Shown here: in pieces, positions 1 through 40,507 of the stretch | Position numbering within the stretch: the stretch's first letter is position 1 | Layout: the number at the start of each line of letters is the position of its first letter | Source of the DNA: a virus | Length of the DNA: 40,507 nt | Virus genome (UHGV): UHGV-0094371 | Direction: 5' to 3' (one strand) | Translations under genes and position numbers: made by a program | The notes under the pieces: model-generated | Databases searched by the model: none | What the model was told of the DNA's origin: nothing | The model's input: only the letters and a program-made list of their open reading frames with translations

Positions 1-3000
1 GTTCTGGATCACAAACGGTAAAGCCACGCTGTTACCTGCTGCCGTGGTGACGGCGAAGCGGTCAGCCAGGAAGATAACCTGCGACTGCATGCCTGACGGC
101 GTGTTCCCAACGCCAATCCCCATGCCCGCGGCGTAATACTGACCGTTGCTGGAAACGCCAACCTTGATGTTATACATCGCGCTGAGGTCGCCATTAACGT
201 TGGCTATCGCCTGAGCATTAGTGGTGATGGCTGAGGTATGCCCGTTCACCGTCGCCGTGATGCTGTTTACCTGCGTGGCCATAGCCTGCTGGTAATCGGA
301 GAACGTCTGGTTCAGGCTGTTGATGGATGCCTTGTTGCCGTTAACGTCCGTCTGCAGGCTCAGCAGCGAGCGCGCCGTTGCCTCCCTGTCGTTGACAATC
401 ACCTCATCAATACGGTCCAGATTCGCGCTGTTGCCGGCGACCGATGCAGAAAGGGTTTTACGCGTGGCCACCTGAGCGAGGTTGGCCTGGATTATCGCAA
501 TTGCAGAGTTCTTCACCCCGCCCGTCATGCCGTCCATCGACACAGAAATCTCGTCGATCTTCACTTCGGCCTGAGCCAGCCCGTCAGCGTTCTCCAGGAT
601 GTCTTTCGCCTGCTGCTCGAGTTCGTCGGCATGGTTTTTAATTTCGTCAGCCATGCCAGCAATTTTTTCATTGCTGTCCACCGCGTTCTCGATCAGGTCT
701 TTGAACGTCTCAGACCCTTTGATGTCTTCAAGGATCACATCTGTGATGTCAGAAACGTCGATACTGGCCTGCCCACGAACCCAGCCGGTATAACCTGACT
801 CGTTACCGCTGCGGTCAACCAGCTGCGCGCGGTACCAGAAAATCTGCCCCGCTTTAAGGCCCATCTGCTGATATTTACGCTGTGGGTATGGCACATCAGC
901 CAGCAACATCGCATCGTCCTCAGTACCGGTCAGGCTGTACTGAATTTCCGTCTTCAGTGTATCGTCCGTATTGGCCGGGAACCCCCAGTTCAGCTCGATA
1001 CCGAACACCACGTTTTCAGACGCGATGAAACCCACCGGCTTCGGCGGATTCCCGTCCTTGCCCGTCAGTGTTTTCTCTTCTGAATATCCCCATCCGGACG
1101 AAATTTCAGCGGCATTGATGGCACGCACGCGAACCAGGTAGCGTCCCGCATAAATACCCGGAACATCGAACGATGTGGTGGAGCTGCGCGGCACATTGAC
1201 CCAGTTCCCGTCATTGCGGCGCCATTGTGCTTCATAGGCGATAGCGTTCTGCGCCTGGTACCAGCTCACGCGCATTGTTTCGACGCTGATATTTTGCTGA
1301 ACCACGGAAAACGAGCTGATCACGATATTCGCAGGCGGCGACTGGTTGCCCGGCGGGATCACGCTCACCGGCCGTTGGTCAATGATGGCTCCGGTATCGA
1401 TACGGGCATATTTATCCGGGTCGTGCCATGCGCCGGTAATCGAGAAAGTGCCATCATTGTTATCGGAAACGCTGACAACTCGATACTGCTGCGCGTAGAG
1501 CTCGTCAGATTCAACCACCCAAACAGCTTCGGCCTGTGGCGTCTCACTGTATGCCGTGGTGACTGTGACTGATTCCCCGTTCACGGCCTGAATGGTCCTG
1601 CTCTGCGACGCTCCGGAGGGAAGGTTGAGAATAAGGCGATCACCTGGTGCTGCATCAGCTACGCGGTCAAGTTTGATAACGCGACCGTTAACGGCGCTGA
1701 TGCGGCCGCCCATAACCTTTCCGGAAAGCAGCTCGTCTGCCACGGCGATGATGTAGCCAGGCTGCGGAATGTTTCCGTCCAGCCCGACATCAAACGAAAC
1801 AACGCGATCCTTGTTGTTGGTGAGAATGCCCCAGCGCCCCTTTCGGTTCGCTTCTGACTGCCTGGTGCAGCCGATGGCTGTCATTTCCAGCTGATTGAAG
1901 CCGTATCGCGCTACCAGCGCCTGCTCAAATACCGGCTCCATCGCGTCGGCATAAGCGTTACCCGGGTCTGACCATGAAACCAGCGCTGTGGTGTAGCGGG
2001 TTTTCGTGGTGCTGCTTGAATAGGTGAAGCGACCGCCAACAACGTTGGCGCGCGTGTAGCTGTAATCAACATCTCGGGGCATATCGGCCAGAGCAACGAT
2101 CTGATCGCCTCCCCAGTACGTCATGCCACGGAATATGGCCGCAAAATCACGCAGGACTGTATAAGCGTCGTTTCGGTCCTGGATGTACACGTTGCAGGTA
2201 TAACGTGGTTCGGTACCGTTGCCCCCTTTGCCGTCTGGTACCATCTGATCACAATACTGGGCAACCTGATAAAGCGTCCATTTATCAATATTCGCAGCGG
2301 TCAAACGGTGCCCGAGGCCGAACCGGTCAGAAACAACCAGATCGTAAAAAATCCACGCAGGGTTATCCGTCCATGCCCACTTAAACGCACCGGTCCATGT
2401 ACCGCTATAAGTGCGGGTTTCAGGGTCGTAGGTATCTGGAACGCGGATAACACGGCCGCGGGGCTCGCAGGAGATCTGCGGGATAGAGCCGTTAAACTGA
2501 CTTGAATCGAATTCGATGTAGAGTAGCGCGGTGTTCGGGTAGCGCAGTTTGGCGTCAATCACCTCGGTGAAGCTCTGCAGCATCATCGTGTCGCCGATCT
2601 TCGCGCTGTTCGCATCAGCGGTGATTTTACGCAGACGAAGCGTCCAGGTGCTGCCGGCCTGCGGAAGATCAATACGGTGGCTGCGCTCATAACCGGATGT
2701 GGTCTTACCGGTGACGCTGGTATTCAGCACCGTCTGCCAGGTGCCGCCGTCGGTCTGCAGGTCAATCGCATATTTAATCGAATACCCGACCAGATCGCTG
2801 TCGTCTTCCTGCTGGAAAAGCGATGGCCACTTCAGGCGCAGACGAACAGCAGAAAGCTGGGTATTGGTAAAAGTGCGAGTCCAGGCTGTGGCGCTTGATA
2901 CTTCGGTACCCACGCTGATTTCGTTTTCGGTGCCGGGTATGCCCTGAATGTATTTCTGTGCCTGGGTGCCGGAGCGAAACTCCCAGGTGACGCCGCTGAA

Positions 3001-3204
3001 GTTCTGGGAGCCGTCAGCATTCTCAATAGCGGTACCATCAAGATAAATGTCTTTGCCGGTTAACTGACCTGAGAACTCACCTTCCCCCAGCGCGATTAAT
3101 AATTTTGCCTTCGCTATAGACTGGAGATCATCCGGCTGTTCGGTAGGCGTGCGGGATTTAGATCCTCCACCTTTACAGCCCTTAATTGCGGTTGCGTTTA
3201 CCAT
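1..3204 (-). CDS. J: tail tip / host-specificity protein J (central tail fibre); ORF runs off the window start, so the C-terminal end is missing
   Basis: ATG at 3204 on minus strand; the frame (plus codons 1-3, 4-6 ...) was open in every segment spot-checked (1-60, 601-660, 1201-1260, 1981-2040). N-terminal translation MVNATAIKGCKGGGSKSRTP...NFSGVTWEFRSGTQAQ resembles the lambda J N-terminus as recalled. Position after I in lambda tail order. Confidence 0.8.
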   Translation of the reverse strand, partial: MVNATAIKGCKGGGSKSRTPTEQPDDLQSIAKAKLLIALGEGEFSGQLTGKDIYLDGTAIENADGSQNFSGVTWEFRSGTQAQKYIQGIPGTENEISVGTEVSSATAWTRTFTNTQLSAVRLRLKWPSLFQQEDDSDLVGYSIKYAIDLQTDGGTWQTVLNTSVTGKTTSGYERSHRIDLPQAGSTWTLRLRKITADANSAKIGDTMMLQSFTEVIDAKLRYPNTALLYIEFDSSQFNGSIPQISCEPRGRVIRVPDTYDPETRTYSGTWTGAFKWAWTDNPAWIFYDLVVSDRFGLGHRLTAANIDKWTLYQVAQYCDQMVPDGKGGNGTEPRYTCNVYIQDRNDAYTVLRDFAAIFRGMTYWGGDQIVALADMPRDVDYSYTRANVVGGRFTYSSSTTKTRYTTALVSWSDPGNAYADAMEPVFEQALVARYGFNQLEMTAIGCTRQSEANRKGRWGILTNNKDRVVSFDVGLDGNIPQPGYIIAVADELLSGKVMGGRISAVNGRVIKLDRVADAAPGDRLILNLPSGASQSRTIQAVNGESVTVTTAYSETPQAEAVWVVESDELYAQQYRVVSVSDNNDGTFSITGAWHDPDKYARIDTGAIIDQRPVSVIPPGNQSPPANIVISSFSVVQQNISVETMRVSWYQAQNAIAYEAQWRRNDGNWVNVPRSSTTSFDVPGIYAGRYLVRVRAINAAEISSGWGYSEEKTLTGKDGNPPKPVGFIASENVVFGIELNWGFPANTDDTLKTEIQYSLTGTEDDAMLLADVPYPQRKYQQMGLKAGQIFWYRAQLVDRSGNESGYTGWVRGQASIDVSDITDVILEDIKGSETFKDLIENAVDSNEKIAGMADEIKNHADELEQQAKDILENADGLAQAEVKIDEISVSMDGMTGGVKNSAIAIIQANLAQVATRKTLSASVAGNSANLDRIDEVIVNDREATARSLLSLQTDVNGNKASINSLNQTFSDYQQAMATQVNSITATVNGHTSAITTNAQAIANVNGDLSAMYNIKVGVSSNGQYYAAGMGIGVGNTPSGMQSQVIFLADRFAVTTAAGNSVALPFVIQN

Positions 3205-3215
3205 ATTGCGCCCAT

Positions 3216-3238
3216 AAAAAAAGCCACCCTTAGGTGGC
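3216..3238 (-). terminator. intergenic hairpin (GCCACC/GGTGGC stem) followed by T7 on the minus strand, between I and J
   Basis: plus-strand aaaaaaagccacccttaggtggc; on minus strand this is a hairpin followed by a T-run. Confidence 0.45.
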
Positions 3239-3256
3239 TAAAGTGGAAAGGTTTAC

Positions 3257-3847
3257 TTATTGCTGATCTTCGACGTAAATGCCGGCTGAAATAATCGCGC
3301 CGCCGATGCGCCGGCGACCGTAAAGCAGCGGTACCGGATACCCTTGTGCAGCGGTATTGGTCACGCCACCGAACGCATAAGAGGCCCGGTTATCTGCATC
3401 CTGCTTGCTGGCCAGCCCCGCTGGTTGAGGGGAAAGCATCTGAACAACCCCGCCAATCATCATTGCGGCACCGAATTTGTATAAGAATGGTGATGCCGCA
3501 GCCCAGGGTGTGAAATTAAGCACCGCCCCAACGGCAACCAGAACTGCACCAAGTATTGTCTGGAGTAATCCGGCCTTTTTGCTCCCGATAATCACCGGGA
3601 CAATGCGAATGACATCGCCGGTGACCGGGTAACCCAGGTCATCAACACCAATATTCTTTTTCCCTTTGAATACTGAATAAGTGAGACCACGGCGTTGGCT
3701 GGAAATCATAAACTGCTCAAAGCCCGGTATAGTCTTTGCCAGCGCAACACTCGCTTCGTTCACGCGGGAAATCAGGCGATGGTGAACTTTACCGAATGTT
3801 TTCCCGAGCACGCCGCCAAGCTCAATGCGGGTCATTACTTCCTGCAT
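3257..3847 (-). CDS. I: tail assembly protein I
   Basis: 196 aa ORF; position and hydrophobic C-terminal half match lambda I. Confidence 0.8.
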   Translation of the reverse strand: MQEVMTRIELGGVLGKTFGKVHHRLISRVNEASVALAKTIPGFEQFMISSQRRGLTYSVFKGKKNIGVDDLGYPVTGDVIRIVPVIIGSKKAGLLQTILGAVLVAVGAVLNFTPWAAASPFLYKFGAAMMIGGVVQMLSPQPAGLASKQDADNRASYAFGGVTNTAAQGYPVPLLYGRRRIGGAIISAGIYVEDQQ

Positions 3848-4566
3848 GTTTCACCTGCCATTACATCTTTATAGCGAACGATCTTCATTGTGCGCTCCTG
3901 CCAGTATCCGCCATAAGGAACACGTTGACTCAGATGCCCGTAAAGATGGTGCAGCAGCATGTTACCCTCCAGTAAAATCCCGGCATGATTCCACTTATCG
4001 GCCTGCACCTGCATGATGACGAGGTCCCCTTCCTGAGGCGGACCATCAAACTCCCTGAATCCGCACTCGTACCAGCACTCCTGATAGAAATTGTCCGGGT
4101 AGTCGTTTTCCCACCAGGGATAATCCACCCGGTAATCGTGGAGCTCGATACAGTGGGTCTGCCGGAAATAGCTCATTACCAGCCCCCAGCAGTCGAAGTG
4201 TCCAAGCACAAACGGACGCTCCAGCAGTGGCAGTTCTCCGCGCGGCTGGATGGTGCGTAAATCCCCCTCCGGCCAGCTCACAATATGCCAGGGTAAAAGC
4301 GTTGCGTCGCATTGCGCTTTATCCAGTTCGCTCGGCTGCGTAGTGGCGTCAGGGTGACTGTGAACGATGGCGATCACCGTACCCCAGTCCTCAGCAGCTG
4401 CATAGTCTTCTGGCGACAGGTGAAAATGTTCTGTCGGCTCGGTAGCGAGGTTACTACATGGAAAATATTTCTCTACCCGGCTCTTTTGCGCCACCACGCC
4501 GCAACACTCACGAGGATATTCAGCTGCAGCATGCGCCATAATCGCATCGATGGTTTTCTGACGCAT
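3835..4566 (-). CDS. K: tail assembly protein K (JAMM/MPN plus NlpC/P60 domains)
   Basis: 243 aa; JAMM-type HSHPdattqpSelD motif visible; conserved position between L and I. Confidence 0.85.
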   Translation of the reverse strand: MRQKTIDAIMAHAAAEYPRECCGVVAQKSRVEKYFPCSNLATEPTEHFHLSPEDYAAAEDWGTVIAIVHSHPDATTQPSELDKAQCDATLLPWHIVSWPEGDLRTIQPRGELPLLERPFVLGHFDCWGLVMSYFRQTHCIELHDYRVDYPWWENDYPDNFYQECWYECGFREFDGPPQEGDLVIMQVQADKWNHAGILLEGNMLLHHLYGHLSQRVPYGGYWQERTMKIVRYKDVMAGETCRK

Positions 4567-4567
4567 A

Positions 4568-5323
4568 TCAACTCCTGATCAGCGACGTACCCTGGAACCC
4601 ACCAAACGAGAGTTCGTTGTTTTCACCGAACCGAAGTTTGCAGGCCGTCAGCGTTCCGTTGCATTCATCCAGTGACGGATCGCTTACCTGGTTGTTGTTT
4701 TTGTCGAAATAGCGCGTACCGGCATAGTCGCAGCCGTCGCCGGTTCGGTACTTGTTCCGGATGCACCATGTGCACAGAGAATGAAGCTGGCGGGTAGGTA
4801 TCATCAGCCCCTGCAGATCCATAGGGCTGGATAGTGTGAACTCAACAACTTCATTGGTTTCACTGCTCTTTGCATCGATGTAGAAAACCTTCAGCTTCTC
4901 CTGGGTCGGATCGGCTGTCGGATTGCCTCCGGTGAAGTTTCTCGCATCGAGATACTTACCAAGGGTGTCATGTATCGTCACCTTCGCCTGCAGCATATCG
5001 TCATACGCCAGACAGAGCGCTGAGATCGAGCTGTCCAGGTTCGCCACACTCAGTTTTGGCTGTGGACTGGTACCGTCCGTAGTCGCTTCAATACCCTCAA
5101 CCTGACACGGCCAGGCTTTATACTCCTCCCCCTGCCACCAGATGGACTTCGCCGGAAGTTTATTCTCATCCCCGCCTGCAGCCTCAATCTCTTCCGGGGT
5201 ATGCGCGATATTATGTGCGTGGAAGCGGAGTACATCTGACATACCGAACGCTGTGCCATCGACAGAAAAAAGCCGGACTTCATTGCCCGGCTCGAGTTTT
5301 TGATAATCAGCATTAAGACTCAT
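4568..5323 (-). CDS. L: minor tail protein L
   Basis: 251 aa; Cys-rich C-terminus (CTWCIR...DGCDYAG...CNGTLTAC) as in lambda L; synteny. Confidence 0.85.
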   Translation of the reverse strand: MSLNADYQKLEPGNEVRLFSVDGTAFGMSDVLRFHAHNIAHTPEEIEAAGGDENKLPAKSIWWQGEEYKAWPCQVEGIEATTDGTSPQPKLSVANLDSSISALCLAYDDMLQAKVTIHDTLGKYLDARNFTGGNPTADPTQEKLKVFYIDAKSSETNEVVEFTLSSPMDLQGLMIPTRQLHSLCTWCIRNKYRTGDGCDYAGTRYFDKNNNQVSDPSLDECNGTLTACKLRFGENNELSFGGFQGTSLIRS

Positions 5324-5667
5324 GGTGCAAATGCCTGTTCAAACGTTGCGGTTACGGTTATCACTTTTACGTTTTTAACCACCTTTTTGAGCGTGTCAGC
5401 CTCGACACGCCACAGCGCGGTATCGCCGAAAGGCGGTGTGAAAATAAACGACTTCACTTTATGCCGCCGAAGGAAAGCGTGAATTTCATTCGCTGTAGTC
5501 GGATCCCCTGAAAAGGAATATTCATAGGTACGAATCTCATCATTCAGGCCGGAGCCGCTCACCTGTGCGTACCCGTCGCCGAACTGGACCTTCCTGACTG
5601 TGTCTTTGCTTCCCTCGGTGGGCTGGCTGGAAACCTTAATGCCCCAGGGGAATGTTTCTATCGTCAT
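5320..5667 (-). CDS. M: minor tail protein M
   Basis: 115 aa; RKVQFGDGY motif resembles lambda M (VRKVRFGDGY); synteny. Confidence 0.85.
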   Translation of the reverse strand: MTIETFPWGIKVSSQPTEGSKDTVRKVQFGDGYAQVSGSGLNDEIRTYEYSFSGDPTTANEIHAFLRRHKVKSFIFTPPFGDTALWRVEADTLKKVVKNVKVITVTATFEQAFAP

Positions 5668-5672
5668 AACTG

Positions 5673-8189
5673 TTACCTGCGATTGGTCGCATTCCAGATA
5701 AGCCCACCGGGCTGGATTGCCCTGGCGATACCATCGTTGACAGATTTGTTAATCACCTGCTGATACGCCTTACCCAGCCTGTCTCCGTCGTTTTGCTGCT
5801 GTGCGTTACCGGAAGCATTCTCGACCGTCACCGGGGCATATACACTGACACCGAAAGGTGCTGCAGCCGGGCCTGTACCACCGCCCCCGACATACCCACC
5901 CGTGGCATACCCTTTCATCATCCGGTAAAGATTGCCGACGCCGATCCGGCTGGTAGCCTCTTTGGTGAAAACAAATTCACCACGGTGAACGACACCTGCA
6001 GGTTCATATTTCCCGCCTGAACCGGTATAACCGCCACCTGCAAATCCCAGCGCGGTTGTCGCTGAATCCACCAGGCCTACCATCGCCTGTTTCAGCAGGA
6101 TCTGTGTCAGCATGGAGAGCGTGGAGCGGGTGAAGTCAGCCCAGTCAGCCTTTCCGCGCGTCAGCATGTCAGCCATATTTTGCCCGATGCCATCAAACGC
6201 ACTGGTGGCAGCCGACTTCATCTGGCCATAAGCATCTGAAGCAGAATCAACATAATCTGCCCATGCGGATTTGGCTCCGGACTGCCAGTCGTCCCGCAGC
6301 TTATCCTGCTCGGCGTAATACGCCTGCAGCGCCTGCAGCTCATTCTGATAACCAGCATCGTTCTCCGAACCACCACCATTTTTCCAGCCCTGAAGAAGCT
6401 GGGCCTCTTCATTGCGACGTTGTGCTGCACGACTGCTCATACCAGCACTTTCCGCAAGGGCTCGGGTTTTCTCGCCGATCTGCGTGACGTATTTTTGGGA
6501 CGTATCCTGCAGGCGATTAAGCCGCTCCTGCGCCACTATCTGATCGCCGAGCTTCGCATTCAGCTCCGCACGGGAAAGCACCTCACTTTTACTGGCCAGC
6601 AGGGATTTTTCCTCAGCAGAAAGCGTTCGGGTCTTCGCGGCCTCTTCCAGAACCGTAAAGCGGGACTGCTGACGCCACAGCTCCTGACGCTGCTGGCTGA
6701 TGGTGTCATTGATGCTCTTATGCTCCTGCAGGGTGCGCAGCTGTGTCTGTAGCTCCAGCGTCTGGGCACTGGCCGTATCGGTGGCACGGGCACCTGCGGG
6801 GGTTCTGATTGCCGGGGTCTTCTTCGGCTTTTTAAGGGTGTCTTCGTACTCTTTTTTCGCGGCAGCCAGGTTGATGTTGTAGTCAGCCTGGAGGATCCGC
6901 CCCTCTTTCAGCGCCTTGTTGAGCTCGCTCTGCCTGGCCGTGTATTTCTCAAGGGCAGTTTGGGTTTTGGCATAGTTGGCCTGAGCCTGCGCGGCATATT
7001 TCTGACGATCGGACTCTGCGACCGCTTCACGGGAAGCATTCTCTTCGTTCGCTTTGGCAATACCAGCCTGCTGCTGCGCCATATCCAGTGCCAGTCTGGC
7101 CGTTTCACGATCATTCCAGAACCGGGCGCGGGCCTCATCATTCACATAATGATCGCCTTTACGCAGATTCCAGATTTCATCAGCCTTTTTAAACGCGGCC
7201 TGGGCTTTTGCCACCATCTCCTGGGCGGTGTCAGGTCTGCCAATATCAAGTGCAGCATCCCACATCGACTTGAAGGCACGCTTCAGGGAATCCGCTGAAG
7301 ACTCAATCGTCCCCATATTGTCGCGGATGGCTTTGGTCTGATCGTTGAATCCGGCTGTAGCCGCCTCGTTAGCCGCCTGCAGTGCGCCAGCCTCATCACC
7401 GGCACGCTGCAGCTGCGCCACATGGGCAATCTGTTCTGCGGTAACGTTATGGAACTGCTGGGCCATCGCGATCAGGCCCGATGTCGGGTCAGTTGCGAGC
7501 TTGCCGTAGGCTGCAGCGACTTTCTCCACCGGCACGCCGGAGGCATCAGTAAACCGCGCCACCGCCTGGCTCATTTCATCAAAGCGCGAGCCAGTACGCA
7601 CACCTGCATTGATAAGCTCGGTCAGGGCTTCACTGGTCTGGTTGAACGTTAGCCCCGCTGCCTGTCCGTTCCGCGCCAGTGCCAGCATGCGGTCAGCTGT
7701 CAGTCCGGCTGTGTTCCCCGACAGTACCAGCGTTTTGTTGAAATCAGACAGAGTGGAAGAGCCCTGGTACCAGGCATAGAACAACGCGCCCGTTGCAACG
7801 GACAATGCACCAATGCCGACCATCAACGGGGAAATCGTCCCCAGCAACGCCCGGAATGTCGGAATGATCCCGCCAAAGGAGTCCTTAACCTGACCGCCCT
7901 GCTGAAGCAGAATCAGCCATGGGTTCTGCCCGCCCGCTAGCTGCGTAGCTATATCGGTAAACTGCGCCGGAAGCATACGCATTGCTGCGTTATACTGGCC
8001 TATTGAAATACCCGCCTTGCGCGCGGCGTTCTCCTGGCGGCTAAAGGACTGCTGGATCCGTAGCGCTTCGTCGTTCGCCGCGCTGCCAGTCTGCTTTAAT
8101 TCTTTTTTGACGTAGTTAAGCTGCTCGTTAAATTTCGTCGAGTTAACGTCAAGGTTAACGACCAGATCACCCACTGCCGTCTGGGCCAT
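5673..8189 (-). CDS. H: tail tape measure protein H
   Basis: 838 aa Ala/Gln-rich coiled-coil protein with hydrophobic segment; position after G/T. Confidence 0.9.
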   Translation of the reverse strand: MAQTAVGDLVVNLDVNSTKFNEQLNYVKKELKQTGSAANDEALRIQQSFSRQENAARKAGISIGQYNAAMRMLPAQFTDIATQLAGGQNPWLILLQQGGQVKDSFGGIIPTFRALLGTISPLMVGIGALSVATGALFYAWYQGSSTLSDFNKTLVLSGNTAGLTADRMLALARNGQAAGLTFNQTSEALTELINAGVRTGSRFDEMSQAVARFTDASGVPVEKVAAAYGKLATDPTSGLIAMAQQFHNVTAEQIAHVAQLQRAGDEAGALQAANEAATAGFNDQTKAIRDNMGTIESSADSLKRAFKSMWDAALDIGRPDTAQEMVAKAQAAFKKADEIWNLRKGDHYVNDEARARFWNDRETARLALDMAQQQAGIAKANEENASREAVAESDRQKYAAQAQANYAKTQTALEKYTARQSELNKALKEGRILQADYNINLAAAKKEYEDTLKKPKKTPAIRTPAGARATDTASAQTLELQTQLRTLQEHKSINDTISQQRQELWRQQSRFTVLEEAAKTRTLSAEEKSLLASKSEVLSRAELNAKLGDQIVAQERLNRLQDTSQKYVTQIGEKTRALAESAGMSSRAAQRRNEEAQLLQGWKNGGGSENDAGYQNELQALQAYYAEQDKLRDDWQSGAKSAWADYVDSASDAYGQMKSAATSAFDGIGQNMADMLTRGKADWADFTRSTLSMLTQILLKQAMVGLVDSATTALGFAGGGYTGSGGKYEPAGVVHRGEFVFTKEATSRIGVGNLYRMMKGYATGGYVGGGGTGPAAAPFGVSVYAPVTVENASGNAQQQNDGDRLGKAYQQVINKSVNDGIARAIQPGGLIWNATNRR

Positions 8190-8487
8190 AGCGCACGCCT
8201 CCTGAAATACCTGCAGCCTTCGCCATCAGCGTATCGTCATCCGGCTCATCAACGTCGATGCTTTCCGATACAGGGGAAAGGATGCTGAAACTGTCCGGTG
8301 TTAATTCCGGATCAGCAAAAAACAGGGTTGAGATGGTGTAGAGCAAACCGGAGAAATGAGCATCCAGCTGCGCATCATGAAAGTAATTGTCCTGGTAGAA
8401 GATTTTCCAGTCGCCGTATTCCGTTGAGGACATGCCAGCAAGCATGGCACGCCAGTCCGGGCGACCGAACTCACGCGCCAGTTTCAT
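8167..8487 (-). CDS. T: tail assembly chaperone, T segment (expected to be made as a G-T fusion by -1 frameshift)
   Basis: ORF lies in the -1 frame relative to G, and that frame is open upstream of its ATG back into the 3' end of G. Confidence 0.65.
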   Translation of the reverse strand: MKLAREFGRPDWRAMLAGMSSTEYGDWKIFYQDNYFHDAQLDAHFSGLLYTISTLFFADPELTPDSFSILSPVSESIDVDEPDDDTLMAKAAGISGGVRYGPDGSG

Positions 8488-8495
8488 GGCAAACT

Positions 8496-8918
8496 TCAGC
8501 TCACTGGCGAGGGCTTTTCCGCAGTAACAGGTTCAGCGGGTTCATTACGTTCTTCACCGGGCTCAGCCTGGTCATCAGTGACCGGCGCAATCATCCCGGA
8601 CAGGAGTTTCACCTTATATTCGGCTTCGGCAACAAGTTCGGTCGGCCATGTCTGCATGACCTCATCCTGAATCTGCTCCACTTCCGCCGCCGCGTTTTCT
8701 CCCTGCGATCCTTTAAGCGCGTGGCCATGCCAGAGTGACATTGCCACCAGATATGCTCCACTCTTCACGGTAAGGGTAATGGCAGCCTGAAAATCACCAG
8801 CTTCAACCGCCTCAAGTTGTTTCAGGTATTCGAGGTATTCAATACGCTGCAGCGCCGACAGCTGGAACAATGTGACGCTGCTGCCGTTACTTTCAAGCAG
8901 CTCGCTCTTTAGAAACAT
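8496..8918 (-). CDS. G: tail assembly chaperone G
   Basis: 140 aa acidic protein immediately upstream of T and H; lambda order. Confidence 0.8.
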   Translation of the reverse strand: MFLKSELLESNGSSVTLFQLSALQRIEYLEYLKQLEAVEAGDFQAAITLTVKSGAYLVAMSLWHGHALKGSQGENAAAEVEQIQDEVMQTWPTELVAEAEYKVKLLSGMIAPVTDDQAEPGEERNEPAEPVTAEKPSPVS

Positions 8919-8954
8919 AATTACTCCGGGGGAACGGGGCTTTCGCCCCGGTTA

Positions 8955-9692
8955 TCAGGAAACAGTGACTTTGCAGATCGCCACAAAGTTACCGTCATTG
9001 CTCATTACGATGATCTCGACGGTGCCTGCCGCCACGCCGGTAACAGTCAGGGTATTGCCGCTGACGGTGACCGTTGCTTTTGACGGATCAGAACTGGCTA
9101 CGCGGAAAGACTTATCTGAAGCACTTGCTGGCAGGACAGAAACAACCAGTTGCGTCGTGGCCGCGACAGCCACAGCCGCCGTGGATTTATCCAGGCTGAT
9201 CCCCGTAACGGCAATCGGCGCGGTACCACTGTCTTCGGCCAGCGATGGTTTGCCATTGTTGGTGATTTTTGCCGTGCGGGTCATGACCTCTTTAGACGAG
9301 ATGGTCTTGCCGAGACTGCTCACCCAGCCCTTAAAGACATCGACAACACCATTCGGATATTTGATTTTATACCCCTTCACGGTGCCTTCATCGAACCAGT
9401 TCACCAGGTCCTGCTGACCGGAATCCTCCGGCATCCATGCGAGCGTCAGGTTTGTTTCACCGGCTGATTTCTGCCCCTGCATCGTTGATGTCCAGTCGGC
9501 ATTCTCATCATCGATGTAGGTGTCATCTTCCGATTCAGCTGTCAGTTCTCCGGGCTGCAGGTCTTTAATCTTTGCCAGGCGCAGCCAGTCAACGTCTGAA
9601 AGCGGATTGGCGTATGGATCACCAGTTCCGGTGTAAACCCAGAGGGTGGTACCAGCACCTTTTGTTGGTGCCAGCGGGTTTGGTATGGCCAT
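8955..9692 (-). CDS. V: major tail tube protein V with C-terminal Ig-like domain
   Basis: 245 aa; near-collinear with lambda V as recalled ([10 protein letters not shown]...[13 protein letters not shown]...); Thr/Val-rich C-terminal Ig-like segment. Confidence 0.9.
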
Positions 9693-9699
9693 AGGGTCC

Positions 9700-10098
9700 T
9701 CACATGTCGTAAGTAATGGAATATTTCAGGTCGGCAGAACTCCACAGCGCCATATCGTCATCGCGCTGGTAGTCATAGCCCTGCTGAACCATTGTGGTGA
9801 TAAGAGATTCAAGCCCCGGAACCTCTGCGAGAACCGGATACACTCTCGTCTCCATCCAGTCATCCAGATCAGAATCAGGTACCTGAGCCTCAAGAAAGAC
9901 TTCGATATGCAGAATGGCCTGCCAGCTATCGGCGTCCAGTTCTTCCCCTGTGTATTCCGCATCTGTCAGGTAGACGGCAACAGCGGGAAAATCACCCTCT
10001 TCGAGCACTGCAGGTCTGCCGTCAAAATAAATGACATCAGTACCAATCGCGCTTTCCAGCGCGTCAATAATCACCTTGCGAATATCGCTGTGTTTCAT
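9700..10098 (-). CDS. U: tail terminator protein U
   Basis: 132 aa; FDGRPAV...FPAVAVYLT...YTGEELD motif string resembles lambda U. Confidence 0.85.
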
Positions 10099-10649
10099 CG
10101 TGTCAGAATTAACCTGAGTTGGTTGGTAAGGGATGCCCGGAGCTCTTTGGGCATATCTGACTCCATGAGCTTCGGCAGTTCTTCTTTAAATGCCGTAGTT
10201 AATGGAGCTGCCAGCGGGATGCTGACCACTTCAATGGGGTAACGAGGTTTTGAAGTCCGCCTCATGACATGCCAGCGACCATTTTTAAGTTGCTGGATAA
10301 AGCCGCCCGGAAAACGAAATGGCCCTATGCGCAGAACGCTGTTGGCCCCTTTCTTGTCCCGTTTTCTGCGGGAAAGTCGCACGCTTGCGGTACCGAGTTT
10401 AATGGCCGGTAAATTTCCCCGGTTTACCCGGATAAGTGCACGAGGTCTATTGACCGTCGCACGCTTCACCCTGGCGCGTTGCTTTACCAGTTTTCGCGGT
10501 ACGCGCGTATCTTTTGATACGACTGCCACGCTGCGGCTGACGGCCCGGTTTGCCACGCGGTTAACGGCCTGCGCCGATGCCCGCGGAACAGCCGTTTTGC
10601 TGATGCTGTTAAGGTTTTCTATGGCCTGTTCAAGGCCTTTTATGGACAT
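10095..10649 (-). CDS. Z: tail completion protein Z
   Basis: 184 aa; MSIKGLEQA...LKNGRWHVM resembles lambda Z. Confidence 0.85.
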   Translation of the reverse strand: MSIKGLEQAIENLNSISKTAVPRASAQAVNRVANRAVSRSVAVVSKDTRVPRKLVKQRARVKRATVNRPRALIRVNRGNLPAIKLGTASVRLSRRKRDKKGANSVLRIGPFRFPGGFIQQLKNGRWHVMRRTSKPRYPIEVVSIPLAAPLTTAFKEELPKLMESDMPKELRASLTNQLRLILTR

Positions 10650-10658
10650 ATGCGCTCC

Positions 10659-11012
10659 TTAACGGCGACGCGAAGATGCAGGTGGAGAGCCGTTACCCAG
10701 ACAGATATGACAGGAGCCACAGTCATCCGGACCAATACGTTCAACCCAGAATTGCCGACCGTTAATCGTCAGCGTGTCCATACGCTGCAGCTGTCTGACA
10801 GTGGCGGTTTCCACAAACAGGGTCGGGCTGGTTCCTTCAACACGAATCCCGGCACCGGCATATCCGATATTTTCTGGATCATCGAATACACCGACCAGGG
10901 TGGCACCTGACAAAGCGCCTGACATCACCTTTGCCTCTGTGCCCATCACACCACGGATAGCGCTATCAGCTCGCGACATGGCCTCGTCAAAGAGATTATC
11001 GAAATCAGCCAT
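10659..11012 (-). CDS. FII: head-tail joining protein FII
   Basis: 117 aa; MADFDNLFD...VFDDPENI...GSCH resembles lambda FII. Confidence 0.85.
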   Translation of the reverse strand: MADFDNLFDEAMSRADSAIRGVMGTEAKVMSGALSGATLVGVFDDPENIGYAGAGIRVEGTSPTLFVETATVRQLQRMDTLTINGRQFWVERIGPDDCGSCHICLGNGSPPASSRRR

Positions 11013-11022
11013 GTGGCCCCCT

Positions 11023-11457
11023 TCAGACTTCGAAAGCCAGCCCCTTTGCGATCAAGTCGTCGGCATCCTGTTCAGATACGCGGATAATCACACCAGGCTC
11101 TACGATAGATACCGGCTCGTTACGCGTGGCATGCAGAGCGTCAATATGCAGGGTGGCCAGCGTTTCTACTGATACCAGGTCACCCGTTGTGGCCGATTCC
11201 GTTTTTACTTTTGCCACGTTAGCAACATTGTTGTCGGTGCTGTCGGTGCTGTCGGTGCTGTCGGTGCTGTCGGTGCTGTCGGAAGCATTCTGCACGCCGT
11301 TTTCACCGTCAACTGACCCGGCATTGCCATCCAGTTCCTCTTCAAGCTCAGCAATACGCATCGTCAGTTCCTGAATGGTGCCGCTGGTACTGACCTCGCG
11401 GTTAAGCTGGGTCCCAAGTTCATTCAGGCGGGCGACCAGCTTTTCTTTTTCTGTCAT
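11023..11457 (-). CDS. FI: DNA packaging protein FI (probable start at 11457; track start 11493 is upstream)
   Basis: MTEKEKLVARLNELGTQLNREV... resembles lambda FI N-terminus; GGAG RBS 9 nt upstream of the 11457 ATG. Confidence 0.75.
   Translation of the reverse strand: MTEKEKLVARLNELGTQLNREVSTSGTIQELTMRIAELEEELDGNAGSVDGENGVQNASDSTDSTDSTDSTDSTDNNVANVAKVKTESATTGDLVSVETLATLHIDALHATRNEPVSIVEPGVIIRVSEQDADDLIAKGLAFEV
11232..11282 (-). repeat. 9-bp tandem repeat (tgtcggtgc, 5 copies plus a partial) encoding (STD)5 inside FI
   Basis: direct reading of 11232-11282; the translation shows STDSTDSTDSTDSTD. Confidence 0.9.
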
Positions 11458-11475
11458 GGGAAATACTCCAGAAAG

Positions 11476-11493
11476 GTGGCCCGACAGGGCCAC
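11476..11493 (-). other. GC-rich hairpin (GTGGCCC/GGGCCAC, tetraloop) between E and FI
   Basis: plus 11476-11493 gtggcccgacagggccac. Confidence 0.4.
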
Positions 11494-11502
11494 TGGGGGA
11501 AG

Positions 11503-12528
11503 TTATGCCAGTTTGACGGAGACGAATGCGTCAGGGTCTGGCAGCAGCATCAGCGGAGCTGACTGAATCATGGTGAATTCGCGCGCCGGATCCCCCGACT
11601 GCACCCAGTTTTTCGGGTAGCGTGTCGAGGCATTGATACCTTCGCGCTGGGCATCAGCATCAAGAATGCAGCCATAGGTACGCAGGCCACGAGCCTGGGT
11701 ATTCCCCAGCACCATTGTCAGGTCCGGCAGATAATTCTTTTTGACGTCGTTTTCGACGTACTGGCCGGAGTACACCACGATGGCCACATCGCCAAACATC
11801 CCCTTGTATGAAACAGCCATACCCAGGTCTTTCACGGCAGTTTCCAGCTCAGAGTTAGAACCACGACGCGTATCCAGCTTCTTCTCAACAGCCTTGAAGG
11901 AACGGAACAGCGCCCAGCCTTTCGGATCGAACACAATGATGTTGACCACACCGCTGGCGTTGAGCGCGTAGGCTTCAATGTCATCGGTCGGGTCATACGT
12001 TTCTTTGTCGCGGGTTGACCATGCAGCCGCACCGGCCTGGACAATGTTGTTACCAGCGCTGCGGCCCATATCGACTTCAACAGGCTCGAACGCTTCCCCG
12101 GTCATGGTGTATTTACCGCTGAGCACCGCCGAAACAGCCTGTTTCTCTTCGACCTGAGCAATCGCCAGCTCTTCATCCTTCATGTTCTGAAGGATAATGC
12201 GGCGACGGCGATAGACCGGGTCAGCGAGATTCTGCGGATCCTCATCCGGCAGGCGGCGGAGAGTCATCAGTGGGTTAACTTCGTGTTTCGGCTTCACATA
12301 ACCCGGCGTGAATTCAGACGTGCTGCCGCCACGGGAGCGGATCACTTTGCCGGAGACAATCGGCGAGACGTAAAGCGCCATATTGACCAGGCCAGGAATT
12401 TGCGACAGGTAAACCTTCTCTGTACTGAAGGGATAGGTTTCGCGGAAAAAGATACGCAGGAAAAGCGGATCGAATTTGAATTTCTTCTCATTGACCGCCA
12501 GCAGTTGGGCAGTGGTGTAAACGGACAT
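11503..12528 (-). CDS. E: major capsid protein E
   Basis: 341 aa; near-identical along its length to lambda E as recalled (MSxYTTAQLLA...KFKFDPLFLR...). Confidence 0.95.
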   Translation of the reverse strand: MSVYTTAQLLAVNEKKFKFDPLFLRIFFRETYPFSTEKVYLSQIPGLVNMALYVSPIVSGKVIRSRGGSTSEFTPGYVKPKHEVNPLMTLRRLPDEDPQNLADPVYRRRRIILQNMKDEELAIAQVEEKQAVSAVLSGKYTMTGEAFEPVEVDMGRSAGNNIVQAGAAAWSTRDKETYDPTDDIEAYALNASGVVNIIVFDPKGWALFRSFKAVEKKLDTRRGSNSELETAVKDLGMAVSYKGMFGDVAIVVYSGQYVENDVKKNYLPDLTMVLGNTQARGLRTYGCILDADAQREGINASTRYPKNWVQSGDPAREFTMIQSAPLMLLPDPDAFVSVKLA

Positions 12529-12541
12529 AGATTTTTCCCGT

Positions 12542-12566
12542 AAAAAAAGCCGCGCAAGCGGCTTTT
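12542..12566 (-). terminator. intergenic hairpin (GCCGC/GCGGC stem, GCAA loop) with T7 on the minus strand, between D and E
   Basis: plus aaaaaaagccgcgcaagcggctttt; looks like an intrinsic terminator in the late-operon direction. Confidence 0.5.
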
Positions 12567-12595
12567 ATGAATGATGATGGTTGTAGAAATGCGGA

Positions 12596-12928
12596 TTAAA
12601 CGATGCTGATTGCAGTACCGGCGAACGCGTTACGTTTAATGTTGTCGTCGGTGACGGCAGATGGCCAGAGGACATCTTCAATACGGAAAGAGCCAGATTT
12701 GTAATATGCCAGTTCCGCGCTGTTCTGGTCTGCGGTTACAGCCAGGATGCCCATTGCCGCGCCAGCATGAGCACCATCCCAGACGGTCAGCTTGCCAGAA
12801 GTGGCATCCAGCATGAGCGGCGTCATGGCTGGAGTGGAAGCCGTCAGTTTGCCAGGACCATAAGATCGGAAGAGCGGGTCGCTGTTACCGAGCGGCTGGT
12901 TATGTGTGAAAACTTCAGTAATTGCCAT
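12596..12928 (-). CDS. D: head decoration protein D
   Basis: 110 aa; FTHxQPxGNSDP...AMTPLMLD...[10 protein letters not shown] resembles lambda D. Confidence 0.9.
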
Positions 12929-12937
12929 GATAGCCTC

Positions 12938-14281
12938 TTAAACGGGGGTGTTTAACAAATCGTCAGCGGCATCAGAAGATGCGCTACCTGCTGGGAGTGC
13001 ACCGGGTGCTGTTTCCATCAAACGATCCAGCGCCGTATCGGTACGCGCCTGGGCACTTTGCGGTGCAGCAGCCAGAATGCGCTGTGCGCTCTCTACCGTC
13101 ATACCCGGCGTTTCGGCCAGTGCTCGCGCCTGTGACTCACGCCCTTTAGCCTCATCGCAGTTCAGGATGCCCATGATGCGGCTATTCTCTGCAGCTACTG
13201 CTGCAGTAACCTGCGCACTGACATCTACAGGGGCCGCTACGGAAGCAATGGTCGTGTCAACGGTAGTGACCTGTTCAGCTGAGGCAGTTGTCTGAGTTGC
13301 TGCCTGGTCAACTGGCTTAGTGGTCACAGCTGAAGCAGAAGGTGATGGCATAGTTCCTCCAAGGGTTGTTTTTTTGCGTCTGTCGAGTGCTTCGCGCATC
13401 ACGCCGAGCGCATCGGTATTGTTAACAAGTTCATCCGCCAGTCCGTTATCCAAAGACTCCTGGCCGGAGAATACTGCCGCTTCGGTGTCCAGCACGTCCT
13501 GAACAGACATGCCGGTATAAGCGGAAACCTTTTCGGCAAACATCTGACGAGTGGCATCGATACGCGTCTGGAAATCAGCACGCACATCTTTCGGAAGCTT
13601 TTCGTAAGGGTTGCCGTCGACCTTGCGATCGCCGCTGTAAATCAGCGTGACCTCAACGCCGTTAGTTTTGAGCGCAGCGCCATAGTTGCTGTGCGCCATC
13701 ATGACCCCAATGGAGCCGGTTCTGGCCGTTTGTGTGACCAGCCGTCGCGATGCCGAACTGGCTATAAGCTGCCCTGCACTGCAGTTCATGTCATTGGCCA
13801 GCGCCCAGATGGGTTTGATATCGCGCATACGGGCTATAATGTCGGCGCAGTCAAACGCCCCGGACACCATTCCACCCGGCGTATCCATATCCAGAAGAAT
13901 GCCGTCAACGCCGGGGTCACTGATTGCCTGCTGCAGGCGAGCAATGATCCCGTTGTAACCCGTCATGCCGGAATAAGGCTGAAGCGCACGGGTTTTACTG
14001 ACCAGCGTGCCGGAAACCGGCAAGACCGCGATACCATTTGCCACCTGATAGCTGCGTGATGGACGGGGATCCATGTCATCATCCTCACCAAACAGCGCCA
14101 GCGGTTCGGCTATTTGTCCGGCATCAAGCGTGATGCCAGAGACGGTATCTGTCAGCCGGGTGATGCCCAACTGGCCAGCCAGCGCGCAAAAGAAAACCCG
14201 CGCATAGGCGGGTTCAAGCATCAGCGGCTCATTAAAGGCCATACTGGCAATATGCGGAAGATTACGCAGCTCGTGCGCCAT
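12938..14281 (-). CDS. C: head maturation protease / scaffold C (S49 peptidase family; Nu3-like scaffold probably nested in the 3' part)
   Basis: 447 aa; position between B and D; Ala/Thr/Gln-rich C-terminal scaffold-like tail. Confidence 0.85.
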   Translation of the reverse strand: MAHELRNLPHIASMAFNEPLMLEPAYARVFFCALAGQLGITRLTDTVSGITLDAGQIAEPLALFGEDDDMDPRPSRSYQVANGIAVLPVSGTLVSKTRALQPYSGMTGYNGIIARLQQAISDPGVDGILLDMDTPGGMVSGAFDCADIIARMRDIKPIWALANDMNCSAGQLIASSASRRLVTQTARTGSIGVMMAHSNYGAALKTNGVEVTLIYSGDRKVDGNPYEKLPKDVRADFQTRIDATRQMFAEKVSAYTGMSVQDVLDTEAAVFSGQESLDNGLADELVNNTDALGVMREALDRRKKTTLGGTMPSPSASAVTTKPVDQAATQTTASAEQVTTVDTTIASVAAPVDVSAQVTAAVAAENSRIMGILNCDEAKGRESQARALAETPGMTVESAQRILAAAPQSAQARTDTALDRLMETAPGALPAGSASSDAADDLLNTPV

Positions 14282-15854
14282 CTTGCTCCTCCTCGTTTGA
14301 TTTTTTCACTCCGGCCTCAAAAGCTGCAGCGGCCCATGCCGGTGGTTTCAGACCCGCAGCACGACGCTCCATGGTTTCCCGGACCTGCTGGGCAAAAATC
14401 TCCTGATAATCATCACCGCGTTTGGCGCACTCTTTTTCATACGTGCTGAGACCTGCCTCAATGAGCATGACGGCCTCCTGTACCTCTTTCAGCCCGTCAA
14501 TTGCCATTCGACCAGAGCCAATCCAGTTGGCATTCCCCCAGGCTGTTCTCGCCTCCTGGAAACTGAACCGGGCTTTCGAAGGAAGCGTGACCACGCGGCG
14601 GACAATCGCCTCTTCAAGCCAGCAAAGAAACATCTGACAGGCCTGTCGGGATGCCACAAACTTGCGACGCCCCATAAAGTACGCCCAGGACTCGTTAGCA
14701 CTTGCGCGTGCGGTCGAGTAGCTCATCTGCGAATAGTTTCGCGAAAGCTGCTCATACGACACACCAAGCCCAGCGGCAATATAACGCAGCAGGGACTGTT
14801 CAAAAGTCGAGTAGCCGTTATCGGTATCCTGCGCCGACTGAAGGTTGAGAGAATCACCCGGCAACAGGTGTGGAACCCTTGCCCCACCCAGGCGAACAGG
14901 CGCAGCTGAGTAATAGGACGCCATTTCACCGAGCCAGCCCGTAAGTTTGCTCTGCTGCTCTTTATTATCCGCGCCGAGAATAAAGTCCATCGCCGATTGG
15001 GTATCCAGTTCACTCTCGATGGTAGCGGCATACATAGCCTTCACTATCGCGCTCTGGAGCTGGGTATTTTGCAGGGTATCGAGCATTTTCATCTGCTCCA
15101 TCACGCTGTAAAACGCATTGGCCCCACGGGTCTGTCCATCCTCCATCGGTTCGAATACATGGATAAATGAAGGTCGACCGCCGGGTAGTTCGCGAGGAAT
15201 GTAGGTCCAGTTCTGCGCCATCCAGCCGGGATAACCATCGTCGCTGACGTAATATCCCAGCGCAGCACCGCTATCATTTATTTTCACACCGGCGCGACAG
15301 TTCCGGGTATCACCGATATTATTCGGATTGCTGACGCGCTTCGGACTGACCATTTTGAACTGAGTACGGAAAAGACGCGTTGAATCGCTGTCCCAGGTCG
15401 CCTGCGTGCATAATTCACCGTTAAACGCGTGCATGGCCACACCTTCTCGGATCATCATCGTAAACGTTCGCTTACGCTCGGCATCAATCCCGCAAAAGTC
15501 GTCCTCGGCATACTCATTCCATGCAGCTTCCACATCCCGCGAGAATGCCCGTGAATCCTCCTCATTTATTCCCAGATAACGCCAGCTTGGTCGATAACTG
15601 AGTCTGAAAAATGACCCGACGATGTGGTCCTGGTGGAGCTGCACGGCGTTTGCCGCGTAGCCATTATTTCGCACCAGATCGTCAGCGCGGGCATTTCCGC
15701 GAGAATAGTTGGGTAGGAGTGCGGCATCTGCACTTTCACTCGGCGGATTCCAGCCTCGCAGCTGCCCACCAAACCCGCCTCCACCGCCATGATATCCTGC
15801 GTATTCCCGAAGGGATGTTTTCCCGTCAGGTCCCACCAAAGATGGTATTTTCAT
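14262..15854 (-). CDS. B: portal protein B
   Basis: 530 aa; position between W and C, overlapping C by 20 nt. Confidence 0.9.
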
Positions 15855-16057
15855 ACGTAAAACCCTGCTGGCCCCCGGCGTCGTGATGTGGTGCCAACCT
15901 GAGATTCAAGGTCAGCAATATATTTTTTGAGATCGCTGACTGAAGTGGCTGTAAATTCCACTCTTCGACCGTCTTTCTGTACCGTCGCCACGCGCTTTCC
16001 CATCATCAGGTCATGTAACGCAGCGCGCGCGGCATCCAGTTCAGTCTGTGTTGCCAT
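15851..16057 (-). CDS. W: head-tail joining protein W
   Basis: 68 aa; [46 protein letters not shown] is near-identical to lambda W as recalled. Confidence 0.9.
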
Positions 16058-17979
16058 TATTCATCTCCAGATAATGCCCGCGCGTAATCCGCCAGGGTCT
16101 TGTTATTGTTACGGCTGCCTTCTTCCTCCAGCAGGCTGGCCAGAAGTGAATCAAGATTTAGCTGCCAGCGGGATATGCTTATACGCAGCGCCGCCAGTGC
16201 ATAAACAAAGCAATCGAGCGCCTCATTTCGTCGTTTTTTGCTGTCCCAGACGATCTTTTTCTTTCCGTCTACCCATTTTTCCACCTGCTCTTCAGCTGTT
16301 AGTTGTTGGGCCTCTGTTAGATCGTAGATTTCTGGGTTATTCGGGAAATGAACCGCTCCCGCCAGCGGCTCGTCTCTTTGCGCCACCAGCGTGAAACGGT
16401 TATAAATCTGCTCTTTTGCGGTGTCTGTTCCTACCTCTGTGAGGTAAACACCATTCTTGTTACGCTTGCGTGGCATGTTCGCCACTGGCTTTCCATAAAC
16501 CGACGCCCCCTTTATAGGGATCACACGAAACAGACCGTGTTTTTTTGAGCGGTTGTAGACGATGGTGGGATCAATGCCGCCAATATCCCAGCAAGTGCGG
16601 GATATAACCATTTCGAGACCGTTCTGGCGCTTATACGTCCTGTTGATCGCTTCATCAACTCGAGCGAGAGTCGACTCATCATCATGACGACCCATAATGA
16701 TAATTTTGTCGATAAGCCAGCTTTCCTCTCCCGGCCCCCATCCCCAAACACGCATTTCGTAACGGTCAAGCTGGGAGTCAATACCCGCTGTCAGATATGC
16801 CACTCGCTCCGGCACAGACGCTTCAAAGTGCTCTTTTCGTTCCGCTAAAACTTCAGCATCGGGTCGTTCACCTATTTTCGGTTCCCACGTTTCTCCCAGG
16901 GTCGTGTTAACGAAAGTTTTTCGCTTACCCGTATCACCTTTTGTTTTTATCCAGTCCTTGACGATCTGCACCCAGGTTGTGAACGGGCTATATGCGGTCC
17001 AGATGTGGAATGTAACGCTGTCAGGAGGTTCAATTTCGGTACCGGATGAAGAAAACCAGTTAAGGCCGTCTCGTGTCCAGATACCTGTTTCATCACAAAT
17101 ATACCTGGCCTCCAGAAATTCCAGCTCCTGTTGTTTAATCACACAGGCATTGTGTTCACAGAGGTAGTAAACGCTGGCAGGTTCTCCCGGAGACCATTTG
17201 AAGCCAAATGGTGTCTCTTTATCACCGAATTTCAGATACTGCTCTTCCCCACAGTGTGGGCATGGAACATGGAACCGAAGAAAATGTTCAGACTCCTTAG
17301 CAGCTCTTTCTATCTGGCACGTACCTTTGACTTTCGGTGTAGATCCGCGAATGGATTTCGGCCATACAGAACCCTCAATACGCTTATCACCCAGAAAGGT
17401 GGGAGAACCTTCTTTCTCGATGTCATCATCGAAAGCGGCGAGCTCGTCGTAGCCAGCCACATCAACTGATTTTTCACGGTAGTTTTTTGCAGCCTTACCG
17501 CCCAGGCACCAGAAACCACGACCATTCGAGAAACGCTTCATGCTCAGCGTATTGTCCCGGTGTTTTTTACCGTACCAGGGAGCAAGCGCCAGCAACGTCG
17601 GAATATCACGAATGGTCGGTTCTACATGAGACTTCATGAAGTTTTCAGCATCACCGTCGGTTGGTAACCATATTAGGGAGTTACGCTGTTTATGTTGGAT
17701 GAAATATGCGTAAACGCCGAGCAACATTTTTGAGTAGCCGACACGAGCCGATTTAACGACATTCACCTCGCGAATATAGTCATTACCCATCGCATTCATA
17801 ATTGCACGCTGAAATGGCAGTGTTTCCCAGCGCCCTTCCTGGTAGGCAGACTCTTTCGGGAGATAATAATTCTCATCTGCCCATTCAACTGCTGTTTGCG
17901 GTTGCGGCCGGTACAGCGAACGTAACCCCGCCCGCGCAGAGTGCTGCAGCCCCTTAACCTGACTGTTCGATATATTCAC
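16057..17979 (-). CDS. A: terminase large subunit A
   Basis: 640 aa; synteny and length match lambda gpA. Confidence 0.95.
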
Positions 17980-18499
17980 TCAGCAACCCCGGTATCATTT
18001 CATCCAGCGCAGCTGCCTTGTTCATGGCCTTAATGATGTCCTTCTTGAGGAAATCAATATGTCGGTTCTCCAGCTCCGGGAAGCGCCGCTGAACCGACAG
18101 AGGTATTCCATCGAGAATGCTGGCGATTTCTCCGGCTACCCGCGACAGCACGAACGTGCAGAATGCGGTCTCCACCACTTCAGCGGACTCTTTTGCATTT
18201 TTTAATTCCTGAGCGTCAGCCTGAGCTCGCGTAAGTCGGTGTCGCTCATATTCAATCGTGCCAGGTTGAAGATCGGACTCAGAAGCGATACGGAGATCTT
18301 CAACTTCCTTCCGCAACTTTTCATTTTCTATAGCTGCATCGCGCGCACTGTACCATTCGATTGCAGCAGCAGATTCAAAGAGAACCTCATTACCTTTGCC
18401 ACCACCGCGGACAACCGGCATACCTTGCTCCTGCCAGTTCTGAATCGTTCGGACGCTTACCCCGAAAATTTCGGATAAGCGTTTTTTGTTAACCTCCAT
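17954..18499 (-). CDS. Nu1: terminase small subunit Nu1
   Basis: 181 aa; MEVNKK...IRTIQNWQEQGMPV.RGGGKGNEVL matches lambda Nu1 almost residue for residue as recalled. Confidence 0.9.
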   Translation of the reverse strand: MEVNKKRLSEIFGVSVRTIQNWQEQGMPVVRGGGKGNEVLFESAAAIEWYSARDAAIENEKLRKEVEDLRIASESDLQPGTIEYERHRLTRAQADAQELKNAKESAEVVETAFCTFVLSRVAGEIASILDGIPLSVQRRFPELENRHIDFLKKDIIKAMNKAAALDEMIPGLLSEYIEQSG

Positions 18500-18599
18500 G
18501 GCTTACTCCTGGCAAAAAACAGAGAAAGGAAACAATCAACGGTAAACTTCCGTTTTCCTTGCTCAGCATTTCCTTTCTGGAGAGAGGACGTTTTTAACA

Positions 18600-18700
18600 A
18601 AAACAATGAGTAAACAAGAAGAAGAACGGAAATGGCATAAACCAGAAAATTTTCATAAATAGCGAGAATCTGCGCGGACGCCGCCCCGTAACAAGGCGGA
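18600..18700 (-). other. cos site (cosN/cosB), lambda-like; predicted 12-nt cohesive end GGGCGGCGTCCG (minus strand, plus coordinates 18675-18686)
   Basis: reverse complement of 18600-18700 aligns by eye to the lambda left end (lambda GGGCGGCGACCTCGCGGGTTTTCGCTATTTATGAAAATTTTCC...); sits about 187 bp upstream of the Nu1 ATG, as in lambda. Confidence 0.7.
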
Positions 18701-18787
18701 TCGCCGGAAAGGACCCGCAAATGATAATGATTATCATTTGCTGGAATGCGACTTGATTCGCACCCATTTGGACGTCTAAACGTCCAT

Positions 18788-19255
18788 TCATCGCGACAGC
18801 GCTGACCATATCGTGCCACCTGGCCGAAGACTCTTCTTCAGTTCCTCGGACACAACATCTGAGATCGCTTTTACCATTTCAGGGGATAGCTTCACGCCGG
18901 TCTTAATTTCGGGACAGATGCCAACATTGATGGCATAGCCTTTTCGTGGGTCGTTCTCTATCCGGCCAAACTGAATATTTACAGAGCCACCAATATAACC
19001 ACCAGCAGGAACACCAAAGCGCGTATTCACCAGGTGCTTAATGGCGAACTCCTGCCCTTCAGCGGTCAGGAAGGTGTAATAATTTTCCTTTTGATACTCC
19101 GTCGCGGTATGGCGTGTTTCAGCGAATCCCAGCTCTAGAAGCTCAGCAGCACCAGATTTGGCTGGCAGATCACCAGACTGAAGCGCGCCACGGAAAAACA
19201 GCGCATAAAGCACTTCATTAGCAGCGCCAGATAGCGTAATGATTTTGTTACTCAT
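18788..19255 (-). CDS. hypothetical protein (155 aa from the internal ATG at 19255)
   Basis: ORF with AAGGA RBS 8 nt upstream of the 19255 ATG; no family recognised. Confidence 0.5.
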   Translation of the reverse strand: MSNKIITLSGAANEVLYALFFRGALQSGDLPAKSGAAELLELGFAETRHTATEYQKENYYTFLTAEGQEFAIKHLVNTRFGVPAGGYIGGSVNIQFGRIENDPRKGYAINVGICPEIKTGVKLSPEMVKAISDVVSEELKKSLRPGGTIWSALSR

Positions 19256-19274
19256 GGAATATTTCCTTTTAGGC

Positions 19275-19341
19275 GTGAGCCTGTCGCACGGCAATGCCGC
19301 CCGAGAGGTAAACGCAACCTAACGGCATCACCCAGGCTCAC
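19275..19341 (-). promoter_or_regulatory. structured 5' leader (9-bp outer stem gtgagcctg/caggctcac around a nested 6-bp stem) directly upstream of the RBS of the 18788-19255 gene
   Basis: inverted repeats read directly; no T-run follows, so it is not an intrinsic terminator. Confidence 0.35.
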
Positions 19342-19640
19342 TACTGAAAGACTCTCTTTGATGTGCGCGTGCGATGCGCGTAGAAGACTGATTTATCAAC
19401 CTGTCTTTATATCAGGATTCATTACCTGACTATTTGTGGGTAAAGTTCGTAGTGCGCTGATCGTGCAAAATGATTTTAGTTGGGAACAGTTCGCAACTCT
19501 GTCCCATAAAAATCAGCATATTCCCATCTATCCCATATCCAGCGCATTGACCATCGGGATACTGAAGGGAGATTCCATCATCTCTTAGAAAGATCACCAT
19601 CTCTTTTGTTTCAATTTGCATATAGCTACCTGGAGGATTT

Positions 19641-20255
19641 ATGAATGCAAGGATTTTCATGGACTATTACCATGAGATTGATTTTCCATCTTTATTCGCG
19701 AGAGCAGTGGAAAGCGATGACGATGTGGGTACTACATTGCGCATTCACCTACTTTGTGAGCGCATGGTCGAAGCATGGATATGCGCATGCTGTGACTGCC
19801 AAGATCTCTTTGGAAGAGATAAAAACAAACTTTTAATCGAATGTAATACTAAAATATCCATGGCGGGAAACCTGGGAATCCCCCCGGAACTTATGAAATC
19901 ACTTAAAACCATCAACTCAATGCGTAATGACCTTGCACACAATCCATCAATACAAAGCATTGCTGATTCAAGGATCCAGAGCCTGAAGGATACTCTGACT
20001 GAATACTTTAAACAGCATCCAACGGAACCCAGCATGGAAGAATCAAAACTGGGTATTTTTAACGCCGAGAATCAATTAACCGAAGAAGTTTCCTTAGATA
20101 GTGACAGTTCAAAAAACAGACTTAAGTTAATCTTGCTGTTCAGCAAGTTAATGCAGGCGTTAATGCAATTAGTTGCAGCTAATCATAATGGGCGCTGGGA
20201 TAACCAATTTAGCCAATTCGTTTACCATGTGACCATGAACGCAACAAAGAGATAA
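19641..20255 (+). CDS. hypothetical protein with an R-x4-H (HEPN-like) motif; candidate lysogeny-expressed moron (alternative start 19659)
   Basis: 204 aa ORF antisense to the late operon in the lambda bor position; locally AT-rich by eye; motif SMRNDLAHN; GGAGG RBS. Confidence 0.5.
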   Translation: MNARIFMDYYHEIDFPSLFARAVESDDDVGTTLRIHLLCERMVEAWICACCDCQDLFGRDKNKLLIECNTKISMAGNLGIPPELMKSLKTINSMRNDLAHNPSIQSIADSRIQSLKDTLTEYFKQHPTEPSMEESKLGIFNAENQLTEEVSLDSDSSKNRLKLILLFSKLMQALMQLVAANHNGRWDNQFSQFVYHVTMNATKR

Positions 20256-20323
20256 ATCCAAGCCCGTTTTGTACGGACTGTTGCATTATCACAGGCACTC
20301 AGTGAATGCCTGCTGTAATGCCG

Positions 20324-20527
20324 CTAGTCGTCGAGTTGCAACACACCGTGATCCAGTGATTCTGAATAGGCGATAAGTCCGGTATAACCGGGGATAATCT
20401 CACCATTATCAGCTTCAAATTCAGGAATTGTGCCGGTGGTGATGGTGTATTGAGGCTGGCCATCTTCCTTCGCGAAGGCTGCCAGGTCTTCAATCTGCTT
20501 AGCTGTAAGAACTACTGTCATGCTCAT
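20324..20527 (-). CDS. hypothetical small acidic protein (67 aa)
   Basis: ORF with GAGGA RBS, downstream of the Rz terminator on the late strand. Confidence 0.4.
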   Translation of the reverse strand: MSMTVVLTAKQIEDLAAFAKEDGQPQYTITTGTIPEFEADNGEIIPGYTGLIAYSESLDHGVLQLDD

Positions 20528-20539
20528 TCCTCAGTTGTT

Positions 20540-20562
20540 AAAAAGCCCCGCGAGTGCGAGGC
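20540..20562 (-). terminator. intrinsic terminator downstream of Rz/Rz1 (7-bp GC stem with one G-U pair, then T5 on the minus strand)
   Basis: minus-strand gcctcgcactcgcggggcttttt. Confidence 0.5.
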
Positions 20563-20734
20563 GATTTGATTGAATTCTCGGCTCTTATCTCAGCGCAGCC
20601 CCTTACTGCGTGCCGGTTGCTCGGTGATGAGCATCAGCGATGAGACATTAAAGCCGACCGAAGGCCAGCGGCGTTCCTCATGTTGCCGACAGAGCCATAT
20701 CGACAAGAGGACGAAAACTAGCAGCATGAATCGC

Positions 20735-21256
20735 CTATTGGTTATTCGACAGTCGCACTGATTCGTAAATCCGCTCACACGTCATTCCTGCCCGGTAGCT
20801 TTCGTCAGATCGTCCAGCATAATATCGAGCTGCTTCTGCAAGGCTTCCGAGCATGTCGGCAAGCATTGCTGCGTTGGCTCCGGCTGTTTTGCTTCTGACG
20901 GAAGTGGCGAGATCTGCGGTGTGCTTTGCGGCGTCCATGTGGGTAGCGAGTTTTGTTGCTTCGGCGCGCAGCTGCTTAACAGTGGTAGCCAGGCCAGCAG
21001 AAGTAACGGCAGCGCTCGCTGCTTGAGCTTGAGCATCTTTAACGGCCTCATCCCGGGCGATTGTTCGCCCTTGTTCAATCATACGAGCTGCGGTCTGTGC
21101 ATTCGCTTCCTGTGAAGATTCCGCGCTATCCCGGTCAGCCCACTTTATTTTCCAGCTGCGGTTCGTCCACTCACTGCCAGCGAGAAACGAACTTACCAAC
21201 GCAACAATCACAATGATGCAGATGCCACCCGGCTTCACTGGTCTATCCCCCAGCAC
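20735..21256 (-). CDS. Rz: i-spanin Rz
   Basis: 173 aa; N-terminal TMD (ICIIVIVALVSSFLAG) then Ala/Gln-rich coiled coil; directly after the endolysin. Confidence 0.75.
   Translation of the reverse strand: MLGDRPVKPGGICIIVIVALVSSFLAGSEWTNRSWKIKWADRDSAESSQEANAQTAARMIEQGRTIARDEAVKDAQAQAASAAVTSAGLATTVKQLRAEATKLATHMDAAKHTADLATSVRSKTAGANAAMLADMLGSLAEAARYYAGRSDESYRAGMTCERIYESVRLSNNQ
20782..21036 (-). CDS. Rz1: o-spanin Rz1 (lipoprotein) embedded in Rz in another frame
   Basis: lipobox LLSSC after a hydrophobic signal (MLKLKQRALPLLLLAWLPLLSSC), proline-rich mature part; fully inside Rz. Confidence 0.6.
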   Translation of the reverse strand: MLKLKQRALPLLLLAWLPLLSSCAPKQQNSLPTWTPQSTPQISPLPSEAKQPEPTQQCLPTCSEALQKQLDIMLDDLTKATGQE

Positions 21257-21774
21257 GTCAGTGCGCTTTCCTGGTCCCGTCTCTCAACCTGACCATAGCA
21301 GCCATTCTTCTGGCCTTTGGTTAGACGGCAATCACGGCCACCGTCTTTAATCCACCAGCGGATTGCCTCGCATGCACCGATGCGGTCACCTGCGTTGATG
21401 CGCTTATAGAAGGTCGATGGGAAGCATTTACCGGGGCCGATGTTATACGGGCAGAAGGATGCGATACCCACCTTCTGTGGCTCTGTCAGAGGCACTTTGA
21501 TATTGCGATCAACCCAGGCTAATGCCTTATCGCGTTCAATAGCGTTAACCTTCCGGCATTGTTCCTCAGTGGCCGTCATGCCCTTAACAACACGCCTGCC
21601 ATCGATAACGGTCACGCCGTGACATAAAGACCAGACCCCACCCGGATCAACAACGGCCAACAGCGCATTGCCTTCTTTCTCGCTGATGAATTGGTCGAAA
21701 ATGAGTGGAGCAGATGCCCCTGACGCGATTAGCGCCAGCACTGCTGCGCTGAGCTTTGCTTTGTTCGACATCAT
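21235..21774 (-). CDS. R: SAR endolysin (GH24 phage lysozyme), phage 21 R-like
   Basis: 179 aa; weakly hydrophobic Gly/Ala/Ser-rich N-terminus ([19 protein letters not shown]) typical of a SAR domain; E-x8-D catalytic spacing; ATGA overlap with the holin. Confidence 0.8.
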
Positions 21775-21986
21775 TCACCCCGCGCAGCTTTGCGGCGATC
21801 CGCTTTGATTTGGAAGTACAGACTCGTTAACCACGTCAGCAAACCAAACATGAGGCTACCGAGCACACCAATGGCCGCCCATTGAGATGGGGAGACTTTA
21901 TCTAGGAGCTGGAGCAACCAGTATCCGGCCCCCCCTCCCGATGCGCCGTATGCAATACCCGTCGTGATTTTTTCCATTCGATACAT
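21771..21986 (-). CDS. S: class II holin / pinholin (S21-like)
   Basis: 71 aa, two TMDs; ITTGIAYG...[14 protein letters not shown]...RRKAARGE matches phage 21 S as recalled. Confidence 0.85.
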
Positions 21987-22027
21987 GCTCTCACCTCGCT
22001 ACGTTGCGGGTGTCCAGTTGAGGTAAT

Positions 22028-22050
22028 AAAAAGGGCCGCGATAGCGACCC
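22028..22050 (-). terminator. hairpin plus T5 on the minus strand between the methyltransferase stop and the holin start
   Basis: minus-strand gggtcgctatcgcggccctttttatt. Confidence 0.4.
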
Positions 22051-22056
22051 AAGCTT

Positions 22057-23109
22057 TTATTCCCATGCCAGCTGCCTTACCTCACTTACCGTCTGGTTGA
22101 AACGTTCCTCTTCCAGTTCTACGCCGATAGCCTGGCGGCCCAGTTCAATGGCTGCTTTAACAGTTGATCCCGAGCCCATAAAGAAATCAGCTACCACATC
22201 GCCGGGCCTGCTGCTGGCGTTGATGATTTGCCGCAACATATCAGCGGGCTTTTCGCACGGGTGTTTGCCTGGATAGAACTGGACGGGTTTATGTGTCCAG
22301 ACGTCTGTATAGGGCACGGCTACTGTCACAGAGAAATGCCGCCGAAGAGATTTGTACTCTTCCAGCAGATCAAGGTATTTCCGGTTCAACGAATGCCATG
22401 TGGCCACCAGCTGGTGATGCGGTGCTTTGAGTTCAGAGGCGCGGTGCTTCTCAATGGCGATCTGAGTGAACAATTCCTGCAGCTTTTCGTAATCCTGCTC
22501 GTTTGGTAGTTGCCACTGACTGGTACCGAACCAGTGAGACGCCATATTTTTCTTTCCGGTAGCGTCAGCTATTTGCCTGGACGTGACCCCCAGTTCGGCT
22601 CGTGCATCACGAAAGTAGGTGATTAACGGAGCCATGACGTGCTGTTTGACCTCGTTGCTTTTCTCAGCAAATCCGTCGCTTTTCGGCTTATATGGCCCCT
22701 GATAATGCTCAGCGAAAAGGATGCGTTCCGTCGCGGGGAAGTAAGAGCGCAGGCTTTCTTTATTACAACCGTTCCAACGCCCTGATGGCTTCGCCCAGAT
22801 AATGTGGTTCATGACGTTGAAGCGTTCACGCATCATGATCTCAATATCGGATGCAAGTCGGTGACCTGAAAACAAATACAGGCTGCCGGCAGGCTTAAGC
22901 ACTCGCCAGAACTGGGCAAGACACATATCAAGCCAGCGAAGATAGTCGGCGTCACCGTTCCACTGATTATCCCAGCCGTTCGGCTTCACCTTAAAATAAG
23001 GCGGATCCGTAACAATAAGGTCGATGGTGTTATCTGGGAGGGTTGCGAGGTATTGCAGGCAGTCAGCGTTGATAAGCTCAACACTGTTTATATTTACAGT
23101 ATTTTTCAT
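22057..23109 (-). CDS. orphan DNA methyltransferase (beta-class N6-adenine/N4-cytosine, PF01555-like)
   Basis: 350 aa; motif IV DPPY near the N-terminus (IVTDPPYF) and motif I FxGxG near the C-terminus (DFFMGSGST); no adjacent restriction gene. Confidence 0.85.
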   Translation of the reverse strand: MKNTVNINSVELINADCLQYLATLPDNTIDLIVTDPPYFKVKPNGWDNQWNGDADYLRWLDMCLAQFWRVLKPAGSLYLFSGHRLASDIEIMMRERFNVMNHIIWAKPSGRWNGCNKESLRSYFPATERILFAEHYQGPYKPKSDGFAEKSNEVKQHVMAPLITYFRDARAELGVTSRQIADATGKKNMASHWFGTSQWQLPNEQDYEKLQELFTQIAIEKHRASELKAPHHQLVATWHSLNRKYLDLLEEYKSLRRHFSVTVAVPYTDVWTHKPVQFYPGKHPCEKPADMLRQIINASSRPGDVVADFFMGSGSTVKAAIELGRQAIGVELEEERFNQTVSEVRQLAWE

Positions 23110-23259
23110 AGATCCGTAAGCGTAACTCTGATAGGCTCACTATGCTTTTGCGCTAAAGCAGTGGGCCTTGGTTAGCTTGTGACCTGAAAGCATGAGCTAA
23201 TGGCTGGTTGGGTGCTACAACACCCACCAGCCGCCCATTTTCACAGCAGGAAACCGCCA

Positions 23260-23487
23260 TTACTGGCAGCGTCTGAATTTATTCCCGTACCCGCCGTTAT
23301 CCTTCGCCAGACCCGCCAGAACTAACTGAGTCAGTATTAACTGGCACCGGGCTTCGCTTACTCCGGTAGTTCTCGTCATCATGCATGGCGTTACCCACTT
23401 GTCAGCAGGTAAGAAATGAAGGACTGCGGCGGCGGTTTCTGTAATATCTTGCTGTTTTAGCATGTCTTTTTCCCTTCTGGTTAACAT
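23260..23487 (-). CDS. hypothetical small protein (75 aa)
   Basis: ORF only; between tR' and the methyltransferase. Confidence 0.3.
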   Translation of the reverse strand: MLTRREKDMLKQQDITETAAAVLHFLPADKWVTPCMMTRTTGVSEARCQLILTQLVLAGLAKDNGGYGNKFRRCQ

Positions 23488-23583
23488 GACATACCAATAA
23501 CTCTTGTCTAAAAATCCAGCAAGATAAAAAGTCAGTATTCACGACCACCAGCGTGTTTACTGTACTGCACCAAGTTTACAGGT

Positions 23584-23611
23584 ACAAAAAACCCGCTCAG
23601 TGGCGGGTTCC
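23584..23611 (-). terminator. candidate tR'-like intrinsic terminator of the short pR' leader transcript
   Basis: minus-strand aacccgccactgagcgggttttttgt, about 60 nt downstream of the predicted pR' start. Confidence 0.6.
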
Positions 23612-23655
23612 TAAATCTTATCAACGGTAGACATACAAAACCCATCGTTGGAAAA

Positions 23656-23684
23656 ATCTTATCCATATTTTTTGAAAAATGCAA
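23656..23684 (-). promoter_or_regulatory. candidate late promoter pR' (TTGCAT-N17-TAAGAT), where Q would act
   Basis: hexamers read on the minus strand about 30 bp downstream of the Q stop codon. Confidence 0.45.
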
Positions 23685-23715
23685 GCATCATGTCGTCATC
23701 TTCGGCGAAAACCAT

Positions 23716-24474
23716 TTATCTTGTCACCTTTCTCAATTGTATCTCTGCATATGCTTCTTCCTGCCAGCACTTTGTAACCAGTTTATCAATGACATCTGCA
23801 TATCCTTTGTACCACTGATAATCCGTCAGGTCTGGTACCAGCTTCTGGACATGATGCCGCGCCAGTGTGGTTGGTAAACGGCTAAACCGGTTTCCATTGC
23901 AACGCCCACAAATCTTATAAACAGGCGTGCCATGAAGCCGGGTCCTTTTTTCATCCAGGACAATACCTTTACCCTTACACCCTCTGCACGCTGTGCTGAC
24001 TTCTCCCTTACCATGACAATGCTGACATAGTTCCTTCACCCACTCTTCCTTGATAACAGATTCCCCGCTTCTGGAGTGTTTTACCACTTCGCGCAATACA
24101 TTATGAAATCCAGTACCAGCACAATGCTCACAGCGAGCCTTACTTGCCGCAGACCTGGAATAATCAGCAAAGGCAAAATTCACAAGGTAAGGGATGATCT
24201 GTAACCGGGTTTCTTCACTCAATTTATTCAATGTCGGGTTATCCAGTGCCATCGCGTAATTGAGCAGACCTTCAATCGCAAACTGAGGATCCTGAACACC
24301 AACTTTTGCCAGGAATAAGGCAAAACCCAGTGGTGCTTTCGACTGCACCATCCCCTGCGCAGCCATCACATCCGTAATCGTTAAACCACCAGAGCCTGTC
24401 GCCGGTGCGTCATCGCTCAATTTTGGAGATTTTGGGGAGTAATATTTTGGTAAGGCTTCAAGGTTCATGCTCAT
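23716..24474 (-). CDS. Q: antitermination protein Q (Qin quuQ / YdfT-like family)
   Basis: 252 aa with four CxxCxGxG zinc-finger repeats; immediately upstream of pR'/tR'; DUF968 neighbour as in the E. coli Qin prophage. Confidence 0.7.
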   Translation of the reverse strand: MSMNLEALPKYYSPKSPKLSDDAPATGSGGLTITDVMAAQGMVQSKAPLGFALFLAKVGVQDPQFAIEGLLNYAMALDNPTLNKLSEETRLQIIPYLVNFAFADYSRSAASKARCEHCAGTGFHNVLREVVKHSRSGESVIKEEWVKELCQHCHGKGEVSTACRGCKGKGIVLDEKRTRLHGTPVYKICGRCNGNRFSRLPTTLARHHVQKLVPDLTDYQWYKGYADVIDKLVTKCWQEEAYAEIQLRKVTR

Positions 24475-24481
24475 TCTCCAC

Positions 24482-25477
24482 TTACGCCAGTACGCCTATT
24501 GCCAGCGCACGATCGATAAAACGAAATATCAGCTCCAGCTGGGAGCCATACTTCTCTTCAAATGCCACGGTATCCGCATGCAGCTCGTCGTGATGCTTTC
24601 TGCACAAAGGCAACACAAAGAGGTCATGCGCTTTTGTACCCATTCCCCCCTGACCGTGGCCTATCAGGTGGTGGGGATCATCAGCGGGCTTTCCACAACA
24701 TGCACACGGCTGTGTCTTAACCCAGCGCGTGTACTTTTCATTAACCCAGCGGCGACGTTTTGGGCGTAACATAAAAGACCCCGGCGACTCCGGATCCACT
24801 TTCAGCGCCAGCACCTTTTTTGCCTTATCCTGGATGATGCTGGTGGCAGGAACCGAAGGCACAAGGTCACTTTCCCGGGTGACAGACGGCACAACAGGCT
24901 TTGGTAATCTCAGTGCCTTACGGGCTGCACTTTCCGGTAAGGCATCCGCCAGGTCATTACGAATCAGCCACCAGCACAGTTCCGGCATTGTCACAACGTG
25001 ACTATCATCAAAACCGAGATCCCGACGCACAACAGACAACACCCAGCGGGCACAGTTATCCGTTGCCATTGATTCCAGCCGTTCCGTGAACTGATCGCGC
25101 AGCTGGTTATCACAGTGCCAGCACAGACGGATTGCGCCCGGAGCGTGTCGCATTGTGGTCATGTTCTCGCTGTGCCAGTCGGAATGAGGCCACTGGCAGC
25201 CTTTTTCACGAAGTAACCAGCTTTCAAGACATTCCACGCCACCAGCACGACGGATCACTGCCTCATTGCGGAACACGGCCCGAACAGCAGGATCATCCGC
25301 CAGCGGTTGTGATGCCGCCGGAACGGCACCACTGGCAAAAGATGAATAACGTTCCGGCTCAGGCTCCAGCAGGACACGCCCCTGCATAAACAGGGGCATC
25401 AGCTCTGAACCTGGCCTGAACAATACGATCCCCATACGCGGGGCAATTTCAGGGGTCAGTAATGCTCTCACGGTCAC
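24482..25477 (-). CDS. DUF968 (YdfU-like) protein with C-terminal HNH-type zinc-finger nuclease motif
   Basis: 331 aa; CACCGKP...HHLIGHG...CRKHHDELH motif. Confidence 0.7.
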   Translation of the reverse strand: MTVRALLTPEIAPRMGIVLFRPGSELMPLFMQGRVLLEPEPERYSSFASGAVPAASQPLADDPAVRAVFRNEAVIRRAGGVECLESWLLREKGCQWPHSDWHSENMTTMRHAPGAIRLCWHCDNQLRDQFTERLESMATDNCARWVLSVVRRDLGFDDSHVVTMPELCWWLIRNDLADALPESAARKALRLPKPVVPSVTRESDLVPSVPATSIIQDKAKKVLALKVDPESPGSFMLRPKRRRWVNEKYTRWVKTQPCACCGKPADDPHHLIGHGQGGMGTKAHDLFVLPLCRKHHDELHADTVAFEEKYGSQLELIFRFIDRALAIGVLA

Positions 25478-25478
25478 C

Positions 25479-26288
25479 TCAATGAACGGTATCGAGCAGC
25501 TTTAACAGCTCAGGGAATCGGGATTCGAAGAAATGCGGCTGCGTCTCGCGCGGATTTGCGGGACTGGTGATGTTCTTGCCGAACATGCAACCTTTCGCTG
25601 TCAGCGACCAGAATTTTTTGATGTTGTTAATCGCGGTACGGCTGTATCGTTCGCGCTGCTCGACGATCCCCAGTTTCACCATCTGGTGATATGCCTGATT
25701 AGCCGTCAGGCGTATACCATACTGTTTCAGCAGTGCACTCAGTGACAGTGTCGGGCGACTTGAGCCATCGTGTGCATCAGCAGGAGCATCAATGGCATAG
25801 CGCGGTGCCAGATTCGGTAAGCCAACAGCCTCCTGGAGTTTCTGACAGGCACCAAGCACTGAAGAGTTAGACAGGTTTAACTCCCGGCGCATAAAGTCCA
25901 GCAGGATCACGCCAGCCTGCATCTTGTCAGCAGCCTGCCCGGATAATTTTTCCGGTGCGCTGGTTACCATATCGAAAGTACGGATCACCTTCAGATGGAA
26001 TGACGGGCTGATCCACATTGCATAGGCATACACCAGTTCCTTGCAGACATACGTTCCCCGTTCATTTCCCCCATGAATCACACTCACCGGGTCAACACCC
26101 AAATTCTGGGTATTGGTCAATTCATGAACAAGCTCAACAGTTTGTTGGCTGGAAAGAAACTTTCCTGGCTCCTTGGTTCTGGCATTTGCACCAGATGCTA
26201 CTGCTGCGCGATGCAGATCGTTCAGGCTGTAACGCCCATAAGCATCACGACGAACTTCAATACCATCAATAACCATCAGATTATTCAT
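25479..26288 (-). CDS. KilA-N domain protein (antirepressor-like)
   Basis: 269 aa; N-terminal GRYSLNDLHRAA...GTYVCKELVYAYAMWISPSFHLKVIR. Confidence 0.7.
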   Translation of the reverse strand: MNNLMVIDGIEVRRDAYGRYSLNDLHRAAVASGANARTKEPGKFLSSQQTVELVHELTNTQNLGVDPVSVIHGGNERGTYVCKELVYAYAMWISPSFHLKVIRTFDMVTSAPEKLSGQAADKMQAGVILLDFMRRELNLSNSSVLGACQKLQEAVGLPNLAPRYAIDAPADAHDGSSRPTLSLSALLKQYGIRLTANQAYHQMVKLGIVEQRERYSRTAINNIKKFWSLTAKGCMFGKNITSPANPRETQPHFFESRFPELLKLLDTVH

Positions 26289-26307
26289 ACTTCGTTTCTC
26301 CTCTTAA

Positions 26308-26697
26308 TCAGGCGGCTGCACCCGCCGTTTTCTCGTACTTACTGATAGTGATCTCGACCTTCCCTTCCGGGATAACCGGCCCCCACTCCACCAGCATTCT
26401 TTTCACCTGGCTGTCGTCCACCCACACACCCGCGTGGGTCAGGGCGTCAAACAGCGCCTTGTTATAGTTGTCCAGATCGCGAAGCCGGTTATCCGGAGGA
26501 AACAACACGATCTCCACTGAAGCTGGTGCCGACGTTGGTTTCGGCAGACGACGTAACTGCTCAATGATGGCTGCACACGCTGCGCTCTGGAATTTTCGCC
26601 CCGCCGCGCTTATCAGGCTCTTACCTGCAAGCGCCCCTTTGTTGGGGTGTCGCCAGTACGTGTTCACGCTGGGCGGAAAAGGCAGTATTAGCTTCAT
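26308..26697 (-). CDS. rusA: Holliday junction resolvase RusA
   Basis: 129 aa; LPFPPSVNTYW...DLDNYNKALFDALTHAGVWVDDSQV. Confidence 0.85.
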   Translation of the reverse strand: MKLILPFPPSVNTYWRHPNKGALAGKSLISAAGRKFQSAACAAIIEQLRRLPKPTSAPASVEIVLFPPDNRLRDLDNYNKALFDALTHAGVWVDDSQVKRMLVEWGPVIPEGKVEITISKYEKTAGAAA

Positions 26698-27020
26698 ACT
26701 TTCAGGCCCCTCTCATGTAACCAGTGGGCTGCACGCAGCCTGGCGTTTGCCTCACCGGCAAGCAGTGCGCGGATAATCCCGACCGCCTCGCTGTCGTCGT
26801 CCTTCACCGCGGTATGAAGCGTGATGCCCCGGGCCACGCCACGCTTTATCGTGATGACGCCTTTTTTCTCCAGTGCGCGAAGATGCTCCACCGCTGCATT
26901 CACTGAACGGTATCCCAGCATGGTTGCCACCTCCTGATTGGTTGGCGGGAAGCCACGTTCTTTCTGATAAGAAATCAGCATATCCAGCACCTGCTGCTGG
27001 CATTGAGTTAACGTAGTCAT
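26694..27020 (-). CDS. LexA-type winged-helix DNA-binding protein lacking the S24 peptidase domain
   Basis: 108 aa from the ATG at 27020; MTTLTQCQQQVLDMLISYQKERGFPPTNQEVATMLGYRSVNAAVEHLRALEKKGVI resembles the LexA N-terminal domain as recalled; ATGA overlaps on both sides. Confidence 0.6.
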   Translation of the reverse strand: MTTLTQCQQQVLDMLISYQKERGFPPTNQEVATMLGYRSVNAAVEHLRALEKKGVITIKRGVARGITLHTAVKDDDSEAVGIIRALLAGEANARLRAAHWLHERGLKV

Positions 27021-27514
27021 TAAGCCCCCACGTAATTCCCTGACAGATACCACTCTTCACCCGATGCAGCGCGCTTGCTGCTTTTCCGTAAACACCGTTC
27101 ACGACGCGCCAGAAAATTGTTTCGTTCTGGCTGGGAGTGGCTTTCACGGAATGCCTCCATCCACACCGTTGCAGCACGACGGTATAAGCCCCTCGACTCC
27201 AGTTCTTCAGCCTGGCGGGTCAGGCACAAAATCACCCGGGGGGCGTTAGTGCCGACATAGAACTTGCGCACAGGTCTGGTTTCACAAACTGGTTGTGGTT
27301 CCGGCTCCTGCGCTCTCTCAGTCAGGCGCGAGAAATGTCTGCGTGTATCTCCTTCACAACGGTGAGCCACACGCCCACTCTGACGTAACTTGCTTGCTGA
27401 CTGCAGAACGCGCTGCCGTGAGTAACCTGCAAAAGCATCCGCAATGTCTCCGGAAGTACACCCCGGATGGGCTTCAATGAATTTCTGAACTTCATTCAAA
27501 AGACTCATGATCAC
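27020..27514 (-). CDS. putative PerC/Pch-family transcriptional regulator
   Basis: 164 aa; C-terminal LESRGLYRRAATVWMEAF...RRERCL resembles the PerC/Pch signature as recalled. Confidence 0.45.
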   Translation of the reverse strand: MIMSLLNEVQKFIEAHPGCTSGDIADAFAGYSRQRVLQSASKLRQSGRVAHRCEGDTRRHFSRLTERAQEPEPQPVCETRPVRKFYVGTNAPRVILCLTRQAEELESRGLYRRAATVWMEAFRESHSQPERNNFLARRERCLRKSSKRAASGEEWYLSGNYVGA

Positions 27515-28452
27515 CCCCTGAATCCTGCCGGGATCTGGCTGTAGTCCACGTTGTCGTAACTGGATTTGAAGTACGGATCTTCACGTTTTTCTGTGTATGT
27601 GCTGACGGACGGCGATAAGCGCAGGGAAAGCTCATCCCATTTTTCCCGCAGCTTCGACGGGCTGAGCACGTTACGGCACCAGAACGGATCGCGGCTGACG
27701 CGGCTGTACATCTCGCAGATTTGTTTGTGAGTACGACCATCCTGCACACACATCAGGCGAATTTCGTTTGCCCAGGCTGTCCAGTTCGGTTCTTTGGGAC
27801 GAACCACCTCGCCGTCACATTCGGCAGCCTGCTCGTACAGGGCGATGATTTTTTTCCAGAGCCACTGTGCGCAGGTCAAATCATCCTGCGTCCCCCACTG
27901 GCGTTTTTTAGGGCTGAATACAACCGCATCAGGATGGCGAGTTAAAAAATCCTGTTCAGCCGTCTGCGTGTCCGGTTGCGAAGCGTCCGGACGAGAAGGT
28001 TTTTTATCTGACGGATCATGTTTTGATTTTACTGACGGATCCCCGCCAGATTCTGACGGGTGAAAACCCGCTTTTTTGCCAGATTTCGACGCATCAAATT
28101 TTGACGGGTCAGATTTTGATGCGTCAGATTTTGACGGGTCAGAATCTGACAGTTGAGAAAATGCCGCTGCCTGAAGCTTCGCAACGTTAAGCTGATAAAC
28201 ATTCGACGCATTGCGGTTACCCTGGCGACGCGCCTTACGCGTTAACCAGCCTTCTGCTTCCAGCCGTGCGATAGCCGTTCTGACGGTACTCATCCCCGCG
28301 CCAATCTGGCGGGCAATGGTTTCAATTGATGGCCAGCACACACCTTCGTCATTACTGAAATCAGCCAGGCGGGCCATAATTGCCACGCTGGATAATTTCA
28401 TGCCTGACGCTGCGCAACCATCCCATACATAGCCGGTTAATTTAGTGCTCAT
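27511..28452 (-). CDS. replication initiator (lambda O-like); N-terminal HTH, repeat linker, C-terminal domain
   Basis: 313 aa; lambda O position after cro/CII-like; iteron array inside the gene; SKSD peptide repeats. Confidence 0.65.
   Translation of the reverse strand: MSTKLTGYVWDGCAASGMKLSSVAIMARLADFSNDEGVCWPSIETIARQIGAGMSTVRTAIARLEAEGWLTRKARRQGNRNASNVYQLNVAKLQAAAFSQLSDSDPSKSDASKSDPSKFDASKSGKKAGFHPSESGGDPSVKSKHDPSDKKPSRPDASQPDTQTAEQDFLTRHPDAVVFSPKKRQWGTQDDLTCAQWLWKKIIALYEQAAECDGEVVRPKEPNWTAWANEIRLMCVQDGRTHKQICEMYSRVSRDPFWCRNVLSPSKLREKWDELSLRLSPSVSTYTEKREDPYFKSSYDNVDYSQIPAGFRG
28006..28155 (-). repeat. ori-like iteron array: about 8 imperfect direct repeats of (A)GATTTTGACGGGTC, the last five spaced exactly 15 bp apart
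   Basis: repeat units at 28006, 28030, 28050, 28084, 28099, 28114, 28129 and 28144. Confidence 0.65.
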
Positions 28453-28461
28453 GACCGACCT

Positions 28462-28800
28462 CTATTTCCCTGAATTTACGACGAAACTGTTCGAGCGGAC
28501 TGAAGCACTCATACTCATAGCCTTCGCGGAGGTAGATAACCCGTTGTGTTTCCGGTTCCCAACGAATGACTCTGACGGGCACTCCGTAGTGATCTTTGAA
28601 CCAGCGGTTAACTTGTCGCAAAGGACTGTCTCCTTCTGCCGGTTGAAATCACCCACAGCCCACTCTGCAAAGCTGTGGGTTACAATTACCCTGTCACCTG
28701 GTACATTTACTGCATAGCAATACTCCACCTTCGCTTTTCCACCCGGTACAGGAAGCGCAATCAGTTGCGAGCGACGGTAGTGTGTTGTTAAACTGTTCAT
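28462..28800 (-). CDS. hypothetical protein (112 aa)
   Basis: ATGA start/stop overlap with the upstream CII-like gene; no family recognised. Confidence 0.4.
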
Positions 28801-29348
28801 GCGTTAGTTTCTCCACAGTCACGACACGCCACGGCGCCCGGAGCTGCACACTCGCGGGCGTCACTACTTTCTGAAACGCAAAAGATTTTGTAGACCAGTG
28901 CTGCATGCTCCTGCAGCTTCGAAATTGAGAGGTACAGCTCATCGTTAATTGCTGTCTTCTCATGCGGTTCCACTACACCGTCTTCAATTGCTGAACGAAT
29001 CTGTTTTGAATAACTGCCGATCTGTTCAATGACCTCCAGCAGGCGTTGGTTGATATCGGCGTTGTCCACATCCTCGATGTCAGGAAGAGACACAAATACG
29101 CCATTTGCAGACTGCGCCACAGCATCAGCAATGAAGTGAGTGCCACCAGCACGCTGTAAAACCATTGCCCATCCCAGCGGGAAAATCTGATCGCCATCTG
29201 CACGAAGGCGGTTGAATAAAGCGTTTTCTGTTACATCGAGCCAATCAGCCGCTTCAGCGTAACCACCCGGCAACGCCGCGATAGTTTTTCTGACAGCTTT
29301 CACGTACCACTCAGGCTGTTTTTCTATTTTCCAGTGATGCTTACCCAC
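28797..29348 (-). CDS. putative CII-like regulator (YdaT / CP76-like)
   Basis: 183 aa directly downstream of cro; family assignment from memory only. Confidence 0.4.
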
Positions 29349-29601
29349 GGTTCACCTCCTGTTCCTGTGGTTTAAACCCATTCTGGTTTTGGCTAGATTG
29401 AAAACGTGCCGGATAAAGAATCTGCATTTCGCTGATTTCACCCTTAAAAAAATTGGCTAAACGTTCTGCAAGCTCGATAGATGGAATCTGCTCCAGCCTC
29501 TCAATACGACTCAACGTCGCTGGATTGACTTGAACACCCGCAGCAACATGCTGCAAAGTGAAACCATGCGCCTTACGCACATTTCGTAATGGTGATTGCA
29601 T
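29341..29601 (-). CDS. cro: Cro-like HTH (XRE family) repressor
   Basis: 86 aa; HTH (FTLQHVAAGVQVNPATLSRIE); divergent from cI across a 97-bp operator region. Confidence 0.75.
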   Translation of the reverse strand: MQSPLRNVRKAHGFTLQHVAAGVQVNPATLSRIERLEQIPSIELAERLANFFKGEISEMQILYPARFQSSQNQNGFKPQEQEVNRG

Positions 29602-29698
29602 ATATCCTCCAAATATTGCGCGTTATGCATGTTATTTCACGCAAGTATTTTGCGCAAGTTGATTTGCTTATCACGCAATAAAGAAATGTAATAAACGC
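29602..29698. promoter_or_regulatory. cI-cro divergent promoter/operator region with two inverted-repeat sites (TTGCGYG-N15-CRCGCAA) and an 8-bp perfect palindrome TTGCGCAA
   Basis: half-sites at 29616-22 / 29638-44 and 29650-57 / 29672-78. Confidence 0.55.
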
Positions 29699-30391
29699 AT
29701 GAACATAGGAAAACGAGTCAGACAACTTCGCCAAGCGAAGAACATGAAAATCGCCGATCTCGCTGAAGCAATAGGAGTAGATGCGGCGAACATCTCGCGC
29801 TTAGAAACGGGTAAGCAGAAACAATTTACCGAACAAACACTGAGTAATATTGCCAAGAGCTTAGGTGTTGATATTGCTGATCTCTTTACCTCTGCCCTCA
29901 AAAGTAATACTGTATATAAAAACAGTAATGATGAGGATGTTGCGCAGGTGAAGGATGTGTTCCGTATTGAAATGTTGGATATCAGTGCCAGTGCGGGAAA
30001 TGGCCTTATCCAGGGCGGTGATGTCATTGATGTGATTCATGCCATCGAATACAGAACTGATAATGCTGTATCAATGTTCGGCGGACGACCAGCCAATCAC
30101 ATCAAAGTTATCAACGTTCGTGGGGACAGTATGTGTCCAACCATTGAGCCAGGAGATCTCATCTTCGTTGATGTCAGCATCAATCAGTTTGATGGTGATG
30201 GTATATATGTCTTTGGTTTTGATGACAAAATATACGTTAAAAGACTTCAAATGATTCCTGACAAACTGCTGGTGATTTCTGATAACCAGATTTACCGTGA
30301 ATGGGGAATTACTAGCGAAAACGAACACCGATTCATGGTCTTTGGAAAGGTCTTAATCAGTCAGTCGCAAACCCTTAAGAGACATAATTAA
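29699..30391 (+). CDS. cI: CI-type prophage repressor (N-terminal HTH plus C-terminal S24 LexA-like peptidase)
   Basis: 230 aa; HTH IADLAEAIGVDAANISRLE; S24 motifs RGDSMCPTIEPGDL and YVKRL. Confidence 0.9.
   Translation: MNIGKRVRQLRQAKNMKIADLAEAIGVDAANISRLETGKQKQFTEQTLSNIAKSLGVDIADLFTSALKSNTVYKNSNDEDVAQVKDVFRIEMLDISASAGNGLIQGGDVIDVIHAIEYRTDNAVSMFGGRPANHIKVINVRGDSMCPTIEPGDLIFVDVSINQFDGDGIYVFGFDDKIYVKRLQMIPDKLLVISDNQIYREWGITSENEHRFMVFGKVLISQSQTLKRHN
29908..29927. promoter_or_regulatory. near-consensus LexA (SOS) box TACTGTATATAAAAACAGTA inside the cI coding sequence
   Basis: CTGT-N8-ACAG with flanking TA/TA; 2 mismatches to TACTGTATATATATACAGTA, both in the AT spacer. Confidence 0.5.
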
Positions 30392-30410
30392 CTTCAATAT
30401 CCCATCCATC

Positions 30411-30433
30411 GGCCACCGAAAGGTGGCTTTTTA
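30411..30433 (+). terminator. intrinsic terminator after cI (GCCACC-GAAA-GGTGGC then T5)
   Basis: direct reading, 20 nt after the cI stop. Confidence 0.65.
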
Positions 30434-30683
30434 TCACCCATAATTTTGCACATCTCGCAAAATATTACTTGCGTATATCGCATTTTAATTTTATCTTTTG
30501 TTCCAGACCAACTACAGGATTACAACAAAATCTAGTTGCAACACGGTGCATGGTGCATGTGTCGTAAGCGGTCAGTAATTGTCAAAAACGAACAGTCAGG
30601 ACGACCACGAAGTAGCCGCCGGTGGCGTATGAATGACCGGATGATTCGCTGACAGAAAACTTAGGTTGGGGGTAGAGGTTTAC

Positions 30684-31049
30684 ATGAATCATTTATTCAC
30701 ATGCTCATTTTGCGGAGCAACCGAACTGGGAGCGATAAAGATCGTCGCAAAAGGTGGTAAGGACGAACCTGCCATCTGTTCGGAATGCGTAGTCACATGT
30801 GTAGAAAAAATGATCCTGACTAAAAAATCAGAGGCTGAAAAACCAACCTCTGATAACGAAATAATATCAGTCGATAAAAAACTATTTAAAGAGCTTCTTC
30901 AGCTTGTCCTCAACCATCCTGATTTCGGAAGTAAGCTGGCTGCTGTTGACATTGATAGTAGCTCCACATCGACAAGTGAAACTTTTGTTCGACTTGAGCC
31001 AAGCGATTTTCTTCTTCGTCTTAGTGCCGCACTTAGGGCATGCGGGTAA
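30684..31049 (+). CDS. stand-alone ClpX-type C4 zinc-finger (ZBD-like) protein
   Basis: 121 aa from the ATG at 30684 (GAGG RBS 6 nt upstream); CSFCG-x20-CSEC resembles the ClpX N-terminal zinc-binding domain as recalled. Confidence 0.55.
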   Translation: MNHLFTCSFCGATELGAIKIVAKGGKDEPAICSECVVTCVEKMILTKKSEAEKPTSDNEIISVDKKLFKELLQLVLNHPDFGSKLAAVDIDSSSTSTSETFVRLEPSDFLLRLSAALRACG

Positions 31050-31079
31050 CGTAATTTCCTGGTTATCAAAAGCGCCCAT
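30882..31079 (-). CDS. hypothetical zinc-ribbon protein (65 aa), antisense to the 3' end of the ClpX-ZBD ORF
   Basis: CPKCG...CRCG zinc ribbon; AGAGGG RBS 7 nt upstream of the 31079 ATG; one of the two overlapping ORFs may be spurious. Confidence 0.35.
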   Translation of the reverse strand: MGAFDNQEITLPACPKCGTKTKKKIAWLKSNKSFTCRCGATINVNSSQLTSEIRMVEDKLKKLFK

Positions 31080-31227
31080 AAACATCCCTCTTGGTTGTGT
31101 GAGAACACCAAGATACCACCGCGCCTGATGTGGTTAAAAGCAGGCTAAAGCAATAACAAGTAACTCCCTGTTCTGGCGGCCCGGTGTTTTCCCGTGTATT
31201 TCCGGTAACCGCCAGCCTTTTTCAGGG

Positions 31228-31339
31228 CACAACAGAAAAGGGCATCACCGGGCGACGGGCTCATAACCCAATCCACCCGGGCAAAAAGAAAGCGGTCTCT
31301 GCAAGCCGCCGACCAATGCAGGTGCCCTTCTCTGTTGTG
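31228..31339. repeat. 17-bp inverted repeat (cacaacagaaaagggca / tgcccttctctgttgtg, 1 mismatch) with a 78-nt spacer
   Basis: arms at 31228-31244 and 31323-31339. Confidence 0.5.
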
Positions 31340-31496
31340 TATGGAGAAACTAACTTTTTAGCGCCGGTGCAGAGGCGTTGAGGAACCGAGAATGAACAAT
31401 CCGTTTTTCAAAAATATGGGGTATTCGGGATAAGTAGTTGTTGAAGACCTTTTGCACAGATCTGCAATTCATTTTTATAGACGGTGAAAGTTGTTG

Positions 31497-31525
31497 TTGA
31501 CCTCCTGATCGGATTCCTATAGTGT
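31497..31525 (+). promoter_or_regulatory. candidate early-left promoter (TTGACC-N17-TAGTGT)
   Basis: hexamers read directly; a weak hairpin plus T6 lies at about 31569-31594. Confidence 0.3.
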
Positions 31526-31630
31526 TTGTCTCACGAGGCGTCGAAACCTCTTCTCAGTGCGGTCAGAACCAACCCCGACAGTGTTGGCTTTTTTATGTCT
31601 GTCATTCAGTGAACGCATAGCGCGGTCACA

Positions 31631-31734
31631 TCCCGATCAATGTCGGGAGGGCGACTAATACAACACCCTTACGGGGAATAAGTCCGCGGTCTCACTGAGC
31701 CGTTTCGAACCTCCCGGCACCACTCCGATAGTGG
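31631..31734 (+). promoter_or_regulatory. structured leader upstream of the KilA-N gene with mutually exclusive pairings
   Basis: segment tcgggagg (31643-50) can pair with tcccga (31631-36) or with cctcccggca (31710-19, 10 bp with one G-U); a further hairpin at 31720-34. Confidence 0.35.
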
Positions 31735-31761
31735 TAATTCGAAAAAATCAGTGAGGTCATT

Positions 31762-32622
31762 ATGACTACCCAAATCATCATCTCCGATATCTCTATCCAT
31801 CAGGATTCAAAAGGTCGTTATTCAATCAACGATCTGCATAAAGCTGCTGGCGCTGAACATCGCCACCTGCCTAACTACTGGCTTGAACTACAGCAGACCA
31901 AAGAGTTAATCGAAGAGATTCTAAATACCGGAATCCCGGTAATTAACCCTCCGGTAGCCAGCAGAAAGGGCCGTTACGGTGGCACCTACGTATGCAAAGA
32001 GTTGGTTTACTCCTACGCCATGTGGATCAGCGCCGCTTTTGCACTCAAGGTGATCCGGGCATATGACGCGCTGGTATCTGGCAATGTGGAAGTGAAGCCA
32101 AAGGTTCGCCAGTGTACGGCAACCCAACTCACCCCGCTGCGCCAAACAGCAGAACGGTTAATCACAACTGGCCTCGGCAAAATCTATCCCGACATCTGGA
32201 AGCTGGTTCATCAGCGCTTCGATGTTGAGCATATCCACCAGTTGCAGCCTGAGCAGGTCGGTGAAGCCATCGAGTACCTGAACGTGCTGGAAGGTGAGTA
32301 CCTGGGGCGCGAGACACTTCCGGCAACCCCATCAGTGCATTTCACCAACGAGGAGCTTTGCGCTCTCTGCTGGGTATGGAATGCCGCCGAATACATGCGG
32401 GAGAAGATAGAGCTGGCCTATCCCGCAATGAAAACTCTCAAGTCTGAATACGCACCGAGCTTCTACTCAATGGCATTTGAGTATCAGCGAACACTGGAAG
32501 CCGGTAGAAAGGTTCTCGAACGGGAAACAAAACACATCGTTCCTCATCCTCACAGCGTGTCAGATGAAAACTGGCGGCGAGTCCTGCCTCGTCTGCGCCA
32601 AAATAGCTTACCTCGCGGATAA
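31762..32622 (+). CDS. KilA-N domain protein (paralogue of 25479-26288)
   Basis: 286 aa; GRYSINDLHKAA...GTYVCKELVYSYAMWISAAFALKVIR. Confidence 0.7.
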   Translation: MTTQIIISDISIHQDSKGRYSINDLHKAAGAEHRHLPNYWLELQQTKELIEEILNTGIPVINPPVASRKGRYGGTYVCKELVYSYAMWISAAFALKVIRAYDALVSGNVEVKPKVRQCTATQLTPLRQTAERLITTGLGKIYPDIWKLVHQRFDVEHIHQLQPEQVGEAIEYLNVLEGEYLGRETLPATPSVHFTNEELCALCWVWNAAEYMREKIELAYPAMKTLKSEYAPSFYSMAFEYQRTLEAGRKVLERETKHIVPHPHSVSDENWRRVLPRLRQNSLPRG

Positions 32623-32636
32623 TAAGGGACAAAACG

Positions 32637-33959
32637 ATGAGCGAGATTGCACCAACGAGCCTGTTACACCCTCTGAAAGCTACCGTTCTGGATTTTCAGG
32701 AGGATGAGCACGACTATCAGTTCAAGGTTGAATACCCGGAGCCGACCTGCTGCCATGCCTGCGGTGCAGTGTCTGACATCATCCGCTTTAACAAAAAGCT
32801 GGTGAAGTACCGGGATGTTCCCATGCACGGGAAGCGCGTCACGCTCTGGGTCGTAACACGCCGTTATCAGTGCAAATCATGCAAAGGCACATTCACCCCG
32901 GCCATCCCCGAGATGGCCGAAGCCCACCGCATGACAAAGCGCTGCTATCAGTACATCATTAAACGTGCGCTGACCGGCACTAACGCCAGCGTCGCGCAAG
33001 ATGTTGGCTTTGATGAGTCCGTCACCCGTGGGGTCATCAAGTCCTACTGCGAGCAAAAGGCGAAGACCTATAAGCCTGTGCTGCCGCGAGTGCTGGGCAT
33101 TGATGAGCTGTACCTGAACAAAACCTTCCGCTGTGTCCTGACCAACATCGAGCAGGGAACCATTATTGACATACTGGAATCCCGGCAAAGTAACGTCATC
33201 TACAACCGTCTGGCGCATATGGAAGGCCGTGAGAACGTGCAGATCGTCTGTCAGGATATGTGGAAGCCATACCGTGACGTTGCCAGCCAGCTATTCCCTA
33301 AAGCCAGCATCGTCGTTGACCGCTTCCATATCCAGCGCATGGCTAACGAGGCGATGGAAACGCTGCGTAAGTCGCTCAAAAAGGATCTGACAGTACACCA
33401 CCGACGGCAGCTTAAAGGCGACCGTAAGATGATGTTGATGCGTAAGCGTGACCTTAACCCTATGCAGCAGATGATTATCGAAACGTGGCTGGATCACTAT
33501 CCTGAGTTGGGTCTGGCCTATCAGCTCAAGGAAGAGTTCTTTGATATCTGGCTGGCACAGACTGAACCTGAGGCCAGAATGCGCTATCAGAACTGGCTGG
33601 CAAAGATACCCGATCATCATAAAAAGCACTGGAAGCCGCTGATAACATCCATGACGAACTGGGAGAAAGAGATATTCGCCTACTTCGGCCCGGCCCAGCG
33701 GAAGACCAACGCCTTTACGGAATCCATCAACCGCAAGATGCGCGATCTGAACCGTGATTCGCGCGGAATGTCCTTTGAGATGTTCAGGGCTAAAACACTG
33801 TTCACTCTCAAGCATAAGTTCAGCAAGCCTAAACCAGTGAAAGAATCACCGTTCACGGTTGGCTATGTCACCGCTGGTTCGTGGGATCTGGATGATGAAA
33901 TCCGGGACGATTACGGCGTATCTATCGACGCTATTCTGGAATCCAAAATCGGCGAATAA
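32637..33959 (+). CDS. ISL3-family DDE transposase homologue (zinc ribbon plus DDE domain), with no terminal inverted repeats found
   Basis: 440 aa; N-terminal CCHACG...CKSCKG; LGIDE, VCQDMWKPY, DRFHI and TNAFTESINRKMRDLNR motifs resemble the ISL3 signature as recalled; starts 15 nt after the KilA-N stop. Confidence 0.6.
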   Translation: MSEIAPTSLLHPLKATVLDFQEDEHDYQFKVEYPEPTCCHACGAVSDIIRFNKKLVKYRDVPMHGKRVTLWVVTRRYQCKSCKGTFTPAIPEMAEAHRMTKRCYQYIIKRALTGTNASVAQDVGFDESVTRGVIKSYCEQKAKTYKPVLPRVLGIDELYLNKTFRCVLTNIEQGTIIDILESRQSNVIYNRLAHMEGRENVQIVCQDMWKPYRDVASQLFPKASIVVDRFHIQRMANEAMETLRKSLKKDLTVHHRRQLKGDRKMMLMRKRDLNPMQQMIIETWLDHYPELGLAYQLKEEFFDIWLAQTEPEARMRYQNWLAKIPDHHKKHWKPLITSMTNWEKEIFAYFGPAQRKTNAFTESINRKMRDLNRDSRGMSFEMFRAKTLFTLKHKFSKPKPVKESPFTVGYVTAGSWDLDDEIRDDYGVSIDAILESKIGE

Positions 33960-34043
33960 ATAGCCGCCAACAACACACCCATCATTTTCCATTCAACGGG
34001 GTTCGGGATGTCCTAACAACAGGATTTCCCGAATACCCAAAAT

Positions 34044-34937
34044 ATGTTGGTGTATCGCATTAGTCGCGATTTCACCATCAACCAGGAAGAGCTGGAACAG
34101 CAGCTTGAACTATTTCGCTTCACTCCATGCGGTAGCCAGGATATGGCAAAAACCGGTTGGGTATCACCACTTGGTCAGCTGTCAGATCGCTTGCATCACA
34201 CTGTCAATAATCAAGTGTTGTTGGTTATTCGCCGGGAAGAAAAAATACTGCCATCTCCTGTCATTGCTGAAGAACTGCGCAAGCGTGTGTCGCGTCTGGA
34301 ATCCGATCAGGGGCGTCGCCTCAAAAAAACTGAGAAAGATTCGCTGCGTGATGAAGTGTTGCACTCCCTGCTTCCTCGGGCGTTCTCCAAAAACTCGACT
34401 GTTAGTTTGTGGATCAACGTCACCGACGGTCTGATCATGGTTGATGCAGCCAGCGCTAAACGTGCCGAAGACTCACTGGCCCTGCTTCGTAAAACTCTCG
34501 GTTCTCTCCCGGTGGTACCGCTGACTATGGAAACGCCGATCGAACTAACTATGACCGAATGGGTTCGTTCCGGTAGTGCGCCTGCTGGCTTTGGGCTGGG
34601 TGATGAAGCCGAACTGAAAGCCATTCTTGAAAATGGCGGTATCGGACGCTTTAAAAAACAGGCTCTGGTCAGCGACGAAATTCATGTGCATCTGGAAGCT
34701 GGCAAAGTAGTTACAAAGCTGTCTATCGACTGGCAACAGCGCATTCAGTTCGTTCTTTGCGATGACGGCAGCATCAAGCGCCTTAAGTTCTCTGATGAGC
34801 TGACAGAACAAAACGACGATATCGACCGTGAGGATGCGGCTCAGCGGTTCGACGCTGACTTTGTTCTGATGACCGGCGAGCTTATCTCTCTCATTAACGG
34901 ATTAACAACCTCTCTCGGCGGCGAAGCCAAGCGATAA
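34044..34937 (+). CDS. rdgC: recombination-associated protein RdgC homologue
   Basis: 297 aa; collinear with E. coli RdgC as recalled ([47 protein letters not shown]...LGGEA). Confidence 0.85.
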
Positions 34938-35044
34938 ACACCAGGCAACAATTACCCCATAAGCATGGGTTGGGTTGCTGCACGCTAAATTCAGCAATTC
35001 ATTAATTTAATGGCGCGGTGCAGCGCGCCAATATGGAGAAAACC

Positions 35045-35581
35045 ATGAGTTACATTCAGACATTATCCGGCAAACACTTTAATTACCTCGATATCCAACA
35101 GGACGATATCGTGATCGAAGATATCGCTACCGCGTTGTCTCATATCTGCCGCTTTGCAGGGCATCTTCCTGAGTTTTACAGCGTCGGCCAACATAGCGTT
35201 TTAACCAGCCACCTCGTTCCGCAGGAATTTGCTTTTGAAGCTTTAATGCATGATGCAACAGAAGCATATTGCCAGGACATCCCCGCACCACTGAAACGAC
35301 TTCTTCCTGACTATAAACGGATGGAAGAAAAAATAGACGCCGTAATACGTGAGAAATACGGGTTACCTCCTGTTATGAGCACGCCAGTGAAATATGCCGA
35401 TCTCATTATGCTGGCAACCGAACGCCGCGATCTCGGGCTTGATGATGGCTCTTTCTGGCCTGTACTGGAAGGTATCCCGGCAACTGAGATGTTCAAAGTG
35501 ATTCCACAGGCACCGGGCCATGCCTACGGGATGTTTATGGAACGTTTTAACGAGTTATCGGAGTTACGCAAATGCGCATGA
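35045..35581 (+). CDS. HD-domain phosphohydrolase (YfbR-like 5'-deoxynucleotidase family)
   Basis: HD motif (LMHDATEAY); GGAG RBS 6 nt upstream of the 35045 ATG (track start 35018 is upstream). Confidence 0.65.
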   Translation: MSYIQTLSGKHFNYLDIQQDDIVIEDIATALSHICRFAGHLPEFYSVGQHSVLTSHLVPQEFAFEALMHDATEAYCQDIPAPLKRLLPDYKRMEEKIDAVIREKYGLPPVMSTPVKYADLIMLATERRDLGLDDGSFWPVLEGIPATEMFKVIPQAPGHAYGMFMERFNELSELRKCA

Positions 35582-35934
35582 ATGTTTTCGAAATGGAAGG
35601 GTTTCTTCGTGGGAGATGTGTACCGCGAGATCTGAAAGTGAATGAAACAGATGCTGAATACCTGGTGCGTAAATTCGATGCGCTTGAAGCTAAATGTGCA
35701 GCACAGGAAAACAAAGTAATACCAGTGTCAACTGAACTGCCACCAGCAAATGAAAGTGTTCTGTTATTTGATGCTAACGGAGAAGGCTGGCTAATTGGCT
35801 GGCGTTCTCTCTGGTACACCTGGGGACAAAAAGAAACCGGAGAATGGCAGTGGACATTTCAGGTCGGGGACCTTGAAAACGTCAATATCACTCACTGGGC
35901 AGTAATGCCGAAAGCACCGGAGAATAAGAAATGA
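35572..35934 (+). CDS. DUF551-like protein
   Basis: 120 aa; C-terminal ITHWAVMPKAPE resembles the DUF551 ending of 37112-37846 (THWMPLPEPP). Confidence 0.45.
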   Translation: MRMNVFEMEGFLRGRCVPRDLKVNETDAEYLVRKFDALEAKCAAQENKVIPVSTELPPANESVLLFDANGEGWLIGWRSLWYTWGQKETGEWQWTFQVGDLENVNITHWAVMPKAPENKK

Positions 35935-36134
35935 GCGTGATAAAAACTCATACAGGAATTGTTATCACCCGAGACGGTCCGCAGGTAAAAAAACTGCACC
36001 AGACAAAGCGGATGTGGGTGGTCGGAAAAAACGAGTTTTACCACAAAGAAACCGGACGCCGCCACTTTGCAGAAAATACACGCCGCCGACTGCTGATCGA
36101 CAGCATCAAACCTATTGAGGTGGAGCATGTTTAA
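35931..36134 (+). CDS. hypothetical small protein (67 aa)
   Basis: ORF; ATGA coupling with the upstream gene. Confidence 0.35.
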   Translation: MSVIKTHTGIVITRDGPQVKKLHQTKRMWVVGKNEFYHKETGRRHFAENTRRRLLIDSIKPIEVEHV

Positions 36135-36366
36135 ACAGAACGAAAAATCTATCGCTCAAATTGCTGAGTATATCCCACGTGCGTGCCGGGGTATGCAGTT
36201 GCAGGAAGCCAAAGCGCGCCTGGAGAAAAAAATTGCGCTCTATATCGATGACGGCTGTAATGCTGCCGTTCTTAACGCGGCGTTCGCGCCAGCTCTTAAC
36301 AGTCATACACGAGAGTCTTTTTTTTCGTGCATCGCAGCGCAGATCCGTAAAGGAGGCAGCCAGTGA
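36127..36366 (+). CDS. hypothetical protein (ATG at 36127; track start 36115 is TTG)
   Basis: ORF overlapping its neighbours. Confidence 0.3.
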   Translation: MFKQNEKSIAQIAEYIPRACRGMQLQEAKARLEKKIALYIDDGCNAAVLNAAFAPALNSHTRESFFSCIAAQIRKGGSQ

Positions 36367-36917
36367 GCGAGATTAGCTATCAGGCTCTGCGACTGGCGGC
36401 AGAAAATGCAACACCAGGCGAATGGTGTACTGATGACTACCATGGAGTAATTGCCGATGCCGGACTGAACGCCAATTACTACATAGCATCATGCTCAGGA
36501 CCAGATAATCGCGCCAATAAACGATTCATAGCCGCCGCCAATCCTGCCACCGTCTTGGCGCTGCTGGATGAGCTGGAAGCAGCAGAGAAGCGAAACGCTG
36601 AATTACAAAGCGAGAATGCATACATCCGCAACCGGTACAAAGAACTGGACCTATTAATCGGGAAAAACATTCTGGTCATGCAGGCTGCCATTATCGAATG
36701 GCAGGCAACTGGCGACGCTAAGAGCGGACTGGCATGGATTTATAACACACTGTTTGGCCCTGGCGAATTACCGGACGAATCTGAGAAAGATGCTCAGGCC
36801 TACTTTAATCGCAAATGTGCACCGATTGACGAAAAGCTTATGGCGCTTCACAAGTGGTTTTGGGAACAAAGTGAAGCCGAGCGCGCCGCCGCCAACATTG
36901 GTGTGAAGGGGAAGTGA
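36363..36917 (+). CDS. Ead/Ea22-like protein
   Basis: 184 aa; AAANPATVLALLDELEAAEKRNAEL motif. Confidence 0.6.
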   Translation: MSEISYQALRLAAENATPGEWCTDDYHGVIADAGLNANYYIASCSGPDNRANKRFIAAANPATVLALLDELEAAEKRNAELQSENAYIRNRYKELDLLIGKNILVMQAAIIEWQATGDAKSGLAWIYNTLFGPGELPDESEKDAQAYFNRKCAPIDEKLMALHKWFWEQSEAERAAANIGVKGK

Positions 36918-37111
36918 GATGAACGGACAAATCTCAATTGTTCGACCGGGAGCATGTGACGATTGCGAGATACGAATGATTATTCGTCTGGCGAGGGGGA
37001 AACAATAACTGCTCTCATTACTCCTGAAAATCTCGCATTAGCATTAACAGGAAAGTCAGACCTGCCAGTAGAGCTAAAGCTGCGAAATATTGAGATTAAA
37101 GTGAAATAGTT

Positions 37112-37846
37112 ATGAATACTCTTACCAAAGAATGGTTACAGAACACGATTACCAGCATTGAGTCAGCACGGGATGAAATACCGTTCGGACTCGATGAAGA
37201 TCAAAACAACATGCTTACCGCATTAAAAATTGCACTGGCATCACTGGCAGCAGTATCGGATGAACGAGCAGCCTATGAATTATTTATGGAGAAGCGTTTC
37301 AGGGAATCTGTAGATCGCCGTAGGGCAAAAAATGGCGATAGAGAATACATGGCATGGGATATGGCGCTTGGCTGGATTATCTGGTGTCACCGCGCCGCCA
37401 TGCTTCAGGGTAGCCAACCTGTAAGCCAAACTTACAACTTGCCAGAATTAATCGAAGGCATGGAAGTTTCCATTGATGTAAGCACTTGTGATGCTGATTT
37501 AGGTAATCGCTATTTCGGCACCGTCACCGAGGCGTTAGAACTTGATACAGCCAAGAATGGTTACATCCTCCTGGTTCAGGACGCAGAGCCAAACTTCGAT
37601 GTAAATGGCAACTCTCCGGGAACTCCGGATAGTTGGATAAGCTGTAGTGATCAAATGCCTGAAAAGGGCCAGAACGTGCTTATTTCGGTGAATTTCGATA
37701 GCTCTCTGGTTGAACCGCTAATATGCTCCGCACGCTATACCGGAAGCACCTTTCGGCGCGGAGATGCAACGATTAAGCCGGGTAATGGTATTGAGCAAGC
37801 AACTCACTGGATGCCGCTACCGGAACCGCCGCAGGAGGTGAAGTGA
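37112..37846 (+). CDS. DUF551 domain protein
   Basis: 244 aa; C-terminal WISCSDQMPEKGQNVLIS...ATHWMPLPEPP. Confidence 0.55.
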   Translation: MNTLTKEWLQNTITSIESARDEIPFGLDEDQNNMLTALKIALASLAAVSDERAAYELFMEKRFRESVDRRRAKNGDREYMAWDMALGWIIWCHRAAMLQGSQPVSQTYNLPELIEGMEVSIDVSTCDADLGNRYFGTVTEALELDTAKNGYILLVQDAEPNFDVNGNSPGTPDSWISCSDQMPEKGQNVLISVNFDSSLVEPLICSARYTGSTFRRGDATIKPGNGIEQATHWMPLPEPPQEVK

Positions 37847-38418
37847 TGAACAACTTAATGATCGACCTTGAGACGATGGGGAAAAATAAGGATGCACCGA
37901 TCGTTTCCATTGGCGCGGTGTTCTTCACTCCAGAAACCGGAGACATCGGACAAGAATTCTATACGGTTGTTAGCCTGGAAAGTGCTATGGAGCAAGGAGC
38001 TACACCTGACGGCGATACCATCCTGTGGTGGTTGAAACAAAGCCCTGAAGCACGAGCTGCAATCTGTATTGATGATACTTTGTCGATCAGCGATGCTCTC
38101 TCAGAACTAAATCATTTCATTAACCGGCACGCAGCCAATACGAAATATTTAAAAGTCTGGGGTAACGGAGCCACCTTCGACAACGTAATTTTACGTGGAG
38201 CTTATGAGCGAGCAGGACAAATCTGCCCGTGGGCATACTGGAATGACCACGATGTACGCACGATCGTTACGCTTGGGCGTTCCATCGGATTCGACCCCAA
38301 AATGGACATGCCTTTCGATGGCGAACGGCACAACGCCCTGGCCGATGCCCGTCATCAGGCAAAATATGTTTCCGCTATCTGGCAGAAATTAATTCCTGCC
38401 ACCAGCACAGAATTATGA
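37843..38418 (+). CDS. 3'-5' exonuclease (DnaQ-like DEDD fold)
   Basis: 191 aa; Exo I motif IDLETMG; C-terminal H-x4-D (HNALADARH). Confidence 0.6.
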   Translation: MMNNLMIDLETMGKNKDAPIVSIGAVFFTPETGDIGQEFYTVVSLESAMEQGATPDGDTILWWLKQSPEARAAICIDDTLSISDALSELNHFINRHAANTKYLKVWGNGATFDNVILRGAYERAGQICPWAYWNDHDVRTIVTLGRSIGFDPKMDMPFDGERHNALADARHQAKYVSAIWQKLIPATSTEL

Positions 38419-38454
38419 TTTTCCCGGGTGCAGCCGGTTTTGATGGAGAAAATT

Positions 38455-38736
38455 ATGAACACCTTGTTTTTACTGATGGCTGAATTCAATACCCCTAACA
38501 TTGAACTCTCAGCAGTTAGCCAAAAGTACTTTGGCATGAGTCCAGCCACGGCAGAAGCAAAAGCAAACGCTTGTAAGTTGCCCGTTCCAACATATCGCAT
38601 CGGCACATCACAAAAAGCAAAACGTTGCATCAATATTCAGGATCTTGCGGAATACATAGACAAAAGACGAGAAGAAGGACGTATCGAGTGGGAACAGGTC
38701 AGAACAAGCAAACAGAAGGGCAAAGAACATCACTAA
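38455..38736 (+). CDS. putative excisionase / PrtN-family DNA-binding protein
   Basis: 93 aa from the ATG at 38455 (GGAG RBS); last gene of the early-left operon; family recalled from memory. Confidence 0.45.
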   Translation: MNTLFLLMAEFNTPNIELSAVSQKYFGMSPATAEAKANACKLPVPTYRIGTSQKAKRCINIQDLAEYIDKRREEGRIEWEQVRTSKQKGKEHH

Positions 38737-38737
38737 A

Positions 38738-38765
38738 GAAAAAACCCGCCTAAAGGCGGGTTTTC
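38738..38765. terminator. bidirectional intrinsic terminator (A-run, CCCGCC-TAAA-GGCGGG, T4)
   Basis: direct reading immediately after the Xis-like gene. Confidence 0.6.
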
Positions 38766-38783
38766 AAAAAGCACCAGCTATGA

Positions 38784-38957
38784 TCATGCTGCTTTGCGAC
38801 GACGAAGCTTACCCTGCTGCTCTTTACCAGAGACAGTAGCGTGAGTGAACGCATTAGGAGCAGCCTTCATCAGAACTTCAACAGCAGCACCCATACCTGC
38901 GAATGCTTTCATTGTGTCGAACTTAACCTGTGGCTTGGTTGCTTTTTGATCTTTCAT
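38784..38957 (-). CDS. hypothetical small basic protein (57 aa; not in the ORF track)
   Basis: hand translation MKDQKATKPQVKFDTMKAFAGMGAAVEVLMKAAPNAFTHATVSGKEQQGKLRRRKAA; GGGAG RBS 6 nt upstream. Confidence 0.35.
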   Translation of the reverse strand: MKDQKATKPQVKFDTMKAFAGMGAAVEVLMKAAPNAFTHATVSGKEQQGKLRRRKAA

Positions 38958-39153
38958 AGAAAACTCCCGAGACAGTAAAGGCGTCTCTAACCCTCTCTTT
39001 AAAGCTAGCTTGTTTCGCTAACTTATGCCAATCGATCATGTCGATTGGTGACATCGTTTCTTAGTAGTTTAAGCACAAAACGACTGCCATAGATGTACCT
39101 TTAAGGTAATCTGGACGGGTATCCTACAATTTGTAGACCCTTCTCGTCTATAC

Positions 39154-39690
39154 CTACTGAGCAAATTTAAGAAAGATATCCTGCAGCTCATCAATGACTG
39201 CAGACATCACATAACCGCACTGTTCCATGCGGAAACCAAAAGACTCGTAATACTGCACCAGTTCTGGTACTGGCTCTACAATGTGGACAACTTTACATTC
39301 AACAGCTTTACAAAATATAAAAGCACTCATAAGAGTGAGTAAAACCATGCGCCCTTTCAATGGGTGAGATTCATCTTCTCTAGAAAACCTTTCGATCATA
39401 TGGATACGAAAGATGTTTTCTTCAACCCCATAAACACAAATTGCTGCTCCTGATGGTATTCCCTGAACCCGACCTTGCTGAACAAGTTTTATGCAGAACT
39501 CATACTTTTCTCTGGAGTTGCCATAGGTGCTTAACGCATAGTCCCATTCAAGCTCACCATAGCCACCACACAGAATCTTGTAATCATCATCACTGAGCGG
39601 ACCAACAGCAAGAGGTAAGCCGACATGATCAATAATCAACTGGATATTGTTACGTACAGATTGACCTATCTCGTCTAGGGTAAGCATCAT
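39154..39690 (-). CDS. putative GNAT-family acetyltransferase
   Basis: 178 aa; C-terminal YYESFGF motif typical of GNAT; TATAAT-like -10 upstream; AT-rich surroundings. Confidence 0.4.
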   Translation of the reverse strand: MMLTLDEIGQSVRNNIQLIIDHVGLPLAVGPLSDDDYKILCGGYGELEWDYALSTYGNSREKYEFCIKLVQQGRVQGIPSGAAICVYGVEENIFRIHMIERFSREDESHPLKGRMVLLTLMSAFIFCKAVECKVVHIVEPVPELVQYYESFGFRMEQCGYVMSAVIDELQDIFLKFAQ

Positions 39691-40231
39691 AGACTCTCAA
39701 GCGGAACACTAAAAATCTCATTATATCTCATTCTGATGCCCGGCATGGATTACACCTTGAAATGAAAACACCGGGTTCCCAATAGGCTCCCACAAAGTGT
39801 ATAACTACTTGTTTTTCAAAAACGGTACATCCTATCGAGCATTGGTGCAACGCTAAACCGACCACTCCAGTGAACGTCAGTTTTTTCAGGCATTGCGCTG
39901 GTTTGGTTGATTTTTTGCATTTCAGAATTACCGTGCATTTTCAAATGTAGAGATTATTTTATCGATATATCATGGGGTTATGTTATTCAGCATCACTGTT
40001 CAGGAGGCTCAATAGCGGGGTACTATACCATAACAACAGGAAGCGCCTGTCTCATTGCAAAAGAAAATTGAGATCCTCTCAAGGCATGAAGCTCTCACGA
40101 AGTGATGGAAATAATCTTATTAGCCGTTAACTTTATTAAGGCCAATGATAAACAATCCAGGTTCGACGATAAATAAAAAATCACACATTAAACTCTGGTG
40201 ATATATCTCCCTGCTAATAGCATTGATAGAG

Positions 40232-40264
40232 AAAAAAGAACCCAATAAATATTGGGTCCTTTTA
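40232..40264. terminator. bidirectional hairpin terminator (ACCCAAT-AAAT-ATTGGGT flanked by A6 and T4)
   Basis: direct reading; about 40 nt downstream of the partial minus-strand ORF. Confidence 0.5.
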
Positions 40265-40300
40265 TATAATGCCTTCCATACTATCGAAGAACTTCACATA

Positions 40301-40507
40301 TTATTTCTCCGATTTAACCCCGAACAAATCATAAATTAATTTAGAAGTGTCTGTAAGTATTTTAATCTCTTCCTTTGAGGTTGGGTCAAACGACTTCGCG
40401 AAGCTAATTAATTGTGGTGCAGCATCTCGCATTTTGCTTAAAATATCAGGATCGAGCGTTCCTTCATTCACCAGATGTGACATCTTATCCAGATAGCCAT
40501 CAAAATT
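40301..40507 (-). CDS. hypothetical protein, partial (frame stays open to the window end)
   Basis: no in-frame stop between 40483 and 40507. Confidence 0.35.
   Translation of the reverse strand, partial: NFDGYLDKMSHLVNEGTLDPDILSKMRDAAPQLISFAKSFDPTSKEEIKILTDTSKLIYDLFGVKSEK

Follow-up and report, generated by a model that had tools for sequence, protein, structure and literature searches.

The locus at 19256-20323 of the viral genome UHGV-0094371 (40,507 nt, analysed in full and referred to below as the window) is, as far as its sequence tells, an already known one: the defence and counter-defence gene pair TaiEcA/AtiEcA of phage phi80, carried here by a lambdoid prophage other than phi80. The 204-aa product of tai is identical in 203 of 204 positions to phi80 orf63 (PHI80_63; BLASTP E-value 6e-160), for which anti-phage defence was shown experimentally (PMC11364771); the initial annotation, made from the letters alone, had proposed a defence moron, and in this it was right. 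It had overlooked the divergent small partner gene ati (19430-19621, minus strand), a functional part of the system, whose product matches phi80 orf64 (PHI80_64) in 75 of 76 residues, or in 63 of 63 if counted from M14. All the properties of a TaiEcA-type Tai/Ati locus that could be checked were found: orthology, an adjacent divergent ati gene and a moron location ahead of the packaging module, antisense to Q-dependent late genes. The locus itself is no discovery; the useful remainder of the analysis is a bridge between the Tai paper (2024) and the HepS paper (2026).

He et al. (Nat Commun 2024) named orf63 TaiEcA and orf64 AtiEcA and described tai and ati as a ‘noncontiguous operon’ (PMC11364771). 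In their experiments, a phi80 lysogen blocked HK106, HK544 and HK578 in a tai-dependent manner. In infections of cells with TaiEcA phage DNA replication was unaffected, capsid production and lysis were normal, and electron microscopy detected tailless capsids only. [quoted passage not shown] Protection by Tai was observed only at low MOI; lysogens and Tai-overexpressing cells grew normally; an attempt to pull down J with Tai failed. TaiEcA was constitutively expressed in the lysogen, its level dropping upon Q expression. The J protein of phi80 itself is sensitive, hence the need for orf64; on deletion of ati the phage titre collapsed, and survivors carried IS insertions in tai. Interaction of TaiSalB with AtiSalB was positive in a two-hybrid assay. 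In the authors' interpretation Tai inhibits tail assembly directly and without abortive infection (PMC11364771), an account repeated in a 2026 review. Defence, the tailless phenotype, J escape mutants, counter-defence by Ati and constitutive expression are therefore all established for a phi80 protein 99.5% identical to the one in the window. The published Tai phenotype is loss of tails, not classical abortive infection.

Location and layout of the tai-ati cassette

The tai ORF (19641-20255, plus strand) starts with ATG and has its own Shine-Dalgarno sequence, GGAGG at 19632-19636, 4 nt before the start codon. On one side of it are the lysis genes, holin (21771-21986), lysozyme (21235-21774) and an Rz-like gene (20735-21256); on the other side are a variant of cos/cosQ (CGGACGCCGCCCCGTAACAAGG...), at ~18677-18745, and the genes of the small (17954-18499) and large (16057-17979) terminase. 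The neighbouring late genes are all located on the minus strand; transcription of tai therefore runs antisense to that of the late operon. Orientation, ribosome-binding site and location with respect to lysis genes and cos were correctly read in the initial annotation, and so was the local AT-richness: GC content is 42.7% in 19256-20323 and 41.6% in the 961-nt block common with phi80 (19363-20323), versus 51.3% in the whole window; of all windows of that size, only 2.3% have so low a value. Two more AT-rich islets, at 29400-31100 and 38900-40500, have GC as low as the tai-ati cassette; they may carry other accessory or immunity-region cargo.

At the DNA level the 1068 nt of 19256-20323 are 97.5% identical to phi80. 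Identity is concentrated in the two-gene cassette at 19363-20323, where pairwise alignment revealed two visible substitutions; the left flank is ~80% identical to phi80 and the right flank is unrelated. The late-strand gene on the left (18788-19256, minus strand, with its ATG at 19256) resembles phi80 gp66 and N15 gp59 in its N-terminus and differs from phi80 in its C-terminus. On the right, a 67-aa late-strand ORF (20324-20527, minus strand, phrog_9518) is present in place of the rha gene of phi80. Both genes are outside the Tai/Ati system. Within the coding sequences only one visible difference from phi80 remains, at 19647, where phi80 has A and the window G. Residue 3 of Tai is thereby an alanine instead of the threonine of phi80. 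The position falls in the stretch over which a 76-aa Ati frame would overlap tai, and with that start alone would residue 5 of Ati differ as well (A here, V in phi80). The two loci are also alike in the head-to-head arrangement of the genes, in the location of the pair, with the lysis genes on one side and cos on the other, and, as far as the resident J is visible, apparently in its C-terminal type.

Over the 1068 nt the closest match, at 99.9% identity, is a prophage in the probiotic E. coli strain Nissle 1917, in which both proteins carry the RefSeq label ‘hypothetical protein’. The window is not the Nissle 1917 prophage itself: the J genes differ, and the source is therefore another related prophage. 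Among 5426 complete E. coli genomes the cassette region was detected in 137 (~2.5%), Nissle 1917 included; in 80 of these 137 the coverage was at least 80%.

The phi80 annotation starts ati 39 nt further upstream, at 19660, which gives a 76-aa product and would make ati overlap tai by 20 nt. Methionine 14 is invariant, and this start is chosen by most gene callers; in the AlphaFold2 (AF2) model Ati is a small protein of five beta-strands with residues 1-16 disordered. Most likely, then, Ati starts at M14 and has 63 aa. With this start the two ATG codons face each other across a 19-nt spacer (19622-19640) that holds both ribosome-binding sites back to back.

The same layout was found in five further cassettes whose Tai proteins are 37-73% identical to the one studied here. 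All five keep a start-to-start spacer of 18-21 nt, a head-to-head ati-like gene of 63-69 aa (Ati identity 40-63%) and a tai gene antisense to late or tail genes, while occupying other positions in their phages, inside the tail module. The complement of the ati Shine-Dalgarno sequence is located within the spacer in all cassettes compared; an equivalent of the tai Shine-Dalgarno sequence (AGGAG or AAGGA) is present in four diverged cassettes. An ati gene was attached in all Tai relatives examined, over the range of 37-100% identity, and two more distant members of the Tai family, P0033 and P0097, were solo genes. Distant members of the Tai/HepS family lacking ati were seen at L015 2501-3085, in a metagenome contig, and at L016 2501-3073. 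One of these two belongs to an unrelated phage, where it is antisense between lysis genes and HNH/terminase genes and so in the same ‘bor position’; the other has a chromosomal context, with genes for a LysR regulator and an AAA_15/21 ATPase beside it.

A search for sigma-70 consensus promoters that could serve tai was negative, both for 19200-20600 and, in four cassettes, for the 260 nt preceding the gene; an Rfam scan of 18400-21000 with E ≤ 1 returned no family. Structure comparison of the Ati model gave no structural match. The idea of Ati as a sequence mimic of J was rejected, as its local alignment score to phi80 J was no better than those of shuffled sequences.

Comparison of Tai with the HEPN nuclease HepS

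RNDLAH, the R-x4-H motif to which the initial annotation had drawn attention as HEPN-like, occupies residues 95-100 of Tai (codons at 19923-19940, plus strand). Taken alone it says little: R-x4-H arises in 25% of shuffled versions of Tai, R-x4-6-H in 58% and RNxxxH in 1.9%. It is conservation in the family alignment that makes the motif meaningful. Among 99 aligned family members with a mean column identity of 19%, R95 is kept in 97, N96 in 98 and H100 in 98; E40 (97 of 99), H36 (94) and K71 (94) are conserved to a similar degree. The RNxxxH pattern is present in 114 of the 121 Tai-family proteins retrieved, the seven exceptions being four fragments, two full-length proteins with a degenerate motif and P0120, a long weak match.

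The AF2 model of Tai, computed with 19 homologues (pLDDT 86.5, pTM 0.83), predicts a soluble, all-helical HEPN domain followed by a disordered C-terminal tail (residues 189-204). The refuting result named in the initial annotation, a structure prediction lacking a HEPN-like four-helix core, was thus not obtained, and the HEPN reading is supported. The only confident Foldseek matches were four chains of HepS, with probability 1.00 and TM scores of 0.51-0.60. Profile searches led to the same protein: a profile of the close family matched HepS with E-value 7e-4, and the profile of 99 sequences, built from an exhaustive phmmer search with 103 representatives, matched HepS residues 24-145 with E-value 4.5e-17, the next matches being HEPN domains of Csm6. 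Profile alignments put R95 and H100 of Tai opposite R100 and H105 of HepS. In the transitive test, where the HepS stretch of residues 24-145 served as the query, many of the proteins retrieved with TaiEcA were matched, at identities up to 38%. Fold, profile and motif support the assignment of Tai to the HEPN proteins of the HepS family; by the profile evidence Tai and HepS belong to one family, and in structural alignments their identity is ~14-16%.

In sequence searches of the PDB only profiles reached HepS; a single-sequence search with Tai gave nothing useful. A tblastn search with a HepS fragment against the phage collection gave no match. Scans of four local proteins with Pfam and NCBIfam were negative, and PHROGs matches for the local proteins were to families of unknown function only. 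The 2023 release of PADLOC, which has no Tai model, produced only weak matches to CARF-HEPN proteins (E-value 0.004), and Pfam Abi_2 was matched in 6 of the 99 family members with E-values of at least 0.003. Tai is a single-domain protein in which only the HEPN part is matched, weakly, by the CARF-HEPN (Csm6/Csx1) and Abi_2/AbiD-F models; it does not fit either class.

HepS (STM14_3211 of Salmonella prophage Gifsy-1) was described by Sargen et al. [quoted passage not shown] Constitutive expression yields an inactive tetramer. Its ligand is a 32-residue peptide of nascent J around F924, which contacts the N- and C-terminal tails of HepS by beta-sheet augmentation, and the H105A mutation abolishes defence. 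According to the modelling, J bound in this way would be kept from trimerising, and the authors themselves speak of ‘physical disruption of tail assembly’; protection limited to low MOI they interpret as abortive infection (PMC13043305).

Several differences between the two systems have to be kept in view. J-triggered tRNA cleavage and opening of the tetramer are shown for HepS, whereas for Tai they would follow by analogy; tailless particles, on the contrary, are shown for Tai and unreported for HepS. Gifsy-1 tolerates its own HepS through a silent J variant and has no inhibitor, while the prophage in the window combines a J apparently of the sensitive type with Ati. With ati attached, tai is not ‘solo’ in the sense applied to HepS. 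Since HepS has no inhibitor partner and Tai has Ati, regulation differs between them.

Two other prophage systems resemble the pair, as far as their accounts in these papers go. The Tha system of S. aureus prophages (Rostol et al. 2024) is described as a HEPN RNase set off by a phage tail protein, with a cognate anti-immunity function in a noncontiguous operon (PMC11364771, PMC13043305); according to the HepS authors' description, it differs from HepS in being a non-specific RNase with a different tail protein as the trigger (PMC13043305). Tab and anti-Tab of Pseudomonas prophages are alike in blocking tail assembly and in having a counter-defence in the lytic cycle, by the description given in PMC11364771.

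The Tai paper mentions neither HEPN nor motifs or domains (PMC11364771), the HepS paper does not cite Tai (PMC13043305), and two 2026 reviews treat Tai and HepS as unrelated mechanisms. A literature search of incomplete coverage returned no paper linking the two; the Tai-HepS link may be unpublished.

Tail block, possible RNA cleavage and the probable role of Ati

We consider it highly probable that the locus works as a Tai/Ati cassette in which a constitutive Tai of the HepS family blocks tails through J and Ati, made from the late transcript, neutralises it. The tai gene, transcribed against the late operon, would be expressed constitutively in the lysogen, and Tai would recognise newly made J of a siphophage replicating in this cell. 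By homology with HepS, J monomers would be captured before trimerisation; no tails would be assembled, tailless non-infectious heads would be released and the bacterial population would be protected. Binding of J probably also switches on the R95/H100 site to cut tRNA, if the analogy with HepS holds; for the claim that capture of J by Tai activates RNA cleavage we see an even chance or slightly better. The ati gene lies on the Q-dependent late transcript, and Ati would therefore be made only in the lytic cycle. There it would bind and neutralise Tai, sparing the prophage's own tails; the same late transcript would run antisense to tai. Neutralisation of Tai by Ati is backed by genetics in the case of EcA and by the two-hybrid assay in that of SalB (PMC11364771).

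A gene for Ati would be needed because the resident J appears to be of the sensitive type. The J gene of the resident prophage occupies 1-3204 (minus strand) as an open frame cut by the edge of the window, with 1068 aa visible. The visible C-terminal stretch (...SQVIFLADRFAVTTAAGNSVALPFVIQN) matches the J type of phi80, HK106 and HK544, on which TaiEcA acts, with one substitution (E to G) in the last 60 visible residues. The window ends J 4-5 residues before the equivalent of lambda F924, and the rest of J lies outside. In its visible part J thus appears to be of the Tai-sensitive type, which fits the need for Ati.

Whether the nuclease step belongs to the Tai mechanism is where the evidence divides. 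Against it stand the normal DNA replication, capsids and lysis observed with TaiEcA (PMC11364771), given that a strong shut-off of translation would be expected to cut capsids too. In addition, with only ~14-16% identity between Tai and HepS, the activity may not transfer. An alternative that takes these data at face value makes Tai a purely stoichiometric inhibitor of tail assembly, whose binding would only stop J from folding or forming trimers; the HEPN fold would be a scaffold, and R-x4-H would have no catalytic part in defence. This alternative is supported by the finding that infected cells lyse and phage DNA replicates as usual while the capsids lack tails (PMC11364771); it agrees with the reading of He et al., and of the 2026 review after them, of a direct block of the structural pathway; and the modelling of HepS also predicts a block of J trimerisation (PMC13043305). 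It is, however, hard to see why a mere scaffold would keep R95, N96 and H100 in 97-98 of 99 members at 19% mean identity. The H105A mutation of the homologue HepS abolishes defence (PMC13043305), and protection at low MOI only, as seen with Tai, is the very phenotype that the HepS authors call abortive infection. We regard the purely stoichiometric inhibitor as unlikely, though a serious candidate.

The combined proposal that Tai and HepS form one family, that TaiEcA is a nuclease switched by J and that AtiEcA is the first small-protein inhibitor of a HepS-type nuclease has, in our estimate, equal chances of being right and wrong. Under a joint nuclease reading of Tai and HepS, the ‘non-abortive’ inhibition of tails could be what is seen of an abortive-type HEPN defence, or one branch of it; here too we judge the odds to be balanced. 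As relatives, Tai and HepS show two solutions to self-immunity within one family, a silent J variant in Gifsy-1 and an Ati inhibitor in the prophage analysed here; Ati could serve as a tool for switching off HepS-type nucleases.

A HEPN toxin with a small protein antitoxin could also be an addiction module that stabilises the prophage and defends against phages as a side effect. Against this, the lysogen makes Tai constitutively, and Ati, encoded on the late transcript, should appear in the lytic cycle only; lysogens and Tai-overexpressing cells grow normally (PMC11364771), and Tai is therefore non-toxic without Ati in uninfected cells; the defect caused by deletion of ati is in phage titre and not in host viability (PMC11364771). 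An addiction module is accordingly a very improbable explanation. A regulator of host or phage gene expression similar to MtlR/YggD is disfavoured still more strongly, and we give it hardly any weight.

The position of tai and its antisense orientation are those of lambda bor, and could suggest a Bor-like or other fitness factor of lysogenic conversion, such as a serum resistance or surface protein. Lambda Bor is a lipoprotein, whereas Tai has an acidic, non-hydrophobic N-terminus with neither signal peptide nor lipobox, its first cysteine is residue 39, Pfam gives no Bor match and the AF2 model predicts a soluble HEPN domain built of helices only. Sequence and fold rule the Bor-like reading out, leaving it a negligible probability, in agreement with the initial annotation, which had already denied homology with Bor.

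Elements beside the cassette

The right junction of the cassette is formed by a 40-nt block at 20283-20322, 28 nt after the tai stop codon, that contains a hairpin (CAGGCA...TGCCTG). The block is 97.5-100% identical in phages of Klebsiella, Elizabethkingia and Pectobacterium; in the Klebsiella and Pectobacterium (ZF40) records it falls between genes, directly adjoining one on the late strand, in the region bounded by the lysis and terminase genes. The block could mark a junction of modules, serve recombination or else be an element of an RNA 3′ end. Further upstream with respect to late transcription, a terminator scan detected a hairpin resembling an intrinsic terminator after Rz (20545-20562, minus strand), at a place equivalent to that of a terminator annotated in phi80. 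A Q-modified polymerase would need to read through this hairpin to reach ati.

Just downstream of ati and upstream of the gp66-like gene there is a conserved structured leader (19257-19400, minus strand) with a long stem (GUGAGCCUG...CAGGCUCAC). Phage phi80 has a second copy of it, upstream of rha, and copies with ~80% identity are present in mEp213, mEp043 and other lambdoid phages. Two base pairs show compensatory changes in three sequences, with a folding z-score of only -1.9; Rfam has no match for 19257-19400.

A strong Fur-box-like sequence, GCAAATGATAATGATTATCATTTGC, is located at 18717-18741, directly beside cosQ. It agrees with the consensus GATAATGATAATCATTATC in 17 of 19 positions, where no such match is expected by chance, and phi80 carries the same element; no consensus promoter was found next to it. 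The element probably explains why several sources label Ati/orf64 a ‘Fur-regulated protein’.

The late region has a further accessory gene on the late strand: a DNA methyltransferase of 350 aa is encoded at 22057-23109 (minus strand), with holin on one side and the Q region on the other; its equivalent in the related Nissle prophage is annotated as a DNA methyltransferase.

Follow-up and report, generated by a model that had tools for sequence, protein, structure and literature searches.

The window analysed here, a stretch of 40,507 nucleotides from the virus genome UHGV-0094371, is of the prophage type, with lambda-like late and structural genes recognized by profile searches; an ISL3 transposase breaks the prophage elsewhere in it, and neither tRNA nor tmRNA genes were found along its length. 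On the minus strand the order is Q, a predicted lambda-like pR′ with its pause element, tR′, a 67-aa ORF, a 350-aa methyltransferase, a hairpin with a T-run, the holin, the endolysin and Rz. The late antiterminator Q (23716-24474, minus strand, 252 aa; PF03589 Antiterm, E = 9.5e-54) is 100% identical to the Q proteins of phage Ayreon, SfV and an Stx2c phage. The first lysis gene encodes a phage-21-type holin S (21771-21986, minus strand, 71 aa; PF04971, E = 2.5e-31), and it is followed on the same strand by the endolysin (21235-21774) and an Rz-like spanin (20735-21256), a pair covered by the PF00959 and PF10721 matches. An original prediction, which had described an orphan methyltransferase bracketed by terminators in the Q-to-lysis interval, proved correct as an observation, since all the features it named are present on the minus strand at their positions. 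Its interpretation stood with regard to the enzyme class, the slot, the terminators and the lack of a detectable restriction partner; autonomous expression in the lysogen did not stand. Three further features lie within 22028-23715 and were absent from that prediction: the 67-aa ORF, a second hairpin at its stop codon, and a 138-nt leader.

The methyltransferase gene (22057-23109, minus strand) encodes an M.EcoGII-type β-class N6-adenine methyltransferase of 350 aa, assigned by PF01555 and by homology to M.EcoGII. The match to PF01555 (N6_N4_Mtase; E = 3.6e-43, 148.5 bits against a cut-off of 26.7) spans aa 29-340, and DPPY at aa 35-38 precedes FFMGSGST at aa 309-316, which places motif IV before motif I as in the β class; profile and motif order together bear out the class given in the original prediction. 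Both motifs are invariant in an alignment with M.EcoGII and the relatives from SfV, Klebsiella and Aeromonas, so that the disrupted catalytic motif named there as grounds for rejection was looked for and both motifs were found intact. The protein is 76% identical to M.EcoGII over its full length (348 columns, two gap positions), with no insertions or deletions in its central region and no domain gained or lost, 84-86% identical to the reconstructed and assayed ancestors Anc291 and Anc289, and 72% identical to SUPREM, the M.EcoGII and ancestor references being a machine-read supplement of the SUPREM paper that carries a few reading errors (e.g., NHHIW for NHIIW). The closest copies of the allele are those of phage Phi06_2987 S (99.4% identity) and of Enterobacter and Buttiauxella prophages. 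Across Enterobacterales the relatives are 52-99% identical and their synonymous sites are saturated, a sign of purifying selection. A search for a solved structure of a close relative found none; the best matches, the distant β-class structures 9c3u, 8urk and M.RsrI, cover the two motif regions only.

By sequence, the gene is thus an ordinary allele of the M.EcoGII family and not an unknown orphan. It shares with M.EcoGII and M.EcoGI (Murray et al. 2018, PMC5778455) and with Anc291, Anc289 and SUPREM (PMC11551740) the family, a length of 349-350 aa and the DPPY...FxGxG order, and with the first two also a prophage location, relatives being listed in enterobacterial phages; it differs from M.EcoGII in being another allele with predicted activity. 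According to PMC5778455, M.EcoGII is a sequence-non-specific adenine methyltransferase, fully active alone, that resides in a cryptic prophage and is not expressed; M.EcoGI and M.EcoGII of E. coli O104:H4 C227-11 were reported as unexpressed in their lysogen, and clones producing them constitutively grew slowly and were unstable. M.EcoGII methylates RNA as well (PMC5778455, PMC11551740). In the SUPREM paper all purified ancestors methylated both DNA and RNA, the non-specificity towards RNA was retained where examined (M.EcoGII, Anc291 and SUPREM), and the authors called the RNA activity a by-product (PMC11551740). From relatives at 72-86% identity, the enzyme of the window would be expected to methylate adenine at N6 in any sequence context.

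No restriction enzyme was detected by Pfam and PADLOC among the 41 other ORFs of the window, a scan outside which the 75-aa/67-aa ORF fell; the 25 families listed out of 52 with Pfam matches include no restriction nuclease, and the 21 PADLOC matches among these ORFs include no restriction endonuclease model. The neighbours of the methyltransferase are Q, the winged-helix ORF and the holin, with no cognate nuclease nearby of the kind that defines a restriction-modification system. The missing restriction partner of the original prediction was in this respect upheld, and the word orphan is right insofar as a nuclease is concerned; it is misleading in that the gene is accompanied by a conserved leader and, in most cases, by a small winged-helix ORF.

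The stretch 23684-23639 on the minus strand is, by homology of layout, the late promoter pR′. Its −35 box TTGCAT (23684-23679), −10 box TAAGAT (23661-23656) and sigma-70-dependent pause block AACGATGGGTT (23649-23639) form the array TTGCAT-17 nt-TAAGAT-6 nt-AACGATGGGTT, to be compared with TTGACT-17-TAAATT-6-AACGATGGGTT in lambda pR′; the spacing is equal and the 11-nt pause block identical. With 8 of 12 consensus matches the candidate lies under the threshold of the promoter scan. In lysogeny pR′ is constitutive and its transcripts are terminated at tR′, and it is from pR′ that stx genes are transcribed (PMC7547250). The tR′ of the window (23585-23611, minus strand), GGAACCCGCC-ACUGAG-CGGGUU with a U-run, folds as a 10-bp hairpin followed by U6; it escaped a simple terminator scan, and the whole 76-nt piece folds at only z = −1.4, yet SfV and Ayreon have a terminator annotated at the corresponding site. 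A second hairpin, GCUGCC-AGUAAU-GGCGGU, straddles the stop codon of the small ORF (23242-23270, minus strand) and is followed by a weak U-rich tract; at this position other loci (e.g., L009 and L010) have a clear terminator with U8.

The terminator in the gap between methyltransferase and holin (22025-22050, minus strand; scan and folding) consists of the hairpin GGGTCGC-tatc-GCGGCCC at 22050-22033 and the T-run TTTTTATT at 22032-22025. It lies 6 nt past the methyltransferase stop codon, with its end 47 nt before the holin ATG at 21986, and its hairpin, at −13.8 kcal/mol (z = −3.2), was equalled in one of 200 shuffles, so the hairpin and T-run announced for this gap are indeed there. SfV and Ayreon have a terminator annotated at the same position with a different stem, and in 23 loci a hairpin begins 5-9 nt past the stop codon, with many different stems; a terminator directly after the methyltransferase is frequent across loci and not universal. 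Both tR′ and the 22050-22025 hairpin have the predicted form of intrinsic terminators, a G+C-rich hairpin with a U-run, and the profile matches and folding together place the β-class gene between Q and the lysis genes with one terminator on each side, as originally proposed. Between 21500 and 24600 there are eight terminator-like sites against 2.8 ± 1.6 expected. Promoter-like sites are at chance level, three against 3.4 expected in a consensus scan that may miss unusual promoters; the same scan found none in the 150 nt before the methyltransferase, and the sole minus-strand site is a weak CTGACA-16-CATGAT at 23405-23378, inside the small ORF.

The small ORF (23260-23463, minus strand; phrog_331, E = 1.2e-23) encodes 67 aa from its second ATG, which has an AAGGGA Shine-Dalgarno sequence; the first ATG, at 23487, would give 75 aa, and neither version has a match in Pfam or NCBIfam. 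Homologues of 63-67 aa occur in Escherichia and Salmonella. An AlphaFold2 model (pLDDT 88) shows the helix-helix-helix-strand-strand layout of a winged helix, in which the recognition helix 3, RCQL(I/L)LTQ..AGL, is nearly invariant among homologues. The Foldseek matches are to generic winged helices, all with E > 0.001, the best over the full length being the Zα domain of ADAR1 (TM-score 0.85, rmsd 1.1 Å, 16% identity, E = 4e-3). In ADAR1 Zα, Z-form nucleic acid is contacted by a conserved Asn and Tyr in helix 3 and a conserved Trp in the wing. At these positions, aligned by eye and not by a formal structural alignment, the small protein has Gln41, Thr45 and Phe63 (RCQLILTQ...NKF); membership in the Zα family was rejected, as the protein has the winged-helix fold of about 65 aa and lacks the key residues. 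A zinc-type CxxC...CxxC pattern like that of Com is absent as well, the predicted fold being a winged helix. The ORF is located 100-190 nt upstream of the methyltransferase (150 nt here) in about 55 of 80 species loci and in 106 of 120 viral contigs; it is missing in about one quarter to one third of the species loci that still have the leader, and it therefore cannot be an obligatory partner.

Between the small ORF and the methyltransferase lies a conserved structured leader of the methyltransferase mRNA, 138 nt long (23110-23247, minus strand), supported by covariation in an alignment of 56 loci (A4). It comprises segment 1, AAUGGGCG (23239-23232), the P1-inner hairpin (23232-23202), segment 2 (23200-23192), segment 3 (23185-23172), the P2 hairpin (23167-23134) and segment 4 (23122-23110), which directly precedes the AUG. 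Leader identity is 83%, against 37% at four-fold sites of the methyltransferase. The leader stands before the methyltransferase in 118 of 118 viral contigs, at a fixed distance of 129-131 nt, is linked to this one gene exclusively, and was found in 2636 of 5426 complete E. coli genomes, among them those of O157:H7 and ST131 strains. A covariance search against Rfam 15 with permissive thresholds yielded nothing at gathering score, and the sub-threshold matches, namely P26, Streptomyces-metK and STnc130 on the opposite strand and microRNA models in the sense orientation (E 0.3-8), were taken as chance. The leader is not annotated in the one RefSeq locus checked. A literature search for a described leader found nothing relevant, which is not proof of absence; the available parts of PMC5778455 and PMC11551740 contain no mention of a leader RNA or a small upstream ORF, and the papers on Stx-phage genomics either do not mention the methyltransferase gene or treat another methyltransferase. 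The leader is strongly conserved, structured and apparently undescribed. A conserved leader peptide was considered and rejected, as the ORFs starting at the invariant AUG of segment 1 range from 3 to 48 aa or more and share neither a conserved sequence nor a stop position, and the alignment has many 1-nt indels.

The leader folds at z = −3.2, and two mutually exclusive foldings show covariation, one pairing segment 1 with 2 and segment 3 with 4, the other pairing segment 2 with 3. RNAalifold alone recovered P1 and part of P2 only; the 2:3 and 3:4 helices were found by inspection, followed by pair counts and an all-against-all column scan, in which several high-scoring pairs reflecting lineage structure were ignored. 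In A4, nine of the 12 pairs of P1-inner have changes on both sides. The 2:3 helix covaries strongly; one of its pairs occurs there as C-G 30, A-U 10, U-A 7 and U-G 4 times, and among 127 unique leaders 48, 46, 23 and 5 times, respectively, being canonical in 97%. The 1:2 helix is paired in 99.4% and varies via wobble only. For 3:4, 87% of cells are paired, compared with 22-43% for slid controls, and covariation is limited, with some compensatory changes. No shuffle matched the observed measures for P1-inner, 2:3 or 1:2, and for 3:4 some measures were reached in 343, 21 and 4 of 500 shuffles. The G-U pairs are consistent with the sense strand alone, and substitutions in segment 2 are tolerated in segment 1 by wobble and compensated in segment 3; compensatory and wobble-only changes that keep the sense-strand pairing argue for selection on RNA structure and not on DNA identity alone. 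The fold with the 1:2 helix is the more stable one by 5.8 ± 4.4 kcal/mol. For 98 of the 127 leaders the models predict that the alternative fold leaves the start region more open, with a small gain in start-codon accessibility (0.38 versus 0.45 between the folds). The methyltransferase start has no normal Shine-Dalgarno sequence.

The same arrangement recurs in other phages. SfV (orf47-orf48, NC_003444), Ayreon and mEp460 share the order Q, terminator, small ORF, methyltransferase, terminator and holin, with Q 100%, the methyltransferase about 80% and the leader 93% identical to those of the window; SfV differs in its holin type and in a small ORF that is only 49% identical, and Ayreon and the Stx2c phages have an additional 0.7 kb or so separating Q from the small ORF. 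The window has a mosaic junction at the methyltransferase, its small ORF and Q being 97-100% identical to those of Ayreon and its methyltransferase 81% identical to the Ayreon one and 99% to that of an Enterobacter prophage. In hosts from Escherichia to Aeromonas the methyltransferase adjoins lysis cassettes. In Stx2a and Stx2c phages the same cassette is found immediately upstream of stx2, in agreement with the original prediction that Stx phages use this Q-to-lysis interval for their toxin genes. The stx late operon (pR′-tR′-stx-lysis), with its short pR′ RNA StxS (PMC7547250), occupies the same slot under the same Q/pR′/tR′ logic and differs in its cargo, a toxin instead of a DNA-modifying enzyme; Stx2a and Stx2c phages have both, the methyltransferase cassette coming first.

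Two further systems offer parallels. The mom gene of phage Mu and its non-specific methyltransferase replacements Hin1523, Nma1821 and Hia5 lie behind com and are thought to be repressed until lytic growth (Drozdz et al. 2012, PMC3299994). By analogy, both the Mu module and the cassette would provide a toxic, broadly acting adenine-modifying enzyme late, with a small ORF immediately upstream, a proposed translational control and protection against many restriction enzymes. There is no relationship in sequence or fold, Com being zinc-binding and the protein here a winged helix; the small protein is not a Com homologue, so the resemblance is one of logic only and not of membership. The Mu leader is a short stem at the start codon, in contrast to the four-segment leader of 138 nt. 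Transcription of mom is controlled by Mu C, Dam and OxyR, and that of the cassette would be controlled by Q antitermination. The erm genes for rRNA methyltransferases are known for leader-controlled translation (translational attenuation). The leader resembles those of erm in its four segments, in predicted pairings of 1:2 and 3:4 that would hide the ribosome-binding region and 2:3 that would free it, and in an AUG in segment 1; it differs in having no conserved leader peptide, no antibiotic signal and a DNA methyltransferase gene as its target.

The explanation that we favour, with a probability of about 0.6 for the whole, is that an M.EcoGII-type enzyme is encoded as the first cargo in a lambda-like prophage's Q-dependent late operon, serves in anti-restriction and is subject to a second gate in its leader. 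In the lysogen pR′ would fire constitutively and transcripts would end at tR′, so that the enzyme would not be made. On induction, Q-modified polymerase would pass tR′, the small-ORF hairpin, the methyltransferase gene and the pre-holin terminator, and through this readthrough the enzyme would appear together with the lysis and head proteins. Replicating phage DNA would then be methylated before packaging, leaving the progeny broadly protected from restriction in the host infected next. The successive terminators would mainly shield the toxic enzyme and the lysis genes from leaky pR′ transcription. On the mRNA, the more stable fold, with 1:2 and 3:4 paired, would bury the 13 nt before the AUG, and the alternative 2:3 fold would expose them; we propose a trigger that would switch between the folds, for which the 67-aa winged-helix protein is one candidate, in the manner of Com on mom. 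The leader probably keeps the toxic enzyme off until it is needed, and a translational gating like that of Mu com-mom is proposed here by analogy. It is possible, and in our estimate doubtful, that the leader, which occurs in about half of the complete E. coli genomes and in prophages throughout the Enterobacterales, represents an undescribed class of RNA switch gating translation of a toxic, sequence-non-specific methyltransferase, with the winged-helix protein, SAM/SAH or RNA methylation by the enzyme itself as the trigger. The protection of phage DNA suggested in the original prediction fits the methyltransferase family; this role, like late-only expression, translational control and the part of the small protein, is one that we infer. 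To our knowledge, an anti-restriction benefit has been shown for no member of the M.EcoGII family.

A rather improbable alternative is that the leader is not a translational switch but a DNA-level recombination linker, an element of processing or stability, or a small RNA excised from the late transcript. The notion of conserved intergenic linkers is a classical one in lambdoid phages, the mosaic junction of the window falls right at the leader, where the Ayreon-like small ORF and Q meet the methyltransferase of the Enterobacter-prophage type, and the modelled change in accessibility is small; against this stand the pairing-preserving changes on the sense strand, the fixed distance of 129-131 nt to the ATG with its exclusive link to one gene, and the way in which segment 2 substitutions are accommodated in segments 1 and 3. 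Less credible still is that the cassette is a moron in the Hendrix-Juhala sense, i.e., an autonomous unit of promoter, gene and terminator expressed from the prophage, which would alter the host methylome or protect lysogen DNA while its transcript stopped before the lysis genes, as the original prediction had supposed. The cassette is bracketed by terminators, has its own at 22050-22025, right after the gene, and occupies a slot that hosts lysogenic-conversion genes such as stx; there is also the weak promoter-like site at 23405-23378. That site lies within the small ORF, however, promoter-like sites do not exceed chance in the consensus scan and none is found between the flanking phage genes that could count as the unit's own, the gene stands behind tR′, its start is without a Shine-Dalgarno sequence and predicted to be paired, M.EcoGI and M.EcoGII were described as silent in the lysogen and harmful in constitutive clones (PMC5778455), and a non-specific enzyme could not write a defined epigenetic pattern. 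The absence of a lysogen-specific methylation motif would not show that the gene is inactive; such a test would mislead, because this family lacks a sequence motif and should be silent in the lysogen.

Another reading, which we regard as unlikely, gives the enzyme an RNA substrate or a second subunit, with the winged-helix protein conferring specificity towards rRNA, mRNA or particular DNA. M.EcoGII and its ancestors methylate RNA, as noted above, the small ORF is tightly linked with an almost invariant helix 3, and there is a precedent in an MT-A70 methyltransferase of Stx phages that needs a second small protein directing it to 16S rRNA (PMC10810198). The precedent belongs to another family (DPPW, MT-A70) encoded elsewhere in the genome, though, M.EcoGII is fully active alone, the RNA activity is a by-product to the SUPREM authors (PMC11551740), and the small ORF is missing from many loci. 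The identity of the cassette with that two-subunit rRNA methyltransferase was ruled out on the same family difference, MT-A70/DPPW versus PF01555/DPPY, and the system (PMC10810198) is retained as an analogy for a partner role only. That the gene is a passenger in decay, without a present function, is least probable: M.EcoGII was described on a cryptic prophage and unexpressed (PMC5778455) and the ISL3 transposase interrupts the prophage here, but the ORF is full length with both catalytic motifs, the family is under purifying selection (52-99% identity across Enterobacterales, saturated synonymous sites), and the cassette is present in the isolated phages Ayreon, mEp460 and SfV.

The gene itself adds little, being one more allele of a characterised family sold as a reagent. 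M.EcoGII-type enzymes are widely used in chromatin and RNA mapping, their harm to the host makes expression hard, and their natural control elements seem undescribed; a leader whose conservation exceeds that of the enzyme would provide a useful off-switch of natural origin. It also offers a tractable case of post-transcriptional control in a lambdoid late operon, usually treated as regulated by Q only. If the anti-restriction role is true, the cassette would be part of the reason why lambdoid prophages have so broad a host range among Enterobacterales. It is also worth mentioning that in Stx2a and Stx2c phages the cassette is situated between pR′ and stx2, which makes its terminators and leader part of the Shiga toxin transcript.

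The late region of this lambda-like prophage occupies the minus strand of the window, a detail omitted from the original prediction, whose description of the layout is correct: both the type of phage gene and its arrangement have been described before. At the upstream end lie a DUF968 gene and the Q antiterminator gene (23716-24474 (-), PF03589), followed by a pR'-like promoter, TTGCAT-17 nt-TAAGAT-6 nt-AACGATGGGTT (23684-23639 (-)), with the spacing of lambda pR' and an 11-nt pause-inducing block exactly matching that of lambda pR'. Folding places tR', a classical hairpin with a U-run, at 23611-23585 (-). Next come a small ORF (23260-23463 (-)), a hairpin across its stop codon (23270-23242 (-)), 138 nt of non-coding sequence, and the gene of a 350-aa methyltransferase (22057-23109 (-), PF01555, E = 3.6e-43). 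The hairpin with a T-run proposed to separate this gene from the holin is present 6 nt past the stop codon (22050-22025 (-), folding z = -3.2), and downstream of it are a phage-21-type holin, a lysozyme, and an Rz homologue. The remainder of the window encodes packaging, head, and tail proteins of the lambda family. In agreement with the prediction, no restriction enzyme was detected among the 25 listed of the 52 Pfam families matched by window ORFs, or among the 21 PADLOC matches from the 41 window ORFs scanned. One of these 41 ORFs matched the PADLOC model DpdH (E = 1.5e-37) and others gave weak matches to RmrA, mad1, and capH; the matched regions could be generic domains shared by proteins of phage replication or recombination.

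The motif order of the methyltransferase, with DPPY (aa 35-38) ahead of FFMGSGST (aa 309-316), is that of the beta class. Over its full length the protein is 76% identical to M.EcoGII, a characterized non-specific adenine methyltransferase, and it shares 84-86% identity with Anc291 and Anc289, two reconstructed ancestors, and 72% with the deeper ancestor SUPREM. All these reference sequences were read by machine from a supplement, and a few errors are visible in them. A database sequence of independent origin, from a Stx2a phage, is 94% identical to the machine-read M.EcoGII; its identity to the window protein is 77%. Because of its identity to them, the window enzyme falls among the tested non-specific enzymes; its sequence makes it very probably a member of the M.EcoGII clade and, judging from these relatives, the window allele is probably sequence-non-specific as well. 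According to the SUPREM paper, all purified ancestors methylate both DNA and RNA, and non-specificity is kept on RNA by the enzymes examined there, M.EcoGII, Anc291, and SUPREM (PMC11551740). No solved structure of a close relative was found.

Lambdoid pR' is constitutive and is stopped at tR' in lysogeny, and the stx genes downstream of tR' are transcribed only after Q antitermination (PMC7547250); the window methyltransferase is located behind a pR'/tR' of the same type. In a consensus scan promoter-like sites were no more frequent than expected by chance (3 vs 3.4), and none was found in the 150 nt before the methyltransferase gene. For M.EcoGI and M.EcoGII, the original report describes no expression in their own lysogen and slow growth and instability of constitutive clones, and its authors suggested that the gene is turned on when the prophage exits lysogeny (PMC5778455). 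Since the window gene lies behind tR', shows no promoter signal above chance, and has relatives reported silent in the lysogen, it is read here as a late-operon gene and not as an autonomous moron, with the Q-dependent late transcript as the probable sole source of the enzyme. The weak point of the original prediction is expression in the lysogen. The three hairpins in series would shield the lysis genes, as well as the harmful enzyme, from transcription leaking out of pR'. Polymerase modified by Q ignores terminator hairpins, and after induction it would pass all three. Broad restriction protection of the progeny DNA would be the likeliest benefit, favored here by analogy; such protection has been shown for Mu mom (PMC3299994) and is proposed in the M.EcoGII report for phage methyltransferases generally (PMC5778455).

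The pR'-tR' interval itself (23586-23649 (-)) is predicted to yield a short RNA of ~64 nt, constitutive in the lysogen and with two hairpins on folding, which would correspond to lambda 6S RNA and, in Stx phages, to the Hfq-binding sRNA StxS (PMC7547250). A weak Rfam match overlaps tR' on the other strand: the Salmonella sRNA family STnc130 scores 27.7 bits there (23482-23618 (+); gathering score 55; E = 0.25), which is below threshold and probably due to chance.

The part of the locus that merits further work is the small ORF together with the RNA leader that precedes the methyltransferase. The 150 nt from the small ORF to the ATG are 93% identical among the window and the phages Ayreon and SfV, whose enzymes are only ~80% identical. 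Among the loci collected (80 at species level and 120 viral contigs), the leader, which in the window occupies 23247-23110 (-), is recognizable in 56 of the 80 species loci, from Escherichia, Salmonella, Enterobacter, Klebsiella, Yersinia, Ewingella, Hafnia, Lonsdalea, Rosenbergiella, and Providencia. All 118 viral contigs with room downstream carry the leader pattern followed by the methyltransferase, with 129-131 nt from an invariant AATGGGCG to the ATG. In pairs with enzymes 70-80% identical, the leader is 83.5% identical with gaps scored as mismatches, the whole gene 71%, and four-fold degenerate sites 37%. It was found in 2636 of 5426 complete E. coli genomes, in up to eight copies per genome; it is absent from the annotation of the one RefSeq locus checked and has no significant family match in Rfam 15. 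Loci from Xenorhabdus and Photorhabdus have a shorter leader, ~110 nt before the methyltransferase, which lacks the second hairpin and the segment 3 partner and retains the first hairpin along with segment 1 and a CUA.CCAGAG block; several of them contain a TAG two codons past the apparent methyltransferase ATG (ATGGAATAG).

Two hairpins and four pairing segments can be drawn in the leader. On the 56-sequence alignment both sides are changed in 9 of the 12 pairs of the P1-inner hairpin, and among a larger set of 127 unique leaders one pair of the second hairpin, P2, is C-G in 68, U-A in 24, and U-G in 7. The segment pairings 1:2, 2:3, and 3:4 are mutually incompatible as a full set. In the window they join 23239-23234 to 23197-23192 (1:2), 23200-23192 to 23180-23172 (2:3), and 23185-23174 to 23122-23110 (3:4). 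Segment 1 (AAUGGGCG) is paired with segment 2 in 99.4% of cells, with variation through wobble only. Between segments 2 and 3 one pair occurs in four canonical types (C-G 30, A-U 10, U-A 7, and U-G 4; respectively 48, 46, 23, and 5 among the 127 unique leaders, 97% canonical), and three more pairs are compensated in the copies from Yersinia, Ewingella, and Providencia. Segment 4, the 13 nt immediately 5' of the AUG, is paired with segment 3 in 87% of cells vs 22-43% with the partner slid, with some compensatory changes. The same substitutions in segment 2 form G-U wobbles with segment 1 and are compensated in segment 3, the pattern that selection for both pairings would produce. Because many of the pairs are G-U, the structure fits the sense strand only. 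We put the probability that the leader is a functional RNA structure at about 0.85.

A coding leader peptide was rejected: the frame starting at the invariant AUG, the one candidate frame examined, is not conserved, and 1-nt indels are frequent in the alignment. A GATC (Dam) site lies in the last six bases before the ATG (23110-23115 (-)) and is found in 54 of the 56 aligned loci; its near-invariance may simply reflect the constraints of pairing and ribosome contact. No GGAGG-like Shine-Dalgarno sequence precedes the methyltransferase AUG, and the nearly invariant UGAUCU there, which complements the GAUCA of the 16S rRNA 3' end, may be a weak and unusual ribosome contact. The leader may also double as a recombination site. 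A mosaic junction lies at or near it (22057-24474 compared with Ayreon and an Enterobacter wuhouensis prophage): Q, DUF968, and the small ORF of the window are 97-100% identical to those of the E. coli phage Ayreon, and for the methyltransferase, holin, and endolysin the identity is 97-99% to the E. wuhouensis prophage vs just 35-81% to Ayreon.

As regards the role of the RNA structure, the leader resembles a four-segment translational attenuator in design. In forced folds of the 127 unique leaders the 1:2 state is lower by 5.8 +/- 4.4 kcal/mol. The modelled start region is more open in the 2:3 state in 98 of them, the difference in mean unpaired probability being small (0.445 vs 0.376 in the 1:2 state). 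A four-segment switch gating methyltransferase translation is, tentatively, a possible reading.

Read from its second ATG, which is preceded by a good Shine-Dalgarno sequence, the small ORF encodes 67 aa; the product belongs to phrog_331 (function unknown) and has no Pfam match. AlphaFold2 predicts a confident winged helix of three helices and two strands (pLDDT 88), and the fold matches are generic winged helices. The best full-length one is ADAR1 Z-alpha (TM 0.85, E only 4e-3), whose defining binding residues are, by eye, not conserved. In ~55 of the 80 species loci and 106 of the 120 viral contigs the small ORF is found 100-190 nt ahead of the methyltransferase. Helix 3 of its product, RCQL(I/L)LTQ..AGL, hardly varies from E. 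coli to Xenorhabdus, and identity falls below 40% outside it. In phage Mu, translation of mom, a toxic adenine-modifying gene expressed late, is activated by the small protein Com, and Mu-like prophages in which mom was replaced by non-specific adenine methyltransferases retained com (PMC3299994). The logic of a small protein paired with a toxic late adenine-modifying gene is close to this; because the proteins and RNAs are unrelated, the likeness is a functional analogy and not membership. By that analogy the small protein could be the trigger of the leader switch, which we regard as unlikely; loci without the small ORF still carry the same leader.

The same arrangement recurs in other phages. 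In SfV the order is Q, terminator, orf47, orf48 (DNA methyltransferase), terminator, and holin, both terminators being annotated; Ayreon is annotated likewise, and mEp460 has the same genes. The terminator 3' of the methyltransferase has a different stem in SfV and Ayreon than in the window, at an equal position. A hairpin 5-9 nt past the methyltransferase stop codon is present in 23 of 86 loci, with many unrelated stems, and is thus frequent, not universal. In the loci compared the methyltransferase is nearly always the final gene ahead of the lysis cassette or of inserted cargo. A Stx2a phage of the yecE type (L006 3056-6682) carries Q, the small ORF, the methyltransferase, tRNAs, and stx2AB, and in a Stx2c phage (L207 3652-8071), whose Q is 100% identical to that of the window, stx2A follows the small ORF and the methyltransferase. 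With the cassette placed between Q and stx2, every Shiga-toxin late transcript of these phages would cross the leader and the gene first. In O157:H7 EC4115, where a homologous locus lies at 1694273-1694422, the cassette sits behind another antiterminator family.

Two further genes of the window lie on the plus strand. A 204-aa ORF (19641-20255 (+)) separates the lysis cassette from the packaging genes, at a typical site of prophage accessory genes. It falls into phrog_5483 (E = 1.6e-80), whose function is unknown; Pfam and PADLOC gave no match. An R-x4-H motif (RNDLAH) like that of HEPN nucleases can be seen in it by eye. An ISL3-family transposase (32637-33959 (+); PF01610; phrog_5749, E = 2.7e-158) sits within the early region, and the prophage may therefore be interrupted.

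Follow-up and report, generated by a model that had tools for sequence, protein, structure and literature searches.

In E. coli LexA, the recognition-helix residues that take part in DNA binding are S39, N41, A42, E44 and E45, according to the summary given in PMC13416735 (citing Knegtel 1995). The DNA-binding domain of this repressor is not sufficient for repression on its own: as related in PMC7160566 (after Dmitrova 1998), sulA-lacZ is repressed when the LexA domain is fused to a dimerising partner but not when the domain is supplied unfused, a principle that underlies the LexA-based dimerisation assay. On the phage side, the closest characterised analogue of the protein considered here is gp6 of the Bacillus tectivirus GIL01, a truncated homologue of LexA; it recognises a palindrome of its own and switches on the late promoter P3 (PMC6182141). 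It is the only characterised phage truncated-LexA homologue that we found, and with GIL01 the idea that a phage may encode a truncated version of LexA has already been published. A parallel of another sort is provided by NinH of lambda, which mimics Fis and whose gene neighbours that of the Rap resolvase (PMC7166090). No functional study of the enterobacterial family of 108-aa LexA-like proteins described below was found in the literature.

The window, that is, the whole stretch of 40,507 nt analysed here (virus genome UHGV-0094371), is a lambdoid prophage with tail genes at its left end and host flank (DUF2713) at its right end. The LexA-like gene is a real ORF of the minus strand at 26694-27020, exactly where the original prediction had placed it, with an ATG at 27020-27018, a TGA stop at 26696-26694 and a 108-aa product. 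The mechanical ORF start is a GTG at 27053, which would give 119 aa; translation from the ATG at 27020 yields the 108-aa form, whose N-terminus agrees with that of LexA and of every family member, and a Shine-Dalgarno-like GGGGG run lies 5-9 nt 5' of this ATG. A close relative of the prophage is present in E. coli O19:H7 730V1 beside a remnant of dusA, which encodes tRNA-dihydrouridine synthase. In this strain, the outermost prophage gene is found ~5 kb from the host lexA-dinF operon (L001 3658-4266 compared with the prophage), a proximity that probably reflects chance in where the phage integrated.

The amino-terminal part of the protein (residues 1-68; 26817..27020, minus strand) is a LexA-type winged helix-turn-helix. 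Residues 1-65 cover the complete Pfam profile LexA_DNA_bind (PF01726, positions 1-65 of 65) with an E-value of 2.9e-19 and a score of 69 bits against a cut-off of 23.7, the comparison that had been proposed as a check on the resemblance to the LexA N-terminal winged helix. The structural comparisons lead to the same result. The closest solved structures retrieved by a sequence search of the PDB are those of E. coli LexA (E=6e-16), and the AF2 model of the phage protein (pLDDT 84) superimposes in Foldseek on LexA in the LexA-DNA complex 3JSO with an rmsd of 1.0 Å over 68 residues at 50% identity; both share the winged-helix fold. The resemblance originally claimed is therefore well founded. In the model, the winged helix is composed of helices at residues 6-22, 28-35 and 40-52 and of wing strands at 56-58 and 66-68. 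Alignments to E. coli LexA identify the helix at residues 40-52, VNAAVEHLRALEK (26865..26903, minus strand), as the recognition helix. Four of the five DNA-binding residues listed for LexA in the summary cited above are kept in the alignment (S39, N41, A42 and E45), and the fifth, E44, is replaced by V; the wing residues R64 and G65 of LexA are also kept. Across the family, L4, Q8, V11, P25, P26, E30, S39, L50, K53, I56, R64, G65 and I66 are invariant, R7 and T27 are found in 11 of 12 lineages, and most of the invariant positions are also present in LexA.

None of this makes the gene a new kind of system. Its recognition as LexA-like was correct, but the databases already label it alike, and it is widely annotated: residues 1-108 align with positions 1-106 of 106 of PHROG 362 ('transcriptional repressor', E=4.2e-59), and the RefSeq name of the identical protein is 'LexA family transcriptional regulator'. 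The partial retention of LexA's reading residues is new here, in a modest way.

What separates the phage protein from E. coli LexA is in the first place the loss of the S24 peptidase/dimerisation domain. In Pfam, the 108-aa protein has no match to Peptidase_S24 (PF00717), whereas the cI of the same window does match. Against TIGR00498, the full-length LexA equivalog, only profile positions 1-91 of 203 are aligned, and the score of 70.7 falls below the cut-off of 110.95. The autocleavage domain is thus missing, as had been claimed. The Ser/Lys dyad was likewise expected to be absent and is indeed so, as the protein ends at residue 108 and has no counterpart of Ser119 and Lys156. Having no S24 domain, the protein cannot cleave itself on RecA*.

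The original prediction also held that the protein ends where the S24 domain would begin. This is right as far as the missing S24 is concerned, but the protein is not a bare truncation, since residues 76-108 (26697..26795, minus strand) make up a conserved helical hairpin of their own, modelled by AF2 with a pLDDT of ~90. The hairpin is separated from the head by a variable linker (residues 69-75; 26796..26816, minus strand), in which the model is of low confidence, with pLDDT below 50 at residues 71-75, and which shows the highest column entropy in the family. Within the tail, helices 75-88 and 93-103 are confidently predicted, and the conservation extends across 12 lineages, down to 40% identity, with A97 and L101 invariant and a hydrophobic stripe at positions 79/80, 82, 83, 86, 87, 93, 97, 100 and 101. 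No significant match to the tail was found in Pfam or the PDB, and the Foldseek matches were confined to the winged helix; the two-helix tail, without known homologue, is thus a further difference from LexA, together with the E44 to V replacement. Because a two-helix hairpin this small cannot bury its hydrophobic face alone, the tail is probably a dimerisation module. The phage protein would then resemble the constructs of the LexA fusion assays (PMC7160566), which likewise join a LexA head to a heterologous module; these constructs are artificial and carry the authentic LexA domain, whereas the phage head is only 50% identical to it. The conserved helical tail is the second aspect of the 108-aa family that is, modestly, new here. 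As a side observation, a representative library built from public genomes and metagenomes contains three proteins (P0131, P0133 and P0156) with tandem LexA DNA-binding domains in 141-222 aa, which would be single-chain pseudo-dimers without S24.

The tail also contains the motif LLAGE (residues 86-90; 26751..26765, minus strand), which HMMER aligns with A84-G85-E86 of LexA, so the Ala-Gly site is not absent from the sequence as had been predicted. A role as a working cleavage site nevertheless appears unlikely. In diverged members AG is replaced by ER, TR, DD, CS, DT, CN, EL or EE, and some close relatives already have AN or VG in its place; moreover, the motif is located at the end of a confidently predicted AF2 helix and not in a strand-loop-strand. 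For these reasons LLAGE is read as vestigial, probably a relic of descent from lexA. Intermolecular cleavage of LexA fragments in vitro was reportedly observed by Kim and Little in 1993, and, in combination with the alignment to A84-G85-E86, it would be conceivable that the protein serves as a decoy or substrate in LexA cleavage, either being cut at LLAGE in trans by host S24 proteins or titrating them. The replacement of AG in diverged members and in some close relatives, and the helical position of the motif, make this a very remote prospect.

The reading that we prefer, and that we put forward tentatively as a good possibility, is that of an uncleavable mini-LexA, probably dimeric, which is made in lytic growth and occupies SOS-type operators after cleavage of the host LexA. 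It would be a small regulator that binds DNA and is immune to inactivation by RecA*, built from the LexA-type winged helix (1-68), the flexible linker and a two-helix hairpin (76-108) that would stand in for the S24 dimerisation/cleavage domain. Translation would take place within the delayed-early (nin) operon, mainly in lytic growth, be it after infection or after induction. The hairpin would pair two chains, allowing two LexA-like heads to bind palindromic CTGT...ACAG (SOS-type) operators, and the uncleavable protein would occupy such sites once host LexA is destroyed. The candidate sites would be those of the host SOS regulon plus two prophage boxes, one in cI and one at the start of a methylase gene (see below). 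Binding of the 108-aa protein to CTGT-type SOS boxes appears plausible because four of the five recognition-helix residues listed for LexA are kept.

The comparison with GIL01 gp6 brings in a second reading. Both proteins are phage-encoded LexA DNA-binding domains without the cleavage domain, and both belong to an early operon. On the other hand, gp6 has only 66 aa and no helical tail, and it carries a changed recognition residue, K38, whereas the protein described here seems, from the alignment, to keep LexA's reading residues. BLASTP yields no alignment between the two, which have only their match to PF01726 in common, and because no pairwise similarity is detectable they are considered to derive independently from the LexA proteins of different hosts. 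Since gp6 binds its own palindrome and activates P3, there is a precedent for a phage-specific regulator with its own drifted operator, which would time phage genes as an activator or a repressor and leave the host SOS regulon untouched. The variability of the recognition helix is in line with such a role: E45 is lost in 5 of 12 family lineages, positions 44-45 are among the more variable of the helix, and a Citrobacter member (66% identical) differs in this helix only at 42-45 (SVNTIAGH). Taken together, the members are thus not tied to recognition of the host SOS box. Furthermore, many unrelated phages also encode stand-alone short LexA DNA-binding domains, which fits a private regulator as well. 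The protein of the window, for its part, has four of the five DNA-binding residues listed for LexA unchanged, which argues against a drifted operator, and we regard this second reading as somewhat unlikely. If it were correct, this would be the second independently evolved phage conversion of a captured LexA head into a private regulator, after GIL01 gp6.

The genomic context bears on both the timing and the partners of the protein. Along the direction of transcription (minus strand of the window), the order of genes is cro, ymfL-like, DUF4222, an O-like replication gene, a PerC-family gene, the LexA-like gene, rusA, KilA-N, DUF968 and the Q antiterminator, followed after Q by a small ORF, an N6/N4 DNA methylase and the lysis genes; the LexA-like gene is thus located in the rightward delayed-early (nin) region. 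Upstream, the stop of the PerC-family gene (164 aa; 27020..27514, minus strand; Pfam PerC) overlaps the LexA-like start by 1 nt (TAATG), and downstream the ATG of rusA, encoding a Holliday-junction resolvase (26308..26697, minus strand; Pfam RusA), overlaps the LexA-like stop by 4 nt (ATGA). No consensus promoter was found directly upstream of the LexA-like gene, which is overlapped by both flanking genes. From its position in the delayed-early operon, the start/stop overlaps and the lack of a consensus promoter directly upstream, expression of the gene is expected to coincide with that of the early lytic genes and not to occur while the lysogen is at rest, which would be a further difference from LexA, whose gene has its own SOS-regulated promoter. 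The same arrangement weighs against a phage-specific regulator with a private operator, since there is neither an intergenic region nor a dedicated promoter that would point to autoregulation. As for the PerC-family protein itself, its PerC domain spans residues 100-151, and residues 3-105 match phrog_23071, of unknown function.

The neighbour on the upstream side varies between phages, being PerC, Dam, a C5 methylase or a replication protein. The downstream neighbour does not: rusA is found directly downstream in 8 of 8 diverged tail-bearing lineages that were placed on contigs (40-66% identity; the window's own clade is excluded from these, and mEp390 is among them). The overlap between both genes is 4 nt in most of the eight, and in one of them a reverse-oriented gene is inserted between the LexA-like gene and rusA. 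This constant pairing with rusA is the third modest novelty. It could mean that the protein is a RusA-coupled accessory of DNA metabolism, which by analogy with lambda NinH might shape DNA for recombination or replication restart, or might modulate RusA. NinH and the 108-aa protein are indeed both small nin-region copies of the DNA-binding module of a global host regulator, adjacent to a Holliday-junction resolvase gene, and NinH therefore offers a precedent (PMC7166090). The likeness is one of analogy only, as a Fis-type HTH differs from a LexA winged helix, Rap differs from RusA, and the gene order is not the same. The synteny, moreover, may simply reflect a jointly inherited module, and rusA also occurs without this gene as its neighbour: in the Edwardsiella phage EPP-1, the LexA-like gene has no tail and is found at a distance of one gene from rusA. 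The RusA of characterised systems is known to act by itself, which speaks against an accessory, and the protein has conserved the residues with which a sequence-specific repressor reads the bases, something that an architectural role would not require. We thus hold a RusA-coupled function to be improbable. One prophage with a diverged LexA-like/rusA pair (L019) encodes, in its late region, a Cas1-domain protein beside an AcrVA2-like one (11794-13390), and the same prophage has a strong intergenic SOS box at 7561, located 5' of a small ORF which is itself followed by the LexA-like gene. A search for a defence-system role with PADLOC returned only a weak, irrelevant match.

Returning to the preferred reading, in which the mini-LexA would occupy SOS-type operators, the window itself contains such sites. 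When CTGT-Nx-ACAG arrangements with spacings from 0 to 20 were counted in the window, N8 was the most frequent, with 3 observed against 0.44-0.49 expected, and none of the other spacings had more than 2 matches; two of the three N8 boxes match the 20-mer consensus at 18 and 17 of 20 positions. The original prediction had reported a near-perfect SOS box inside cI, and it is found at 29908-29927 (TACTGTATATAAAAACAGTA, 18/20 consensus positions). The cI gene (29699-30391, plus strand) encodes an HTH_3 and an S24 domain, and the box occupies the linker codons, approximately 70-77, between the two. The cI-type repressor genes of mEp460 and of a metagenomic contig (L013) have the box at the corresponding position; as a candidate operator it could serve host LexA and perhaps the phage protein too. 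A LexA operator inside a repressor gene may act as a roadblock, or may belong to an internal or antisense promoter.

The second strong box lies at 23082..23101 (minus strand TACTGTAAATATAAACAGTG). It covers codons 3-9 of a gene for an N6/N4 DNA methyltransferase in the late region (22057-23109, minus strand), downstream of Q. The codon choices that create this box (ACT-GTx...AAC-AGT) have been retained by the homologues from Hafnia, Morganella and phiKO2, at ~71% nucleotide identity, as well as by those of SfV and mEp460, and they are lost in phiP27 and Stx2a phages, which suggests that the methylase is LexA-controlled in some phages. A specific co-occurrence of phage SOS boxes with the LexA-like gene was considered and rejected, as boxes are missing near several carriers and the modules are separable. 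Thus, prophages L009-L012, L014-L016 and L020 carry the gene and have no consensus-like CTGT-N8-ACAG box within 8-10 kb, the one match in L020 being a poor one (8/20). In the phage database, the methylase and LexA-like modules separate freely and both box modules also occur without the gene; no Morganella record is found among the phage matches to the LexA-like protein, though a Morganella phage has the methylase box. Because of this free separation, and of the lack of a Morganella match, the two boxes are most simply read as host-LexA operators in their own right, and as candidate sites for the phage protein.

These data also touch on the possibility of a regulator with its own operator. The gene-carrying prophages that have no SOS box nearby fit it well. 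In the window, however, no other conserved palindrome was found in the early/late regulatory region, where the single strong inverted repeat is of the origin type and lies within the O-like gene. A dedicated palindrome of the gp6 type was not found in the late region either, in which the sole strong box is the canonical SOS box of the methylase gene. The repeat in the O-like gene (27511-28452, minus strand) is an 18-nt inverted repeat, 89% complementary, at 28088-28125, and the gene also encodes repeated SDPSK/SDASK peptide units; these repeats are probably origin iterons.

A more far-reaching version of SOS-site binding, which we consider distinctly doubtful, would be that the mini-LexA, made as the prophage turns to lytic growth in the many E. 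coli strains that carry it, re-closes the SOS operators opened by RecA*. It would shut recA, sulA, umuDC, colicin lysis genes and LexA-controlled rival prophages, and could lock the switch toward lysis via the cI box; the pairing with rusA would then reflect a coordinated takeover of the host damage response.

The LexA-like gene is widespread. It is present at >=95% identity, that is, at least 95%, in 2233 of 5426 complete E. coli genomes (41%), and 61 phage records match the protein, including SfV (orf42), SfII, SfIV, cdtI and mEp460. Member length is 104-135 aa in all diverged lineages but one. This distribution is relevant to the simplest alternative, namely that the gene is a functionless, decaying remnant of a captured lexA. 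A pN/pS of only 0.3-0.5 between close copies might be cited in its favour, with the qualification that the copies show very few differences, too few to be informative. Against it stand the maintained length, a tail kept down to 40% identity among Enterobacterales prophages, the presence of the gene in 41% of complete E. coli genomes, and the preservation of the start/stop overlaps with the flanking genes. By reason of this conservation the remnant is effectively refuted, and we assign it a negligible probability.

If SOS boxes are bound, as the preferred reading of an uncleavable mini-LexA would have it, the prophages of about two fifths of E. coli strains would encode an SOS repressor that stays in place despite DNA damage. 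In that case, the duration of SOS mutagenesis, filamentation, colicin release and the induction of co-resident prophages after antibiotic or oxidative stress would be affected. The output of Shiga toxin might also change, a possibility raised because 15 of 15 Stx2c-converting phage records match the LexA-like protein. Among records named 'Stx2-converting', only three do so, and the differing inducibility of Stx2c and Stx2a phages may be linked to the LexA-like gene.

A last observation concerns the ORF located just 3' of cI (30684-31049, plus strand). Its N-terminus resembles the C4 zinc-finger domain of ClpX alone, with 26.2 bits, just below the Pfam cut-off of 27, and RefSeq names a shorter ORF at the same position in 730V1 'ClpX C4-type zinc finger protein'. 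LexA fragments are degraded by ClpXP, and the presence in the same prophage of a putative mimic of the ClpX N-domain and of a LexA-like gene is intriguing in this regard.

Follow-up and report, generated by a model that had tools for sequence, protein, structure and literature searches.

Why should the coding sequence of a phage repressor contain a near-perfect binding site for LexA, the repressor of the host SOS response? This question is raised by the cI-type repressor gene of the UHGV virus genome UHGV-0094371, of which a stretch of 40,507 nucleotides (henceforth the window) was analyzed. The gene (29699-30391, plus strand) encodes a protein of 230 residues, with an HTH_3 domain (residues 7-62), a linker (approximately residues 64-86) and a Peptidase_S24 domain (residues 104-218). 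The product displays all the hallmarks of a lambda-type CI protein, namely an N-terminal HTH, a C-terminal S24 domain, an Ala-Gly cleavage site and a Ser/Lys dyad. In an alignment of its homologues Ala99-Gly100, Ser144 and Lys181 are invariant, and the linker is hypervariable. The gene is flanked by a divergent cro and a cII-like gene. An intrinsic-terminator-like hairpin with a T-run (30411-30428, plus strand) directly follows the cI stop codon, and is an annotated terminator in the phage SfII, whose cI is 98.7% identical to that of the window. Further downstream lies an ORF with a ClpX-type zinc finger (30666-31049). Among 5426 complete E. coli genomes, 1040 (~19%) carry a gene with at least 80% nucleotide identity to this cI.

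A sequence-only reading of the window had described a near-consensus LexA box on the sense strand of the linker-coding part of cI, which departs from the ideal site at two positions of the AT spacer. Both statements are borne out: the 20-mer TACTGTATATAAAAACAGTA occupies positions 29908-29927 of the plus strand, inside codons N70-T-V-Y-K-N-S-N77, between the HTH_3 and Peptidase_S24 domains and upstream of the Ala99-Gly100 cleavage motif, and it has two mismatches, both in the spacer, to the ideal palindrome TACTGTATATATATACAGTA. It is a member of the CTGT-N8-ACAG palindrome class, with the AT-rich spacer and TA/TA flanks characteristic of SOS boxes. The very same 20-mer is given as the operator of umuD and of sbmC (Table 4 of PMC3009722), and re-reading the umuD operator in MG1655 confirmed that this copy is identical. 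The earlier reading had also proposed scoring the site with a weight matrix. A matrix derived from 14 further E. coli operators gave it 26.8-27.3 bits, a value that ranks with the best of 16 E. coli operators (14.4-27.9 bits) and lies far above background: a score of this class has a probability of 1.2e-10 per random 20-mer, equivalent to about 4.8e-6 expected occurrences in the window. The runner-up in the window, at 23082-23101, reaches 22.5 bits, and all remaining sites score 14.5 bits or less.

Comparison of cI homologues further indicated that this site is conserved as DNA. Of 140 unique homologues from approximately 13 genera, 137 have a strong LexA box at the equivalent codon position, including those of SfII, mEp460, the Stx2a phages, ST64B, Fels-1 and Cronobacter ENT47670, with protein identities that reach down to ~50% (Fels-1 and ENT47670). 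The best-scoring 20-mers of these homologues come in 38 distinct versions, 35 of which score at least 17.3 bits; sites of at least 17 bits number 292 in 3.5 Mb of related loci, and 239 of them are the cI box. The mean column entropy of the box is 0.35, as against 0.89 in the 30 nucleotides upstream and 1.35 in the 30 nucleotides downstream, and its profile is that of two conserved half-sites with a variable spacer rather than a uniformly conserved block. It could be argued that the motif has no function at the DNA level, being a by-product of the peptide N-T-V-Y-K-N-S, a recombination linker or a chance occurrence, given that T71, V72 and S76 are invariant residues and that the C-terminal domain of the repressor has been shuffled among different N-terminal domains. 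The codon-level evidence renders this scarcely credible. Across 46 lineages, just 4 of 111 conserved degenerate columns are restricted to a single codon, and two of these are T71 (ACT in 46/46) and S76 (AGT in 46/46); V72 is encoded by GTA in 44 of 46, whereas the full range of synonymous codons is seen in the other Thr, Ser and Val columns. Seven different residues occur at codon 70, and yet its third base is T in 45 of the 46 lineages; codon 75 accommodates 6 residues but is always NAC or NCC, so that amino acid variation within the box is confined to changes that preserve CTGT...(A/C)CAG. The constraint at these two variable codons, together with the frozen synonymous sites, follows a DNA-level and not a protein-level logic; with the half-site profile and the chance expectation given above, it effectively refutes an origin by chance or from a protein motif. 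That TACTGTATATAAAAACAGTA is a working operator for host LexA, with the DNA itself under selection inside the linker codons of cI, is on these comparative grounds well supported. A possible link to E. coli K-12 through the e14 element was considered and rejected: the adjoining cII is YmfL-like, but the e14 repressor YmfK is unrelated and no site in e14 exceeds 10 bits, for which reason LexA ChIP data from K-12 are inapplicable to this box.

The sequence-only reading had also put forward the LexA-like protein of the phage itself as a possible ligand. This protein of 108 residues (26694-27020, minus strand) consists of a DNA-binding domain only (PF01726, LexA_DNA_bind, E=2.9e-19), aligns to residues 2-70 of LexA and has the recognition helix RSVNAAVEHL in place of RSPNAAEEHL, thereby keeping Ser39, Asn41, Ala42 and Glu45, which we take to be the residues that contact bases in the LexA-DNA structure. 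It could accordingly be a ligand of both strong boxes in the window, and to this extent the suggestion stands. A stronger version would hold that the box exists mainly for this protein, which would act during lytic growth as an uncleavable mimic of LexA that shuts box-controlled functions. Of 56 close relatives, 52 do carry the gene, as do all 13 phage records whose cI is 95-99% identical at the protein level. However, in the 65-75% band it is limited to 29 of 103 loci, and it is missing from all 28 phage records with a cI of 60-90% identity (ST64B and its relatives, Klebsiella phages, phiNP, Eeyore and Flotzy) as well as from Fels-1 and ENT47670; with the exception of Eeyore and Flotzy, to which the statement does not extend, these phages either retain the box or are members of groups in which it is retained. 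Conversely, the gene is found beside other repressors in SfV, SfIV, cdtI, the Stx2c phages, PhiR29 and PhiR49_1, and its product has no LexA dimerization domain. As most box-bearing phages lack the gene, and phages with unrelated repressors carry it, the conservation of the box is not accounted for by the phage protein, which we consider decidedly improbable as the main user of the site.

What, then, might host LexA control from within cI? The left half-site of the box, TACTGT (29908-29913), resembles a -10 hexamer and is preceded at a distance of 17 bp by the -35-like hexamer TTTACC (29885-29890, plus strand, codons F63-T64), with a predicted transcription start at approximately 29920-29922. 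The spacing in this putative promoter, TTTACC-17-TACTGT, is identical to that of umuDC, TTGATC-17-TACTGT. A -35-like match of at least 4/6 at exactly 17 bp recurs in 24 of 31 box-bearing lineages, and F63 is encoded by TTT in 46 of 46 representatives; nevertheless, this hexamer is not independent evidence, as it is encoded by a conserved Leu-Phe-Thr that is also present in box-less relatives. The box itself is asymmetric: TACTGT is retained in 29 of 31 lineages but its mirror image in just 15, and the entropy at position 1, the T needed for a -10 element, is 0.15 versus 0.95 at the symmetric position 20. A strict promoter scan of 29300-30700 reported no promoter, a null that is weak evidence because the same scan misses the PR and PRM promoters of the region, which must exist. 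The opposite orientation, in which the box would control an antisense promoter that fires against cI toward the cro side upon LexA cleavage, had likewise been raised from the sequence, and in the window the right half-site does read TACTGT on the minus strand. This arrangement falters in the comparison: on the minus strand a 3/6 match to a -35 element at 17 bp is seen in just 1 of 31 lineages, its position being hypervariable, and in 16 of 31 the hexamer itself reads CACTGT or TACTGG. With no -35-like element conserved on that strand among the 31 lineages, we regard antisense transcription as highly improbable.

A candidate translation start follows the putative sense-strand promoter. The Shine-Dalgarno (SD)-like purine stretch AGGTGAAGGA (29946-29955, plus strand), along with a second one, GAGGA, at 29933-29937, precedes a GTG at codon 87, from which a putative in-frame ORF of 144 codons (29957-30391, plus strand) runs to the cI stop codon. 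Codon 87 lies at the domain boundary, and the predicted product spans the entire C-terminal domain, with the cleavage site; the GTG at codon 84 (29948-29950) might serve as an alternative start. Codon 87 is GTG or ATG in 34 of 46 lineages, as compared with ~12% GTG at other conserved Val codons, and 33 of these 34 have an SD-like motif 5-9 nucleotides before it. The distance from the box to the domain boundary is fixed at 52-55 nucleotides, and in 26 of 31 box-bearing lineages the box lies 29-32 nucleotides upstream of an in-frame GTG or ATG with an SD-like motif. When 38 linker lineages are tabulated, 26 have both the box and the SD-start pair, 5 the box only, 6 neither and 1 the SD-start pair only (Fisher p=0.001, to be read with the caution that the lineages are not phylogenetically independent and that just 7 are box-less). 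Those with neither include the box-less relatives Yersinia YenM_30.14, BTP1 and Dryocola. Among the 5 box-bearing lineages that deviate, 4 have no start codon at codon 87, although one of these 4, the large group of Klebsiella phages, retains the SD-like motif, and ST64B has TTG with no SD-like motif. The signal is weakest in the clade of the window itself: the SD has a dG of -3.9, and in its close relatives mEp460 and Stx2a_1447 codon 87 is GTA, which leaves them only the GTG at codon 84 with a spacing of 10 nucleotides. The purine runs could in part stem from the Glu/Gly/Lys/Asp-rich composition of the linker.

Several other candidates for the start or the transcript were rejected. An out-of-frame ATG, formed by GAT-GTG at codons 86-87, is shared by 29 of 46 lineages; any residue other than Asp at position 86 abolishes it, but the in-frame start is kept. 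What appeared to be a free-standing gene for the C-terminal domain in the Citrobacter phage Omnitron, with a tblastn match limited to residues 86-230, is actually a full-length repressor with another N-terminal domain and no box. STnc1310, an ncRNA of ST64B with SOS-like induction, is not a transcript from the box, its coordinates (2099207-2099280) being downstream of those of cI (2098186-2098881). The ST64B cI corresponds to STMMW_20241 and SL1344_1967.

These observations are consistent with the existence of a LexA-gated internal promoter in cI that would give rise to a repressor isoform comprising the C-terminal domain only and acting as a nested antirepressor, a proposal that we prefer to its rivals and consider evenly balanced between acceptance and doubt. 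Its truncated-repressor component, which the sequence-only reading had listed among the possible roles of an SOS-regulated promoter, draws comparative support from the -35-like element at 17 bp, the TACTGT asymmetry and the start signals at codon 87. In an undamaged lysogen, LexA bound to the box, which overlaps the -10 hexamer of a weak sense-strand promoter laid out like that of umuDC, would hold this promoter shut. Upon DNA damage, self-cleavage of LexA would permit transcription from approximately 29920, yielding a short leader with the SD-like stretch and translation from the in-frame GTG at codon 87 (or 84). The resulting protein of 144-147 residues would contain the oligomerization and self-cleavage domain alone and be unable to bind DNA. 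By pairing with the full-length repressor or cleaving it in trans, this fragment might weaken repression during the SOS response. The pro-induction direction of the effect is the least secure step of this proposal. Mitomycin-C induction of Fels-1, which carries the box, is not blocked in a lexA3 background, where LexA is non-cleavable (PMC3121763); the function controlled by the box is thus not needed for induction. More tentatively, such a gene-within-gene might be SOS-gated throughout the family, in SfII, the Stx2a phages, ST64B and Fels-1, with a LexA-repressed promoter in the linker and a C-terminal fragment that poisons or trans-cleaves full-length cI, as a second SOS input atop RecA-stimulated self-cleavage; this generalization is possible, and we lean slightly against it.

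Two other sense-strand functions must be weighed against an isoform of this kind. LexA could simply act, approximately 210 nucleotides into cI, as a roadblock to polymerases that arrive from the maintenance or establishment promoter, with only the full-length transcript being made, keeping the repressor low in healthy cells and letting it rise upon LexA cleavage so as to buffer brief SOS pulses. An operator that matches that of umuDC in strength and lies within a transcribed gene suits such a role, the conservation at the DNA level would be expected equally, and the inducibility of Fels-1 in the lexA3 background befits a modulator. The roadblock, however, leaves unexplained the T1/A20 asymmetry, the fixed distance to the domain boundary and the co-occurrence of the box with the SD-start pair. 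Furthermore, increased repressor synthesis during the SOS response conflicts with the RecA-cleavable design of the protein, as known from lambda CI. We judge it unlikely, but deserving of consideration. Alternatively, the internal promoter might serve accessory or early-left genes downstream of cI, which in the window would mean the zinc-finger ORF, as the sequence-only reading had also envisaged. The repressor gene of Fels-1 is overlapped at its 3' end by the following ORF, which leaves no space for a terminator, and peroxide and nitric-oxide stress raise the expression of ST64B genes that lie downstream of cI (PMC7067206); derepression of an ordinary early-left promoter would explain the latter equally well. 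In the window, as in SfII, cI is followed by a strong terminator, which makes transcription into the zinc-finger gene less likely here, and the genes 3' of cI vary among box-bearing phages, whereas the boundary spacing and the SD-start pair are conserved. We consider service to downstream genes improbable as the reason for the box.

The proposed nested isoform has partial parallels in several known systems. A close match at the level of DNA is with umuDC and sbmC, which share the 20-bp operator; umuDC has a 4/6 match to the -35 hexamer, a 17-bp spacer and TACTGT at -10, a layout that the putative promoter in cI repeats. The umuDC operator is nevertheless intergenic and upstream of its own gene, whereas the cI box is embedded in a coding frame and must encode N-T-V-Y-K-N-S, and in cI the promoter is a prediction. 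In functional terms, parallels are found in LexA-controlled antirepressors, such as that encoded by tum of coliphage 186. [quoted passage not shown] As proposed for cI, a host LexA box links these prophages to the SOS response via a product that is proposed to inactivate the repressor. The antirepressors of 186 and Gifsy, however, each have a small gene of their own, remote from the immunity region, and target repressors that RecA does not cleave. The candidate antirepressor of cI, in contrast, is not the product of an unrelated gene but the repressor's own C-terminal domain, nested in frame, and the repressor retains its Ala-Gly/Ser/Lys self-cleavage apparatus. A dependence of induction on LexA cleavage is taken as characteristic of such modules, and Fels-1 does not show it.

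LexA is also known to act at intergenic promoters of phages, as a repressor or co-repressor of lytic genes, in GIL01 of Bacillus (with gp7) and CTXphi of Vibrio (with RstR). These cases share with the cI box the proposed use of host LexA on phage immunity or early control DNA, but differ in that the cI box is intragenic and its phage possesses a full CI/Cro switch of its own. C-terminal fragments of LexA and lambda CI act in trans through intermolecular cleavage and mixed oligomers, and the c gene of the Streptomyces phage phiC31 gives rise to nested, in-frame, N-terminally shortened repressor products. Both provide mechanistic precedents for a C-terminal-only S24 protein and for shortened isoforms, respectively, though neither involves a LexA-gated internal promoter of the kind suggested for cI.

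A full-text search of the literature retrieved no description of a LexA box, or of a LexA-gated isoform, inside the coding sequence of cI. The known LexA boxes of phages are switches for separate antirepressor genes or co-repressor sites at promoters, and a selected box of consensus strength inside the reading frame of a RecA-cleavable CI represents a different arrangement. The cI family concerned is common and medically relevant, including the Shigella serotype-converting phage SfII, phages converting to Stx2a and Stx2k, and the Salmonella phages ST64B and Fels-1. LexA is cleaved more readily than CI-type repressors. If the box does gate an isoform, it would provide a second and faster SOS input to prophage induction, with a bearing on the release of Shiga toxin and on phage-mediated gene transfer under antibiotic stress. 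The locus would also show neatly how nature can encode a transcription-factor site, a putative promoter, a putative ribosome-binding site and a protein linker in one stretch of nucleotides. The second strong LexA box of the window (23082-23101, minus strand) likewise lies within a coding sequence, in codons 3-9 of an N6_N4 DNA methyltransferase gene (22057-23109, minus strand), and is kept across divergent alleles of the methyltransferase.

The open reading frame at 29699-30391 (+) encodes a lambda-type CI repressor of 230 residues, comprised of HTH_3 (residues 7-62) and Peptidase_S24 (residues 104-218) domains, with Ala99-Gly100, Ser144 and Lys181 all invariant; its divergently transcribed neighbours include Cro-like and CII-like genes. 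The linker joining the two domains contains, at 29908-29927 (+) and covering codons N70-T-V-Y-K-N-S-N77, the 20-mer TACTGTATATAAAAACAGTA, whose only two departures from the idealised palindrome TACTGTATATATATACAGTA fall in the spacer. The umuD and sbmC operators are the same 20-mer in every letter (Table 4, PMC3009722), and a re-reading of the MG1655 genome confirmed it upstream of umuD. A symmetrised LexA position weight matrix (PWM), trained on the 14 other operators of that table, gave this box 26.8-27.3 bits, as against 14.4-27.9 bits for 16 real operators. As the chance of a random 20-mer reaching this score is P=1.2e-10, just 4.8e-6 such sites are expected in the window, which places the box far from random background. 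The only other strong site lies at 23082-23101 (22.5 bits), and all the rest score 14.5 bits or less. The sequence-only reading, which recognized a near-consensus SOS box on the sense strand of the cI linker, was correct, and the box is, as judged by its sequence, a genuine LexA operator.

IMG/VR contigs, GTDB genomes and GenBank phages together supplied 140 unique repressor coding sequences, among which 88 linker peptides are represented. The gene-wide best PWM hit occupies the same codon position in 137 of these; the best-scoring 20-mers take 38 distinct forms, 35 of them scoring at least 17.3 bits, and the three homologues without a box at that position are the most divergent (two from Dryocola and one from Phaseolibacter). 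Box-bearing genera include Escherichia, Shigella, Salmonella, Citrobacter, Klebsiella, Kluyvera, Pseudescherichia, Trabulsiella, Buttiauxella, Pantoea, Mixta, Proteus and Cronobacter. Beyond these, boxes at the homologous place are also found in two even more distant members, the Fels-1 repressor STM0898 (51% identity; 22.5 bits) and that of Cronobacter phage ENT47670 (50%; 21.8 bits), and none at that place in the repressors of Yersinia phage YenM_30.14 (48.5%) or BTP1 (43%). The nearest phages, namely SfII (cI 98.7% identical), mEp460 and Stx2a_1447, keep the box while the flanking codons differ on either side. This box accounts for 239 of the 292 sites of at least 17 bits in 3.5 Mb around these genes, and 1040 of 5426 complete E. 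coli genomes carry this cI at 80% nucleotide identity or above.

Among 46 representatives with less than 95% nucleotide identity to each other, the box columns have a mean entropy of 0.35, as against 0.89 for the 30 nt before the box and 1.35 for the 30 nt after it. Within the box, TACTGTAT and CAGT show virtually no variation and the spacer varies freely, a profile that follows the LexA recognition pattern rather than that of a uniformly conserved block. Only four of 111 conserved degenerate amino-acid columns use a single codon across all 46 lineages: G4 (GGA), F63 (TTT), T71 (ACT) and S76 (AGT). V72 is GTA in 44 of them, and the remaining conserved Thr, Ser and Val columns draw on all their codons. 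Codon 70 encodes seven amino acids, yet ends in T in 45/46 lineages, and codon 75 encodes six, every one by NAC or NCC, giving ACAG or CCAG; this pattern is predicted by a LexA operator and by no protein-level constraint. Hence, selection acts on the DNA of this consensus-strength box, which lies in linker codons of a phage repressor family that is very common.

The arrangement around the box resembles the umuDC promoter of MG1655 (TTGATC, 17 bp, TACTGT). By this geometry TACTGT at 29908-29913 (+) would take the -10 position, and a -35-like TTTACC (29885-29890, +) precedes it by 17 bp. At exactly this spacing the sense strand has at least 4/6 matches to TTGACA in 24 of 31 box-bearing lineages, though a conserved Leu-Phe-Thr peptide likewise dictates the -35-like hexamer. 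LexA recognition is symmetric; box position 1, the T essential for the -10 hexamer, has an entropy of 0.15, as against 0.95 for the mirror position 20. The sense hexamer TACTGT is kept in 29/31 lineages.

A putative translation start lies 29-32 nt past the box at codon 87, where the C-terminal domain begins. In the 46 lineages this codon appears as GTG 32 times and as ATG twice; GTG makes up about 12% of cases in the six other conserved Val columns. A Shine-Dalgarno (SD)-like motif (GGAG, GAGG or AAGGA) stands 5-9 nt before it in 33 of these 34 lineages, in a stretch whose encoded peptide is not conserved; the corresponding regions read GAGGAGAAATGAT-GTG in Fels-1 and GGGGAGGAATGAT-GTG in ENT47670. 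Across 38 linker lineages of the wider family, 26 have both box and SD-start, six have neither, five are box-bearing but lack the codon-87 signal, and the single lineage with the SD-start only retains a degenerate 15-bit box (Fisher p=0.001, the lineages not being independent). The signal is weakest in the window's own clade, where AGGTGAAGGA abuts GTG87 and where GTG84 has GAGGA 10 nt upstream; mEp460 and Stx2a_1447 have GTA at codon 87.

Promoter geometry, hexamer asymmetry, start signal and co-occurrence jointly point to a LexA-repressed internal promoter, and the box most probably belongs to an SOS-gated internal promoter and start site from which a truncated repressor would be made. The internal transcript would have its 5' end near 29920, with translation running from GTG87 (29957) or GTG84 (29948) as far as the cI stop. 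The predicted product of 144-147 residues would contain the C-terminal domain only, unable to bind DNA but keeping the cleavage site, the Ser/Lys dyad and the oligomerisation surface. C-terminal fragments of LexA and lambda CI form mixed oligomers and undergo intermolecular cleavage; by this precedent the fragment would be expected to act as a nested antirepressor, weakening repression in the SOS state, the direction of this effect being the weakest part of the proposal.

At the GIL01 and CTXphi promoters LexA acts in intergenic regions, whereas the present box is intragenic, within cI. No earlier account of an SOS box within a cI gene came up in full-text literature searches of incomplete coverage, one of which was for the 20-mer itself. 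The candidate would resemble in its action the LexA-gated antirepressor modules of 186 and the Gifsy phages, yet it lies outside that family: its product has no gene of its own, and LexA cleavage is dispensable for induction (Fels-1, PMC3121763). As non-cleavable LexA (lexA3) fails to block mitomycin-C induction of Fels-1 (PMC3121763), the box would be a modulator and not a master switch.

Two other roles offered by the sequence-only reading fare poorly in these comparisons. An antisense promoter fails, since at 17 bp that strand reaches 3/6 TTGACA matches in just one of 31 lineages and keeps TACTGT in only 15. The other role is that of a site for the phage LexA-like protein (26694-27020, -). 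This 108-residue protein matches LexA_DNA_bind (E=2.9e-19), aligns with LexA residues 2-70, and could plausibly bind SOS boxes. Its gene, however, is distributed independently of the box, which speaks against a model built on this protein alone. A copy is present within 10 kb in 52 of 56 close relatives, but just 29 of the 103 loci in the 65-75% identity band have one; likewise, the gene occurs in 13/13 GenBank phage records with cI at 95-99% protein identity and in 0/28 at 60-90% (including ST64B and relatives, many Klebsiella phages, phiNP, Eeyore and Flotzy). It also accompanies other repressors in SfV, SfIV, cdtI, Stx2c phages, PhiR29 and PhiR49_1. Host LexA is thus the one predicted binder that all phages with the box have in common.

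The frozen synonymous codons, the half-site entropy profile and the conservation of position in 137/140 homologues rule out both chance and a motif kept purely at the protein level. That the box is purely a roadblock on cI transcription would account for its conservation, but we consider this improbable, as it leaves promoter geometry, hexamer asymmetry, start signal and co-occurrence unexplained. Expression of genes downstream of cI, possible in Fels-1, is unlikely in this window because a terminator (30411-30428) follows cI. The suggestion of an SOS-regulated internal promoter has comparative support, through its conserved anatomy, for the truncated repressor, and is less likely for the downstream gene.

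Several further features were observed in the window. The phage LexA-like protein consists of the LexA DNA-binding domain with a 40-residue C-terminal tail and no S24 domain, and retains the recognition-helix residues (RSVNAAVEHL versus RSPNAAEEHL); it may be an uncleavable SOS-box binder of lytic growth. Its gene adjoins rusA, and a dam-lexA-like-rusA cassette recurs in many annotated lambdoid phages, including SfV, SfIV, cdtI and Stx2c phages. The second strong box, CACTGTTTATATTTACAGTA (23082-23101, -), covers codons 3-9 of an N6_N4 DNA methyltransferase ORF (22057-23109), which has the Q-like antiterminator on one side and the lysis genes on the other. This box is kept across divergent alleles (MKNTVNINS, MKNTVKINS, MENTVNLNS, MNSTVNLSS and others), and appears to be a further SOS box under selection, intragenic or start-proximal. 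Both boxes share a frame encoding N-T-V-x-x-N-S (aAT ACT GTa ... aAC AGT), which may be the best fit for a LexA box in coding sequence.

Repeats of the TTGCGCAA / CACGCAA type on either side of cI (29602-29698 and 30440-30480) probably represent the OR and OL operators for this type of immunity, and TGTAATAAACGC-ATG at the cI start suggests a leaderless maintenance transcript, as in lambda. Many phages join this C-terminal domain to unrelated N-terminal DNA-binding domains (matches covering residues 47-222 or 86-230 only), implying domain shuffling at or near the linker; the shuffled Omnitron repressor has no LexA box. Paralogous ORFs in the nin/late (25479-26288, -) and early-left (31762-32622, +) regions share an N-terminal segment, GRYSLNDLH...TYVCKELVYAYAMWIS, the latter containing a weak LexA-like site (31876-31895; 14.4 bits). 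A transposase-like ORF of 440 residues in the early-left arm (32637-33959, +) suggests an insertion sequence inside the prophage. The first ORF past the cI terminator (30666-31049, +) gives a ClpX-type C4 zinc-finger match of 26.0 bits, just under the Pfam cut-off of 27; in ST64B, peroxide and nitric oxide induce the genes at the corresponding position as well as the ncRNA STnc1310 (PMC7067206).

Follow-up and report, generated by a model that had tools for sequence, protein, structure and literature searches.

Downstream of its cI-type repressor gene, the phage genome UHGV-0094371 (40,507 nucleotides, analysed whole and referred to here as the window) carries two small open reading frames that face each other and overlap for much of their length. 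One begins like ClpX and the other encodes a zinc ribbon, so the locus raises the question of whether both frames are genes, when each would be made, and what a ClpX-type zinc finger without the rest of ClpX would do for a phage. The reading that we regard as probable is an antiparallel, codon-complementary and dual-coding gene pair in first position behind the PL promoter of an e14/SfII-like lambdoid prophage, with a plus-strand product homologous to the ClpX zinc-binding domain (ZBD).

Two convergent open reading frames

The plus-strand ORF extends from an ATG at 30684 to a TAA at 31047–31049 (30684–31049) and encodes an early protein of 121 residues; a GAGG Shine-Dalgarno (SD) sequence lies 5 nt 5′ of the ATG, and an alternative start at TTG 30666 would give 127 residues. 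The product is divided into a ZBD (residues 4–42, nucleotides 30693–30809), a linker (residues 43–57) and a C-terminal tail (residues ~58–121, nucleotides 30855–31046). On the minus strand, the gene termed ZR here runs from 31079 to its TAG stop at 30882–30884 and encodes a zinc ribbon (CPKCG...CRCG) followed by a C-terminal basic helix. Initiation at ATG 31079, which has the SD sequence AGAGGG 6 nt upstream, yields 65 residues, and initiation at ATG 31085 yields 67, so that both ORFs possess an SD sequence at proper spacing. The overlap comprises the 168 bp from 30882 to 31049, and within it the codons of the two genes are exact reverse complements of each other. The first-pass annotation had described a 121-residue ORF with a ClpX-type ZBD at its N-terminus and no AAA+ module, met by a convergent 65-residue zinc-ribbon ORF over 168 bp; the ORF check and the profile searches bear this out, and that observation was correct. 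Selection and codon-usage tests indicate that neither frame is a chance ORF.

The 121-residue protein matches PHROG 20296, which has no assigned function, over its full length (2.5e-68), and E. coli copies that are 98% identical are labelled 'ClpX C4-type zinc finger protein' in RefSeq. An AlphaFold2 (AF2) model of the protein from a 10-sequence alignment reached a pLDDT of 58.7, which is insufficient for a fold search.

The N-terminal domain is of the ClpX type

The ZBD contains the motif C7-S-F-C10-G, separated by 20 residues from C32-S-E-C35, and thus carries both the CSFCG and the ICxECV signatures with all four cysteines, which are invariant across five phage ZBDs. It scores 26.2 bits against Pfam PF06689 (zf-C4_ClpX; E 7.6e-6), which is 0.8 bit short of the gathering cut-off of 27.0, and for the homologue P0001 (98% identical) PF06689 is listed in the source database. 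When a profile built from the five phage ZBDs was searched against the PDB, the top seven matches were exclusively ClpX ZBDs, with E. coli ClpX ZBD structures as the best (E 1.2e-7); the first match outside ClpX had an E-value of 0.036. The NCBIfam ClpX models align with the protein only at model positions 6–74 of 418 and give 21 bits against a cut-off of 359, and the AAA+ module is absent. Homology between the N-terminus of the plus-strand product and the ClpX ZBD is, as judged from these comparisons, shown. The profile check on the earlier description came out in part: the phage profile leads to ClpX ZBDs, Pfam stays just under its threshold, and ZR lies below the cut-offs of the Lar, Com and YnfU zinc-ribbon families. 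In pairwise alignments to ClpX ZBDs the equivalent of ClpX F16 is kept as F9, and the equivalent of I46, a residue of the client-binding pocket, is Lys42.

Both frames of the overlap are constrained

The overlap aligns without gaps in 16 of 16 distinct enterobacterial sequences, with both ORFs intact. Both frames are also kept in distant homologues, and they are open and ungapped in each intact lineage examined, over ZR identities down to 37% and GC contents of 0.32–0.66. Among 33 loci that encode a full-length relative of ZR, its frame is intact apart from a single frameshift. Parsimony steps per site at plus-strand codon positions 1, 2 and 3 were 1.5, 1.0 and 3.2 in the part unique to the plus gene and 2.0, 0.44 and 1.0 in the part unique to ZR; in the overlap they were 1.41, 0.41 and 1.0, the slower of the two unique-part rates at every position.

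Substitutions in the overlap were sorted into NN, NS, SN and SS site classes as in PMC4316641, which gave 40, 64, 32 and 16, respectively. From these, ω for ZR is about 0.12 (p = 3e-8), indicating purifying selection. For the plus frame, ZR-synonymous sites compared with the doubly synonymous rate give an ω of about 0.28 (p = 1.5e-4). The neutral reference is small, with only about 8–10 doubly synonymous sites. Constraint on the plus frame looks weaker by the NN/SN estimate (0.7, p = 0.08) and by NS/SS in distant pairs, which stands at a non-significant 0.51. When selection acted on a single frame in simulations, no more than 1 run in 300 left the second frame open in 16 of 16 leaves, and none of the 300 reached the observed ratio. 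In either frame, the amino-acid replacements are more conservative than expected at random (p = 0.0026 and 0.0009). With the ZR protein and the local codon usage taken as fixed, the joint probability of an open plus frame is 1e-16 across 17 lineages and about 1e-10 across the 11 lineages ascertained through ZR, and the cross-ascertained sets of loci agree on the excess of intact frames. The comparisons argue, and in our assessment show, that purifying selection has acted on both frames in many phage lineages, on ZR strongly and on the plus tail more weakly.

Codon choice in the overlap can be read from either side. Lysine in ZR is invariably encoded by AAG, which reads as leucine in the plus frame; AAA is the commoner lysine codon in E. 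coli and would read as phenylalanine. Conversely, leucine codons in the plus frame are nearly all CTT or CTC, matching the demands of lysine and glutamate codons in ZR. That the plus ORF alone is real and ZR its shadow is the annotation implied by gene callers and RefSeq, which give the plus ORF alone and call ZR in one cluster only (four member sequences, one contig). We consider this extremely improbable, given the ω of ZR, the matching plus leucine codons, the retention of all four cysteines in most ZR homologues (exceptions were seen at loci L032, L093 and L097), the conserved SD sequence and leader of ZR, the variation at wobble positions of the ZR frame within its unique N-terminus, and an AF2 model that predicts a confident zinc ribbon from the single sequence (pLDDT 75).

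The opposite simplification deserves more weight and is nevertheless unlikely, namely that ZR is the sole functional gene and that the plus gene encodes a ZBD protein of ~55 residues which reads on through the ZR antisense into a functionless tail. The ZR frame is always the better conserved, with identities of 77 against 69% and 66 against 56%, and of 0.88 against 0.71 in distant pairs, and the commonest class of substitution is synonymous in ZR and nonsynonymous in the plus frame. Stand-alone ZBD proteins of 66–82 residues that have no tail occupy the equivalent slot, in some distant loci the plus ORF hardly exceeds the ZR antisense, and AF2 confidence for the tail is low. A functionless tail is, however, difficult to reconcile with a plus frame that is open in all intact lineages examined against the expectations and simulations given above, with the reduced rate at ZR-synonymous sites, or with the exclusive use of AAG over AAA for lysine in ZR. 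It also leaves out of account the junction at which the tail joins its partners, to which we now turn.

One tail behind several N-terminal modules

The C-terminal ~65 residues of the plus protein, common to the homologues P0004–P0008 and P0012–P0021, recur behind at least seven distinct N-terminal modules and are fused in frame to each. In the equivalent slot the tail carries an AlpA helix-turn-helix (HTH; P0004), coiled-coil N-termini (P0005, P0008) or a P22_Y8K6 domain (P0006), and a second, divergent ZBD–tail fusion (P0017) is 44% identical. The modules join at a conserved motif, E-x-I-S/T-V/I-D-K, which lies outside ZR and is conserved at the protein level, showing third-position variation and switching of serine between TCN and AGY codons. 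Profile searches of Pfam and NCBIfam found no similarity of the tail to N, Q or DNA- or RNA-binding families. By these alignments the tail is a shared constant module under dual-coding constraint, and ZR is the better-conserved partner; the first-pass annotation had missed both.

The plus-strand gene lies behind a candidate early-left promoter

The cI-type repressor (29699–30391, plus strand) combines an HTH domain (Pfam HTH_3, 1e-11) with an S24 peptidase (Peptidase_S24, 6e-19) and defines the immunity region; the cI region is 96% identical to that of SfII. A terminator scan located the intrinsic terminator of its transcript at 30411–30435, plus strand (GGCCACC-GAAA-GGTGGC followed by TTTTT), and the position 3′ of cI and its terminator given in the first-pass annotation is therefore right. 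The spacer between cI and the gene measures 290 bp and contains two operator-like palindromes and a PL-like promoter. Comparison of OR with the region after cI identified the palindromes as OL-like operators, TTGCACATCTCGCAA (30446–30460) and TTGCGTATATCGCAT (30469–30483), which resemble the OR sites TTGCTTATCACGCAA (29664–29678) and TTGCGCGTTATGCAT (29616–29630); in the window such sites are only modestly in excess, with 3 hits where shuffled sequence gave 0.4 on average and 3 at most. The equivalent layout with other operator sequences, some of them exact 15-mers, is found in five further immunity types. The second operator overlaps a candidate PL promoter read from the sequence on the plus strand, TTGCGT-N17-TATCTT (30469–30497), which the consensus promoter scan did not report. 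Nissle has a comparable promoter overlapped by an operator, TTGCAA-N18-TATAGT, and so does K-12 e14, with TTGACA-N17-TAATGT.

Between this promoter and the gene lies a PL leader with a conserved 60-nt core (30589–30648, plus strand) that includes a hairpin, CCGGT...ACCGG. The core is conserved across several immunity types and is near-invariant 5′ of four different first genes, encoding the ZBD–tail protein, the AlpA–tail protein, a short ZBD protein and K-12 YmfJ. An arginine-rich 38-residue ORF in the leader (30536–30652) was considered as an N-like peptide and rejected, as its start is not conserved and its substitutions show no codon-like pattern. Rfam contains no known RNA family that matches within 30392–31100. 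The sole Rfam match within 29300–32000 is sRNA-Xcc1 at 31642.

Because the cI terminator, the operators and the PL-like promoter all precede it, the plus-strand gene is predicted to be the first PL gene and to be repressed in the lysogen. By its sequence context it heads a cI-repressed early-left operon, with OL-type operators and PL upstream and a shared PL leader, in the slot that ymfJ occupies in the e14 prophage of E. coli K-12. The first-pass annotation had instead assigned it to the rexAB/sieB slot. A gene of the rexAB type would lie between cI and OL/PL and be co-transcribed with cI, which is not the arrangement found here, and the assignment fails in all six immunity types examined, where terminator, operators and PL-like promoter separate cI from the gene.

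With that assignment came a model in which the gene is a lysogen-expressed moron that stabilises prophage proteins or excludes superinfecting phages, its free ZBD titrating adaptors or substrates of ClpX. The gene does neighbour cI on the same strand, and RexB of lambda was reported in the older literature to protect lambda O from ClpP-dependent degradation. An isolated ClpX ZBD supplied in trans also competes in vitro, where it blocks RssB-mediated degradation of σS (PMC7226468). A gene that is first in PL is, however, no moron co-transcribed with cI. Its slot homologue ymfJ stays silent until late in the SOS response, in which it is induced by log2 4.8, and YmfJ protein was detected (PMC11002266); a search with defence-system models gave no matches, and any partner expressed in the lysogen would more likely be ZR, which owns a separate leader. 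We regard the moron model as very unlikely. The expression timing of the plus gene is inferred here from that of ymfJ (PMC11002266).

The antisense gene and its RNA

A protein search with ZR returned only its own identical cluster, since gene callers rarely call ZR; relatives were found by six-frame and pattern searches. Against Pfam, PHROGs, NCBIfam, PADLOC and PDB sequences, ZR retrieved zinc ribbons below threshold only, with family scores of 17.3 bits for Lar (cut-off 28.6), 14.6 for Com (22.9) and 17 for YnfU (36). Foldseek with the ZR model matched zinc ribbons of a generic, ribosomal type, together with a single phage protein that is uncharacterised (TM 0.74). Some homologues have CxxC in the second knuckle.

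The predicted minus-strand transcript has signals of its own. An intrinsic terminator at 30827–30854 (a 12-bp stem followed by TTTTTT; fold energy −22 kcal/mol) lies 28 nt past the ZR stop and inside the linker codons of the plus gene; it is present in the closer lineages, and other hairpins take its place in more distant ones. Alignment and a consensus fold define a conserved 5′ leader of ZR with two hairpins (31080–31150, minus strand), the second of which (TCTTGG...CCAAGA) adjoins the SD sequence AAGAGGG, and the fold shows two compensatory pairs in K-12 e14. Leaders of this type also precede other cargo, ymfI in K-12 e14 and a 63-residue gene in locus L001, and occur in 2382 of 5426 E. coli genomes. 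Farther 5′ on the minus strand is a strongly structured region (31160–31345, z = −4.2) that is specific to the window and the Nissle lineage and carries a 17-nt inverted repeat (31228–31244 and 31323–31339) and a boxB-like sequence, GCCCTGAAAAAGG, at 31216–31228. The boxB-like sequence was rejected as nutL, being lineage-specific and on the strand opposite to PL transcription. A lambda-CII-type TTGC-N6-TTGC motif 5′ of the ZR leader was likewise set aside, as other lineages do not conserve it. A consensus scan and an alignment of 11 upstream regions gave no convincing −35/−10 elements of a σ70 promoter for ZR, and the single promoter-like match on the minus strand (30890–30861) reads directly into the minus-strand terminator.

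Possible functions of the pair

In a lysogen, cI would silence PL, so that the ZBD–tail protein would be made only upon induction or infection, like ymfJ of e14, and convergent transcription of the minus strand would yield ZR. The two products could then become largely mutually exclusive, in the manner of an excludon, through transcriptional collision and pairing of the sense and antisense RNAs. The ZBD may dimerise and bind ligands of ClpX's own ZBD, for which adaptor motifs of the XB type or N-domain-dependent substrates such as a replication initiator are candidates; the tail would provide a second interaction, and the specificity of ClpXP might be diverted transiently early in lytic growth. 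Among the replication proteins of the phage itself we count the HTH_36 protein at 27511–28452. Competition of the plus protein for ligands of the ClpX ZBD is the mechanism that we prefer, and we do so tentatively; a decoy function of the free ZBD is speculation.

The interchangeable N-terminal modules bear on this choice. The plus protein might instead be an early regulator unrelated to ClpX, with the ZBD merely a zinc-stabilised module for dimerisation or nucleic-acid binding, and the constant tail contacting what is actually targeted, such as the machinery of transcription or replication; with its place at the head of PL it would be a functional analogue of lambda N. The occurrence of an AlpA HTH, coiled coils and the P22_Y8K6 domain on an equivalent tail and in an equivalent slot points this way, and the AlpA variant agrees at least as well with a regulatory role independent of ClpX. 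The first position in PL and the conserved PL leader agree with such a role, as do the constitutive dimer formed by the ClpX ZBD (PMC7226468) and the lack of conservation of the pocket residue equivalent to I46. Target terminators or nut-like sites were not identified, however, the sole boxB-like sequence is on the wrong strand, and the tail resembles neither N nor Q nor DNA- or RNA-binding families. The ZBD has moreover been kept in two divergent versions with the CSFCG phenylalanine of the ClpX client pocket, and on balance we consider a ClpX-unrelated regulator rather unlikely.

A broader proposal, which we likewise put forward as a possibility only, is that the overlapping pair is an ancient and mobile two-protein cassette with a built-in toggle, in which the ClpX-finger head redirects ClpXP. 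Some 200 bp would encode one functional protein per strand, and the overlap itself would be the regulatory device: ZR would be made under repression and its antisense partner when PL fires, and the cassette would act as a toggle because convergent transcription would make the products mutually exclusive. Owing to the exact codon-complementary register, recombination could not separate the partners. The N-terminal modules (ZBD, AlpA HTH, coiled coils) would be swappable targeting heads on a constant effector tail.

Should the competitor mechanism hold, a free ClpX docking domain as the first early-left gene would be a new phage route to reprogramming host proteolysis. The probiotic strain E. 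coli Nissle 1917 carries a 98%-identical copy in a prophage and provides an accessible test system, in which single-base changes can disrupt either partner and remain silent in the other. ZR has been systematically missed by gene callers, and what is read as a C-terminal domain of the plus protein is either a by-product or the partner of a hidden gene.

Comparison with known systems

Neither the present cassette nor phage ClpX zinc fingers that stand alone came up in searches of the literature. The phage domain shares with the ClpX ZBD (PF06689; PDB 1OVX, 2DS5–2DS8) the C4 treble clef, CSFCG...IC(S/D)ECV, and the phenylalanine of the pocket; in ClpX, F16 belongs to the hydrophobic pocket to which lambda O, SspB, RssB and trigger factor bind (PMC7804408). 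In contrast to ClpX, the phage domain is fused to an unrelated 65-residue tail in place of the AAA+ ATPase, has a 3-residue insertion between the knuckles and a lysine at the I46 position, and is encoded by what appears to be the first PL gene. ZR, for its part, resembles Lar/RalR (PF14354), YnfU (NF038384) and Mu Com (PF10122) in being a C4 zinc ribbon of ~60 residues from an early-left or moron region, but the similarity is weak and sub-threshold (E 0.003–0.02, far under the family cut-offs), and structure searches point to zinc ribbons in general and not to these families specifically.

With rexA–rexB and sieB of lambda the plus gene shares the neighbourhood of cI and no sequence similarity; rexAB lies between cI and OL/PL and is co-transcribed with cI in the lysogen, whereas the present gene lies beyond the terminator and OL/PL. 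Much closer in architecture is the ymfJ/ymfI pair of e14, which RNA-seq work lists as a convergent excludon (PMC12288877). There, too, the slot follows a cI-like repressor (cohE/ymfK) and is read from an operator-controlled PL, which in e14 matches the consensus, through the conserved PL leader, and the first gene overlaps convergently with a minus-strand gene bearing the conserved ZR-type leader. Both e14 proteins are, however, unrelated in sequence to the ZBD–tail protein and ZR, and ymfI and ymfJ overlap by just 63 nt, with no sign of dual-coding constraint. About 44% of complete E. coli genomes have this shared architecture of leader and slot.

Very few pairs of protein-coding genes that overlap in antisense are well supported, and these are contested; selection that preserves both antisense frames in many phages is rare for overlapping genes. 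The cases proposed in EHEC EDL933 and Pseudomonas aeruginosa (PMC9927249, PMC8850804) are similar to the present one in having ORFs on opposite strands and in being argued from purifying selection in two frames. The published antisense cases are mostly young ORFs within long, old genes, whereas the partners described here are both small, of similar size and in exact codon-complementary register. Known from sequence alone, the pair is statistically robust and co-conserved across widely different phages, over GC contents of 0.32–0.66 and down to 37% identity, and unlike those cases it travels as one unit between phage contexts.

Organization of the immunity region

The window represents a lambdoid prophage with an immunity region of the e14/CPS-53/SfII type. 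A CII(CP76)/YmfL-like gene (28797–29348) and cro (29341–29601) lie on the minus strand, and cI, encoding an HTH plus S24 repressor, spans 29699–30391 on the plus strand; a clean intrinsic terminator (30411–30435) comes next. A plus-strand ORF of 121 residues then extends from ATG 30684 to TAA 31049, with GAGG 5 nt upstream, and encodes a ClpX-type zinc-binding domain (ZBD), a linker and a C-terminal tail. Convergent with it, a 65-residue zinc-ribbon ORF (ZR) runs on the minus strand from ATG 31079 to a TAG at 30882–30884, with AGAGGG 6 nt upstream; the two ORFs share exactly 168 bp. The first-pass annotation had reported the cI terminator, both ORFs and this overlap; the terminator scan, the ORF coordinates and the start and stop codons all agree, so that description was accurate. 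Codons of the two ORFs are exactly complementary: positions 1 and 3 of a ZR codon pair with plus-strand positions 3 and 1, respectively, and the two second positions pair with each other.

The ClpX-type domain and the tail module

The first-pass annotation had also recognized a ClpX zinc finger lacking an AAA+ module and suggested a profile search. In that search residues 6–41 match Pfam zf-C4_ClpX with an E-value of 7.6e-6 (26.2 bits, 0.8 bit below the curated cut-off), and family profiles detected no AAA+ module in the 121-residue protein, so both parts of the claim held. Searched singly against PDB sequences, the protein matches only ClpX ZBDs at E ≤ 1, and weakly (E 0.17–0.81). When five phage ZBDs are combined into a profile, its seven best PDB matches are all ClpX ZBD structures (best 2DS5, E 1.2e-7), and the next, unrelated match has an E-value of 0.036. 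The Phe of the CSFCG motif is conserved and aligns with F16 of ClpX, a residue of the pocket where lambda O, SspB, RssB and trigger factor bind (PMC7804408); the equivalent of ClpX I46 is Lys 42. PHROG 20296 spans the whole protein and PHROG 5259 the ZBD alone, both without assigned function. E. coli copies are named 'ClpX C4-type zinc finger protein' in RefSeq, and a 98%-identical copy lies downstream of a different cI in E. coli Nissle 1917. Judged by homology, the N-terminus is a genuine ClpX-type ZBD.

A protein search with the 121-residue sequence revealed the modularity of the remainder, in that the last ~65 residues recur behind unrelated N-termini: an AlpA-type HTH (P0004), a P22_Y8K6 domain (P0006), coiled-coil proteins (P0005 and P0008), a 231-residue protein (L030) and short leaders (P0007). 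A further ZBD-tail fusion, the divergent P0017 (44% identical; PF06689 at 25.9 bits), came from an exhaustive search. Where the neighborhood is readable (P0004, P0006 and P0008), the first gene beyond cI encodes the tail protein. Every tail-fusion locus still encodes an intact ZR opposite the tail, and ZR is the better-conserved frame.

The activity that we tentatively favor is competition for ligands of the ClpX ZBD, because the isolated ClpX ZBD, which dimerizes, inhibits RssB-dependent σS degradation at 5–20 µM (PMC7226468) and because lambda O degradation requires the ClpX ZBD (PMC7804408). The exchange of the ZBD for an AlpA HTH or a coiled coil suits a different reading, doubtful in itself yet of comparable likelihood, in which the ZBD would serve only as a dimerization or targeting head on a regulatory tail.

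A candidate early-left promoter precedes the gene

The cI-cro intergenic region was compared with the post-cI spacer in six loci with different repressors, and in all six the palindromes of the cI-cro side operators (OR) reappear after the cI terminator, overlapping a plausible rightward promoter (PL). The match is exact in L008 (AATACCGCAAGTATT) and L044 (TCTAAGTTAATTTAGAT), and in Nissle 1917 it is CTACTTA(T/A)AGTAG within TTGCAA-N18-TATAGT. The window contains operator-like sites TTGCACATCTCGCAA (30446–60) and TTGCGTATATCGCAT (30469–83), compared with OR TTGCTTATCACGCAA, and a candidate PL promoter, TTGCGT-N17-TATCTT. The operator excess in the window taken alone is statistically modest, and the argument is instead drawn from the recurrence of the same operator design across immunity types. 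In K-12 the e14 prophage has the same layout, a terminator and then TTGACA-N17-TAATGT with CohE-type operators. Within the PL leader, a 60-nt core (30589–30648, plus strand; CGAACAG.CAGGACG.CCACGAAGTAGCCGCCGGTGGC...ACCGGATGATTCG), with a conserved hairpin, is almost invariant 5' of four different first genes (ZBD-tail, AlpA-tail, short ZBD and the e14 gene ymfJ) and is also found in L003 (the Nissle locus), L006, L001 and L048; it might serve as a site for processing, antitermination or regulation. Together, the operator-like sites and plausible promoter after the terminator, the likeness to e14 and the shared leader indicate that the plus-strand gene most probably heads a cI-repressed early-left operon and so occupies the N slot. 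The rexAB/sieB slot named in the first-pass annotation is not borne out, since the cI terminator, operator-like palindromes and a candidate rightward promoter all precede the gene.

Farther along the plus strand, Rfam sRNA-Xcc1 (RF02221) is matched over its full length at 31642–31726 (70.4 bits, gathering score 53, E 3.9e-12), directly upstream of a KilA-N/P22AR_C antirepressor-like gene (31762–32622), residues 65–105 of whose product also match the PADLOC candidate defense model PDC-S22 (E 8.9e-10). Between this gene and rdgC (34044–34937), within the early-left operon, is an ISL3-family transposase (32637–33959; DDE_Tnp_ISL3 at 3e-59, plus Zn_ribbon_ISL3); in Nissle 1917, rdgC directly follows the ZBD gene. 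Two other prophages whose cI is the same or related carry quite different minus-strand genes after cI, which argues that the cI-proximal spacer is a cargo-insertion hotspot: L002 (E. coli SCU-101; 4107–4619) encodes a 170-residue protein with a hydrophobic N-terminus, and L005 (3914–4795) a 293-residue protein with a weak BRCT match.

ZR and its expression signals

Its signals suggest that ZR is a real gene. The Shine-Dalgarno sequence is ideally spaced, and a terminator with a 12-bp stem followed by a T-run (30854–30827, minus strand) begins 28 nt after the stop codon. The 5' leader of about 70 nt (31080–31150, minus strand) is conserved and forms two hairpins, the second of which abuts the Shine-Dalgarno sequence and shows two compensatory base-pair changes in K-12 e14. 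A search of 5426 complete E. coli genomes found this leader in 2382. It also precedes other cargo, namely ymfI in K-12 e14 and a 63-residue gene in strain 730V1, with copies at L048 2483–2572 and L001 (strain 730V1) 5700–5780; it is a generic minus-strand cassette leader for different cargo genes. A partial copy adjoins ydfC in a Rac/Qin-like region. Upstream of the leader, the minus-strand RNA 31160–31345 has an unusual degree of structure (−109 kcal/mol, z = −4.2) and contains a 17-nt inverted repeat (31228–31244/31323–31339). The 13-nt sequence GCCCTGAAAAAGG (31216–31228, minus strand), opposite PL transcription, is identical to lambda nutR boxB.

AF2 modeling from the single ZR sequence gave a zinc ribbon with a C-terminal helix (pLDDT 75, core 81–85). 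No characterized family was matched in Pfam, NCBIfam, PADLOC, PDB sequences or a Foldseek search with the model. The Lys-rich basic knuckle region and the amphipathic C-terminal helix would fit a role in binding nucleic acids or proteins.

Selection on both frames

The substitution pattern points to purifying selection on both frames. About ten plus-strand codons just upstream of the overlap, in the ZR 3' UTR, read E-x-I-S/T-V/I-D-K; this flank changes mostly at plus-strand third positions (3.2 steps per site versus 1.5 and 1.0), and its Ser alternates between TCN and AGY codons. The nine ZR codons past the plus-strand stop likewise change mostly at ZR third positions (2.0 versus 1.0 and 0.44). 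Within the overlap every position evolves at the slower of the two flank rates, with 1.41 steps per site at plus-strand position 1/ZR position 3, 0.41 at position 2/position 2 and 1.0 at plus-strand position 3/ZR position 1. We classed 152 parsimony-inferred substitutions as synonymous (S) or nonsynonymous (N) in the plus-strand and ZR frames, in that order; the counts, with rates relative to opportunity in parentheses, were SS 16 (6.7), NS 64 (1.85), SN 32 (0.84) and NN 40 (0.58). These give an omega of ~0.28 for the plus-strand frame (binomial p = 1.5e-4) and ~0.12 for ZR (p = 3e-8), and the alternative estimates are NN/SN = 0.70 (p = 0.08) and NN/NS = 0.32 (p = 3e-9). Amino-acid changes from substitutions silent in the other frame are more conservative than random both ways (p = 0.0026 and 0.0009). 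When selection was simulated on a single frame, no more than 1 of 300 runs kept the other frame open in all 16 leaves, and none reached the observed ratios.

Age and spread of the pair

Loci were ascertained independently via ZR and via the plus-strand tail, and span ZR identities down to 37% and GC contents of 0.32 to 0.66; in every intact copy both frames are open in the same register. Plus-strand stops in this register correspond to the ZR codons TTA, CTA and TCA. The joint probability that none of these occurs, with each ZR protein and its local codon usage taken as given, is 1e-16 for 17 lineages and about 1e-10 for the 11 ascertained by ZR only (recomputed by hand from per-lineage values), with individual AT-rich lineages at 0.008–0.014. 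In distant pairs ZR identity always exceeds plus-strand identity and ZR is clearly constrained (SN/SS 0.13, p = 0.004); constraint on the plus-strand frame in these pairs is not significant (NS/SS 0.51). The plus-strand frame ends 30 nt inside ZR in enterobacterial e14-like prophages and reads through the ZR start in distant lineages. Among the variants, a natural 1-nt deletion in L036 (an IMG/VR contig) breaks both frames at once, ZR Cys36-to-Tyr in L032 (another IMG/VR contig) is Thr-to-Ile in the plus-strand frame, and in both L093 and L097 a single zinc-ribbon Cys of the four is missing, with the plus-strand frame open.

The pair adjoins cI-like repressors in L054, L085 and L094, lies near replication genes in L089 and L096, and in L082 (IMG/VR 2897721305_000005) sits outside the immunity region, between terminase (large subunit) and head genes. 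These differing contexts argue that the pair travels as a unit, and the last that it moves in the manner of a moron. By comparative evidence the pair is thus likely both old and mobile.

Proposed working and relation to known systems

By analogy with the homologous e14 slot, the plus-strand gene would be silent in the lysogen and switched on after repressor cleavage, and ZR transcription, being convergent, would overlap it. Transcriptional interference, together with sense-antisense RNA pairing over at least 168 nt, may cause the two products to be made in alternation, with the ZBD-tail protein active early in lytic growth.

A literature search found no study of the stand-alone 'ClpX C4-type zinc finger' proteins named in RefSeq and no description of the ZR/antisense cassette. 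A close likeness is the e14 ymfJ slot, which shares with the window the terminator, the operator-overlapped promoter and the 60-nt leader core, its genes ymfJ and ymfI being unrelated in sequence to the present pair. There, the SOS response induces ymfJ at a late stage (log2FC 4.8) alongside PR-operon genes, and YmfJ protein is detected (PMC11002266); ymfI-ymfJ is listed among convergent excludons from RNA-seq (PMC12288877). Few bacterial antisense overlapping genes have been published, most of them young ORFs within long genes (PMC9927249, PMC8850804, PMC7457138). The present pair appears to belong to this known but rare kind, with unusually strong comparative support.

Follow-up and report, generated by a model that had tools for sequence, protein, structure and literature searches.

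Introduction

The immI region of phages P1 and P7 has the layout a1 b1 - c4 - a2 b2/icd RBS - icd - ant, and its RNA elements are represented in Rfam by the C4 (RF01695) and c4-a1b1 (RF03163) families. As summarised in PMC8201110, C4 of phage P1 controls ant via icd (Citron & Schuster 1990, cited there). At the Gifsy-1 locus, read-through of the IsrK terminator generates a translationally silent mRNA, which the short IsrK RNA activates in trans, and the processed RNA STnc1160 is found downstream (PMC4825925). The same authors compared this locus with P4 seqA/CI (PMC4825925). The Rfam model of isrK comprises two target-bearing hairpins and an intrinsic terminator.

The founding member of the sRNA-Xcc1 family (RF02221), an integron-cassette sRNA of Xanthomonas campestris (Xcc 8004), is a discrete 88-nt RNA (PMC2996969). 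Other members are located upstream of an ORF6N gene in APSE phages (PMC7313666) and upstream of symE in Xanthomonas cassettes (bioRxiv 10.1101/2025.06.18.660453), and the symE case shows that sRNA-Xcc1 also precedes other toxic genes. The literature examined treats sRNA-Xcc1 as a generic or virulence-linked sRNA. No description of complementarity between its loop and an RBS or a leader was found in the part of the openly searchable full-text literature that was covered.

Here, a leader upstream of a KilA-N gene is analyzed in a 40,507-nucleotide stretch of viral DNA (UHGV-0094371), hereafter referred to as the window. A first-pass annotation had described this leader as the structured leader of the first early-left gene of a phage with no recognisable N gene. 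As judged from its sequence and that of its relatives, the leader is probably a three-site antisense switch of the C4/IsrK kind, built on an sRNA-Xcc1 scaffold, that masks the KilA-N RBS in the passenger operon of an insertion sequence (IS).

Results

The leader belongs to an insertion sequence that splits rdgC

The leader is surrounded by a lambdoid prophage (Table 1), in which rdgC, a 5'-nucleotidase-like gene and small ORFs are all oriented rightward. Segment 31050-31418 is 98.6-100% identical to prophages of many E. coli genomes, including Nissle 1917. In Nissle 1917, the equivalent segment runs directly into rdgC, the annotated ATG of which corresponds to window position 31393. The ends of the IS were mapped by aligning the window both with the Nissle prophage and with the frvR locus of E. 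coli GMM060, another insertion site. In the alignment with IS-free relatives, represented by the Nissle prophage, position 31418 joins straight to 34047. The IS is inserted at codon 9 of the prophage rdgC gene and is flanked by an 8-bp target duplication, AAAATATG (left copy, 31411-31418; right copy, 34039-34046). The 24-bp terminal inverted repeats (19/24 identical), the 8-bp duplication, a DDE_Tnp_ISL3 transposase and copies at unrelated sites all place the element in the ISL3 family. The whole IS occupies 13 places in E. coli GMM060, frvR among them. One further complete E. coli genome carries it, and eight Klebsiella/Enterobacter plasmids have it at 94.7% identity.

The IS carries a KilA-N gene, the product of which matches anti-repressor PHROGs, and a transposase gene. 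The two genes are separated by a 14-nt gap, and the transposase Shine-Dalgarno (SD) sequence overlaps the KilA-N stop codon. The left end of the IS, the leader and a Bro-N or KilA-N gene also occur in two prophages without the transposase or the right end; a search for the right inverted repeat (IRR) near the solo left ends of strains GF131 and 167 did not find it. Because the IS interrupts rdgC, the KilA-N gene is a passenger of the IS; the true first early-left gene is rdgC, which the IS has split. The annotation of the window is corrected to a prophage early-left operon that is interrupted by an IS, the supposed first early-left gene being the passenger.

This location bears on the earlier suggestion that the leader is a put-type antitermination RNA, as in HK022, or a classical attenuator, and that it replaces N in the early-left operon. 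A promoter-proximal terminator and alternative helices do exist in the leader. Moreover, Pfam and PHROGs gave no N-like protein among the ORFs scanned around cI, rdgC and downstream, as had been noted from the sequence. However, the element is carried by an IS that sister prophages lack; it is thus not the leader of the phage's first early-left gene and cannot be the phage's N substitute. The element has no similarity to the PL/putL region of HK022, as the comparison with HK022 22000-30000 (which contains PL) gave only chance matches of 9-12 nt. The same module is also found as an autonomous unit in other genomic surroundings, and the covariation described below aims at an RBS and a leader decoy and not at RNA polymerase. 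The terminator is present and conserved, but no convincing conserved antiterminator helix was established for an attenuator. An antiterminator or attenuator that stands in for N is scarcely credible at this position.

The real early-left leader (31086-31400) is strongly structured (-114.6 kcal/mol, z -3.55) and contains a 55-nt core that is conserved in SfV, mEp460, ST64B and Stx2c phages. It has no Rfam match. For N-independent antitermination in this phage, 31086-31400 is the place to look.

Table 1. Features of the prophage, the insertion sequence and the leader RNA in the window
Feature	Position	Strand	Basis or remark
CII/CP76-like gene	28797-29348	-	ORF, Pfam/PHROGs scan
cro-like gene	29341-29601	-	ORF, Pfam/PHROGs scan
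LexA/CI-type repressor	29699-30391	+	ORF, Pfam/PHROGs scan
ClpX-zinc-finger ORF	30666-31049		ORF, Pfam/PHROGs scan
rdgC 5' fragment of prophage	31393-31418	+	ATG 31393, as annotated in Nissle 1917 prophage
ISL3-family IS, 2620 bp (passenger module and transposase gene)	31419-34038	+	Comparison with uninterrupted Nissle prophage and frvR copy
IRL, GGGTATTCGGGATAAGTAGTTGTT	31419-31442	+	19/24 positions equal reverse complement of IRR
Sigma-70-like promoter, TTGACC (31497-31502), 17-nt spacer, TAGTGT (31520-31525)	31497-31525	+	Sequence reading
5' leader hairpin, GAGGCGUCGAAACCUC	31535-31550	+	Loop holds b1
b1, UCGAAA	31541-31546	+	Complementary to b'; in leader-hairpin loop
a1, CUCAGUG	31553-31559	+	Complementary to P3 loop
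Intrinsic-terminator-like hairpin, CCAAC...GUUGG then U6	31569-31594	+	Stem invariant in 18 leaders
Spacer hairpin, GUGAACGC-AUA-GCGCGGUCAC	31609-31629	+	Compensatory changes
CCCGAU, alternative upstream partner of stem-P1 5' strand	31632-31637	+	Used by MFE of full leader
sRNA-Xcc1-family RNA (RF02221)	31642-31726	+	Stem P1, 31642-50 with 31710-18; P2, 31653-84; P3, 31686-31703
Stem-P1 5' strand, GUCGGGAGG	31642-31650	+	Pairs with CCCGAU (31632-37) or CCUCCCGGC (31710-18)
a', P3 loop CUCACUGA, hypervariable address	31691-31698	+	Complementary to a1 and a2
b', UUUCGAA, single-stranded junction between P3 and stem-P1 3' strand	31703-31709	+	Complementary to b1 and b2
Hairpin ACCAC-UCCGAUA-GUGGU directly after stem P1	31719-31735	+	Contains ACC following closing stem
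b2, UUCGAAA	31738-31744	+	Complementary to b'
a2, UCAGUGAG	31748-31758	+	Complementary to a'; G-U pairs extend to GUC; overlaps SD
KilA-N SD, GAGG; ATG	31753-31756; 31762	+	SD overlapped by a2
Passenger gene, KilA-N + P22AR C-terminal domain protein, antirepressor-type, 286 aa	31762-32622	+	Pfam, PHROGs
ISL3-family transposase (DDE_Tnp_ISL3 + Zn ribbon)	32637-33959	+	Pfam E 3.4e-59
IRR, AACAACAGGATTTCCCGAATACCC	34015-34038	+	Imperfect inverted copy of IRL
Rest of rdgC with right target duplication copy (34039-34046)	34039-34937	+	ORF reopens at ATG 34044, within duplication

The leader contains an RNA of the sRNA-Xcc1 family

An Rfam scan, which the first-pass annotation had recommended together with RNAfold predictions and a covariation analysis of relatives, matched 31642-31726 to sRNA-Xcc1 over model positions 1-87 with a score of 70.4 bits (gathering score 53; E 5.9e-11 for the window). 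It was the only model matched in 30400-31800; the C4, c4-a1b1, isrK, put-like and riboswitch models gave no match there at E ≤10. The RNA is a three-way junction with two single-stranded address elements, a' in the P3 loop and b' at the P3/P1 junction. The internal loop of P2 (AAUACAA / GGGGAAUA) is invariant.

The address elements are complementary to two pairs of sites, one on each side of the RNA. Downstream, the perfect match of a2 ends at position 31755, with the KilA-N ATG 6 nt beyond, and the KilA-N RBS is the sole exact a2 match in the 40.5-kb window. Upstream, b1 and a1 are located within the first 25 nt of the transcript, directly 5' of the intrinsic terminator. Of two further a2-like words, the one at 31553 is a true a1 site, as its covariation shows. 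The other, UUCAGUGA at 31607, was rejected as a target: it forms part of the spacer hairpin and does not change in relatives that have different addresses. A leader peptide was likewise rejected: a conserved AUG just 5' of stem P1 starts a reading frame of 13 codons in the window, but relatives do not preserve this frame.

The elements that had been read from the sequence are present and conserved. The promoter-like hexamers occupy the same position (TTGAC-N17-TAnnnT) in four diverged modules, the surrounding sequences of which differ. The weak terminator hairpin, with its U-run, and the hairpin just before the RBS are also conserved, and the 5' strand of stem P1 can indeed form either of two mutually exclusive helices. 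In a four-way alignment with modules of Stx phages, phi330 and a Vibrio phage, the promoter position, 5' hairpin, terminator, spacer hairpin and Xcc1 motif are all conserved. Homology to phage modules starts at ~31531-31535, right after the -10 hexamer. The original description of a structured regulatory leader thus holds for the existence of the RNA, for the terminator close to the promoter and for the alternative pairings 5' of the KilA-N RBS, but not for a replacement of N.

The minimum free energy (MFE) structure of 31534-31775 has an energy of -74.1 kcal/mol with z -2.0, a value that is modest on energy alone. In this structure, the a'-a2 and b'-b2 helices are formed over the SD sequence, and the 5' strand of stem P1 pairs with the upstream CCCGAU segment. 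The calculated duplex energy of a'b' is -20.9 kcal/mol with the b2a2 target and -19.1 kcal/mol with the b1-a1 decoy. The terminator stem is weak (5 bp) and is absent from the MFE structure of the leader alone.

The address elements covary with the RBS and with an upstream site

Relatives were fetched by the invariant P2 pattern, which gave at least 120 viral and at least 120 genomic loci; the 208 unique instances analyzed are among the matches listed. In these relatives, the 7-9 nt leading into the SD sequence of the next ORF form the reverse complement of the P3 loop a', and the b2 site is found 3-5 nt further upstream of a2. Among the matches listed, a perfect a'-a2 helix of at least 7 nt is formed by 64 of 100 cognate pairs vs 39 of 1483 (2.6%) non-cognate pairs, and a b'-b2 helix of at least 6 nt by 71 of 87 cognate vs 159 of 1237 non-cognate pairs. 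For the upstream sites, an a1 helix of at least 7 nt is found in 74.5% of the 208 listed cognate cases vs 10.8% of non-cognate ones, and a b1 helix of at least 6 nt in 77% of the listed cognate cases vs 23% of non-cognate ones. A T-run of at least five residues is located between a1 and the motif in 133 of 155 listed instances. An ATG is found near the 3' end of a2 in 108 of 118 listed matches, mostly 6-11 nt downstream (mode, 9 nt). At least 101 distinct address words occur among the matches listed; the pairing words differ between relatives and change together, as in the pair CUCGUUGA/UCAACGAG of relative L014.

For a set of 18 near-identical enterobacterial leaders, the covariation was resolved at the level of individual base pairs. 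None of the scaffold helices (P1, P2, P3 and terminator) varies in this set, and variation is concentrated in the recognition helices. Both sides are changed in six of eight a'-a2 pairs, six of seven a'-a1 pairs, two of six b'-b1 pairs and two of five b'-b2 pairs, and the b'-b1 helix is paired in 100% of cells. Observed pairing amounts to 93-97% of cells, compared with 30-54% in slid-partner controls, and the observed covariation score was reached by none of 500 shuffles. Tolerance of G-U pairs is restricted to the + strand, an argument for RNA pairing over DNA pairing.

Two procedures were replaced. Owing to misalignment of stem P1, RNAalifold retrieved no more than the P2 tip and P3 from a plain MAFFT alignment of 69 motifs, so the Rfam structure and a hand-mapped structure on the 18-sequence alignment were used. 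Whole-segment duplex energies separated cognate from non-cognate pairs poorly (-21.4 vs -19.0 kcal/mol) because the conserved stems dominate, and tests of the longest perfect helix were used instead.

The upstream and downstream sites do not always occur together. Among the matches listed, 57 of 208 relatives have b1-a1 without a2 at the RBS, including the Xanthomonadales subfamily with the founding sRNA-Xcc1, and RBS masking is therefore not universal. Neither site is found at the strict threshold in 33 of the 208 listed. The interaction with the leader and terminator may be the ancestral function.

These patterns can be set against the original proposal from Xanthomonas, a free-standing trans-acting sRNA that controls unlinked host genes such as a virulence regulon. 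The published family annotation (PMC2996969; Chen et al. 2011 as cited in PMC7313666 and PMC12189769), and the discrete RNA in Xcc are in its favor. However, a hypervariable address that covaries with sites no more than 170 nt away on either side is unexpected for a conserved host target, and in the window the only exact match of a2 is the RBS next to it. Unlinked host genes as the targets are very improbable.

Related modules are autonomous and precede antirepressor-type genes

Homologous modules precede antB/ant in Stx2 phages and phi330, and one precedes kilA-N in the tail cluster of a Vibrio phage. Xcc1 modules are found in tail regions, in nin regions and on plasmids, and these different genomic places and orientations identify them as autonomous units. 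One Stx phage carries tandem Xcc1 modules with different addresses. In phi330, two modules are arranged back to back: the first consists of c4-a1b1/isrK, C4 and an anti-repressor gene, and the second of b1-a1, a terminator and sRNA-Xcc1, followed by Ant. C4-family covariance models do match phi330. By reading, the loop of the phi330 C4 RNA (GGUUUC) matches GAAACC beside the SD sequence, and its junction (CGCCAA) matches UUGGCG upstream.

The genes downstream of the Xcc1 motif are mostly of the antirepressor type. Among 87 ORFs directly 3' of the motif in viral contigs, Pfam identified P22_AR_C in 20, KilA-N in 19, P22_AR_N in 14, AntA in 11, Rha in 10, Bro-N in 10 and ORF6N in 9. In a Pseudomonas subfamily, b2-a2 is located on a short, icd-like ORF ahead of a larger one.

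The identity of these genes also bears on a riboswitch-like leader, in which the invariant P2 internal loop would sense a ligand or protein and gate the pairing. P2 is the most conserved part of the family, with the pattern AATACAANACCCNNNNGGGGAA exact in at least 240 loci, and antisense pairing alone leaves this conservation unexplained. However, the downstream genes encode regulators and not metabolic or transport proteins, and P2 could equally be a folding scaffold, a determinant for RNase P or Hfq, or a tertiary contact. Sensing is quite improbable as the explanation, and it would add a layer to the antisense mechanism, not replace it.

A further possibility is a strictly cis translational operator, in which the leader fold sequesters the SD sequence and b1-a1 serves as an internal anti-sequestor, with neither processing nor a trans-acting sRNA. 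This arrangement is what the MFE structure of the whole leader depicts, with both target helices formed in cis, and it agrees with the constant adjacency of target and regulator in the relatives listed (motif-to-ATG distance, 40-52 nt). On the other hand, the founding member is a discrete RNA (PMC2996969), and some subfamilies (L003-type and L085/L103) have, as read by eye, a promoter-like TTGAC-N17-TAnnnT sequence between the motif and the target. In addition, a CC dinucleotide follows stem P1 within 4 nt in 172 of 208 instances among the matches listed, as in processed C4. Hypervariable addresses and tandem modules with different addresses also fit best if cross-talk in trans matters. A purely cis-acting operator is accordingly regarded as unlikely.

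Discussion

In the antisense switch proposed for the IS leader, a'b' would pair with b2a2 and mask the RBS, so that KilA-N stays untranslated. The pairing would be possible within the read-through transcript and probably also takes place in trans, through a stable RNA of ~85 nt cut from the leader. Action in trans after excision is backed by the 88-nt RNA of Xcc, the promoter-like sequences between motif and target and the tandem modules. The b1-a1 pair would compete for a'b' and may be a decoy, either in the same transcript or as a terminated leader RNA of ~60 nt, in the manner of short IsrK. Another possible role of b1-a1 is to make termination at 31594 dependent on binding of the Xcc1 RNA, a coupling that has been proposed for P4 CI RNA. 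Each module would owe its specificity to the hypervariable a' word. As the transposase gene starts 14 nt after KilA-N, its expression would probably be lowered too through its position in the operon.

The weakest steps of the proposed mechanism are the direction of the b1-a1 effect, the involvement of RNase P and any effect on transposition. The position of the leader terminator 5' of the Xcc1 RNA counts against the antisense switch. The C4 precursor is reportedly an RNase P substrate (Hartmann et al. 1995, as cited in PMC4919922). In the window, the ACC after stem P1 is base-paired in the hairpin at 31719-31735 and fits a simple RNase P substrate poorly.

On a broader scale, it is quite possible, and is put forward tentatively, that Xcc1-family RNAs form a second widespread and unrecognised class of C4-like 'RNA immunity' regulators. 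Here, an ISL3 element would have co-opted such a module, and its resident copies could repress the KilA-N-transposase operon of others in trans, which would amount to an RNA-based copy-number control of an ISL3 element. The two-part address, P3 loop plus junction, would then provide phages, integron cassettes and ISs with orthogonal, programmable on/off control. The proposed antisense switch would explain why phages, integrons and symbiont phages have members of the family beside KilA-N, ORF6N, Ant and symE genes. It also offers a testable function for a family whose Rfam annotation has for 15 years been that of a virulence-linked trans-acting sRNA of Xanthomonas, and more than 100 natural orthogonal address words on one scaffold are of practical interest for RNA switch design.

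Comparison with known systems

The window RNA is a full-length, above-threshold member of the sRNA-Xcc1 family, with the same three-way junction and the same invariant P2 loop. It differs from the family as annotated, which is trans-acting and virulence-linked, in that it resides in an IS upstream of KilA-N. Of the two sites, the Xanthomonadales members have the upstream b1-a1/terminator site alone; the window copy has, in addition, b2-a2 on the RBS.

The window RNA resembles HK022 put only in being structured, encoded in cis and close to a promoter in a lambdoid setting. In contrast to put, the window element is not at PL or PR, and RNA polymerase is not its covarying partner. IS10 RNA-OUT is likewise an antisense RNA encoded by an IS and able to pair with the RBS of the first gene in the IS operon. 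However, RNA-OUT originates from the opposite strand of the transposase 5' end, whereas the window regulator is structured and located upstream on the same strand. Moreover, the window RNA would mask the RBS of a passenger gene, with only an indirect effect on the transposase envisaged. The phi24B 24B_1 RNA, reported to affect an antirepressor (PMC4426718), was also considered; its locus has no Rfam match, and it is regarded as unrelated.

The IsrK/STnc1160/orf45-anrP and P4 seqA-CI-seqC loci share with the window a short terminated leader RNA with target-like sites, a read-through mRNA silenced by long-range pairing, a processed stable RNA downstream and an antirepressor-like gene, the processing and silencing being predicted in the window. 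Unlike IsrK, the window leader does not match the isrK model and consists of ~60 nt with one hairpin and a terminator.

The closest architectural parallel is C4. Both RNAs are located upstream of an antirepressor-type gene (in the window, KilA-N + P22_AR_C) in a co-transcribed layout, and both consist of a closing stem and two hairpins with recognition elements in the loop of the second hairpin and in the junction that follows. The Rfam consensus of C4 likewise has two hairpins, the second of them with a large variable loop, and a single-stranded junction. In both systems, the two single-stranded elements match a pair of sites that overlaps an RBS, and duplicate target sites are present upstream; for the Xcc1 RNA, both pairs of sites covary with the elements. 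The flanks are similar, in that AUGG precedes the stem and CC follows it at a short distance, and the two kinds of module are found in tandem in phi330. The differences are also clear. Stem P1 has 9 bp compared with 17 bp in C4, P2 of Xcc1 is long with a conserved internal loop, and b1 and a1 are not both in hairpin loops. In addition, the masked RBS is that of KilA-N itself and not that of a small coupled ORF such as icd. Because no C4, c4-a1b1 or isrK covariance model matches the window, the relation to C4 is architectural, without demonstrated homology, and the element is filed under sRNA-Xcc1. If the proposed switch is correct, the logic of phage P1 C4, IsrK and P4 CI, with a leader decoy, a processed antisense RNA and a masked RBS, would extend to a different scaffold across Proteobacteria.

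The early-left leader and the interrupted rdgC gene

The true early-left leader of the prophage lies upstream of rdgC (31086-31400, + strand) and has a predicted folding energy of -114.6 kcal/mol (z -3.55 relative to shuffled sequence), making it much more stable than shuffled controls. The leader contains a 17-nt inverted repeat and a 55-nt core that exhibits ~91% conservation in SfV, SfIV, mEp460, ST64B, cdtI and Stx2c phages. An Rfam scan of residues 31086-31400 returned no match, and similarity to the HK022 PL/putL region was not found over the same interval. The IS splits rdgC after codon 9. The target duplication provides an in-frame ATG for the rdgC remainder, which means that transcription of this region, if it occurs, could still yield a product shortened by eight residues. 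Two predicted ORFs, a ClpX-type zinc-finger ORF and a 67-aa zinc-ribbon ORF, overlap on opposite strands.

Coordinates of features in and around the early-left leader and the left end of the IS
Feature	Position	Strand	Remark
Terminator	30854-30827		good; 3' of 67-aa zinc-ribbon ORF
ClpX-type zinc-finger ORF	within 30666-31085	+	predicted; phrog_20296
67-aa zinc-ribbon ORF	30882-31085	opposite	predicted
17-nt inverted repeat	31228-44 / 31323-39		early-left leader
55-nt conserved core	31228-31282		early-left leader
rdgC, split	31393-31418 and 34039-34937		
In-frame ATG, rdgC remainder	34044		
Direct repeat AGTTGTTGAAGACC	31436-31449		IS left end
Direct repeat AGTTGTTGTTGACC	31489-31502		IS left end
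Terminator loop CCCGAC	31574-31579		Xcc1 leader
P1 5' strand GUCGGG	31642-31647		Xcc1

The left end of the IS

The two direct repeats at the left end of the IS are candidate transposase-binding sites and resemble the GTTGTT motif found in both IS inverted repeats. The leader promoter has its -35 hexamer within the second repeat. The IS left inverted repeat and leader are also present in E. coli GF131 (L247, ~4001-5102) and E. coli strain 167 (L248, ~4001-4619), where they are followed by a Bro-N or short KilA-N gene. In both loci, the ISL3 transposase and the right inverted repeat are absent within 4 kb. Either these solo left ends are what remains of an IS, or the passenger module came from them.

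Possible alternative pairing of the terminator loop

The terminator loop is complementary to the 5' strand of P1, the closing stem of the sRNA-Xcc1 (Xcc1) RNA, and its sequence (CCCGNNAG) is kept across enterobacterial and Pseudomonas leaders. Pairing between the two segments may constitute a further alternative structure.

Tandem modules and other target layouts

The nin region of phage phi330 (L124, 2380-3902) carries two modules in tandem, a C4 module (c4-a1b1/isrK, C4 and an anti-repressor gene) and an Xcc1 module (leader, Xcc1 and Ant). In Stx phage P14437 (L123, 2440-3240), two complete Xcc1 modules stand in tandem and differ in their address loops (CUUUGAAG vs UCUUUUGG). The first module sits ahead of an unannotated AntA-like ORF of 94 aa that begins at 2703. 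ORF11 of this phage, annotated on the opposite strand, overlaps the Xcc1 RNA. The published 'microRNA-size' 24B_1 RNA of phage phi24B was considered as a relative of Xcc1 or C4 modules and rejected as unrelated; its locus (L126, 44800-47800) matched no Rfam family at gathering thresholds.

Founder-type copies in Xanthomonas (L130, L135, L172, L198 and L230) and related Xanthomonadales loci have the upstream covarying b1-a1 pair and terminator, and a site complementary to Xcc1 was not found at the RBS of their downstream genes (a symE-like ORF of 89 aa in some, ORFs of 212-255 aa in others). In Pseudomonas (L128, L132, L162 and L194), the b2-a2 pair overlaps the beginning of a short ORF that lies ~80 nt ahead of a larger ORF, an arrangement that recalls icd-ant of P1 and orf45-anrP of Gifsy-1.

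Follow-up and report, generated by a model that had tools for sequence, protein, structure and literature searches.

The window analysed here is the whole 40,507-nucleotide stretch of the UHGV virus genome UHGV-0094371. Between 31392 and 34937 it holds the first nine codons of rdgC, the left end of an insertion sequence (IS) with a 343-bp leader that encodes a structured RNA, a gene for a KilA-N protein, a gene for an ISL3-family transposase, the right end of the IS and the remainder of rdgC. All of these lie on the + strand, as do the smaller features described below, the target-site duplication being without strand.

Element Boundaries and the Interruption of rdgC

The element extends from 31419 to 34038 (2,620 bp) and has terminal inverted repeats and an 8-bp target duplication. 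The left repeat (IRL, GGGTATTCGGGATAAGTAGTTGTTGAAGACC, 31419 to 31449) begins with a 12-nt tip that is the reverse complement of the right end. The repeats are imperfect, with 12/12 identity at the tip (GGGTATTCGGGA) and a GTTGTT block common to both. The right end (IRR, 33997 to 34038) came from an inverted-repeat search and contains an internal palindrome, which makes this 42-bp stretch look like both tips back to back; the longest inverted repeat of the region has its arms at 31414-31442 and 34015-34043. Plasmids of the pHCM1 type carry a 42-bp version of IRR by itself, bracketed by a separate 8-bp duplication. An IRL-like 11-mer with one mismatch at 16335 has no partner end and was taken as chance.

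Direct reading gives the duplication AAAATATG at 31411 to 31418 on the left and at 34039 to 34046 on the right. The sequence-only reading of this DNA had reported no detectable IS ends; they were overlooked because the left one lies 1.2 kb upstream, past the KilA-N gene, and the search stayed around the transposase ORF. The one flanking match noted at that time, AAATAGC at 32601 and 33958, was rightly put down to chance, since the motif occurs 8 times in the whole window with 5.1 occurrences expected.

The 5' fragment of rdgC (codons 1-9, MNNPFFKNM) occupies 31392 to 31418; its frame continues into the IS and ends at a TAA within the left inverted repeat. The 3' remainder (34047 to 34937) matches the Pfam RdgC profile from position 7 and is collinear with rdgC of Escherichia coli Nissle 1917. 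Joined, the two parts give a 305-aa RdgC collinear with the intact protein of the Nissle 1917 prophage, whose flanking DNA is near-identical to that of the window. Removal of 31419-34046 restores the uninterrupted rdgC region of that prophage, an exact empty site which has a single copy of AAAATATG and lacks the KilA-N gene, the leader and the transposase gene, all three together. The comparison with a related prophage lacking the gene, advised earlier, thus gave exact insertion boundaries; a megablast search of 31700-35000 against phage genomes returned almost nothing and was of no help with them. Judging from the rejoined frame, rdgC of this lambdoid-type prophage is disrupted by the element at codon 9. 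The transposase gene had been described as ending 84 nt before rdgC. The listed ORF does start 84 nt on, at the ATG (34044) within the right copy of the duplication, but it is a truncated remnant of a gene whose real start is at 31392, and the annotation should give rdgC as disrupted, not as intact from 34044.

ISL3 elements usually carry a single gene and measure about 1.2-1.5 kb, as exemplified by a Marinobacter relative. On this model, mobility would be confined to the transposase gene, within an ordinary element of ~1.4 kb, and the neighboring KilA-N gene and RNA would belong to the phage; modules of C4-like RNA and antirepressor do occur alone in prophages. However, no inverted repeat lies near 32600-32640, the duplication brackets 31419-34038, the empty site misses the KilA-N gene and leader jointly with the transposase gene, and KilA-N accompanies the transposase to other sites (see below), all of which refutes such a short element. 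The 2,620-bp element has the terminal inverted repeats (about 15-39 bp in the family) and the 8-bp duplication of ISL3 members. An additional ORF and a structured RNA precede the transposase gene, and the element exceeds the family norm in size and gene number; it is unusual by the strict definition of an IS and groups with the passenger-carrying ISL3 members.

The Transposase

The ORF from 32637 to 33959 starts with ATG and encodes 440 aa. Matches in Pfam (DDE_Tnp_ISL3, 3.4e-59; Zn_ribbon_ISL3, 3.2e-08) and NCBIfam (transpos_ISL3, 285.6 bits; cutoff 180) agree with the ISL3 layout, zinc ribbon included, that had been read from the letters, and the phage-protein family phrog_5749 spans its full length. 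A 24-sequence alignment reaching down to 33% identity, an analysis proposed earlier for the DDE triad, shows D156, D228 and E362 kept in all relatives and the zinc-ribbon residues C39, C42, C79 and C82 equally invariant. These conserved residues indicate that the protein is a genuine ISL3 transposase with an intact catalytic core. As already noted from the ORF list, the gene starts just past the KilA-N stop, which lies at 32622, the ATG following 14 nt later. It is preceded by a plausible Shine-Dalgarno sequence of its own, AAGGGA, and may be translated independently of the upstream ORF.

The nearest transposase relatives (69-75% aa identity) belong to 2.6-kb elements of Stutzerimonas and Pseudomonas whose 12-nt tips are identical to those of the window. 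A scan of genome contigs for transposase relatives found them in Pseudomonas/Stutzerimonas only, and the enterobacterial copies came from E. coli and plasmid collections. Looking up the exact protein yielded the same prophage context only, in human-gut metagenomes, with no further insertion sites.

Mobility of the Whole Unit

Ten further insertions of the element or its relatives are flanked by perfect 8-bp duplications of about 80% A+T. The unit lies in bcsE of E. coli GMM060 (NZ_CM183920.1; duplication GAAAATTG; 13 places in this genome match the element, the bcsE copy being the only one inspected), at two sites of E. coli LR536431 (AAGATTGT and GTTTTATG) and on an IncL/M blaOXA-48 plasmid (CTTTTAAA). 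Perfect 8-bp duplications also flank it at two sites of P. entomophila and at the one site listed for P. gregormendelii, and they flank the more distant relatives L014 and L015 as well. The 12-nt tip is conserved in the E. coli, Klebsiella and Pseudomonas copies, KilA-N moves with the transposase into bcsE, yobD/mntP and IncL plasmids, and several insertions of these elements are found within prophages or phages. Taken together, the flanking duplications and the shared ends indicate that the whole 2,620-bp unit is mobile.

Two explanations had been offered for the transposase gene, namely a recent IS insertion or a domesticated transposase. The first is borne out by the inverted repeats, the 8-bp duplication, the empty site, the multiple copies in GMM060 and the identical units at unrelated sites and on plasmids. 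The second pictures an immobile phage gene co-transcribed with a phage KilA-N gene in the early-left operon; the tight spacing to KilA-N, the orientation shared with the operon and the full-length match to phrog_5749 would fit it. Nevertheless, inverted repeats with an 8-bp duplication, which the sequence-only reading had itself named as incompatible with domestication, are present, and a near-identical prophage has the exact empty site. The unit also occurs on plasmids, within chromosomal genes and in other prophages, a separate duplication flanking it at each site, and matches 13 places in GMM060 with the reservation given above; the catalytic residues are intact. These results refute domestication.

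The Predicted Leader RNA and Its Targets

Downstream of IRL, a direct-repeat search found a subterminal repeat of the IRL motif (AGTTGTTGTTGACC, 31489 to 31523), a stretch that is nearly invariant among four enterobacterial variants. It overlaps a candidate promoter of the leader and operon, TTGACC-N15-TATAGT (31497-31523), which the consensus promoter scan did not report because of its 15-nt spacer. Next come the sites a1 (TCGAAAC, 31541-47) and b1 (CTCAGTG, 31553-59), which together span 31541 to 31559 and are complementary to the RNA segments a' and b' described below. The terminator scan reported a terminator-like hairpin with a T-run at 31569 to 31595, predicted to end a short a1/b1 leader RNA comparable to the short isoform of IsrK.

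A predicted C4-like structured antisense RNA of 85 nt follows at 31642 to 31726. It matches Rfam RF02221 (sRNA-Xcc1) over the full model with 70.4 bits (gathering score 53, E 4e-12), and its fold z-score is -2.6. Segment b' (CTCACTGAG, 31691-99) forms the loop of hairpin 2 and a' (GTTTCGAA, 31702-09) a single-stranded joint. The closing stem is directly followed by ACCA (31718-31721), an arrangement that would suit processing by RNase P. Downstream of the RNA, the sites a2 (TTCGAAA, 31738-44) and b2 (TCAGTGAG, 31748-55) overlap the Shine-Dalgarno sequence of the KilA-N ORF (31738 to 31755). The b' sequence CTCACTGA is a perfect 8-nt complement of b2, whose end is 6 nt before the ATG, and TTTCGAA of a' is a perfect 7-nt complement of a2. 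A complementarity search found the longest matches between RNA and leader to be exactly those of a'/b' with a1/b1 and a2/b2. The window element shows two hallmarks of an immunity-I (immI) module: an RNA complementary to sites over the ribosome-binding site (RBS), and a second set of targets upstream.

The KilA-N Partner Gene

The partner ORF (31762 to 32622) encodes 286 aa with a KilA-N domain (Pfam, 7e-23) and a P22 antirepressor C-terminal domain (P22_AR_C, 3e-17). It is located inside the IS in every copy. Compared with the GMM060 copy it shows 34 synonymous and 2 nonsynonymous changes, a ratio indicating that it is under purifying selection. Throughout the clade, down to a transposase identity of about 51%, a partner ORF lies upstream of the transposase gene, co-oriented with it and abutting or overlapping its start, with a gap of -4 to +14 nt in all elements. 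No promoter or terminator between the two genes was predicted by the promoter and terminator scans. The KilA-N gene had been assigned to the early-left operon of the phage; it is cargo of the IS instead, as is the C4-like RNA, which that reading had not noticed, and the annotation of gene and leader (31419-32622) as part of that prophage operon has to be changed. Co-transcription of the transposase with KilA-N, also put forward earlier, is probably right, except that the operon is internal to the IS.

The recognizable partner architectures across elements are all antirepressor-type (KilA-N, ORF6N, Bro-N, Rha, AntA+ANT). A domain common to all partner proteins was sought and none was found; a C-terminal half is shared by the Pseudomonas and phage partners only. 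By its domain architecture, the partner protein is an exchangeable antirepressor-type cargo. The KilA-N, Bro-N, Rha and AntA domains are of DNA-binding type, and together with the purifying selection and the constant linkage to the transposase this would also suit a dedicated transposition cofactor, an accessory protein acting at the IS ends. Such a cofactor should be conserved, yet the partners of different lineages have no detectable homology although the IS tips are identical, and we consider this role improbable. A recurrent 147-aa ORF near the relatives L014, L015 and L017 proved to be three unrelated proteins and was set aside as coincidence.

RNA Specificities and a Possible Origin of the Cassette

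Three enterobacterial variants have a near-invariant scaffold in which b', b1 and b2 co-vary, joined in LR536431 by a', a1 and a2. Across seven specificities, cognate pairing has a mean of 14.1 nt versus 5.5 nt for non-cognate pairing, and a total as high as that observed arose in one permutation out of 5,040. The pairing statistics indicate that the RNA is fitted to both target sites by lineage-specific compensatory changes.

At the position homologous to that of the window RNA, the sister elements of Pseudomonas match RF01695 (C4) with 56-63 bits; they score above the Rfam threshold for isrK in the region equivalent to a1/b1, and match the isrK terminator stem in their counterpart of 31569 to 31595. 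The segment from a1/b1 to the terminator in the window falls under the isrK threshold, and the Rfam c4-a1b1 match in element L005 reaches 36.9 bits, under the gathering score of 46.7. The RNA of the window matches sRNA-Xcc1 and not C4, and Rfam assigns sRNA-Xcc1 to no clan. Among more distant relatives, L014 has sRNA-Xcc1 at 80 bits, and L015 and L017 (51-53% transposase identity) have a partner ORF with no Rfam RNA match above threshold. A relative at 44% identity has neither RNA nor partner ORF; such absence from distant relatives means that ISL3 transposition in itself does not require the switch.

The leader is ~89% identical to the regions upstream of antA/antB in IS-free prophages, where such cassettes occur without the IS. 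Between copies of the element, the cassette is more diverged than the transposase gene (84% versus 98% nt identity). The diversity of RNA specificities could stem from repeated capture of different phage immI cassettes, without any selection for "heteroimmunity" of the IS.

Proposed Mechanism and Its Alternatives

Very probably, 31419-34038 is one ISL3-family IS that combines an immI-type RNA switch, an antirepressor-like ORF and a transposase gene and has inserted in codon 9 of rdgC. The proposed mode of action of the switch is drawn by analogy from c4-icd-ant of P1 (Citron and Schuster, 1990; Biere et al., 1992) and IsrK of Gifsy-1 (PMC4825925). The leader would present the decoys a1/b1, the terminator and then the C4-like RNA, whose a'/b' would pair with a2/b2 over the next RBS and so block translation of the partner ORF. 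An untranslated partner ORF would in turn hold down the transposase through Rho-dependent polarity or lost translational coupling. We thus infer, from the P1 and Gifsy-1 precedents, that the RNA would gate the antirepressor-like ORF at translation and, through polarity, the expression of the adjacent transposase. If the RNA acts in trans, the copies present in a cell would keep each other repressed, and entry into a cell without the cognate RNA would trigger a burst of expression.

Alternatively, the RNA and the antirepressor could be a self-regulating passenger comparable to a phage "moron", beneficial to the IS or the host through its protein, for instance by inactivating prophage repressors, and without control over the transposase. 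Consistent with this, the partner proteins are non-homologous and freely swapped, the cassette diverges faster than the transposase gene, closely similar cassettes reside in IS-free prophages, the transposase gene has its own Shine-Dalgarno sequence, and several insertions lie in prophages or phages. Yet a random cargo would not be expected to stay upstream, co-oriented and in touch with the transposase start down to about 51% identity. Moreover, the scan detected no internal transposase promoter, and in P1 the same switch is known to control the downstream gene through polarity. We regard this passenger-only account as possible but rather doubtful.

The gating model can be taken one step further. 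This clade of ISL3 elements might have permanently recruited the immunity-I switch, made up of decoy RNA, C4-like antisense RNA and antirepressor-type ORF, as a controller of transposition, with sensing of copy number, "heteroimmunity groups", a burst in naive cells and a cargo that is set free in that burst and induces resident prophages, leading to packaging and spread of prophage-borne copies. We hold this scenario to be unlikely. If true, an insertion sequence would act like a miniature temperate-phage regulatory circuit.

Comparison with Known Systems

ISPpu12 is an ISL3 element with extra ORFs. Its passengers are unrelated to those of the window, its transposase gene is only ~68% identical in nucleotides over a 300-bp stretch, and ISPpu12-family transposases are distant matches to that of the window. 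ISPst9 of P. (Stutzerimonas) stutzeri AN10, reportedly the subject of work by Christie-Oleza and co-workers in 2008 and 2009, is said to be a multi-copy ISL3-family element of ~2.5 kb with 8-bp AT-rich duplications. On this description it resembles the window element, being unusually long for its family, multi-copy and flanked by such duplications. Its transposition via a circular double-stranded intermediate is mentioned among the works cited in PMC3812183. The literature searched contained no account of an RNA switch in ISPst9. The Pseudomonas copies differ from the window element in their transposase (at most about 75% identical), in having Bro-N where the window has KilA-N/P22AR_C, and in RNA specificity. 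ISfinder by convention treats elements as the same IS at a minimum of 95% aa or 90% nt identity to the reference; with the nearest Pseudomonas/Stutzerimonas transposases at 69-75%, the window element would call for a name of its own if it is not in ISfinder already.

The function proposed for the window RNA is also that of RNA-OUT of IS10, a trans-acting antisense RNA that blocks translation of the transposase mRNA and causes multicopy inhibition. RNA-OUT is a simple cis-encoded antisense RNA overlapping the transposase start, whereas the RNA of the window is tRNA-like in structure, lies upstream and targets the RBS of a different ORF. The immunity-I region of P1/P7 (c4-icd-ant) has the same order, with a1/b1 first, then the structured RNA containing a'/b', then a2/b2 at the RBS of the next ORF and finally the antirepressor-type gene, and the lineage-specific RNA specificities of the elements are reminiscent of P1/P7 heteroimmunity. 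In L014 a small ORF separates the RNA from the Ant gene, in the manner of icd. In contrast to P1/P7, the module of the window is contained in a transposable element and followed by a transposase gene, its RNA fits sRNA-Xcc1 of Rfam best, not RF01695 C4, and its antirepressor-like protein is KilA-N/P22AR_C, not P1 Ant.

The isrK-orf45-anrP locus of Salmonella Gifsy-1 consists of a short terminated leader RNA with target-like sites, a structured RNA and an antirepressor-type gene (PMC4825925). The window shares this layout; Gifsy-1 differs by having no transposase gene. As for sRNA-Xcc1, a 2011 article by Chen and co-workers in RNA Biol is said to call it "transposon- and plasmid-transferred" in its title. 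It is an RNA of Xanthomonas campestris (Rfam RF02221; PMC2996969), and members of its family immediately precede toxic or regulatory ORFs, among them symE and those of ORF6N proteins (10.1101/2025.06.18.660453; PMC7313666). The Xanthomonas RNA belongs to an integron cassette and is discussed as a trans-acting virulence sRNA, whereas that of the window is carried by an ISL3 element and has an evident target in cis, the adjacent RBS.

Implications

The window element and its relatives suggest that an IS can incorporate a phage immunity-I cassette, consisting of an antirepressor-type gene and a structured antisense RNA, as an integral component that moves with it, that IS copies and prophages exchange such cassettes, and that a single conserved scaffold has given rise to at least seven specificities of RNA and target. 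Should the RNA also gate the transposase, the element would monitor how many copies of itself are present by a means new for an IS. In the sRNA-Xcc1, C4 and IsrK families, co-variation gives a concrete target in cis, the RBS of the adjacent ORF, which helps to interpret many "orphan" Rfam matches. The same element adjoins blaOXA-48 on epidemic IncL/M plasmids, where it is annotated only as "KilA-N protein + ISL3 transposase".

The insertion sequence and its target in rdgC

In a search of complete E. coli genomes, the region matched 13 places in a single strain, GMM060, and a wider query extended the repeated unit to the equivalent of window ~31411-34048. The GMM060 copy splits bcsE, and holds genes for a 'P22AR C-terminal domain protein' and the transposase. 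Reading of the junctions gave a left end (GGGTATTCGGGATAAGTAGTTGTTGAAGACC...) and a right end (...GGATTTCCCGAATACCC) that are identical in the window and in GMM060, directly flanked by duplications of GAAAATTG at the bcsE site and, at 31411-31418 and 34039-34046 of the window, of AAAATATG. No inverted repeat found in the region is longer than the one with arms at 31414-31442 and 34015-34043. Given these shared junctions and this repeat, the element is 31419..34038, 2,620 bp in length. The sequence-only reading of this DNA had reported an ISL3-like transposase gene devoid of detectable IS ends; this part of its description is superseded, as inverted repeats and an 8-bp duplication flank the element, whose left end lies 1.2 kb further left than had been searched. 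The same reading correctly placed the flanking ORFs (KilA-N stop at 32622, next ORF start at 34044) and rightly attributed the flanking repeat AAATAGC to chance (8 occurrences in the window vs 5.1 expected).

The comparison it proposed with related prophages lacking the gene is provided by E. coli Nissle 1917, whose prophage carries an uninterrupted rdgC and an exact empty site. In silico deletion of 31419-34046, i.e., the IS and one copy of the target-site duplication, yields a product near-identical to the Nissle prophage across the junction and restores a 305-aa RdgC starting with MNNPFFKNMLVYR; the IS thus sits in codon 9 of the prophage rdgC. The ATG of the ORF listed as rdgC at 34044 is part of the duplicated target, so that this ORF has lost both its native ribosome-binding site and codons 1-8; the reading frame left in the 5' fragment of the gene (31392-31418) continues into the IS as far as a TAA stop codon within the left repeat. 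Upstream of the IS lie genes for a S24/HTH CI-like repressor (29699-30391) and a ClpX-type zinc-finger protein (30666-31049), in the same order as in the Nissle prophage. Since a terminator in the IS leader (31569-95) now separates these genes (29699-31049) from the remainder of the early-left operon, it may be polar on the downstream prophage genes.

Transposase and affiliation

The 440-aa product of 32637..33959 (+ strand) is an ISL3-family transposase, as had been proposed, according to Pfam (DDE_Tnp_ISL3, 3.4e-59, plus Zn_ribbon_ISL3), NCBIfam (transpos_ISL3, 285.6 bits for a cutoff of 180) and PHROG 5749 ('transposase', matched over the full length). When the protein is aligned with 23 others, the most distant at 33% identity, the four zinc-ribbon cysteines (C39, C42, C79, and C82) and D156, D228, and E362 prove invariant, bearing out the anticipated DDE triad; the enzyme therefore looks intact. 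The element combines the transposase, DDE triad, inverted repeats and 8-bp duplication of the ISL3 family with a departure from its norm of a single ORF and ~1.4 kb. Among named elements, ISPst9 of P. stutzeri is probably the closest. With no Pseudomonas copy above 75% transposase identity, the element in the window would require a name of its own.

Mobility and distribution

The leader, the partner ORF (KilA-N and P22_AR_C domains, 31762..32622) and the transposase gene are flanked as one by perfect 8-bp, ~80% A+T duplications at every site listed here: a prophage tail region (AAGATTGT) and yobD/mntP (GTTTTATG) in E. coli LR536431, an IncL/M blaOXA-48 plasmid of K. oxytoca (CTTTTAAA), two sites in P. 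entomophila (TTTAATAC and AGGATTTG), one in P. gregormendelii (CAAAACAA), and two loci with more distant relatives, L014 (TTTCTTTT) and L015 (GTAAAAAG). The 12-nt IS tips are identical from E. coli through Pseudomonas. The ISL3 element is thus active, and an RNA switch and the partner ORF move as part of it; we hold the structural conclusions to be practically certain. Of the two origins initially considered, IS insertion stands, the whole unit having its own duplications at unrelated sites; a domesticated transposase is ruled out by the IS ends, the target-site duplication, the empty site and the recurrence of the unit at many sites. KilA-N, first taken for a phage early-left operon gene, moves inside the IS.

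The full element occurs in only 2 of 5,426 complete E. coli genomes and is therefore rare in this species. Eight 64-69-kb Klebsiella/Enterobacter plasmids carry a full-length copy at 92% identity, and the two examined are both IncL/M with blaOXA-48. The K. oxytoca IncL/M plasmid NZ_OW967376.1 bears two copies (3001-5620 and about 6238-8860), inverted tail to tail directly downstream of blaOXA-48. An exact look-up of the window protein gave further matches solely within this prophage, from human-gut metagenomes.

An exchangeable partner gene

In every member down to ~51% identity, a partner ORF lies directly upstream of the transposase gene (gap of -4 to +14 nt); a 44% relative is a plain single-gene IS. 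The N-terminal domain of the partner varies over the clade (KilA-N, ORF6N, Bro-N, Rha, or AntA; two partners are unannotated), and comparison across the clade detected no homology common to all partner proteins. This lack of conservation argues that the partner is exchangeable cargo rather than a dedicated transposition cofactor.

Between the window and GMM060, the KilA-N ORF (31762-32622) differs by 34 synonymous and 2 nonsynonymous changes (dN/dS 0.016), with a dS of 0.19 vs 0.014 for the transposase gene (32637-33959); relative to the plasmid copy, the partner ORF is 84% identical and the transposase 98%. Since divergence between copies is much greater in the partner ORF than in the transposase gene, the element is a mosaic, and the strong difference in dS between two genes of one element indicates that recombination has recently replaced the leader/partner segment. 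Leader nucleotides 114-348 are ~89% identical to regions upstream of antA/antB in IS-free E. coli prophages, a similarity that indicates exchange of cassettes with phage immI-type modules.

In E. coli C5 (L026, 4001-4803) and about 10 other E. coli genomes, the equivalent of window 31532-31766, which covers a1/b1, the terminator, the RNA and a2/b2, is 80-90% identical upstream of antA/antB genes located in prophage tail/baseplate regions devoid of the IS; these regions are the likely phage source of the cassette. Two other prophage loci, in E. coli GF131 (L024, 4001-5102) and strain 167 (L025, 4001-4619), retain the left IS end and a leader 89% identical to that of the window, followed by a different partner ORF (Bro-N and a short KilA-N, respectively), without transposase or right end. 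They are either IS remnants or recombinants between IS-borne and phage-borne cassettes.

A C4-like RNA and its co-varying targets

The non-coding leader, from the left repeat to the KilA-N ATG, spans 343 bp and contains a full-length match to sRNA-Xcc1 (Rfam RF02221) at 31642-31726 (70.4 bits for a gathering score of 53; fold z-score -2.6). Pseudomonas relatives with 69-75% transposase identity carry isrK/c4-a1b1 then C4 antisense RNA (Rfam) at the homologous position, followed by a Bro-N protein and the transposase. In L014 (57% identity), sRNA-Xcc1 (80 bits) precedes a small ORF, an AntA/ANT antirepressor and the transposase, reproducing the c4-icd-ant order of P1. As summarised in PMC7313666, the immunity-I region of phages P1/P7 encodes the antisense RNA C4 (Citron & Schuster 1990), whose exposed a' and b' segments base-pair with a2/b2 sites that overlie the ribosome-binding site preceding ant; the targets recur as a second copy, a1/b1, upstream of the RNA.

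The longest complementarities between the window RNA and its leader are of b' with b2 and b1, and of a' with a2 and a1. The complementarity search located b' (CTCACTGA) in the hairpin 2 loop and a', (G)TTTCGAA, in a single-stranded joint. The b2 target (TCAGTGAG, 31748-55) ends 6 nt before the ATG and covers GAGG, and a2 is TTCGAAA (31738-44); upstream lie b1, CTCAGTG (31553-59), and a1, TCGAAAC (31541-47). A terminator-like hairpin follows a1/b1 (31569-95), an arrangement matching the short IsrK isoform of Gifsy-1 (PMC4825925).

At equivalent positions, the P. oleovorans element has wholly different sequences, b' CCCTCTGA facing TCAGAGGG/TCAGAGG and a' ACGCCAA facing TTGGCGT at both target sites. 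Four enterobacterial copies share an almost invariant RNA scaffold, but their b' loop reads CTCACTGA, CTTACT or TCTTTTGG, with corresponding changes in both b1 and b2 in every case; LR536431 additionally shows joint changes in a', a1 and a2. Across seven specificities, two-block complementarity between RNA and ribosome-binding site averages 14.1 nt for cognate vs 5.5 nt for non-cognate pairs, and none of the 5,040 permutations other than the true assignment attains the observed total. Sequence comparison thus shows co-evolution of the RNA and its two target sites. Because of this cognate excess, attained by the true assignment alone, the RNA probably pairs with both sites in vivo, the sequence-level evidence being strong.

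Biere et al. are said to have reported in 1992 that C4 represses icd translation in P1, leading to Rho-dependent loss of ant transcription. By analogy with P1 and IsrK, the RNA would block translation of the partner ORF and, through polarity or loss of coupling, would also limit the transposase, while the short a1/b1 RNA could titrate the structured RNA. Since the RNA would act in trans, resident copies may repress one another as well as incoming copies that share their specificity, a situation that we liken to multicopy inhibition of IS10; different specificities would escape. On these analogies, we consider control of the transposase by the RNA to be about evenly balanced. The main rival, possible if rather doubtful, is self-regulation of the cassette alone, with independent expression of the transposase; consistent with this, the transposase gene has its own Shine-Dalgarno sequence, AAGGGA.

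Our literature searches found no paper linking C4, sRNA-Xcc1, or IsrK RNAs to ISL3 elements; the title of Chen et al. 2011 describes sRNA-Xcc1 as 'transposon- and plasmid-transferred'. The mechanism of the IS is ordinary, and its regulatory cargo is unusual and undescribed in the literature searched. The interest lies in the incorporation of an immI-type RNA switch into a transposable element and in the seven co-varying specificities of this switch.

Related elements

S. Typhi plasmid pHCM1 (NZ_CP029935.1, L022 3496-3537) carries a 42-bp miniature element, GGGTATTCGGGATGTCCTAACAACAGGATTTGCCGAATACCC, that corresponds to window 33997-34038, consists of the two IS tips back to back and has TATTTTTT as its own flanking 8-bp duplication. 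In the plasmid search, 156 records fell in the 95-99% identity band; in each one sampled the match was the same, 37 bp of the IS right end at 97% identity, unannotated, on a large Salmonella/E. coli plasmid. The miniature looks like a minimal non-autonomous derivative mobilised by the transposase via the internal palindrome of the right end.

In P. oleovorans DSM 1045, two copies (L005 and L006) lie in the same orientation about 42 kb apart on one contig. Their outer flanks, left of one and right of the other, are both CATTAACC and their inner flanks differ, the pattern expected if the copies and the intervening 42 kb had inserted as one composite transposon. The isolated Pseudomonas phage vB_Pae_HB2107-3I (ON778006.1, 1-4300) has two tandem elements of the clade at its left end, with right ends at 2486 and 4299: the first encodes a Rha-domain partner (gp01) and a 73%-identical transposase (gp02), annotated 'hypothetical', and the second a 112-aa ORF (gp03) and another ISL3 transposase (gp04). 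The left end of the first was not found in the first 5 kb of the record. Finally, a RT-15 RNA (Rfam RF03018, 183 bits) 66 nt beyond the IS right end in P. gregormendelii (L010, 3285-3475) is probably a mere neighbour of the insertion site.
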